Of a DNA stretch of 35,744 nucleotides, positions 1-35,744 are shown one piece after another. Origin of the DNA: Collodictyon triciliatum (Eukaryota); assembly GCA_043381765.1 (NCBI GenBank), contig JBHJMP010000516.1, positions 1 to 35,744 of the forward strand, read 5' to 3'. The notes beneath the pieces were generated by a model. That model was given only the letters and a program-made list of their open reading frames with translations, made no database searches and was not told the DNA's origin. Position 1 is the first letter of the stretch; every line of letters starts with the position of its first letter. A program made the position numbers and the translations under genes.

Positions 1-130
1 GTTTGTTTGTTTGTTTGTTTGTTTGTTTGTTTGTTTGTTTGTTTGTTTGTTTGTTTGTTTGTTTGTTTGTTTGTTTGTTTGTTTGTTTGTTTGTTGTTTG
101 TTGTTTGTTGTTTTTGTTTTTGTTTTTGTT
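1..130. repeat. (GTTT)n microsatellite grading into (GTTTTT)n
   Basis: Direct tandem repeat from position 1; it produces the spurious FVCL ORFs. Confidence 0.95.
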
Positions 131-294
131 TTCTGCTTGTTTGTTTCGTTAAAATCAGAAAGAAAAGTAAGCGATGTGGTTCATTTGGGTTTGTTTCAGC
201 ATAAAAATGAATCTGGTGAAGGTTCTAAAGGGTGAATTCACACTCGCCTTGAAAAAAAAAATACGAAGGAGGCTTTGGAATTAAAGACACAAAC

Positions 295-391
295 TTGGGT
301 GGAAGAACCGGCGCCCAATAACCGGTGCGAAGGTCTTTGGCAAAGCAGGCACAAGCATATTTTTTGGGAGCAGCTGAGTCAGTCGGTACAT
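295..391 (-). CDS. Candidate first coding exon of a mitochondrially targeted protein; gene would continue beyond the window start
   Basis: ATG at 391 gives MYRLTQLLPKNMLVPALPKTFAPVIGRRFFHP followed by a GTTTGT donor. It is basic, has no acidic residues and ends in an R-x-F-H presequence-like motif. No downstream exon identified. Confidence 0.35.
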
Positions 392-958
392 TCTCAACAA
401 GAGCCACTGAGCCTACATATATCCAGTCATCGGTTCTGAGCAGGGCAGGATGTCCTCAGACGAGAGAAAGTGCTTTAGATAAGTGAGTAACGCAGCACTC
501 TTGGCCCTCTTCCAGCGCCTCTTCTGTCTGCAGAATCCAGATCTTCTGCTTTGTGCTGAACAATTAAGCTTTGCGTCGTGTGGCCGATCGCGTGCAACAA
601 AAGCGCGAAAACAGTGGAGCATTTCTGGAAAATAAGATAAAATGCCCTAAATTGGCTACAAAATGAGAGATAATCCACATATCATTACAAAATTGTATAT
701 AGAAATATACTGTATTATATTATGATTCTGACTCACAATATTTCTTTTCAATCGTTCTGATCTGGAAAACTCTGTTGCTGTGACTATATCTCGCTCGAAG
801 TGACACCACCTCGCCTCACACATCTTACTAATGCTCACAAGAACAGCCTTGCGCACACGGGAGATTGGAAGAAGTTTTGGGATTTATGGCTTTTTGTAAT
901 CTGCCCAGATATTAGTCCACCTTTCAGCACTTCTATTTCGTGCATAGTGGCGGCTCGG

Positions 959-2266
959 TCAAGCAGAAAGTCGTTCGACTTGGCGGGTGGCATCTTTCAG
1001 TTTATTCACCAGGTCAGTCATTTCCTAAAGCAAATCACACGCTCGCAATCAGTGACATTTAGTGTTTCTTTTCTTCTTCTTTTTTTTTTAGAAGATATAG
1101 ATGATGACACAATCAATGTGCATTTGGAAAGGGTGGATTGTTGATAGTTAGAGAACAACGATCAAATAGAGTTGAATATAAACCTCGACGCTGCAGTAGA
1201 ATGTTATGTTATCTGTAATCTTGGGTTGTTTTTCGACCTTGAGAGAGACCATGTAGATTGGGACATCAACTTTTTCAATATTGCTGGATTTCACATGATA
1301 GTCGAGCCTCCATTCGACACCAACGATATGACCGAAGCTAAAGGCTGTATTGGCCCAGTGGCATTATTTTTTTTCTTTTTCCAGTTGGACGGTGCGAAAG
1401 TCTAGCATAAGACATATTTGCTATTGTTGCAAAGAAAGTACAGTTTTCTAAAGCGGAAAAAACCTGTTGCCATCAGTAGCTTCTTTAGGGCAATTCTCTG
1501 TTGGTCATATTTCTGGGTCAGGAACTGAACTCGGGGGCCGTTGATTTTGTATTCCTCGAGTGACTGGCTGCAGGACGGGGCCATTTTATAAATATTTTTT
1601 TGGTTAACTTCAAGACTCTGCTTGACAATTCGTTATGCACTGTGCGATTTGCATATGATAATGCTAATCCCTTTGAATCAAACAAAGAGGAAACAATAAT
1701 TGTAATGTTTTCAATACCGATATATTTATTTAGTTATTAGTTGGATATTTAAAGAAACTTGCGACATGAAGTTCTTTCATAAGTAGCACCTCAATTGCTG
1801 TCCATCGTAGTTGAGTTTTGCAGCCTCGACAAACAGGGATGACAAAGCAGCATAAAGTTTCTTGACAACAATAGGGTCGGATGCAGGAACCGTAGACAGG
1901 TCTTGGTCGAACAAGTGAAAAACAAAAACCCAAAGAAAAAAATTAGCCTTTATCCTCATATTAGAAGCAAACACACAGATACCACTCGAAAAGAGATATG
2001 GATGCTATCGTCGATAGGGACTATAGGAACATCTCGATGCATAGATGTTTGTCATGTCTCTCACAGCTAGTTTTCTTTCATACGTGCAATCTTTCAGTTG
2101 ATCTGAAGGGGGTAGAAGGGTGTGAACCTTTAAGAGACTCCTCTCTGGTGGCGCGCAGTAAGGTAGACAAAACAAAAGGGACGATCTCCTTGAGCAGCAG
2201 ATCGGTTACAAGCGCGGTGTCATTCAGTAAAGCAAAGCTGTCCGAGATCTCTGGAGGAAGGTTCAT
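959..2266 (-). CDS. COMMD3: COMM domain-containing protein 3 (CCC/Commander complex), about 5 exons
   Basis: Spliced translation MNLPPEISDSFALLND...ESLK|DLSTVPASDPIVVKKLYAALSSLFVEAAK...|SLEEYKINGPRVQFLTQKY...|FGHIVGVEWRLDYHVKSSNIEKVDVPIYMVSLKV...ITFYCSVE|EMTDLVNKLKDATRQVERLSA*. This matches the COMMD3 pattern (WRLxY, FxCSxExxxDLVxKLKDA). Confidence 0.92.
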
Positions 2267-2738
2267 CTTTTCCTAACTCTTCTTGTTATTAGTGCGGGTT
2301 GGGAAGCTAGGGCCGAGTTGCTTTGGTTTGACATGTGGATAAATGAGTCTGTATTGATAAACAAAGAAAAAGAAGAGGAAAAGAAAAAAAAAACGGTTGT
2401 AGACGCAGCACCCAAAGATTGCTACGGTCAATTCTCAAAGGTTTCCACAGCCTGCTCCGAGCGACGCACGAGAGGCGATTGCCGATGCGATGGGTGGGAT
2501 CGAGTAAAGCAAATCGCTTGCATAAAGGGCGTTTGCCACACAACAAAGGGCAGCTTCGGATAATTTATATTTTCCAGAAATAGGATAAACGAAAACGCTA
2601 CAGGCTGGCACGCAGGGTTGGCAAGGCGGCCTCGGGAGCGCGCCATTAACATCTTGGAAACTCAAAGTCAAGTAAAGAAGCACCTCGATGGGATGCTCGT
2701 TGATTTATGCAATTCAGTTGATGGGGCCCTTGGATCCC

Positions 2739-5700
2739 TTAATTGAAGAGCATGTGGCGGTTGCTCGATTTCCCGTTGGATAGCGGAGCCAACTTGATTT
2801 CGAAAGTGCGAATCTCCATGGGTTCAATGCGGACGCTCGAAATCGGGGCGTCGCCATTTAGGTTGTGAAATCCTGTTTTATTTGTTACAATGAGGGACAA
2901 TTAAATCGAATTGCAAAATATATATATATGTATATATATACACAAGATCGGTGTATTACTAAGAGATAGTGGGGCAATCATATAGCCCAATAAATATGAG
3001 GGGAAAGGATACATTTGTCCATTTGTGATGCTTTAAAGGAGGCAAATAAATGAGCTAACCTGATAAGTTCTGTTCCGTGGCTGATATAACCTAAATATTC
3101 CATCAAAGTCAATTATAAATTGGACAAAGAATATTTAAGTGGAACAAACTCTAATTTTTTTATTTTTACTATACTCTTGTCCCATTCATAATCATCGATT
3201 GGCACTACACACCCTGTAGCGAGCGAACATTGCACTAAGGTCGATGGTCACGGGTGTAGACATGATCACATCTTCTCCAGTCTCGTATAAGTGTTGCAGG
3301 CGAAGAAGAGCAGCATTTGACCCCTAGCATAAAATAAATTTGAGACAAGCTGCAGGCAAGGGCATATATACAGATAATAATGAAAACAAATAGGAAAACA
3401 AAGATGAAAAGGAAAAGAGAAAAGAGAAAAGGATGAAATAAGATAAAAATGTAAATAAAATGAAGATGGAATACTATAAGAGCAATCCAAGAATAAAACT
3501 AGACTAAACAAGTGTAAAATACTGGATTCCGGGAAGTGAATGTCATCAGATGAATATTCTCAGGAATTGAATTTCTCAGAGCAGATAGTTCAGTGAAGTA
3601 ATTTGAAACCCATACTTTAGAGCTATGGAAGAGTAAAATAAATCAAATAAATCAAATAAATCAAATAAATCAAATAAATCAAATAAATCAAATAAATCAA
3701 ATAAATCAAATAAATCAAATAAATCAAATAAATCAAATAAATCAATAATACCACAAAAATAAATGGATTTGGATGGAAAATTAACATATCATGACTGGTA
3801 TTTTGTTTGATTTATGTAATTTACTCGGTAGTATGCGAGAAAAATGGAAGAAGGCTATATTCCAAGTCGTTGGATAGGATGCGATGATGTGTTGATTGTA
3901 GAGGTGTCTCCACAATCCAATAGTTTGTGTAGTAGATTTTGCTATTAATCACACAAACGAAGGATTAAGTACAAATACTGATTCAACAAGATGGAAATGA
4001 AAAGAAATGAAGATTAATGAACTGACGTTTCGTCATTCAAAGGTTCGCCTACACCCCTGTAGTCATCGAACTTGCAGCGACGATGTACAATTATCTCGAT
4101 TGATCCCTAGTGACAAAACAACAAAACAACAAAACAACAAAACAACAAAACAACAAAACAACAAAACAACAAAACAACAAAACAACAAAACAACAACAAC
4201 AAAAAAAAAACCTTATTGATTTATAGTCAAAGAAATAATATATTATACATATTTCCCAATATCTTCCACTTACAGGGGTCAGACTAGCAACAGCCACAGA
4301 ACGGTCAAATAAGATGGTAAGCTGGATTTGGTTGTCTTTAATATACGAACGTGTGGTAGCTGGGTAGAAGTTACCACTATATAAAACAATAAATTGTATC
4401 GGTTGATTTAAAGCTTCAGGCCTCATGTGTAATAAGTTTAAAACTTTATGGTCTTGACTCTAGTTATATTTCTCAAAATAATAAATGATAAAAAATACCC
4501 TATTTGGGCACCCGGATCGCCATCTCCCGGTCTTCCACTGGGATTGTTTCTAGAGCAAATAAAATTTTCAAAAAGGTAGAAATTGTACTATAAAATTATA
4601 ACACAGTAATCTTCACTGTCCATTGAAAGAAATAAAAATACAGAAATAAAGATAATACAATAAGAATCATAACATCGAGGATATTAGATATTTATTAGCT
4701 CAATATTGCTTTCTAAAAATATGTTTAAATAGGACCATAAAAACACATTGTCAGAGGTCCTAATTTTCGCACTTATCAAGAACGGAACATATAAAATGTA
4801 AAATATTAAAATTATTAAAAAGGACAAATATAATGGATATAATATAATATAATATAATATAATATAATATAATATAATATAATATAATATAATATAATAT
4901 AATATAATATAATATAATATAATATAATATAATATAATATAATACAAGAAAAGAAGAAAAGAAGAAGAAAAAGAAGACTTATACTACCATGAATTACATA
5001 TATTTACATTCTTTCCTGGGTTTCAAGACCATTGCTATCAGTGTATAATTTGTTGCCAGACTGAATATTGGTTGAGAAACGGGACACAACTTCATTTCCA
5101 TTGTTCAATGGACCGACTTCACCTGATAAGATGCATTTTGACCGTCTTTGAATCGAATAAAGGAAAAAAAAAAGATGCATTTTGACCGTATAATTCACTT
5201 TCTGTCACAAGCTTTCATAATTTAAACTCTCATTTTTCTATGAAGTTGCCCACCATATTGAAAATGAATTTTATTTACCTTCGTTTTCGATGTATGCTTT
5301 CGATAAACCACGATAAAGACGTACTGCCTACAGAATAAATTTCACAATTGAGTTGCTTGATGGAGAGTTATGTGCTCGTAATAAAAAAAAATCAGAGTGT
5401 CCAACCTATCAACAATATCACATCGACAATTAGAAAACTGAGAAGAAAACTGGATATATTGGGAATAATTGCCTGCTTTATATTTGTACCCCTCCAAGTA
5501 AAAACGATTTCAGACACTATAGCGCCCTATATAACACTTAATTAGCAACGCAAGTAATATATCTCTTGAAATGTATTCGAGGGGCAAGTAAAATTTGTGC
5601 AACCACCTTGATGATAATAACCGAAGGCAAATTTTGAGATAGGAGGGTAGCCGGCCCGTTAGGATGAAAAATGTACGCGCCTATCGATTAGGAGCATCTC

Positions 5701-6308
5701 AACGCACGTATTGATTTATAGAAAGGTATTTCGTTCATCATAAAATTAACGTATATATATTTAAAATATTCAAATACCTGAGGGTTGATAAGAGGCAGAC
5801 TCGTAATTGTAGAAGTTCTTCAAAATTATTTCAAACATTATTATTATTCTTTTTTTAAAAAAACCCTTGTTATCAACCAACATGGTTGTATCCTTGGTAA
5901 TGGTACATGACAGTTGAACAATTTTATCAGGATAGGGTGTGATTTCATACTTGCGTAAAGTTAATAGATGAGCGTGTGCGAAGGACATTGACACTGGTGA
6001 TAGCCTTTCGAGCACCAGAAACTGAAATTCTAATTTTCCCCGTAATTTTACATTTTAATAAAATTCACCAAAAATTTAACAGAAAATTTGTATCTGTACC
6101 GTACTGATTCAAATATGTGACATACTTATTAAATTAAATAGTTAGGATACTCCCAATATTACCTGTAATATTCATTTTCTATATCATGGTCAATGTCTCC
6201 CAGTTCAATAGTGTCAATAGGCAGACTGGATCCAATAAATTGATGAATTCTTAAGATAAACTCTCACTCCAAATGTTTATTATGTAAAAATAAATTCAAG
6301 GCGAAATG

Positions 6309-6363
<55 letters not shown>

Positions 6364-6525
6364 NNNNNNNNNNNNNNNNNNNNNNNNNNNNNNNNNNNNN
6401 NNNNNNNNNNNNNNNNNNNNNNNNNNNNNNNNNNNNNNNNNNNNNNNNNNNNNNNNNNNNNNNGTGGAAAGAAAAAAAAAAAAAAAAAAAATAAAAAAAT
6501 GATAAAAAAAAAACAAAAAACAAAA

Positions 6526-6575
<50 letters not shown>

Positions 6576-8621
6576 GTAGACCCAGCAGAAACAAAATATG
6601 TCGTAAATCCCATTGCAGGCACCTCAGCAGCAAAGTAAAGAGTATATTCAGTTCCATTGAATGCTGGGTGAATCTAAGGTCATTTTTTTTGGTTGAATGG
6701 TTTATTTCATTTTTTCTTATATAAATTCAGTGTTTATGTGGTACAAAGTAATTTTTCATCGATATGCAAAAGATAATAAAGAGTGCCTGCGTAGCCACAA
6801 TACTTCCTTGAGAGTCTTCAACTTTAACTTGGGGCACTGGTATGGGAATTTTTACAAAAGTCTTTCTGGCTGACCCAAGAGATGAGTATACGATTACGGG
6901 TGTTATCAAACCGGACTGCAAGCTTAAATTTTTTTATTTGGTTAATATTATATATTTCAATTGTTTTTAAATACAAAGGATGGTATCAATATATATTTTT
7001 ATTATTTTATTACATTATTATTTTTAATTTATTATTATTATCACTATTTACTTTGCGCGAAGTTTTGTAGCTTCAGCTGTTGTATTCGGTACAACAGAGC
7101 CAGTCTTTGTGAGCAACATCGATATCATATCTCCAGCAACCTTACATTTCCTCCGACTTATTACAACCGACAGCGTTTCGGGTGAGCAAATATATATATT
7201 TCTGATTTATGAGTACCTGCTTCGAATTGGAAATCCCTGTAGACAAACGAACGATATAATCCTAATCATCCACACGTATGTATATTAAAATATGTATGAA
7301 TTCATTAACATCATCAGGAATGGTAATTTAATTATTTTAATTATTTTGTTTTTTTGCTGACATTTGCCACAACTCTTCTTTCCGTTCCGGTGATACCATC
7401 ATGGTGTTGGAGAACAGCTGTGGCATCCCGCAGGAGGGCAACTTTGGAATTCTATAAATAACAAACTCGCTATGGTGAGAATGTTACGGACAGTATAAAG
7501 AAAACTATGCAAAACCGATTGTAAAACAGAAAGAATGAAACAAATACTAAAATATAAAAATAGTAACCACGGGCGTAACTGTGGTAACCATGGAAATTAT
7601 AGAAACTATAATATGTAGAATATGATAAACATAATTAATATAATGTATTGGTGTAAAATTATCATGATAGCATTTCATACTTGAGTATTTTCATCCACAA
7701 TACGTTCCGTCCGTGCCATTTGAAAGAGGATTTCTGTTCCATGGAGTATGGATTCGCCTATTCGTCCATATCCTGATATGTAAACATATTTTTTCTCCTT
7801 TAATTCAGATTCAAAGTTAATGTATAAACACATTAGAATTGAGTGAAATAATTGTGGAAGAACGAAGACGCACCTTTCAGCGCAGGGAGACTAGTGTAGT
7901 ATCCTATATTATATTATAATCTGAACGATATTCTTAAAATAAATATATAAAATTCACCGCAGTTACACAATAAAAATAATGCAAACCTGTCCAGTATGAC
8001 ACTGAATTATCAGCATATGGAAAGAAATCCTTTTGCCATAATGGCCAATCACGCCCAACCTTTCACATTTCAAAATTGTAATTCTTCATTATATGATATT
8101 GTGCCACTTCATTTCGAATTTTTCAAAGACGTTGTAATCTAGTGCTCAAAAACCTGCTTCGTTGCATTGATGTAATCTGAAAGTGTGGAGTAATGAACCC
8201 TTGCATTTAAACGGGCAGAATTTTCATTAATATAATCCATAAGTAAGTCCAGATTCTTGAATACCATCCTCGCATTCTGAATCAAATCAACAGACAATAT
8301 TTTTCATTTAGTAAGTTTTAGATAATAGTACTAAAAAAAACCTTACCAACTCATTTTTAGATTTAATCGTGCAAATAAGTGCACTCGAAATACTTGTTTG
8401 CTTCATCGTTATGTTGGTTCTTTTTGTTTCAAAAAATTAGGCAGAATTGTTACCTGAAACGTAAAATCGCAACCAAATGGGATGAGAATATTAGGCGTTC
8501 GATAGTATGCAGCACGTTCTCGTGCCATTTGAAGAAATTCTGCTGCTCTTTCTATTTTAAATACACCAGAATAAATTGAGAATATGGGGAGCACTAACCA
8601 TTTTATGAAAATACTGAAAGC

Positions 8622-8718
<97 letters not shown>

Positions 8719-10226
8719 TTTTAATAGAATAAAGAGAAAAATAAATAGAAGCAATCAAAATCATAAGTATAAGAAATAAAGTGGATTTTAAAATAGGAAA
8801 TCTAAGTGACACGAATGATTAGTGTTCCTACCTTCAGCATTTGATTTCGTCACATATGATGGTGGCTTAACGATAACTGGAGGATCTCCGTCTCCTTCGG
8901 GAAGATTCTGAAAGTAGTTTTAAACCACAAGTAAGGTTCTCCGGTATTTTTGTATCATTATTTTGTATGTTCACGTTGATGTAATCAAATTCATGGATTA
9001 AATACGTAAAAAAAAAAAACATTAAAATAATCCAACAAAAAGAAAACGAAAAGAATTCCCAAACAAAGATTTTAGCAAATAAGAAAAATTCTTATTTCGT
9101 CAGTAGTTGTATAAAATTCAAAATACTTGAGTCACACCATGCTCCCAACTGAAGCCTGATGGTGTGCAATAGTGATTGTCCATAATGTGGGTGAACATGT
9201 CCTTTCTTGAACCGTGAGAACGAGCGCCCCTCCATGTGAATTCCATCGTTTTATTTTTCATGAATTCTCCCTATTTTTAAAAGCTTTCTTAAATAAAAAA
9301 TGGTATCATTACCAAACATATTTTCTCTTCATTGATTACGAGGGCATATATCAGAATAATTATTGTCAGGATATTTTCCCCATGAAAATTGACATATACG
9401 ATTTACACCAAGTTTGATTAACCTTCAATCTGAAGTCAATTCGATTGATAACGTGTCCTTCAAACCCGATATCGTGGTACAGCCAAGGCAAGCTACTAGA
9501 TGCTCCAAAGGGATCTTTCGATTTCAAGGAGGGTTACAATAAGCCGGAAAAAATATTGAAAAGGTACACATATTTTAAAATAAATGTTTACCATGTATTA
9601 AAAAGAAAGCAGGAAACGAATAAAAAGTCCAATACAATAAGTGAATGCGAACCAATATGCCATCCAACTTTTGGCATTATACCAAAAGTTTCCTTCAAAA
9701 ACTTATGACCCAGAGTAAGTTGGTTCACAATACCGTCATATCGAGTGGATGCCTCATCGTGCATACACATTCCTGGGGTGGGGAAACGAATGAAAATAGT
9801 GAAAGAAAATCGTATGTAAATGATAAATCATACATAACATTTGAGTCAATCCCTAATCACTAAAATGAAACACGATTTACACAAGTTTCATATGAATCAC
9901 ACTAGTTGAATCTCAGTTTCAGACACCATCCCTTACCCCCGAGAATAAACTCCAATTGTCCATTTTCAACAAGGCCTTTTACTTCAGCTTTACGAAGATC
10001 AGTTTGTTGGTGCCACCATCTTTCGAAAAAGGCACTATAATAGCCATAACATTTTTTTTAAAAAAAATAATAATCATTTACAAGATATTATACTTTCTTT
10101 TCTTTTTAAGAAAATTTTTATAGATATCATAGATAAATTGGAGAATAAACTGGGAAGGACAATTATATAATTGAACCCCTGTAAATAAAATTTACAAAAA
10201 CATTTACTAACTAAAAAAATACACTG

Positions 10227-10324
<98 letters not shown>

Positions 10325-10897
10325 CATAAAGAAAGTAATGTAATAATGCCAACATAAATTAGCTACCTATCCAGGTACCGTTTATGAAACACCCATATCA
10401 CAATCCAAAATAAAAAAATCAAAGGATATAAAAGCTAGGCAGAAAAGATGAACAGAAAGAATTCATTACATTTCGACTTGAATGTATTTTCTCTTAGGGT
10501 TTGCAAGCAACTCGGTGACTACATTATCAATAATATATTGAACCTCGAGCACAAAGTAGTCCTACAGAAAAATATCGCAGGTTTCAAATAGGATAATTAA
10601 GATTAAAAAAAAAAACATCCTCTTTAAAAGACTTTTAAGGTGGTGTGAGCGATTATACGTCAAGAAAGATATCCAGTGTGTGCTAAACTCCAAGTCACAT
10701 AAATAAAATCGGGCACAAATGCCAAATCTACTCACGTCAATGGTCATGAGCCAACCGACATCGTCATGGGAGTGGGCAACAACCCACACATCCAGAAACT
10801 CTTGGTTGGTGAGCGGGATCGCAGTCACACTTGAACTGGGCGACGTCACGAAGGCAGCACACAAAGCGAGGCCGAAAAGTAGGCAGATATTGCGCAT
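2739..10897 (-). CDS. Lysosomal/secreted alpha-mannosidase, glycoside hydrolase family 38, MAN2B2-like, many exons
   Basis: Signal peptide then HSHDDVGWL (Zn site). Also MHDEA, GWHIDPFGAS (nucleophile Asp), NILIPFGCDF, DFFPYAD..YWTGYYTS, QHHDGITGT, LYTDSNGLE, GNFYP, LLRLQHLYE and C-terminal IEPMEIRTF with TAA at 2739. Confidence 0.95.
3638..3745. repeat. 9-bp tandem repeat (AATCAAATA)n, intronic
   Basis: Direct tandem repeat. Confidence 0.9.
4114..4200. repeat. (CAAAACAA)n tandem repeat, intronic
   Basis: Direct tandem repeat. Confidence 0.85.
4838..4943. repeat. (ATAAT)n microsatellite, intronic
   Basis: Direct tandem repeat. Confidence 0.92.
6313..6570. other. 100-N assembly gap (6364-6463) flanked by poly-T/poly-A tracts
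   Basis: N run and homopolymers inside a mannosidase intron. Confidence 0.95.
8622..8717. repeat. (AAT)n microsatellite, intronic
   Basis: Direct tandem repeat. Confidence 0.95.
10230..10322. repeat. (AAT)n microsatellite, intronic
   Basis: Direct tandem repeat. Confidence 0.95.
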
Positions 10898-11551
10898 AGC
10901 CGATGCTCCAGAAAATGAGTTCGCCTTTTCTTTTCTTTTCAGTGGGGATCAGAAATATGTTGCTAGGCAGTGCGCTGCGCAGCTGAGGCCAGATAGGATA
11001 GTTTGGTGGCAGCCAGGGGAGCAAGGCAAGGATGTTTCTCAGGAGGAAGGAGAAAAAAAAAAAAAAAGAGTACGCGATTCAATGTCACTCTAGTGAAAAA
11101 TAAAGGTGCATATATTTTTTTCTGCTTCATAAAATGGTGTATATGTCGACTTGGTGAAGAAGAAAAAACACTCAAAACGTCGCCAGAAACTGCGCAAATG
11201 CGTAATCGCGCGTAGCTTTGACATTTGGCAGCCTCCTTTTCAGACAGCGGTTTGTTCAAGGCAAATATAGGCTGTAAGAAACGCGAGTCGATACAAATAA
11301 GTAGAACGTAGACGCGTAGAGATGAAAAACAAATGGTGTGAATTTACACTTCAGTTGTGGTTCGTTTATTTGACCTTAGGAAATACATCAGTACACGTTT
11401 GCAGGTAAAATGTGCACAGCCTTATGCAAGCCATCGCGTTGTGGGAGGCTATTCGAGAGACGAAGCCGCCGCGAAGTAAAACCGATGGTGAGATGTTGAA
11501 TGGATGGAAGAGCCGTAATGGTAGGTCGGGTGATTCTGTGCGAAGATAAAT

Positions 11552-11553
11552 AA

Positions 11554-11624
<71 letters not shown>

Positions 11625-11626
11625 AT
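11552..11626. repeat. (AAAT)n microsatellite
   Basis: Direct tandem repeat. Confidence 0.92.
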
Positions 11627-11706
11627 TTGTGTGTATGATAGAAAACATCTTGCCGAACGGTTGTATGTCATACGTCAATATCAGAAGGTGTGAATATACA
11701 CAGCTG

Positions 11707-12035
11707 CTAGTGGGTGTCCAGCAGATGGTTCAACCAATTTTCTTGCTGCTTCTTATTTTCGAACTACACAAGTAAAGAAGATAATATCAGGAACAAAGTG
11801 CGAATGCCCCACCTATGAAAAGGGCATAGATTCTGCACTATAAAATATAACATAACTTTGAATCGAATAAAGGGAAAAAATAGAACATAATTTAGCATGT
11901 CTCTACCAGTATGTAATAAAATTTAGAGCCGGAGTTGATTCTCAGGCATTCTGCGTTATTTGAGAAATTCCATGGCGATATCTTTTTTTTTTGGCGTATA
12001 TTTTTAGGACGTATGGTTGAAACAGAATGCCAGTA

Positions 12036-12131
<96 letters not shown>

Positions 12132-15100
12132 GAGTAAAATTAATAGCTCGCTTCGGTGGTTTAGAAATTACCTGAAATTCCTCTCCAAGGTCGATGCAAA
12201 TAGGCTCACTAGGTGATTGTATGTCCTCATAAATAAGCAAGCATCTTCTTTGCTTGTCCAAGATAAGATGTTTTGCCTCCCATTTGGCAGATGGCACATT
12301 CTGGCACACCAAAGCACACCCGGAATATTGGTGGGATGACATACGTTTCAATGGTAATTTGTTGTATAAATTACTGCACTCCTTGCAGAGGAAGCGAATT
12401 TGACCATTCACTAAATATGTTTCGTTTAAATGCTTCCTCCATGACCCATCCGGGTCCGTTGTATTAAAAAACATCGACAAGCTCTCAGCTCCAGTAAATC
12501 GAATAATTTTTCCATTATATTGGTCCTTCCATCTTATGAAGGCATGGTCTAGTTCAGTGTAGCTCATTTCATTCGAATTAAATTCCACCTTGTCAAGGTC
12601 AAGTATTCTGACAACAGCTTGAAAAGCCTCGGACTCGACAAGAAATTGTGAATCTATTAAGTAACCTAAATGCTCAACAGAATGAGGTCCTATAGGATTG
12701 TCGCACACAAGTCCAAGCCTCAGCTCCTCATTAAGCGATTGAGCATGTAAGGTCTGTACTTGAAATAAAGTGGGATAGTTTCCAGATAATTGACTGCCAA
12801 GCAAATCGAAATCATTAGGCTTATTGATTCCATTTTTCCAAAAATAAATCTCAAAATTATGCCCATGTCCGCACGGCAACACTTCATGGCTGGAGTCGAG
12901 CAAGTTTGGTATTTTTTGAGACCCACACTTCCTCAAAGGGAGTTCATTCAATACGCATTTAGGGCACAAAATCTCCACTTCATCCGGAACCAAACTCATC
13001 TTGTTACGAAAAATATTGCGAACATGTGCCAAGACATACTTAAGGCATTCAAAAGCAAGAACATTTCGGGAATCTTTTCGAACAGATATATAAATTGCAT
13101 GGTTTTCCCTGTCAAGGTGCGCACAAAATAAGAAGCTACAAAGTAATCCGGTTCTTGGTAAATCATACTTGCAAAAAGTAATTATGTAATCCAAACTAAA
13201 GTACTCATATCCCCACGGAGTCTGGGAGGTGACAAAGGGGCATCGAAGCAAATCAATTGCAAAATCTGTGAAGCAAGATTCATGTATATATTTGAAGCAC
13301 AACTTAGCCGTCATGAAACTGTGACACATCCGCGGAGGTGTCAAACTCCAGATGGACGTGGGTGGACAACCAGTCGAGGCCATACAGGGAAAGGAATAGT
13401 AATCACCTCCTAGAGTAGGTACAGCTATGTTGAGGAAATCAAGAGCGTTCATGATTGCTTTTCCTTGATTGGGGAGGGATTGCTCGATTGCTTGAATGAG
13501 TGATTCAGTAGGACAAATGCCAGTTCCCCAACTGTTCTTGATTTCTCTTAGGATGGCTGATACAGACTTAAATATTGCTCGAGCTCCAATAACGATGAAT
13601 TCTATCGATTTTTGACAGGGTGATAGTAACACATCACTTGTTTCATGAAGAAGGAGAATAAGGTCATGTAAGTCTGCAGGGTGAGTAAAATATCTGCCGA
13701 TATTCTCGACCAGATGTACTGGAGTTAGAAAGCTTGAGTATGGCGTAATCATGGATTTGATCGAATCCATGAACTGAATTTGGTTGCCAGATACACTTTT
13801 TATGACATGGGGGAGTGTTGAAGTTGTTTTGGCAATCAAATCACGCAAGTGTGCCACATTTTCTCCGGTGACATTGCTCGTCGTGACAAAATCTAGAAGT
13901 TTCAACTTGTTGGAGTAGATCAGCATCACCTCTCTAAATTCGTTGGTAACATCTTCACGATAGCCTGGTAGACTGAATTTGGGATGGTCTGCATGGGTGG
14001 CAACAATAATTATATTTGGACTATGAGATGAGGCTGCAATCAAATCAGCCCATTCTACAAAGCGTGCTCCTCCATAACCCACTGACATATTCCAAACATA
14101 AAGAATTATACAGTTTGGTGTCACCAAGGCCTTGTTGAGTAATCGAAATTCATCGAATCCTCGACATAAACAGAATGAATGTCTTGTGTTTTTTTGGTTA
14201 AAATCCGTTGTCAAGCCGTTATCAATTATTTTTATTCCAAGACGAACTGCACTTTTTTGTTTACAAACATTGACAAAGTTGGATGTATCACTCTTTAATG
14301 ATTTCATAAGGGAACGCTTTCCGGTCCCAATATCACCAAGAAGCAAAATGCGGTTACGACCCCACTCAGAGATGGCCTTGGATGTCTCTTGAAAAGTACC
14401 AAGTAATCGATCTAATCCTTTACCAAGCAGCTCACGTTGAGCTTCGATTAACGGATTGTTGTCAAATTTGAAGTACCTTAGTTTCCTCAGATATACCATA
14501 GTCGTCGGAAGCTTGCTTATCTAACGGGACATTCGAATTCATTTTAAAAAAAGGTACACAGTCGACTCAAAATTAACATGAAAAGAATATTTGTTCAACT
14601 ATGGGTCGCAAGTAGGACTTTATCGTCTGAGAATATTATTTCAATACATGCCTTATTAGAACTAATATCCAATCGCATTAATCTATTAAATATGTATATC
14701 CAGCTGGGCAATGACGTTAGCTATTAAAAAAATAGGGTTCTCTCAATAAACTGTTGAAAAGAAACCAAAAAAATTAGGTTGAATTTCATCAAATACCATT
14801 CCATTATATTTCAGCTTTTTAAAAATAAATGATAATAATAATTATAACAATAACAATAACAATAACTTTTTTAGTAAAAATTTCAACCTCGCTCAAAAAA
14901 ATAAAAGAGGTAAAATTGAAAGCCGAAATAATACTACTCACATTATTTTCTGATACATCTAATTCGTACACATCATCACGGATATATGGCGGCAAACGTA
15001 TAATTATGTCGGGAATGTAAGACAACTGCTTTCCCTTTAGATCAATAGTCCCAGAACCGTGTTCTATAATCCTGAGAATATCTTTTGTGTCGGCTCGCAA

Positions 15101-17260
15101 ATTGTTTCCCTCCACTGAAAAAAACCGCAACGAATGTGCTGAGTGAAGATCAGGGTAGTCTAATATCTATATCATATCAACTTACAATGAGTCGCGCGTG
15201 ATTTTGTTTTCTGTGATTTTTTGTAGCTACATTTACTGGAAAGTAAATTCCCCTGCACGGCAGAAAGAATAGAAAAAGAGAAAAAGAAAACACTAATATA
15301 ATATCAACTATATATCATAGCAATACCTGGTTGTGTGATATATCCAAATGAACCAACAATTGGAATTGATTGATGATTGTTGGTAGTTCTGTAAACTATG
15401 ATTATAAATACATCTTTGTTGAGGGACTTGGACCTGTCTCACAGTTTTCTCTAAAATATTAATACAAGTAATAATATTATTTCGAGCATAGTATATACGA
15501 AAGAATTAAATTGTTAAACCTTGTTTCTGGATAAAGATAAGTATTGAAGCTCACTAAGACTTGAAAAAGAATTCGGTAATACTCTAATCTGTTTTAGTTC
15601 AGGATTAAAAACAAATAAGTCTTTGATGATTTGTTCTTTAGTATTGTGGGACATCAGGTCAGTATTGTCATGGTATTTGGTTTGCTTATATGATTCGATA
15701 ATCTGAATAGTACATGATTTCCTCCACTTTCAGAGCCCGCAACAAAACACCTAAGGTTAACCATAACTCCAATATCGTCAGGTAAAAAGCTTATCTGCGA
15801 TTAAAAAAACATTCAATTCATCTAAACCACTGCATGCATAAAGAGAAGTGTACATCAAATTGGCTACTGAAAGAAAACATTCTTGATGGCATAATCTTTC
15901 GCAATATTCTCTTACGTTGTTGTTTGAAATATCTAACTTCGTGATTGATAGGAGATGGTGAATGTTAAAGTCGCAGAATTGCATATTTAGATTCCTGTAT
16001 ATTGCCTCTCTCCTAATTACCAATGGAAGTAATTGGAAGTCGATGAAGCTTTTTGAATTGTAGAAGGGTAGGCTTGTAATACCCCTAGGCAAATCTGTAA
16101 TCTGGACGAATTTATTTGTCAAAAGAGGTTAAGTATAATTAATATTTGCGATAATATGTTTGGGTGGGTACATTATTAGTTTTGAATAAGTATTGTTAGA
16201 GTGTTGTTATACAGGGTTTCCAGCAATATGGAAATGCTGTAATTTGTTTAGCTCTGTAATCCACTCGGGGATCCACGATAGCTGTTTCATTTTAACCATT
16301 AATTAAGGCGATACTAATCGACCTTTTTCATATATTGAATGATTCGATTGCTTGGCTACCTTATTGTTCTGAATAGATAGGGCACGGATATTCTTAAGGG
16401 ACCGAAGTTGGGTAGGCAGCTCGACAAACTAGTTGCAACAAAATATTGATTTGCTTTATGCGATGCCAGTAACCAAATATTACGCATTCTTTTTTTTAAA
16501 AAAATATATAGAGGGGATTAAAATAGAGGGGAAAAAACCTTGTTTCCTGTGCTTTCATCTCCCAAATTGATTTCATCCAACCAACTCATCATGGTGAGGG
16601 TCTCTGGTAAGGTACTCACCTACGATAATTTGAAGAGATCGATAGTTGAACACACAGAAACCTTAGAAAATGCATTCTCATAGCCCCCTTAGCATTTTAT
16701 CCTTGCTGACTTTTTTTAACTTGATTTTCTATTAATTAGTTGTTTTTTTTTTTTTTTGCTTCTTTTTTTTTTAAAAAAAAAAAACATTTCAAGGTGACGC
16801 TTTTTCACCTGTGTTCCGACGATGGACAACACACGCAGTTTCCGAAGAATTACGATCGCCTCGGGAAGGCTATGAAGACTCTTAGAGTTGATCAGAATAC
16901 GCGTGGCACGGCGCACTGTCCCGGGTGGGGCAACACCAGCAATTATGGGCTCCACATCCTTAAGCCCTCGTGGAAGTTGCTCTTGGTGACTTCCTCGCAT
17001 CCTATGCCGGTCGCAGTACAGCACACGTATTATATAAATTATCATGGTCTCCGTCCAAGTTTCGAATGATCAAAATCAAATAGAGCACACAGTTAACTAT
17101 TTACAATCATATCTTTCCTACGTCCCCTTTCTTGCAAATTATTTGTGGTACAGAGGCCCAGGGCCATACGCTGGTGCGATGGCAACAACACCCGGTGGTC
17201 ATGCTTCAACGGAAAAGAAGGGATGTGTCTTTGGGGGAGATACGGTTGTGCTTGAGCCAT
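11707..17260 (-). CDS. Roco-family protein: LRRs, degenerate ROC GTPase, COR, Cys/His module, C-terminal PH domain; no kinase domain; start codon uncertain
   Basis: LRR exons at about 14650-16900 (e.g. IRVLPNSFSSLSELQYLSLSRNK). A large exon 12172-14520 carries ILLLGDIGTGKRSL, IILYVWN, IIIVATHAD, TSNVTGENV, a COR-like region and CPKC..CGHGH. The PH domain is completed by spliced exons DLGEEFQ|ISPWNFSNNAECLRINSGSKFYYIL|FENKKQQENWLNHLLDTH* (TAG 11707). Confidence 0.88.
12036..12129. repeat. (AAT)n microsatellite in a Roco intron
   Basis: Lies after the CAG|GTAATT donor at 12171; it explains the poly-Tyr tail of the ORF call. Confidence 0.93.
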
Positions 17261-17856
17261 TATCTCCCGCACCGCACCGCACCAACCCGACCTGGGACAT
17301 TAGAAAAAACCAACAGAGAAAGAAAAAGGGAAACATTAAAAGGCCGCAGAAAGCCCACCGGATGAGAAAAAAAACACGCAATTCTTAGGCGCCACAACAA
17401 CCCACAAAAACCTCAGTGAATGAGCCCCAATTAAACTCATTATAATCATTTAATATGATATATATTTGGATGTAGAATTTTATCTAAATTTATATATGGA
17501 AATCTAAAATTACGTAAAATTTGTATTTATAATTATTTTCCATATATGTCAAAATCCACTTTTGGACAGTTTTGCCTGCCATTTTTTTCTTCTGTTTGAA
17601 TGGTTGGGAGTCGTTCTCTGTGAGTGTGTGTGGGTGTCAATTTGTCAAACAGCTTCCGTCGAGAAACGCTTCCCGATCAAGACGTTGGGCAAACAACTTC
17701 GGGGCCAGTTTATATGTGGCGTTATTAGGGCTTTGGGAGTGATATTTGAGTGTTTGTTATATACAATCGCCTCTTATGCTTTTCATTTCTACTTTGCTTA
17801 ATTACAAATTCTTTGCAGACACACAGGGAAAACGCAATTGCTTGCTTCTCGGGTGG
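17261..17856. promoter_or_regulatory. Probable bidirectional promoter region between the Roco and GPCR-PIPK genes, AT-rich core about 17430-17560
   Basis: Head-to-head gene orientation; very AT-rich core flanked by GC-richer 5' regions. Confidence 0.5.
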
Positions 17857-18201
17857 ATGGGCACAGTCAACACTGCTTCTGAGGACATAACAGAATTTTG
17901 CAAAAACCGTCCTTCAAGTTTCGCCTGCTCTAATGCGTATTTTTCTCTTTGTCCATCAGGAACGCCAGTGCTTTAATCTGAGGCAACTGTTTCTTTAAAA
18001 AGCTGGTTACTAGTTGTTTTTTTATAGATAATTTGATATTTCTACATAACATAGGGATGAGAACATATCGTGCTTCGGAGTAATCACGGAGCATTTCATT
18101 TTATTCATACTTGGCCTGGCATTGGGTGCTGGTGTTTTGATTTCTGTCATGGGTATTTTCCCCGATTCTATGCATTCCATTACTATCTCTCAAAAAGAGT
18201 T

Positions 18202-18260
<59 letters not shown>

Positions 18261-21200
18261 TTTTTGCCAAAGCACTTTCGTGATACGCAAGTTTATGTAA
18301 TGGCATAAGTTCAGAATATATCTCGTCTCATTCATTCTACACATCCACCGAACTGGGAATGAAACCAAGTTGCCCCCTTTGTAACTTCATCATATGCATT
18401 CCTGTATCATCTAGATGATGTTTCGGATGGACCTAAACTATATCAAATTTACGGAGGATCTATCTCTTTCATTTGTTGTATTTATGTGTCCATTGATTTC
18501 TTCAAAATGGTCAAAAACGAAAAGAATATCAACATTATATCGTCTGTTCCAACAATTCTCCTCACACATTCCGTGTGGTGGGACTTTATCTTCAGCTTTG
18601 TAACCTTGATTGAAGGAATCGGAGAAATAGGAGACGATGAGAATGTAAATTTGCCTCACAATCAGACTCATCTACAACCATCATACTTTCAATTTCGTTG
18701 TTGGAAAAAAAGTATTCCTGAATATATATTATTAATTTATAACCTGAAAATAGGATGATGCCTGTGTTTACATATCACCTTTCACCCAATTCAGTTTGTT
18801 CAGTTCAGTTACTTACTTTTGGCTGCTTTTTATTGGTTTGTGATATCAGAATCGAAACAAACATTCTAAAGGGAATGAAATAAACTCGGAAAGACTTTTT
18901 TTTTCTAACAAAAGAACATTTCGTTGTAGATGTAATTGTTTCGATGTGGTTCCCTTTCTTCGCCAGCCATTATCTTCTACCGTACTACCATGGTATTACT
19001 TTGGGGTTTGGTGCGATAAGCTCCTTAGTAATTGTCGCCGCTGGTCAGTCAGGTCCATCTGTTTTGAAGCGCTGCTGGGTGAAGTCATTCAACGGTATTA
19101 CAGTTCAATACTTTATAAACACTTAATTGGCTGTGATAAAAAAAAATCGAATTTGGTTCAAGTTACGATATTGGCTTCTATTAACAAATAGATTCAGGCA
19201 TAAATCCTTATAACTGGGCCCTGATAAATGTCCCTTTTGGGTTTTACTCTTTCAGCTCTCTTCTTCTATTTGGCTATTGTTTTTTGAACCTCCATATGGA
19301 AATCAAACGTCGATCGCAGTAATTTTTGTGATAACCAAACGATTCATCATGGTGTCAATCTTTTTCACTTTTTTTTTTTTTTTGCTTGTAGGATCTGAGA
19401 ATGAAGAATTTTAGTACAAGTTTATTTTCGCATTTGTTTTGTAGATGATTTTTATAGAAGGACTGACATGTTTTTATCAAAAACTAATCATCACTTTTAC
19501 ATATATACCCAGATATAGGCCTTCAGAAAGGGTATTTTTTTTGTGTGATTGTGTGATTGTGTGATTGTGTGATTGTGTGATTGTGTGATTGTGTGATTGT
19601 GTGATTGTGTGATTGTGTGATTGTNNNNNNNNNNNNNNNNNNNNNNNNNNNNNNNNNNNNNNNNNNNNNNNNNNNNNNNNNNNNNNNNNNNNNNNNNNNN
19701 NNNNNNNNNNNNNNNNNNNNNNNNAAAAAAATTGGCAAAAACCATAAAAAAAATAAAAAAAAAGGAGGGGGACAAAAAAAAAAAAAATTCCCCCCCCCCC
19801 CCCCCCAGAAGGAAAGAAGAAAAGAAAAACACAATATATAAATTGTGCAAAGAAATAAGTAAAGAACGTTAAGCAACCAGATGTTTTCAAAAGTCAAATC
19901 ACCTAACCAAAAAAGAAAAGAAAGACGTATTATCAATCACTTACACAAACTCTATTAGGTCATCGAGAAGAAAAGCAGCATCACCGAGGCCATCAGCAGA
20001 GAACTGGCCACTGCACGGTCTCTAGCTATGAATCTACGCCGCGGACAAGAGAAAGCTCACGCACTGGTCACGAGCACATCGCCCATGCAAATCCTCCAGC
20101 ACGGGCCGCTTCTCTCGTGCCTGCTGGATACGTATATCGAACGCGCCCGTCGCATGGAGCCGTCCGAATCGACGGTGCTTTCATTCCTGCCATACACTTC
20201 CGTGACCATCCGACGAGACGATGACCGCAGCAAGGCAAAGATGGCACTCGGGCGGGTGCAAGTGCACAGCGACGTCCGCAGCCGACCGACACACGCACGC
20301 AAGTGTGCTGAGATTGGGGAGATGAAGCAGAAGGCCGGGCGACGCGGGTCCGGGCGGGTCGAGTTTGACCACGCATGGGGCATCGCGGCAAATCCACGAA
20401 GCGGACACGTCTATGTGGCAGACCAGTTCAACCATCGGATCCAGATCCTGAGCGCAGAGCTTGAGTATATCGGGGAGTTTGGGCGACGCGGGACGGAGGC
20501 TGGGATGTTCAACAATCCGATATCGGTCTGTGTGGATCCGTCGGGTGGCTGCGTGGTTGTGGTGGACAACGGAAACCACCGGCTGCAGGTCTTTACGGCG
20601 GATGGCAAGCATGTGCGCACAATCGGATCAGACGGATCACAGGAGCTGCAGTTCCGCAACCCGCTGAATGTGGCGATGGCGTATAATGGCGTGATGTTTG
20701 TGACAGACACGCGGACCGAGCGGGTTCAGATGCTGACGGAGGACGGCAAGTTTCTGCGCTTTGTCGGGCAGCGGGGCTGCGGAGAAGGCGAGGTCGGCAG
20801 CGCAGAGGGCGTTGCAATCACGCATGAGGATGAAGTCTGTGTCCTTGCGCGGGGCGGGAATCAGATCCACGTCTTTGACATCCTTGGCGACNNNNNNNNN
20901 NNNNNNNNNNNNNNNNNNNNNNNNNNNNNNNNNNNNNNNNNNNNNNNNNNNNNNNNNNNNNNNNNNNNNNNNNNNNNNNNNNNNNNNNNNNNNNNNNNNN
21001 NNNNNNNNNNNNNNNNNNNNNNNNNNNNNNNNNNNNNNNNNNNNNNNNNNNNNNNNNNNNNNNNNNNNNNNNNNNNNNNNNNNNNNNNNNNNNNNNNNNN
21101 NNNNNNNNNNNNNNNNNNNNNNNNNNNNNNNNNNNNNNNNNNNNNNNNNNNNNNNNNNNNNNNNNNNNNNNNNNNNNNNNNNNNNNNNNNNNNNNNNNNN

Positions 21201-24200
21201 NNNNNNNNNNNNNNNNNNNNNNNNNNNNNNNNNNNNNNNNNNNNNNNNNNNNNNNNNNNNNNNNNNNNNNNNNNNNNNNNNNNNNNNNNNNNNNNNNNNN
21301 NNNNNNNNNNNNNNNNNNNNNNNNNNNNNNNNNNNNNNNNNNNNNNNNNNNNNNNNNNNNNNNNNNNNNNNNNNNNNNNNNNNNNNNNNNNNNNNNNNNN
21401 NNNNNNNNNNNNNNNNNNNNNNNNNNNNNNNNNNNNNNNNNNNNNNNNNNNNNNNNNNNNNNNNNNNNNNNNNNNNNNNNNNNNNNNNNNNNNNNNNNNN
21501 NNNNNNNNNNNNNNNNNNNNNNNNNNNNNNNNNNNNNNNNNNNNNNNNNNNNNNNNNNNNNNNNNNNNNNNNNNNNNNNNNNNNNNNNNNNNNNNNNNNN
21601 NNNNNNNNNNNNNNNNNNNNNNNNNNNNNNNNNNNNNNNNNNNNNNNNNNNNNNNNNNNNNNNNTTTGATTAAATCTCTCTAGGATATATTATGCTGTAT
21701 TGGCAATTTTGATAATTTCTCTATATCGACGGGATTATGAATTCAAGTGGAGATTCAAATTATTTTGTACTTTACTATCAATGAAAGGTTTAATCTGATT
21801 CTTTGAACATACCATTTTCCAGAGTATCTACTTTTTACATATGAATCCAAAAATATTTGATTCCCTGTCTAATATATGATGACAATAAATGCGGGGAATA
21901 AAGCAACACCAGTCGCTGCAGTTTGGCATCTGAGATTCTTTGAGGTTGATTCACAACGTGGACAGGCCTTTGAAGCTTCAATAACAAGTAATATTTATGG
22001 CGTTTAGGAGACTTTTTTTTAAAAAAAAAATATTGTCTTCTATCTTTTTCTTTTTTCTTTTCTTTTTTCTTTTTCTTTTTTCTTTTTTCTTTTTTCTTTT
22101 TTCTTTTTTCTTTTTTCTTTTTTCTTTTTCTTGTTCATATTTTCACTTTAACTTGACTAGGACTGAGTTGGGGCTTTGACCTCGGCCCATGGGATATTTT
22201 TTTCACTTACGTGGTATAATTGTGCTGGGAGCCCTTTTTTCCTGTTACTAATCTCCGTTTTGAAAACTGTGAAGGTTTAAATGAATCCCGTCGTTTGGAT
22301 ATAATGGAGTCATGTTCGACTTGTATTGTGGCAACAACTGAGGTTTTTTGTTTTCTCCTGGTGCCCAGTATGCCTGCTACCTTACGTGAGGTTGGATTAT
22401 GTATCCATTTTCATACATTGGTTGTAGATGTCCACAGGTCCGAGCTATCAAACAATTGGAAGGGCTATTGATACAGATTTTGAATCAGGTAGCATAAAGT
22501 CTGCATTAAATAAATGAGTAAATGTGTCGTTAAAAGACTGCTAATTTATATTCCACTTTCCTTAGTCCTCATTCTGAATGTGCAAGGCTCTAATTCAGGC
22601 ATTCGGTTTCAATTTAAATCATATGCAATGCGCGCATTCCGACATATTCGCGAAGCCAGTGGCATATCAACGGAAACTTACACTCAATCATTTCAGCCTG
22701 GAAGAGGTTATTGTTTCCATACGACAGTTGAAATCAAGATCAGTATTTTCTTTTATTTCTTTTTCCTTTTTTCTTTTTCCTATTAGTTCATCGGGTTTCC
22801 ATATTCCTCTGAGTTCGATACGTTATTAAAATTTATTCAAGGTTCTTTATCTTACGTTATTACTTATAGAAATTAGCGAGCGATTTTCAGAAGGTGATAC
22901 AGGAAGCTTTCTTTATTTTACCGAAGATGGCAGATATGTGGTGAAATCTCTAGTATGAATTACTCACTTTCCCTTTTAAATTGTATTCACTACAACTTGA
23001 TAAGAGTTTTCCAATGTTATTTTGAGTCTAACAGGCCTTCGCTGTAGACCAGAGAAGAAAAAATAACACTACTGCGAGTTCTTCAGCAATATTACAACCA
23101 CATCCTAGATAATCCCGAATCTTTCATCTTGAGAGTAAAGTTTTAAAAAAAAATTTTTAAAAAAAAAACAACAAAATGTGATGGAATATAATATATATCT
23201 TATCATCAATTAAACTATAAGTATGTTGGACTCCACTCTATGATTATATATGGGCAGGCTGTTCACTTCGTTGTGATGAAGAATATAATAGTATGATTTT
23301 TTTCATCATCCCATATTAAGGATTATGGTCTCCGTATTGCTAAGTTTACAATGAATTATTTTCTTACAAAATTATTTTCTTTTTCCATTCTCCCTTTTAT
23401 TTTGTGCAAGATTGAGTGTTTTGGCCGTGATTTGCTATCCGTAAAAATGAATGTACATATTTTTAAATGCCAAAATCTCCATCGTCTTACATTAATTGAA
23501 AGGAAGAATGGAAAAGAATGAATATATATATATATTCTTTGCTACACAAACTGCCCTAACATAACCATCTTGGTGATTAATAAAAGCCTCGAGTGAATCT
23601 TCGACGCTTCGGGTTGAAGGGGGTTTCGATATCAAAGAGTGAAAATCATACTGCCACACCTGCTTCGATTGATGAATATGTTTCTTTAAAGGATTCGGAT
23701 AACGAGTTTGTGTTAAGAACTAATTCATGGACAGCTCTCTCTTCTCATTCTCCCATTTTATCAGTTTTTTTTCCTTAAAAAGGAGAAGTTCATATCAAAC
23801 ATAGAAACGCCCATGTGAAAAATTATATATTTGATTAATTATATTCATAGGACAGTATATCTGTTCAAAAGATGGTACAACGCCCTCGCTGGGCTCGAAG
23901 AATCTATCAAAGGTAAGAGCCATCAACACGTATGTCTATGTGATGGGTGTAAGGCTGGGCTTCTTTTCTAACCCGTTCTTCGGGTATCACACATATCTTA
24001 TATCATTTTTTTATACATCACACAAATGATTCCATCTGCACATGGTCTTAGACACAAATGGAATCATGGATGATGAACACTTTGTGATGTTTGGATACAA
24101 GCTCAGAGTCCCATCTGAAGTGTACCCACAAGTCGTTTCATCTGTATGTATTCATTTAGAATCCCTGACATAATATAGAGGTAGGAATAAAATATGACAT

Positions 24201-24851
24201 ATCTGAATGAATAGATAAAAAAAGACGTGGAATTCTTATCCTTCATGGGTGTAACTGACTACAGCTTTTTGGTTGGAATTCCTGATGACGCAGTGTATGT
24301 GCCACAATATCCTAATCAATGAAAATGTTTTGATGCACATAAAATAGCGTCGTCAAAACGTATCCAATATTTCCATTCATCTATATTATAGGCGTGTTGG
24401 CAGCGTAAGGTCTCAATCGAGCCTGTTACCCGACCTTCTTGAGCCCGAACACGCACAAAGTAAGACAACAAACCTCTGAGCAGTAAAGTTCGGAAATTGA
24501 AACGAACTCATAATCATCTCGTATGTGCCTAGGTCGATATCATTTCTTTCAAGGAGGCATAATCGACATTCTCCGCACGCACAACTCAAAGATTAGTATC
24601 CAAAATTATCTACGGACAAGGTAGCCCTTGAAGCAAATTGATTAACCTGCCAAAAGATTTACTAGATTACCTACACACCAAGCAAGTCTCAGAATTTCTT
24701 TTTTTATAGGATATTGCGTCTGAGCCCCAATTCACTTACTTGCGTGAATCCCGAAGCGTATGCCAAGCGCTTTCTTGAATTTATTTTACCTCTGGTGGAA
24801 CTCGTCCAACCACCAACTAGAATAGCTCAAGGGGATGAATCCAGGATGTGA
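17857..24851 (+). CDS. GPCR-PIPK fusion: cAMP-receptor-like 7TM domain plus phosphatidylinositol-phosphate kinase domain (RpkA / oomycete GK architecture); start uncertain, part of TM5-TM6 region lost in gaps
   Basis: TM exons: GGSISFICCIYVSI, LLTHSVWWDFIFSFV, ACVYISPFTQFSLFSSVTYFWLLFIDV, PF..YYHGITLGFG, RCWV, NVPFGFYSFSS, IYYAVLAILII, LSMKATPVAAVW. Linker LNESRRLDIMESCSTCI. PIPK: FKSYAMRAFRHIR, GDTGSFLYFTEDGRYVVKSL, FVVMKNI, RFGLKGV, LKDSD, DVEFL..TDYSFLVGI, GIIDIL, CVNPEAYAKRFLEFI; TGA at 24849-24851. Confidence 0.85.
18201..18262. repeat. (TTTA)n microsatellite, intronic
   Basis: Direct tandem repeat. Confidence 0.9.
19543..19624. repeat. 8-bp tandem repeat (GTGTGATT)n running into a 100-N gap (19625-19724)
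   Basis: Direct tandem repeat. Confidence 0.9.
19959..20891 (+). CDS. Partial NHL-repeat protein (helical segment plus NHL beta-propeller repeats, TRIM-NHL-like); internal exon truncated by gap
   Basis: TATTAG acceptor at 19958 then an open frame. NHL repeats FDHAWGIAAN..VYVADQFNHRIQIL, FNNPISVCVD..VVVDNGNHRLQVF, FRNPLNVAM..MFVTDTRTERVQML. Roughly 60% GC. Confidence 0.85.
20892..21664. other. Assembly gap
   Basis: N run. Confidence 0.99.
22044..22130. repeat. Pyrimidine-rich (T5-6C)n tract, intronic
   Basis: Imperfect tandem repeat. Confidence 0.85.
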
Positions 24852-25355
24852 TACACATCCCCTCGAAACAGACAACACATTCCAATAAATGAATAAAAAA
24901 ACCATCTTAATTATCAACTTTTGGCGTATTAAGTAAGAATCGCCAAATATCGCCAAGATAAGGGTCTATGCCGCATCCAAGTGTGTCAATTTTGGATATA
25001 TTGGGTGGATAATACGAAAAAAAAAATTAGTTCTCGCGAAGATTACCACACAATACTCTAAGAGACACAGAAGGATATCGTCTGAATAGGGGTTCATTCC
25101 ACTGTGTAACCGTATTTCAAATGTAAATCCTTGCGTGACCGACATAAAAACGAATTCTGGACTTGACAGTAGGGACGATAAAAAGAATGAAGAAAATGAA
25201 GATGCGCACCAACATTCACCAACGCACCACCATCCACCAAAAAAAGAGATGAGAAAAGCAGCGAGGATAAAGAAAACAGCAGAAATTCTCGCAAAAAGAG
25301 GAGGGACGAGTGAAGAGAAAAGGTATGAAAAAAACTAGAGTGTCGACCTAGGCCT

Positions 25356-28300
25356 TCAGTAGTGGGCCAAACCAGGGCGGATGGGTCCCGCAGAGCTCGC
25401 ACGATATGATGTGCGCTGTTCACGGCCTGGTGTCGAGAAGGTAACCTCTGATTGGGGCTGATGTCTGCTTGGCTCAGAACGGCGTCCAATAACATCACCT
25501 CTCCTTTTTNNNNNNNNNNNNNNNNNNNNNNNNNNNNNNNNNNNNNNNNNNNNNNNNNNNNNNNNNNNNNNNNNNNNNNNNNNNNNNNNNNNNNNNNNNN
25601 NNNNNNNNNNNNNNNNNNNNNNNNNNNNNNNNNNNNNNNNNNNNNNNNNNNNNNNNNNNNNNNNNNNNNNNNNNNNNNNNNNNNNNNNNNNNNNNNNNNN
25701 NNNNNNNNNNNNNNNNNNNNNNNNNNNNNNNNNNNNNNNNNNNNNNNNNNNNNNNNNNNNNNNNNNNNNNNNNNNNNNNNNNNNNNNNNNNNNNNNNNNN
25801 NNNNNNNNNNNNNNNNNNNNNNNNNNNNNNNNNNNNNNNNNNNNNNNNNNNNNNNNNNNNNNNNNNNNNNNNNNNNNNNNNNNNNNNNNNNNNNNNNNNN
25901 NNNNNNNNNNNNNNNNNNNNNNNNNNNNNNNNNNNNNNNNNNNNNNNNNNNNNNNNNNNNNNNNNNNNNNNNNNNNNNNNNNNNNNNNNNNNNNNNNNNN
26001 NNNNNNNNNNNNNNNNNNNNNNNNNNNNNNNNNNNNNNNNNNNNNNNNNNNNNNNNNNNNNNNNNNNNNNNNNNNNNNNNNNNNNNNNNNNNNNNCTTCC
26101 CTTTTGGGCTCTTTCTTCCTCCTATTTCCAAGTACAAAAAAAAAAAAAAAAAAAAAAATTATCATCCATTAGTTTCGTTCGCACTTCTATGGGTCTGCTT
26201 GGCGCAGTAATATAGCATACTTCGTGAGACTTTTCGTTAGCAGATTTGATGTACGGTTCTGTCACAGCAGTAGCCCGAGCAAAGCGCCATTCTTTTGCAT
26301 ACCGATCAACATATTCCCTTTCGTTTAACTAACAACGGAGTATATTGAAAAATAATGGATTTTACAATTATTCAAGTCCTGGAAAATCCCTTGACTAGAC
26401 ATTCTGATTTTCAAGCTTACATTTCGGTCATAATTTTCAGCAAGCTTTTCCAGCATGTCTTGGTCTTCCATCATTCCCCGCACGATTAATTCTTTCTTAA
26501 CCCGAAACTTCTCTTCGTTTGAAGCCAGCCCTTGGAGTAAGTCGGCGTGTCTCTATATTTATTTAAACAAGAGTATTAAAGAAACAGCCATTGATGAAAT
26601 GTGAAAAAAAGCATGTACAATCAATTGCATTAAGGCTTTATTATTAGAGTACCTTGTCAGCTTCGAGTTGATGAATTCGCCTTGCTCTCTATGAATGGAG
26701 AGATGCACAAAAAGGAGAAGAAAAGAGCAACTCAGTGTCACAATAGAATGACTTATGATTATGAACTTCAGAAGACTCTGGAAGTATTAACAAAAGAATG
26801 AAATAGTCACATTTAGATCGTCTTTGATAGACTCAGCCAACTCTTCTTGTTCATTGCGCTCCGAGCTTCTTTCCGTTGCCCTGCTTTTTACTTTGTAAAC
26901 CATTTCATTTATTCTAGCGGCGTTGTCTTGTCTCTTTTTTATCAAGTTGTTGATATTTTCTAAATCCTCGTCGATCAAGCTGATGTCTCCTGTGGTTGTG
27001 TATTTTGCTGCCTCTTCCTCTTCGTGGTTGTGCTGTCTTCTCATATTATCATATTTCTCCTTGGACTAAAGTAAGTCAAGTACGAAAAGTATGGAATAGT
27101 GAACTATCTCATATATGAAAATAAATATATATGCCATTAGAAATATTACTTAAATACAATCGCCTTATTTGCACAACCCAAAAATGACAAATCAAAATGA
27201 ATTACCATCTCAGTGAGCCTCGAATTCATCAGATTCTTTTGAAGAATAATCCTGCTTCTTTCATTCATTATTTCAGCCATGTGAGCATTTGTGTCTGCAT
27301 AAGAACCCATTACCCAGACATCAGCAGCATCTGAAATAATGTTCAAGTTGGTGGTTCATTGTTTTTGAGAGTATATATCATAGATAATATGTTTGTGCGG
27401 CGATCATGGTATAACTTCAAATTTACTTCTTCATTTATTTACATATAGTGAATAACTACCATCAGGATTCACATAAGTGTAATATTCAGCCGTGCTCCAC
27501 GAAGATTGAGGTCTGCTTTGCTCTATCGACTTTGGAGTCTTAAAGAAAAATGCATAATTATATCCAGTAGCAAGGGTAGGCAATAAATGTACAATTGCCT
27601 TTTGTATCATTTCATCGGAATACAATGACGGGCGGCATAAGAGATATAGGACAGACAAATAAAAAAATACAGATAAGCTTCTAGAGTACGATGTCCCCGG
27701 TCGGGAGCTGATTGTTCCGTGGACCTTTCTTCTAAAGTCATGCTCGATTCTCTCTGATGTAATTGGGTAATATGACTAAGCTTTAGACAACAAAAAGAGA
27801 AAAGGCTGCGTGCCTTTAGTCAGTTCCATTTTTCGAATAGTATGAGTCACTTTGCAAGAAATAAGACAGTTACTGATACTTACGGACTCTTTTTTGGAGC
27901 ATTTCAAGCTCGGCCATTGATATTGACGGAAGAGCGCCCATTTCATCAACAGCCCTCTCGATGGCCTCTTTCAAAGCTGGCTCCATATTCTTTGGTTTGA
28001 AAACATAGTTCGTGAGTTTTTTGGAACATATCTAATACATAATCAATCAACTCCTCCTGTGTGATACATAGCACGGCATATAGTAGCAAATAGAAGAAAA
28101 AAGAAAAAGTGCCGAATGTAAAATTATACCACCTATATAAAAAAAATTACAGAAAAATAGAAAAATAACACCAACAAAAAGGCCCAGTGTATTGGTCTTG
28201 ATAGGGTCGAAGCAAGTAGAAGATTGAAAAAAAAAATGGAGAGAGAGGGAGAGACAGAGAGATGGACTCTGCAGATAACTCACAGGTTTGACAAACTTGA

Positions 28301-28574
28301 CTTTGAGGCGAGCGAGGAGCGACTCCTTCCGCCTCTCATGGCCAAGCAGCTGCTCCAGTCTGCCCCGGCGCATATTCTCTGGAGTCCTCGAGGGCGTTTG
28401 TGGGGTCGATGGGGTTGAGGAACCCAGTTGGCTGCGTGCGTCTTTGCTTGGAGCAAATAGTCCGCTTCCTGCGGTTGAAGGGCGAGACTGATCGGCATTG
28501 CGTGGGTGCGAAACGGTTTGCTTGTGTGCCTGCGCTTCCTCTCTGGCTGGGCCCTCTGCTTCGCGTGCTGACAT
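25356..28574 (-). CDS. Uncharacterised multi-exon protein with disordered Ser/Pro-rich N-terminus and charged coiled-coil-like region; 3' part crosses a gap
   Basis: Exon 1 MSAREAEGPAREE..KFVKP|GTGAGT, then exons ICSKKLTNYVFKPKNMEPALKEAIER.., EIMNERSRIILQKNLMNSRLTEM, DEDLENINNLIKKRQDNAARINEM and EEKFRVKKELIVRGMMEDQDMLEKLAENY. Probable last exon ..RASSAGPIRPGLAHY* at 25356; an alternative frame runs to 25094. Confidence 0.65.
25510..26095. other. Assembly gap
   Basis: N run. Confidence 0.99.
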
Positions 28575-28740
28575 CTCTCAGCGACGTCTCTTGTCCTGGC
28601 CTTTCTACTTCTTCCGTGGCCGGTTGGCAGGTTTCGTCTGTTGTGATGGCGGTATAAAAAGGTTGCTGATTTGGTAAGTGTTTTCTTTCCGGCCATTGAT
28701 GTAACGTTTTGGTAGTTCATGCCATGTAAGATCAATGAAC

Positions 28741-29020
28741 GTTATATTTATTCATTATCAGTTATATATTATAAGAATATTGTTAATAATTAACAAATGA
28801 ATTCATATTAATGATATTGTTGGTATTAATAGCAATTATATTATGTTTTCCGTAATGAGATATATTTCTTTATTGGATATTCGACAGATAGCTCTCTAAC
28901 ATTAATCTTATTCAAATTATATATTATTTATCATAATAATTTTATTATTATATCGTATTATATACCATATATTTTATAATACAATTAATTTTCCAATATA
29001 AGATATTCTTTTTAAAGAAT
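28741..29020. promoter_or_regulatory. AT-rich core of a probable bidirectional promoter
   Basis: Very AT-rich block centred between divergent start codons at 28574 and 29261. Confidence 0.45.
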
Positions 29021-29260
29021 CCGTTATATCCGCAAGCGCACAGAAGCCGGGCACTTTCGCGATCAGACTGATGCCAATTCTTTAGCAGCGGAGGCTTCGA
29101 TGCCAAACCTTCCAAACTACTTATAACACGCGGCGATTCGAAGCGCCCTAAGCGTCAGACTTGAACACTCCTATTCACGTCGACAAAAAGGATTGCACTT
29201 CCAAGAAATAGGTTATAAGAGTTTGACCAGTATTATAGAAGTCCTCTGGGGTCGTGCTTC

Positions 29261-30258
29261 ATGAGCAGCGCCTTCCCTCCTCTCCGCAACGTTTCCTCTC
29301 CGTCTCCACCTGTTCGATCAACTCCAAACACGCCTGTTATCGCCGCTACTTTTCGTCGGAGCACTGGAAATGCGGCTCCGCAACAGATTCGCCTCGGTTC
29401 ACCGCTATCTCTAACCGCAGAAGACAGGTTTTTTTTTTGTATTCACCCAAGAATTGTTAGCAGGTGCCTTATTCTTTCTTTTCTTTTCTTCGCTCGGTAA
29501 GGGTTCTTTTCTATTCTCTCACTATCTTTCCACTTATGAATGAAGTCTTTTTTACTTTTTAATGTTCATTTGTGAATACTCTTTATGTTTTCTCTCTCTG
29601 ATGGATATGTGGTTGAGCACAGCCATCAATTTTTTAAGGTGACTATTTATTGCTACTCGGCAGGATGCTCAACGAAAGTAGAAAGAAGCTTTATCCGGAG
29701 ATTCAATACCGAACCACACACCATGAACCCATGACTGAGCCAATCACACGTCGCATGTTTACGTATCAACCACCAGAAAGAGACCCAGACGAATATCGGC
29801 GGTAACCTATTTGATTGCATTAATGGATATGCCTAATACACCTCTCCAATCCTACAATGGAATCATCATTTGTTGAACGAAACAAGCCGGGGTTTTTTCT
29901 TTTTGCCATCATTATATGATATTTATGTGCTACATTTCTTCTTCTTTTGTGATATTGAAGGGCACTGAAGCTGATTCCACAACCTGCTTTATCACCCGAG
30001 CGAGTTTGTCGCCGAAAGCCAATTGAAATAGGTATATACTTTTGAGCACTATCTAACCATTGCTGATGTCTGATTATGAAATTTAAACTTTATACCTTCT
30101 AGTAGTCACTTCTACATACTAAGATGCTAATTTGTTAATGCCCAGAACCGAAGCCGTCGGCAAAGCCTACTTATGGGCGTCGTATGATGGACAGTAGCGG
30201 CCATTTAATGAGAAAATCCAATGACTCCCAATTTTCGTTTGCAGATATGTTTTCCTAG
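29261..30258 (+). CDS. Small uncharacterised Pro/Arg/Ser-rich protein, 4 exons
   Basis: Phase-consistent GT-AG splicing: MSSAFPPLRNVSSPSPP..TAEDR|MLNESRKKLYPEIQYRTTHHEP..DEYRR|ALKLIPQPALSPERVCRRKPIEI|EPKPSAKPTYGRRMMDSSGHLMRKSNDSQFSFADMFS* (TAG 30256-30258). Confidence 0.7.
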
Positions 30259-30924
30259 TCTCTTCATACCGGATCCCATTTTATGATATACTTTTTACTC
30301 TTTCTGGCATTCTATCCTCCCTTCCTCTCAAATGCTCCTGCGCATTGTTCATTTCCTTTCCCTCGTAATCATATCATCAGAGGACAAGTTTGGTTGTCTG
30401 TCCTTTCTGTTTCCCCCAATTCATTCGTCCCATTTGCTGAGCTCACTTTTTTTTTTTTTAAAAAAAAAAGGTTCGCAAAAAAACTTGGATTTATCGCTGA
30501 ACTTCATTATACACGTTTTCTTCTTTCATTTCATCTAAAAATAAGGTTGGTTTAATGTCATCTGTAAGTGAACATTTTACCAGAAATGCTTTGGTCAAAG
30601 GAAAAGAAAAAAATGAAGAGATGGCAGTAAAGAAACATAGACATGACGTTCCTACGGAGCATAGTGAAATGCGCAAAATAATAGCATCTAAAAGCCGAAA
30701 CAGAAGAAAAATGGCAACAAGCGATTGAGATAGACACAAAAAATGATTTTCATTCTTTTCCAAGCTTTTAATTCAGCCTTTTTTTTTTTTTTCATCTTCT
30801 TCCTGATGGCTTTGATTATCCCAATGTTCTCTTCATCGGAAGCAAACCATTATGGCATTTGCTGGTGCTCGTCAGTGCTTGGGTATTTTCATCAACAAAC
30901 TCTAAAATCTATAACATGTATATT

Positions 30925-33900
30925 TCATTCGTCCACACAATTGATCTTCTGATTCTTTTTCGTATAGTTAGTTCGCCTAGGGGGCATGTATAATAATTTA
31001 GCTCGGAGCGGAAATACAAAGAAGATATTATGAAAAAAAAAAGAAGGTAGAATGCAGAAAAACAGGACGGCTACCTCATTCTCTGATAAATCCAGGGATT
31101 CGATCCATGTCATTCGACACAAAACCGTAGGAATCTCTGTCAGCTGCAGGAGAAATGGTAGCAGATCAAAGTGTGATATGCATGAATATGGAGATTAGAA
31201 AATGTTGCATGGGATAAATCCGGACTGTCCCTTTCGATTTATCAACATACCTTGTTGCGACTGAGGCATAATTTTCGAAGATTTGTGAGTATCGTCATAG
31301 ACTCTGGCAAGTAAGATATCTTTTGGAACGAATATGGGGATTAGAATCCGATTCAAACATCTCCATCTAATTTCTTAGCGAGAAAGGACTAAGAAAATAA
31401 TATATTGCAGAGATGAAAACCTTGTTCTGAGATAAATCGATTGAGGAATAGATCTGTAGGCTTTCCAACATTTCAGAAATATCAGCAATATTTTCATCCA
31501 CCTCGACGAATTCGTATAAATCTAGATTCATCAATTCACCGGCGGTGTTAAAAAAAATTTCTCGATTATTATATCTGAGGGCTTCCTCCAAGGAATCCAA
31601 GGAACTCTCGCTATTTGATTCGTCATCTTCTTCATCATCTTCTTCATCACCAGCCTCCCAGCAGGGCAACATGGAGAATCCCGATGGTGCTCTTCTAATA
31701 AACATTTCTCTATAGTCACCCATTGGCAAAGATTTGAGTTTCTTTAATTCTACAATTCCACTCGGCAAGCATTCGATCTAATCGTAAAAAGAGTGATTTT
31801 AGGTGGTTTTTTTTTTTTTTACTAGCAATAGCCATATATTCGCAATAATCATACCGGATTTCCTTGCAAGTACAGCCCCGTTAGATTCGTTAAAGTTGAA
31901 ATTCCATTTGGGATAGACTTGATTGTATTGCCAGATAGATCTAGTAAGTTCAACAGAACTAGAGACAAGAGCTCGACCGGAAACGAAGAGAAATCATTAC
32001 AGGATATGCTCAAGACACACAGCCTTGTCAAACATGATATCTCTATAGGTAATGCACTAATATTGTTGTAGCCAATATCCAAATATTGAATCCAGTCCAT
32101 TTCACGAATCCAGTTCGGAATTTCCTTTATCTTTATGAAATAGGCATGATTTATTCATAATATCAATAACGTGGTCTTTAAAAAATTTTAAATAAGTAAT
32201 ACCATATTGCGGTTGAAATCAATGACTCTTTTCCCTGGCAGTTTCAGAATATCTTTCGGCAGCTCAACTATGCTCATGTAATTTGAAGAAGCACTGTATT
32301 TTTTGAACGAAAGCGAATTCAACAGCTTCTCAAGGGATGGGTGAAACATGTTGTCTTTCAAGGCCAAGTTAGTAAGCCCGGTTAGCTGGTGCAAGTCAAT
32401 TAAGTTGGAAATCTAAAATTAAGCATTTCTATCTGAGAAGTGTGATTTATTGATTTAAATGGGAAATTTTCTGCATTTAGGTTTCTGGCGAGGAAGTTGA
32501 GAAATAAGGGAATCAAAGAAGCACAAAACTTCAATAAAATATTGAGTGGACTAAACATTGATCAATTTTATCAAAAGAAGAAAGACCTTATTTCTTGACA
32601 AATCTATATTAATAAGTGTCGTCATGTTTGAGATAAAATCAGGAATATCAGAAAACTACAAGATTAAAGTTATGTTCCTGGGGGTACTGTAAATAAATTT
32701 TAACTGTCACAACTTCTTTATAGTGCTATAGAAAACTTTACAGAGAAACAATATGAAAACCATACACTGTTTTGTCGCATACAAAGCTTGGTAAGATTGG
32801 ACAGTAGACTCATAGTTTCAGGAAGTGATGACAACTACAGATTAGCATTTCTATCAATTATACAAGTCGCAAACAATTACGTCGGACTGTAAAAATATCT
32901 AGAACCCCTTCCTTCCCTTGAATCGAATAAAGAGGGAAGAAGACAGCTGTTCTATCAATTTTGAAATTCACTTCATATGAAATGCATGATAAAATTTACC
33001 TTATTGAAAGAAAGATCTAGTGAATTTAAAACGCCCCATCTCGGAATTAAATCAGATATAGTCATGGCCATGTGATTTGCGTATATCCGATCGTATAGAT
33101 CAAGCTTATGCACCTTGTCTTTTACTCCAATATAGAACCGATACCGAGAGGGTAGATTCTCGTAGAACATCATATCACTGATTCCAATAGGTGCCCTTTC
33201 GATAGCGAGTGCCCCTGAGCGCTGAAATTCCAATTGTGTCAAGGAACTCAAACAGGTAATGTCTTGGGGAAGCGATTCAATCTAAATGAACATTTCCTTC
33301 ATTTAAATGCTAGGAATATTAAAATGAAGTAGATGGATTATGAAAAGAAAAGCGAATCATACTTTGGTAATATGAAATACATATGCAAAACAAAACAAAA
33401 TTATATATTAAAAAAATCCTTGATGAAAACAGAACTTCTATTCCAGTTATATCAAGATACTCCAGCCAGGTCATCTTGCACAACACAGACGGAAATTCAG
33501 TCAACTGAGTATACATATGCAATAATTTCAAATCATGTTGGTTATTGTATGCTTACGATGCGAAAACCTAATGAATAATTTAATTGCGTATGTGCGTTTT
33601 TGTTCCTTAAGAAAGCCGAATAAACCTTGTTATGACTTAAGCAAAGTGTTTTCAAGTTTGTAAGCACCGACATGCTATCAGGCAATCTCTCGATCTTGGT
33701 CATGCAATATCGCAGATATAATGAATTTTCTTGTAGTTAATATACACATATTTATTGAGTCATCTGCTTGTTTTCTTTCATCGAAATCAAATAATAGTTT
33801 GTATGTAAGGTTCTCACATGATTGAAAGAAAAATCTATAGACCCACAGTCGATCCATGTATCAATGCGATGGGATATATCATCAAGCTTCTTATTTGAAT

Positions 33901-35058
33901 ACATTTTATCATATAGATGCAATCCCTTCAGATGCTCATGCAGTTGGTTCGAAATAGGCTGGCCATCTTGATCTGTATCTTTTTTTCCCCCCCAACATGG
34001 TAGTGCTACAATTGACATATGAGCTCTCTTGACACAAGTTGAGGAATCTTCTCCAATTTCTAATACACCCAAGTTTTGCAAAAGGCTCATCCCTTCATCC
34101 AGAACTTCAATCTATGGACGAGAAAAAAAATTTTTTTTTTAAAAAAAAGTGTCATAGTCAATGTTAAAACTGAGATATAGAAACCGGCGCAAGATGAACT
34201 AACAGGATTGCCTTCAAGTGCAAGAGATGTTAAGTTTGTCAGGGAGTAAAATTCGCTTGGGAGGAACGATATGTAGTTGTTGTTCATGTTGATCAACTCT
34301 AGCCATGTGAGTTGCCCGAACCATTCTGGGATTAGTTGAATCTACAGAGTGTATGAAATCGTAAATCAAATAGCTAAAAGTTATTCGAACATATTGCGGT
34401 TTCTATCAGGGCTATTAGCAACAAGACGAAGCAAGTACCTGATTAAGGGACATATCGAGGCTACGCTTTCGAGGCAAAAGCAACAAGTCTGTTGGGAGTT
34501 GCGAGAGGTTTGATTCGCTTATGTTGATCGAATTGATATCAAATTCTAGCATATCAAAGAATTTTTGGCTGTCCGGATGAAAATGGTTTGTCCTGAGGTC
34601 AAGGAAGGTGAGCCCATTAAGTCTTTGAAGATCACCTATTGCAGATAACTATACGATGGGCTCTATTTAGTGGAAGGGTAGTATATGTCAACAGAAAATA
34701 AAGAAAATCTCAAGACTTTGGGAGAAAGGGAATAAATATCTCGTTCTGATGACTTCAAACATGGTTTTCAGAGAGGCCTATCGCCCCAATTTTCTCCATC
34801 TTACAAATACAAGAAGGGAATTCGGAAATCTAATATATGAAAATATTAGACTGAAATTTATAAAAAAATATTTGGGCGTTGGCATAAATCGAAGAAAAGA
34901 AGAAAAATTAAAGTTAAAACGGTTTCATTTGTAATAATGAATCAAATAATTGCCTGATTAGAGTTCAAAATTATAGTTTCTAATGCAGCAAGCAGTGTGA
35001 AAGAATCAGGAATTTCAGTGATCTAATGATGATGATGATGATGATGATGATGATAATG

Positions 35059-35090
<32 letters not shown>

Positions 35091-35568
35091 GATAATAATG
35101 ATAATAATGATAATGATAATAATAATAATGATAATGATAATAATAATAATAAGAGGCGATTTATTGAGTTTTGTATGAATATATTAGAAAAGAAAATAAA
35201 GATGAATTCAAGAGTGCAAACCAAAATAAAGTAAAAATTATGGAGAAGTAAAATTCTCTCCAACTCGTCATCAAGACTGAAGCATTGGAAAAAGCAGAAG
35301 CAAAACTCAAGAAAAAAAATGCAAAAAGGATAAGCCCAGCAATAAAGGAGGAAGTCTATTTTACCAAATTGAAGGACAGGTCGATCGACCTGAATCCCTC
35401 CCACACGGGAATCAACTCCAGAATGCTCGTCAGTCGTTCGCTTGTTCGAGAGTGTTGGCACTCAATTGGAGCTCTTTGGGGCAGCTCTCGGACCCGTTTT
35501 CGAGGGATGATGCGCCGCGGCGCCTTCCCAATTGTTGACCTACGTGCGGTGGCCCTTGTTCTCGCCAT
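30925..35568 (-). CDS. Large leucine-rich-repeat protein (about 17 exons) with N-terminal histone H3 tail-like peptide; 3' end uncertain or degenerate
   Basis: Exon 35365-35568 starts MARTRATARRSTIGKAPRR and ends SIDLSFNL. It is followed by phase-0 exons of 23-aa LRRs, e.g. 34954-35022, 34761-34829, 34204-34341, 33626-33694, 33436-33504, 32587-32655, 31855-32130 and 31075-31143. Confidence 0.85.
35025..35151. repeat. Compound (GAT)n/(AATGAT)n/(AAT)n microsatellite in intron 1 of the LRR gene
   Basis: Direct tandem repeats. Confidence 0.9.
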
Positions 35569-35642
35569 CTTCCAAGGACACAAACATAAGCGAACAGTTG
35601 AGAAGAGAAGAATTGGTTGCTCGTCTCTGGATTTAACTGATG

Positions 35643-35744
35643 CAAAAACAAAACAAAAACAAAAACAAAAACAAAAACAAAAACAAAAACAAAAACAAAA
35701 ACAAAAATAAAAATAAAAATAAAAATAAAAATAAAAATAAAAAT
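35643..35744. repeat. (CAAAAA)n then (TAAAAA)n tandem repeats
   Basis: Direct tandem repeats to the window end. Confidence 0.92.

Follow-up and report, generated by a model that had tools for sequence, protein, structure and literature searches.

An LRR gene of Collodictyon triciliatum that starts with a histone H3-like tail

Introduction

Why would a gene for an LRR protein start like histone H3? The question is raised by one end of contig JBHJMP010000516.1 in assembly GCA_043381765.1 of Collodictyon triciliatum, where a minus-strand ATG (35568-35566) opens a frame whose first residues follow the N-terminal tail of H3. The whole stretch of DNA that was analyzed, 35,744 nucleotides long, is called the window here. 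It belongs to a gapped draft assembly and holds 1559 N, with the nearest gap about 9.4 kb from exon 1 of the gene. From the letters of this stretch, the original prediction had taken the frame for an H3-tail mimic fused to a large LRR protein. The start codon that it named, in the context AAG-ATG-G (A at -3, G at +4), and the peptide that it quoted were both reproduced by translation.

Results

The H3-like tail opens a 17-exon LRR gene

The LRR gene runs from 35568 to 30816 on the minus strand and consists of 17 exons with 871 codons plus a stop, open throughout. All 16 introns (72-342 bases) are in phase 0; 15 of them have GT-AG ends and one has GC-AG ends, the GC donor of intron 2 at 34953-34952 (minus strand) being the sole non-GT donor. 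In most exons the coding sequence amounts to exactly a single 23-residue LRR, and the repeats stay in register over the junctions, E1-E2-E3-E4 included. An LRR strand within the starting exon and about 16 more LRR exons had been predicted, and 16 further exons spliced in phase 0 were indeed found. The features are as follows.

35566-35568, minus strand: start codon, A at -3 and G at +4, the single in-frame ATG of exon 1 (one Met in 68 residues)
35488-35565, minus strand: H3-tail-like segment, 26 codons, 11 Arg plus Lys and no acidic residue, GC 0.62 over the first 22 codons
35365-35568, minus strand: exon 1, 68 codons, comprising the tail, a 15-residue linker and the first LRR (residues 43-68); the donor GTAAAA comes next
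34954-35022, minus strand: exon 2, one 23-residue LRR, GC donor
34761-34829, minus strand: exon 3, one LRR
34439-34648, minus strand: exon 4, 70 codons, counterpart of exon 12, no Pfam match
34204-34341, minus strand: exon 5, 46 codons, two LRRs, LRR_8 at 34.8 bits (cut-off 27)
33818-34111, minus strand: exon 6, 98 codons, a long exon with an LRR, an insert and the start of an LRR
33626-33694, minus strand: exon 7, one LRR
33436-33504, minus strand: exon 8, one LRR
33000-33281, minus strand: exon 9, 94 codons, internal, counterpart of exon 1 in the second eight-exon copy, begins with an LRR
32766-32834, minus strand: exon 10, one LRR
32587-32655, minus strand: exon 11, one LRR
32203-32412, minus strand: exon 12, 70 codons, counterpart of exon 4
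31855-32130, minus strand: exon 13, 92 codons, four LRRs, LRR_8 at 44.7 bits (cut-off 27)
31421-31777, minus strand: exon 14, 119 codons, a long exon with an acidic insert
31251-31319, minus strand: exon 15, one LRR
31075-31143, minus strand: exon 16, one LRR
30816-30908, minus strand: exon 17, 30 codons plus TAA stop, C-terminus

The gene contains an internal duplication of an eight-exon unit (E1-E8 and E9-E16), in which the counterpart of E1 is the internal exon E9. The C-terminal part of exon 1 is homologous to the ends of E9, E6 and E14 (tblastn within the window, E 0.001, 0.06 and 0.29). Because this downstream part shares both homology and donor position with internal exons, the reading frame of the tail is fixed.

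The Pfam scan covered the eight exons of the gene that exceed 30 codons. Two of the eight (E13 and E5) match LRR families above the gathering cut-offs and six have no match. The best PDB matches of E13 are Leptospira LIC10831, LRRD1 and SHOC-2, at E-values of 6e-51 to 1e-36 that are summed over several repeats. From these matches and the repeat pattern, the gene product is predicted to be an intracellular LRR protein of the SHOC2/LRRD1 type, about 871 residues long. It shares with the 23-residue LRR proteins of the SHOC-2, LRRD1 and Leptospira LIC type the matches of E13, the LRR_8 scores above the Pfam cut-off, and a start without a signal peptide-like sequence. It differs from them in three long exons whose non-LRR inserts are unmatched in Pfam, in the eight-exon duplication, and in the H3-like tail.

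As a side observation, introns of phase 0 only mean that any exon of the LRR gene could be skipped with the frame kept.

Other features of the window

A second LRR gene (12004-17069) lies on the same strand. A P-loop GTPase region in its 838-codon exon (12004-14520) matches Roc weakly (19.6 bits for PF08477, below the cut-off of 27, and E 0.0056 for the Roc domain of LRRK2); the roughly 650 residues after it match no family. When this 838-residue ORF was searched by word index against proteins of near length, none was found at E<=1e-5. Judged by its predicted domains, the gene possibly encodes a divergent ROCO protein. It shares strand, window and LRR style with the tail-bearing gene. The latter differs from the ROCO (LRR-Roc-COR) type: Pfam found no Roc, COR, NB-ARC, NACHT or chromatin domain in its eight scanned exons and no Roc in two downstream ORFs either, and the gene stops at 30816.

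Elsewhere in the window, a GC-richer single exon on the plus strand (19959-20891) encodes NHL repeats (PF01436, E 2.2e-17) and is cut by a 773-base N gap. A minus-strand exon (10562-10948) has a weak match, below the cut-off (E 0.0051), to the start of the glycosyl hydrolase family 38 N-terminal domain (alpha-mannosidase-like). Microsatellites occur at 8409-8720, 10074-10358, 11892-12167, 35018-35161 and 35637-35744. Some are long triplet arrays, which translate to poly-Ile or poly-Tyr where the frame is open; others are built of six-base T-rich units. One of these microsatellites falls within intron 1 of the LRR gene. No Rfam family or tRNA was found within the window.

The likeness to H3 is in register from the initiator Met

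After the Met, 13 of the first 17 residues of the tail are identical to H3, and positions 23 (K) and 26 (R) match too. The differences within residues 1-17 are K to R at position 4, Q to A at 5, K to R at 9 and G to I at 12. Position 18 is again K to R, and residues 19-22, 24 and 25 are unrelated to H3. Thr3, Thr6, Ser10, Thr11 and Lys14 are kept, so that no Thr or Ser among the first 11 residues is lost.

The 68-residue exon 1 product was compared by phmmer with 177,635 distinct PDB sequences (E<=10), which yielded 133 matches, the best at E 0.0032 and 20.9 bits. The best 60 of these 133 are all histone H3, H3 peptides or H3 chimeras; among the matches listed, one chain is named Cse4 and starts with the H3 tail. 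The alignments to H3 run from residue 1 to residue 1, with the H3 tail in register from Met1. The E-value is modest because the match is short, not because it is poor. The identities that had been predicted (13 of 17, plus K23 and R26) were counted again in the alignment to PDB H3, and the replacement of K4, K9 and K18 by Arg was seen both there and in the translation.

A wider HMMER search of 1,835,955,588 representatives at E<=0.001 returned a single match, P0003, which is not an LRR protein. P0003 has 185 residues and contains three tandem H3 tails, which shows that 5' pieces of H3 do get copied in genomes. No single H3 protein reached E 0.001 in this search. In a clustering atlas, exon 1 resembles unnamed clusters at 0.92-0.88, and clusters at 0.81-0.79 contain Histone (15%, 37%) and PAF (24%) members; all of these serve as leads only.

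Could such a likeness arise by chance? It was tested in fixed register against the H3-tail copy in residues 110-135 of P0003, where Val replaces Ala at position 1, hence 12 of 17 matches. Given the composition of the peptide itself, 2.15 matches are expected and the probability of at least 12 is 3.3e-9 per N-terminus. None of 2,000,000 composition-preserving shuffles went above 10 matches. A likeness to H3 by chance is very unlikely, even allowing for millions of gene starts scanned (the millions being an estimate).

The same numbers bear on the explanation that the tail is a generic Arg-rich targeting peptide, such as a classical nuclear signal or a mitochondrial-type presequence, which resembles H3 by composition. 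The tail is indeed highly basic (11 basic and no acidic residues in 26), its PDB E-value is only 0.003, single H3 proteins fall short of E 0.001 in the search of 1.84 billion representatives, and a very large scan brings a look-elsewhere effect. Against this stand the fixed-register probability, the shuffles, none of which passed 10 of 17, and a match that starts exactly at the initiator Met. We consider this explanation quite improbable.

The tail is not followed by a histone fold. No Pfam family was found for the exon 1 product at E<=10, PF00125 included, and the later exons are LRRs, in agreement with what had been predicted. On its sequence, the tail-bearing protein is not a histone, as it has no fold. 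Compared with H3 itself, the protein has the tail in register from Met1, with 13 of 17 residues plus 23 and 26 alike and with Lys14, its small neighbors and Lys23 kept; it differs in that the tail is joined to LRRs instead of a histone fold and has Arg for Lys4, Lys9 and Lys18.

Relatives and transcripts

Relatives that share the tail were sought in several ways. A word-index search with the exon 1 product among longer proteins gave 48 candidates, none at E<=10, and an alignment of four exons (A1), searched in the same manner, scored 8000 candidates, none at E<=0.1. A metagenome scan with exon 1 gave 596 pattern matches and no relatives. With exon 13, six metagenome loci were found at 30-43% identity, which are generic LRRs; no tail look-alike is present at these six loci (best E 0.31). 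The atlas look-alikes of exon 9 are LRR clusters only. Overall, no ortholog or paralog with exon 1 was found in the protein (longer lengths), HMMER and metagenome searches. The long Roc-COR-like ORF of the neighboring gene has no relatives either, which suggests that the lineage is poorly represented and that the homolog blanks are weak evidence.

Three sequencing runs of one study, only guessed to be RNA, have small matching shares with the window (0.13, 0.10 and 0.00). The contigs of these runs are confined to 30800-31714, 32002-32341 and one short repeat close to 32900. None lies on exon 1, and they have no bearing on expression.

In a separate observation, contigs of two runs (again, only guessed to be RNA) join across 30882-30966, 31311-31410 and 32144-32241 on the plus strand. 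The ends of these joins fit plus-strand introns (GT..AG, GT..AG and, after a 2-base shift, GC..AG), antisense to the LRR gene, and none of the three matches an intron of that gene. Either a spliced antisense transcript or deletion alleles might account for the joins.

The clearly H3-like piece is short

Four of the 17 residues in positions 1-17 are changed relative to H3, versus seven of the nine in positions 18-26 (Fisher P 0.0135). E1 aligns with E9 over residues 23-67 (BLASTP, E 7e-6). From this difference in change and from the start of the E9 alignment at residue 23, the clearly H3-like piece is therefore about 17-19 codons long. The matches at positions 23 and 26 sit, as read from this alignment, in Arg/Lys-rich sequence of LRR-module origin. 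The H3 tail of 26 residues in the original prediction thus stands in part: the likeness is strong over about 17-19 residues, while the remainder is homologous to the internal exon E9.

Base composition sets exon 1 apart as well, with a GC content of 0.56 (0.62 in the first 22 codons) versus 0.26-0.43 in the other exons. The split in residue change and the E9 alignment are what the joining of a short H3-derived piece to an LRR exon would give. Descent from the 5' end of an H3 gene and convergence on H3 are both conceivable origins of the piece. No second copy of the tail and no repeats flanking exon 1 that would suggest an insertion were found within the window. Codons 1-17 carry at least six amino-acid-changing base changes relative to H3 (hand count). 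This level of change is compatible with neutral drift after capture, so that conservation is not arguable from one sequence.

These data also speak to a neutral origin, in which a fragment of an H3 gene or pseudogene (the start and about 17-19 codons, perhaps with the promoter) was fused to the first LRR exon and now supplies the start codon only, its likeness to H3 decaying. Such a relic would account for the abrupt end of the H3 likeness (4 of 17 versus 7 of 9 changed) and for the LRR-module sequence in the rest of exon 1. Copied H3-tail fragments exist elsewhere, as in P0003, the change in codons 1-17 is compatible with drift, and no conserved relatives were found. However, the three lost lysines have all become Arg, with the charge kept, and the Thr and Ser residues of the first 11 are all kept, which hints at constraint, although the sites are too few for significance; the entire gene is also intact. 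We regard the neutral relic as unlikely.

Apart from the tail itself, a peptide at 29345-29400 on the plus strand resembles tail positions 6-20 (about 10 of 16 identical; tblastn E 0.06 with the exon 1 product and 0.01 with P0003). It has no DNA similarity to exon 1, and the likeness is probably a coincidence in a GC-rich stretch.

The sequence upstream of the start codon

The frame upstream of the ATG at 35568 is open as far as the window end, 176 bases away. Three features were distinguished around it.

35637-35744, minus strand: microsatellite of six-base T-rich units, reaching the window end and ending in an acceptor-like pyrimidine tract plus CAG (35647-35637)
35569-35636, minus strand: presumed 5' UTR, 68 bases, GC 0.41, CCAAT at 35616-35612, in-frame peptide without LRR pattern
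35540-35587, minus strand: uORF of 15 codons, with an out-of-frame upstream ATG (35587-35585) in weak context, overlapping the main start

The prediction had itself cautioned that the frame stays open upstream and that a possible acceptor lies at about 35637; both are present. The main frame is open through the microsatellite because the repeat has no stop. An acceptor at 35637 would give phase 1, whereas all 16 introns of the LRR gene are in phase 0. The dinucleotide AG directly precedes the ATG, and GC falls from 0.62 in the first 22 codons to 0.41 in the 68 bases upstream.

The alternative to be weighed at this point is that the Met is not the N-terminus, with upstream coding exons beyond the window and an internal H3-like segment, or that the locus is silent or wrongly modeled. 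An internal Met would be in line with the open frame to the window end, with the long pyrimidine tract and CAG that make a good acceptor-like site ending at 35637, with the AG right before the ATG, and with the counterpart exon E9, which is internal and begins with an LRR; the out-of-frame upstream ATG and the GC donor of intron 2 would also suit a mis-modeled gene. Yet the upstream in-frame peptide has no LRR pattern and gives way to the microsatellite, the acceptor would be in phase 1 against 16 of 16 phase-0 introns, the ATG context is strong, and the composition shifts at the ATG. On balance, this alternative appears rather unlikely, and the Met at 35568 is the putative N-terminus.

A putative import and docking peptide

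What, then, could the tail do? Our preferred reading is a tentative one, possible on the present sequence: a captured or convergent piece of H3 may provide the start codon and a basic tail, and this tail may serve an intracellular LRR scaffold as a peptide for nuclear import and for the docking of H3-tail binders. From the H3-like piece of about 17-19 codons, the gene would gain its start codon and the protein an N-terminal extension that is very basic and probably disordered. The initiator Met would be removed, since the next residue is Ala, and an H3-like free N-terminus would be exposed; small second residues permit Met removal (PMC8166343). Acting as a short linear motif, the tail would carry the LRR scaffold into the nucleus via the karyopherins that import H3, and it could also dock proteins that read the H3 N-terminus without need of Lys4 or Lys9.

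The import step can be set beside the H3 tail, which is itself the H3 import signal (PMC5677370). As described there, K14 and K23 of H3 fill two lysine pockets of Kap123, small residues must flank K14, and the resulting consensus is small-Lys-small, at least six residues, then Lys; earlier work cited in the same article found that K9Q and K18Q did not reduce import (PMC5677370). The tail agrees with this loose consensus, by sequence alone, through Gly13-Lys14-Ala15 and Lys23 (PMC5677370). Positions 14 and 23 are the only two lysines kept from H3, whereas Lys4, Lys9 and Lys18 are Arg. Residues 23-26 also fit the classical Lys-Arg-x-Arg nuclear signal.

The preferred reading is favored by the ATG context, the sole Met of exon 1, and an upstream sequence with no LRR pattern and a drop in GC, followed by a microsatellite. 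Several points go against it. The Kap123 consensus is very loose, and Lys23 lies in the E9-aligned part, outside the clearly H3-like part. Residues 1-11, which are the best conserved, are not the part described as bound to Kap123 (PMC5677370), and import alone does not explain them. In addition, no ortholog or paralog with exon 1 was found in the searches above, the upstream frame lacks a stop and holds an acceptor-like site at 35637, a weak upstream ATG is present, exon 2 has a GC donor, and neutral drift could account for the changes in codons 1-17.

Another possible function follows the original prediction, namely that of a long H3 decoy or adaptor that is not lysine-modifiable at positions 4, 9 and 18. 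It would either titrate or recruit kinases or the readers and writers of chromatin, or serve as pathogen bait on an LRR sensor. The free Ala-Arg-Thr start and the kept Thr3, Thr6, Ser10, Thr11 and Lys14 are consistent with such a function, as is the change from Lys to Arg at three modifiable sites, which keeps the charge. Moreover, N-terminal H3 mimicry is described as an established binding mode for PHD, Tudor and NuRD proteins; however, the H3TM motif given in the same source needs Lys4, where the tail has Arg (PMC8166343). The eight scanned exons also lack NB-ARC, NACHT and chromatin domains, so that an NLR with an integrated decoy was not recognized among them. We find the decoy or adaptor very doubtful. 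Only slightly less so is a further reading, that of a dedicated pseudo-histone of about 17-26 residues at the free N-terminus of an LRR scaffold, which has unmodifiable Arg4, Arg9 and Arg18 and keeps Thr3, Ser10, Thr11 and Lys14. It would compete as a decoy for the readers, kinases or proteases of the H3 tail, act as an adaptor for them, or be the bait by which an LRR sensor detects attackers of host H3 tails; it seems quite unlikely.

Discussion

The H3-like start of an LRR gene in C. triciliatum appears unusual, on the evidence of one sequence in a draft assembly. H3-like linear motifs in non-histone proteins are exemplified by influenza NS1, G9a and LIG1, which are short internal or C-terminal histone mimics. 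These mimics comprise 4-6 residues, keep the modifiable Lys and are not N-terminal, unlike the tail of the LRR protein.

Another parallel is offered by the H3TMs (VRK1, PCLAF, BCL11, SALL, FOG and others; 48 in human), non-histone proteins which mimic the start of H3 with their own N-terminus once Met is removed (PMC8166343, Chen et al. 2021). The tail of the LRR protein would resemble them in this respect (PMC8166343). The motif of the H3TMs is Met, a small residue, Arg, any residue and Lys, and four residues are described as common to them (PMC8166343). The tail differs in that about 17 residues are alike, whereas its Arg4 departs from the Lys4 of the motif (PMC8166343). None of the families named in section 12 of PMC8166343 is described as LRR proteins, and no paper joining an H3-like tail to an LRR protein was found in open-access PMC and bioRxiv. 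By its sequence, the tail would represent histone mimicry that is in principle like that of the H3TMs and far longer.

Described histone mimics share four to six residues with H3, and the 17-residue near-copy found here is far longer. If a cellular protein starts in this way, it would exceed in length every endogenous H3 mimic known to us and would be the first to sit on an LRR scaffold. As a one-off relic, the tail would be an oddity from a poorly sampled genome. If the tail proves to be expressed and conserved, it would provide a natural experiment on which residues of the H3 tail matter without the main methyl- and acetyl-lysines, and a clear example of a new gene start built from a histone gene fragment.
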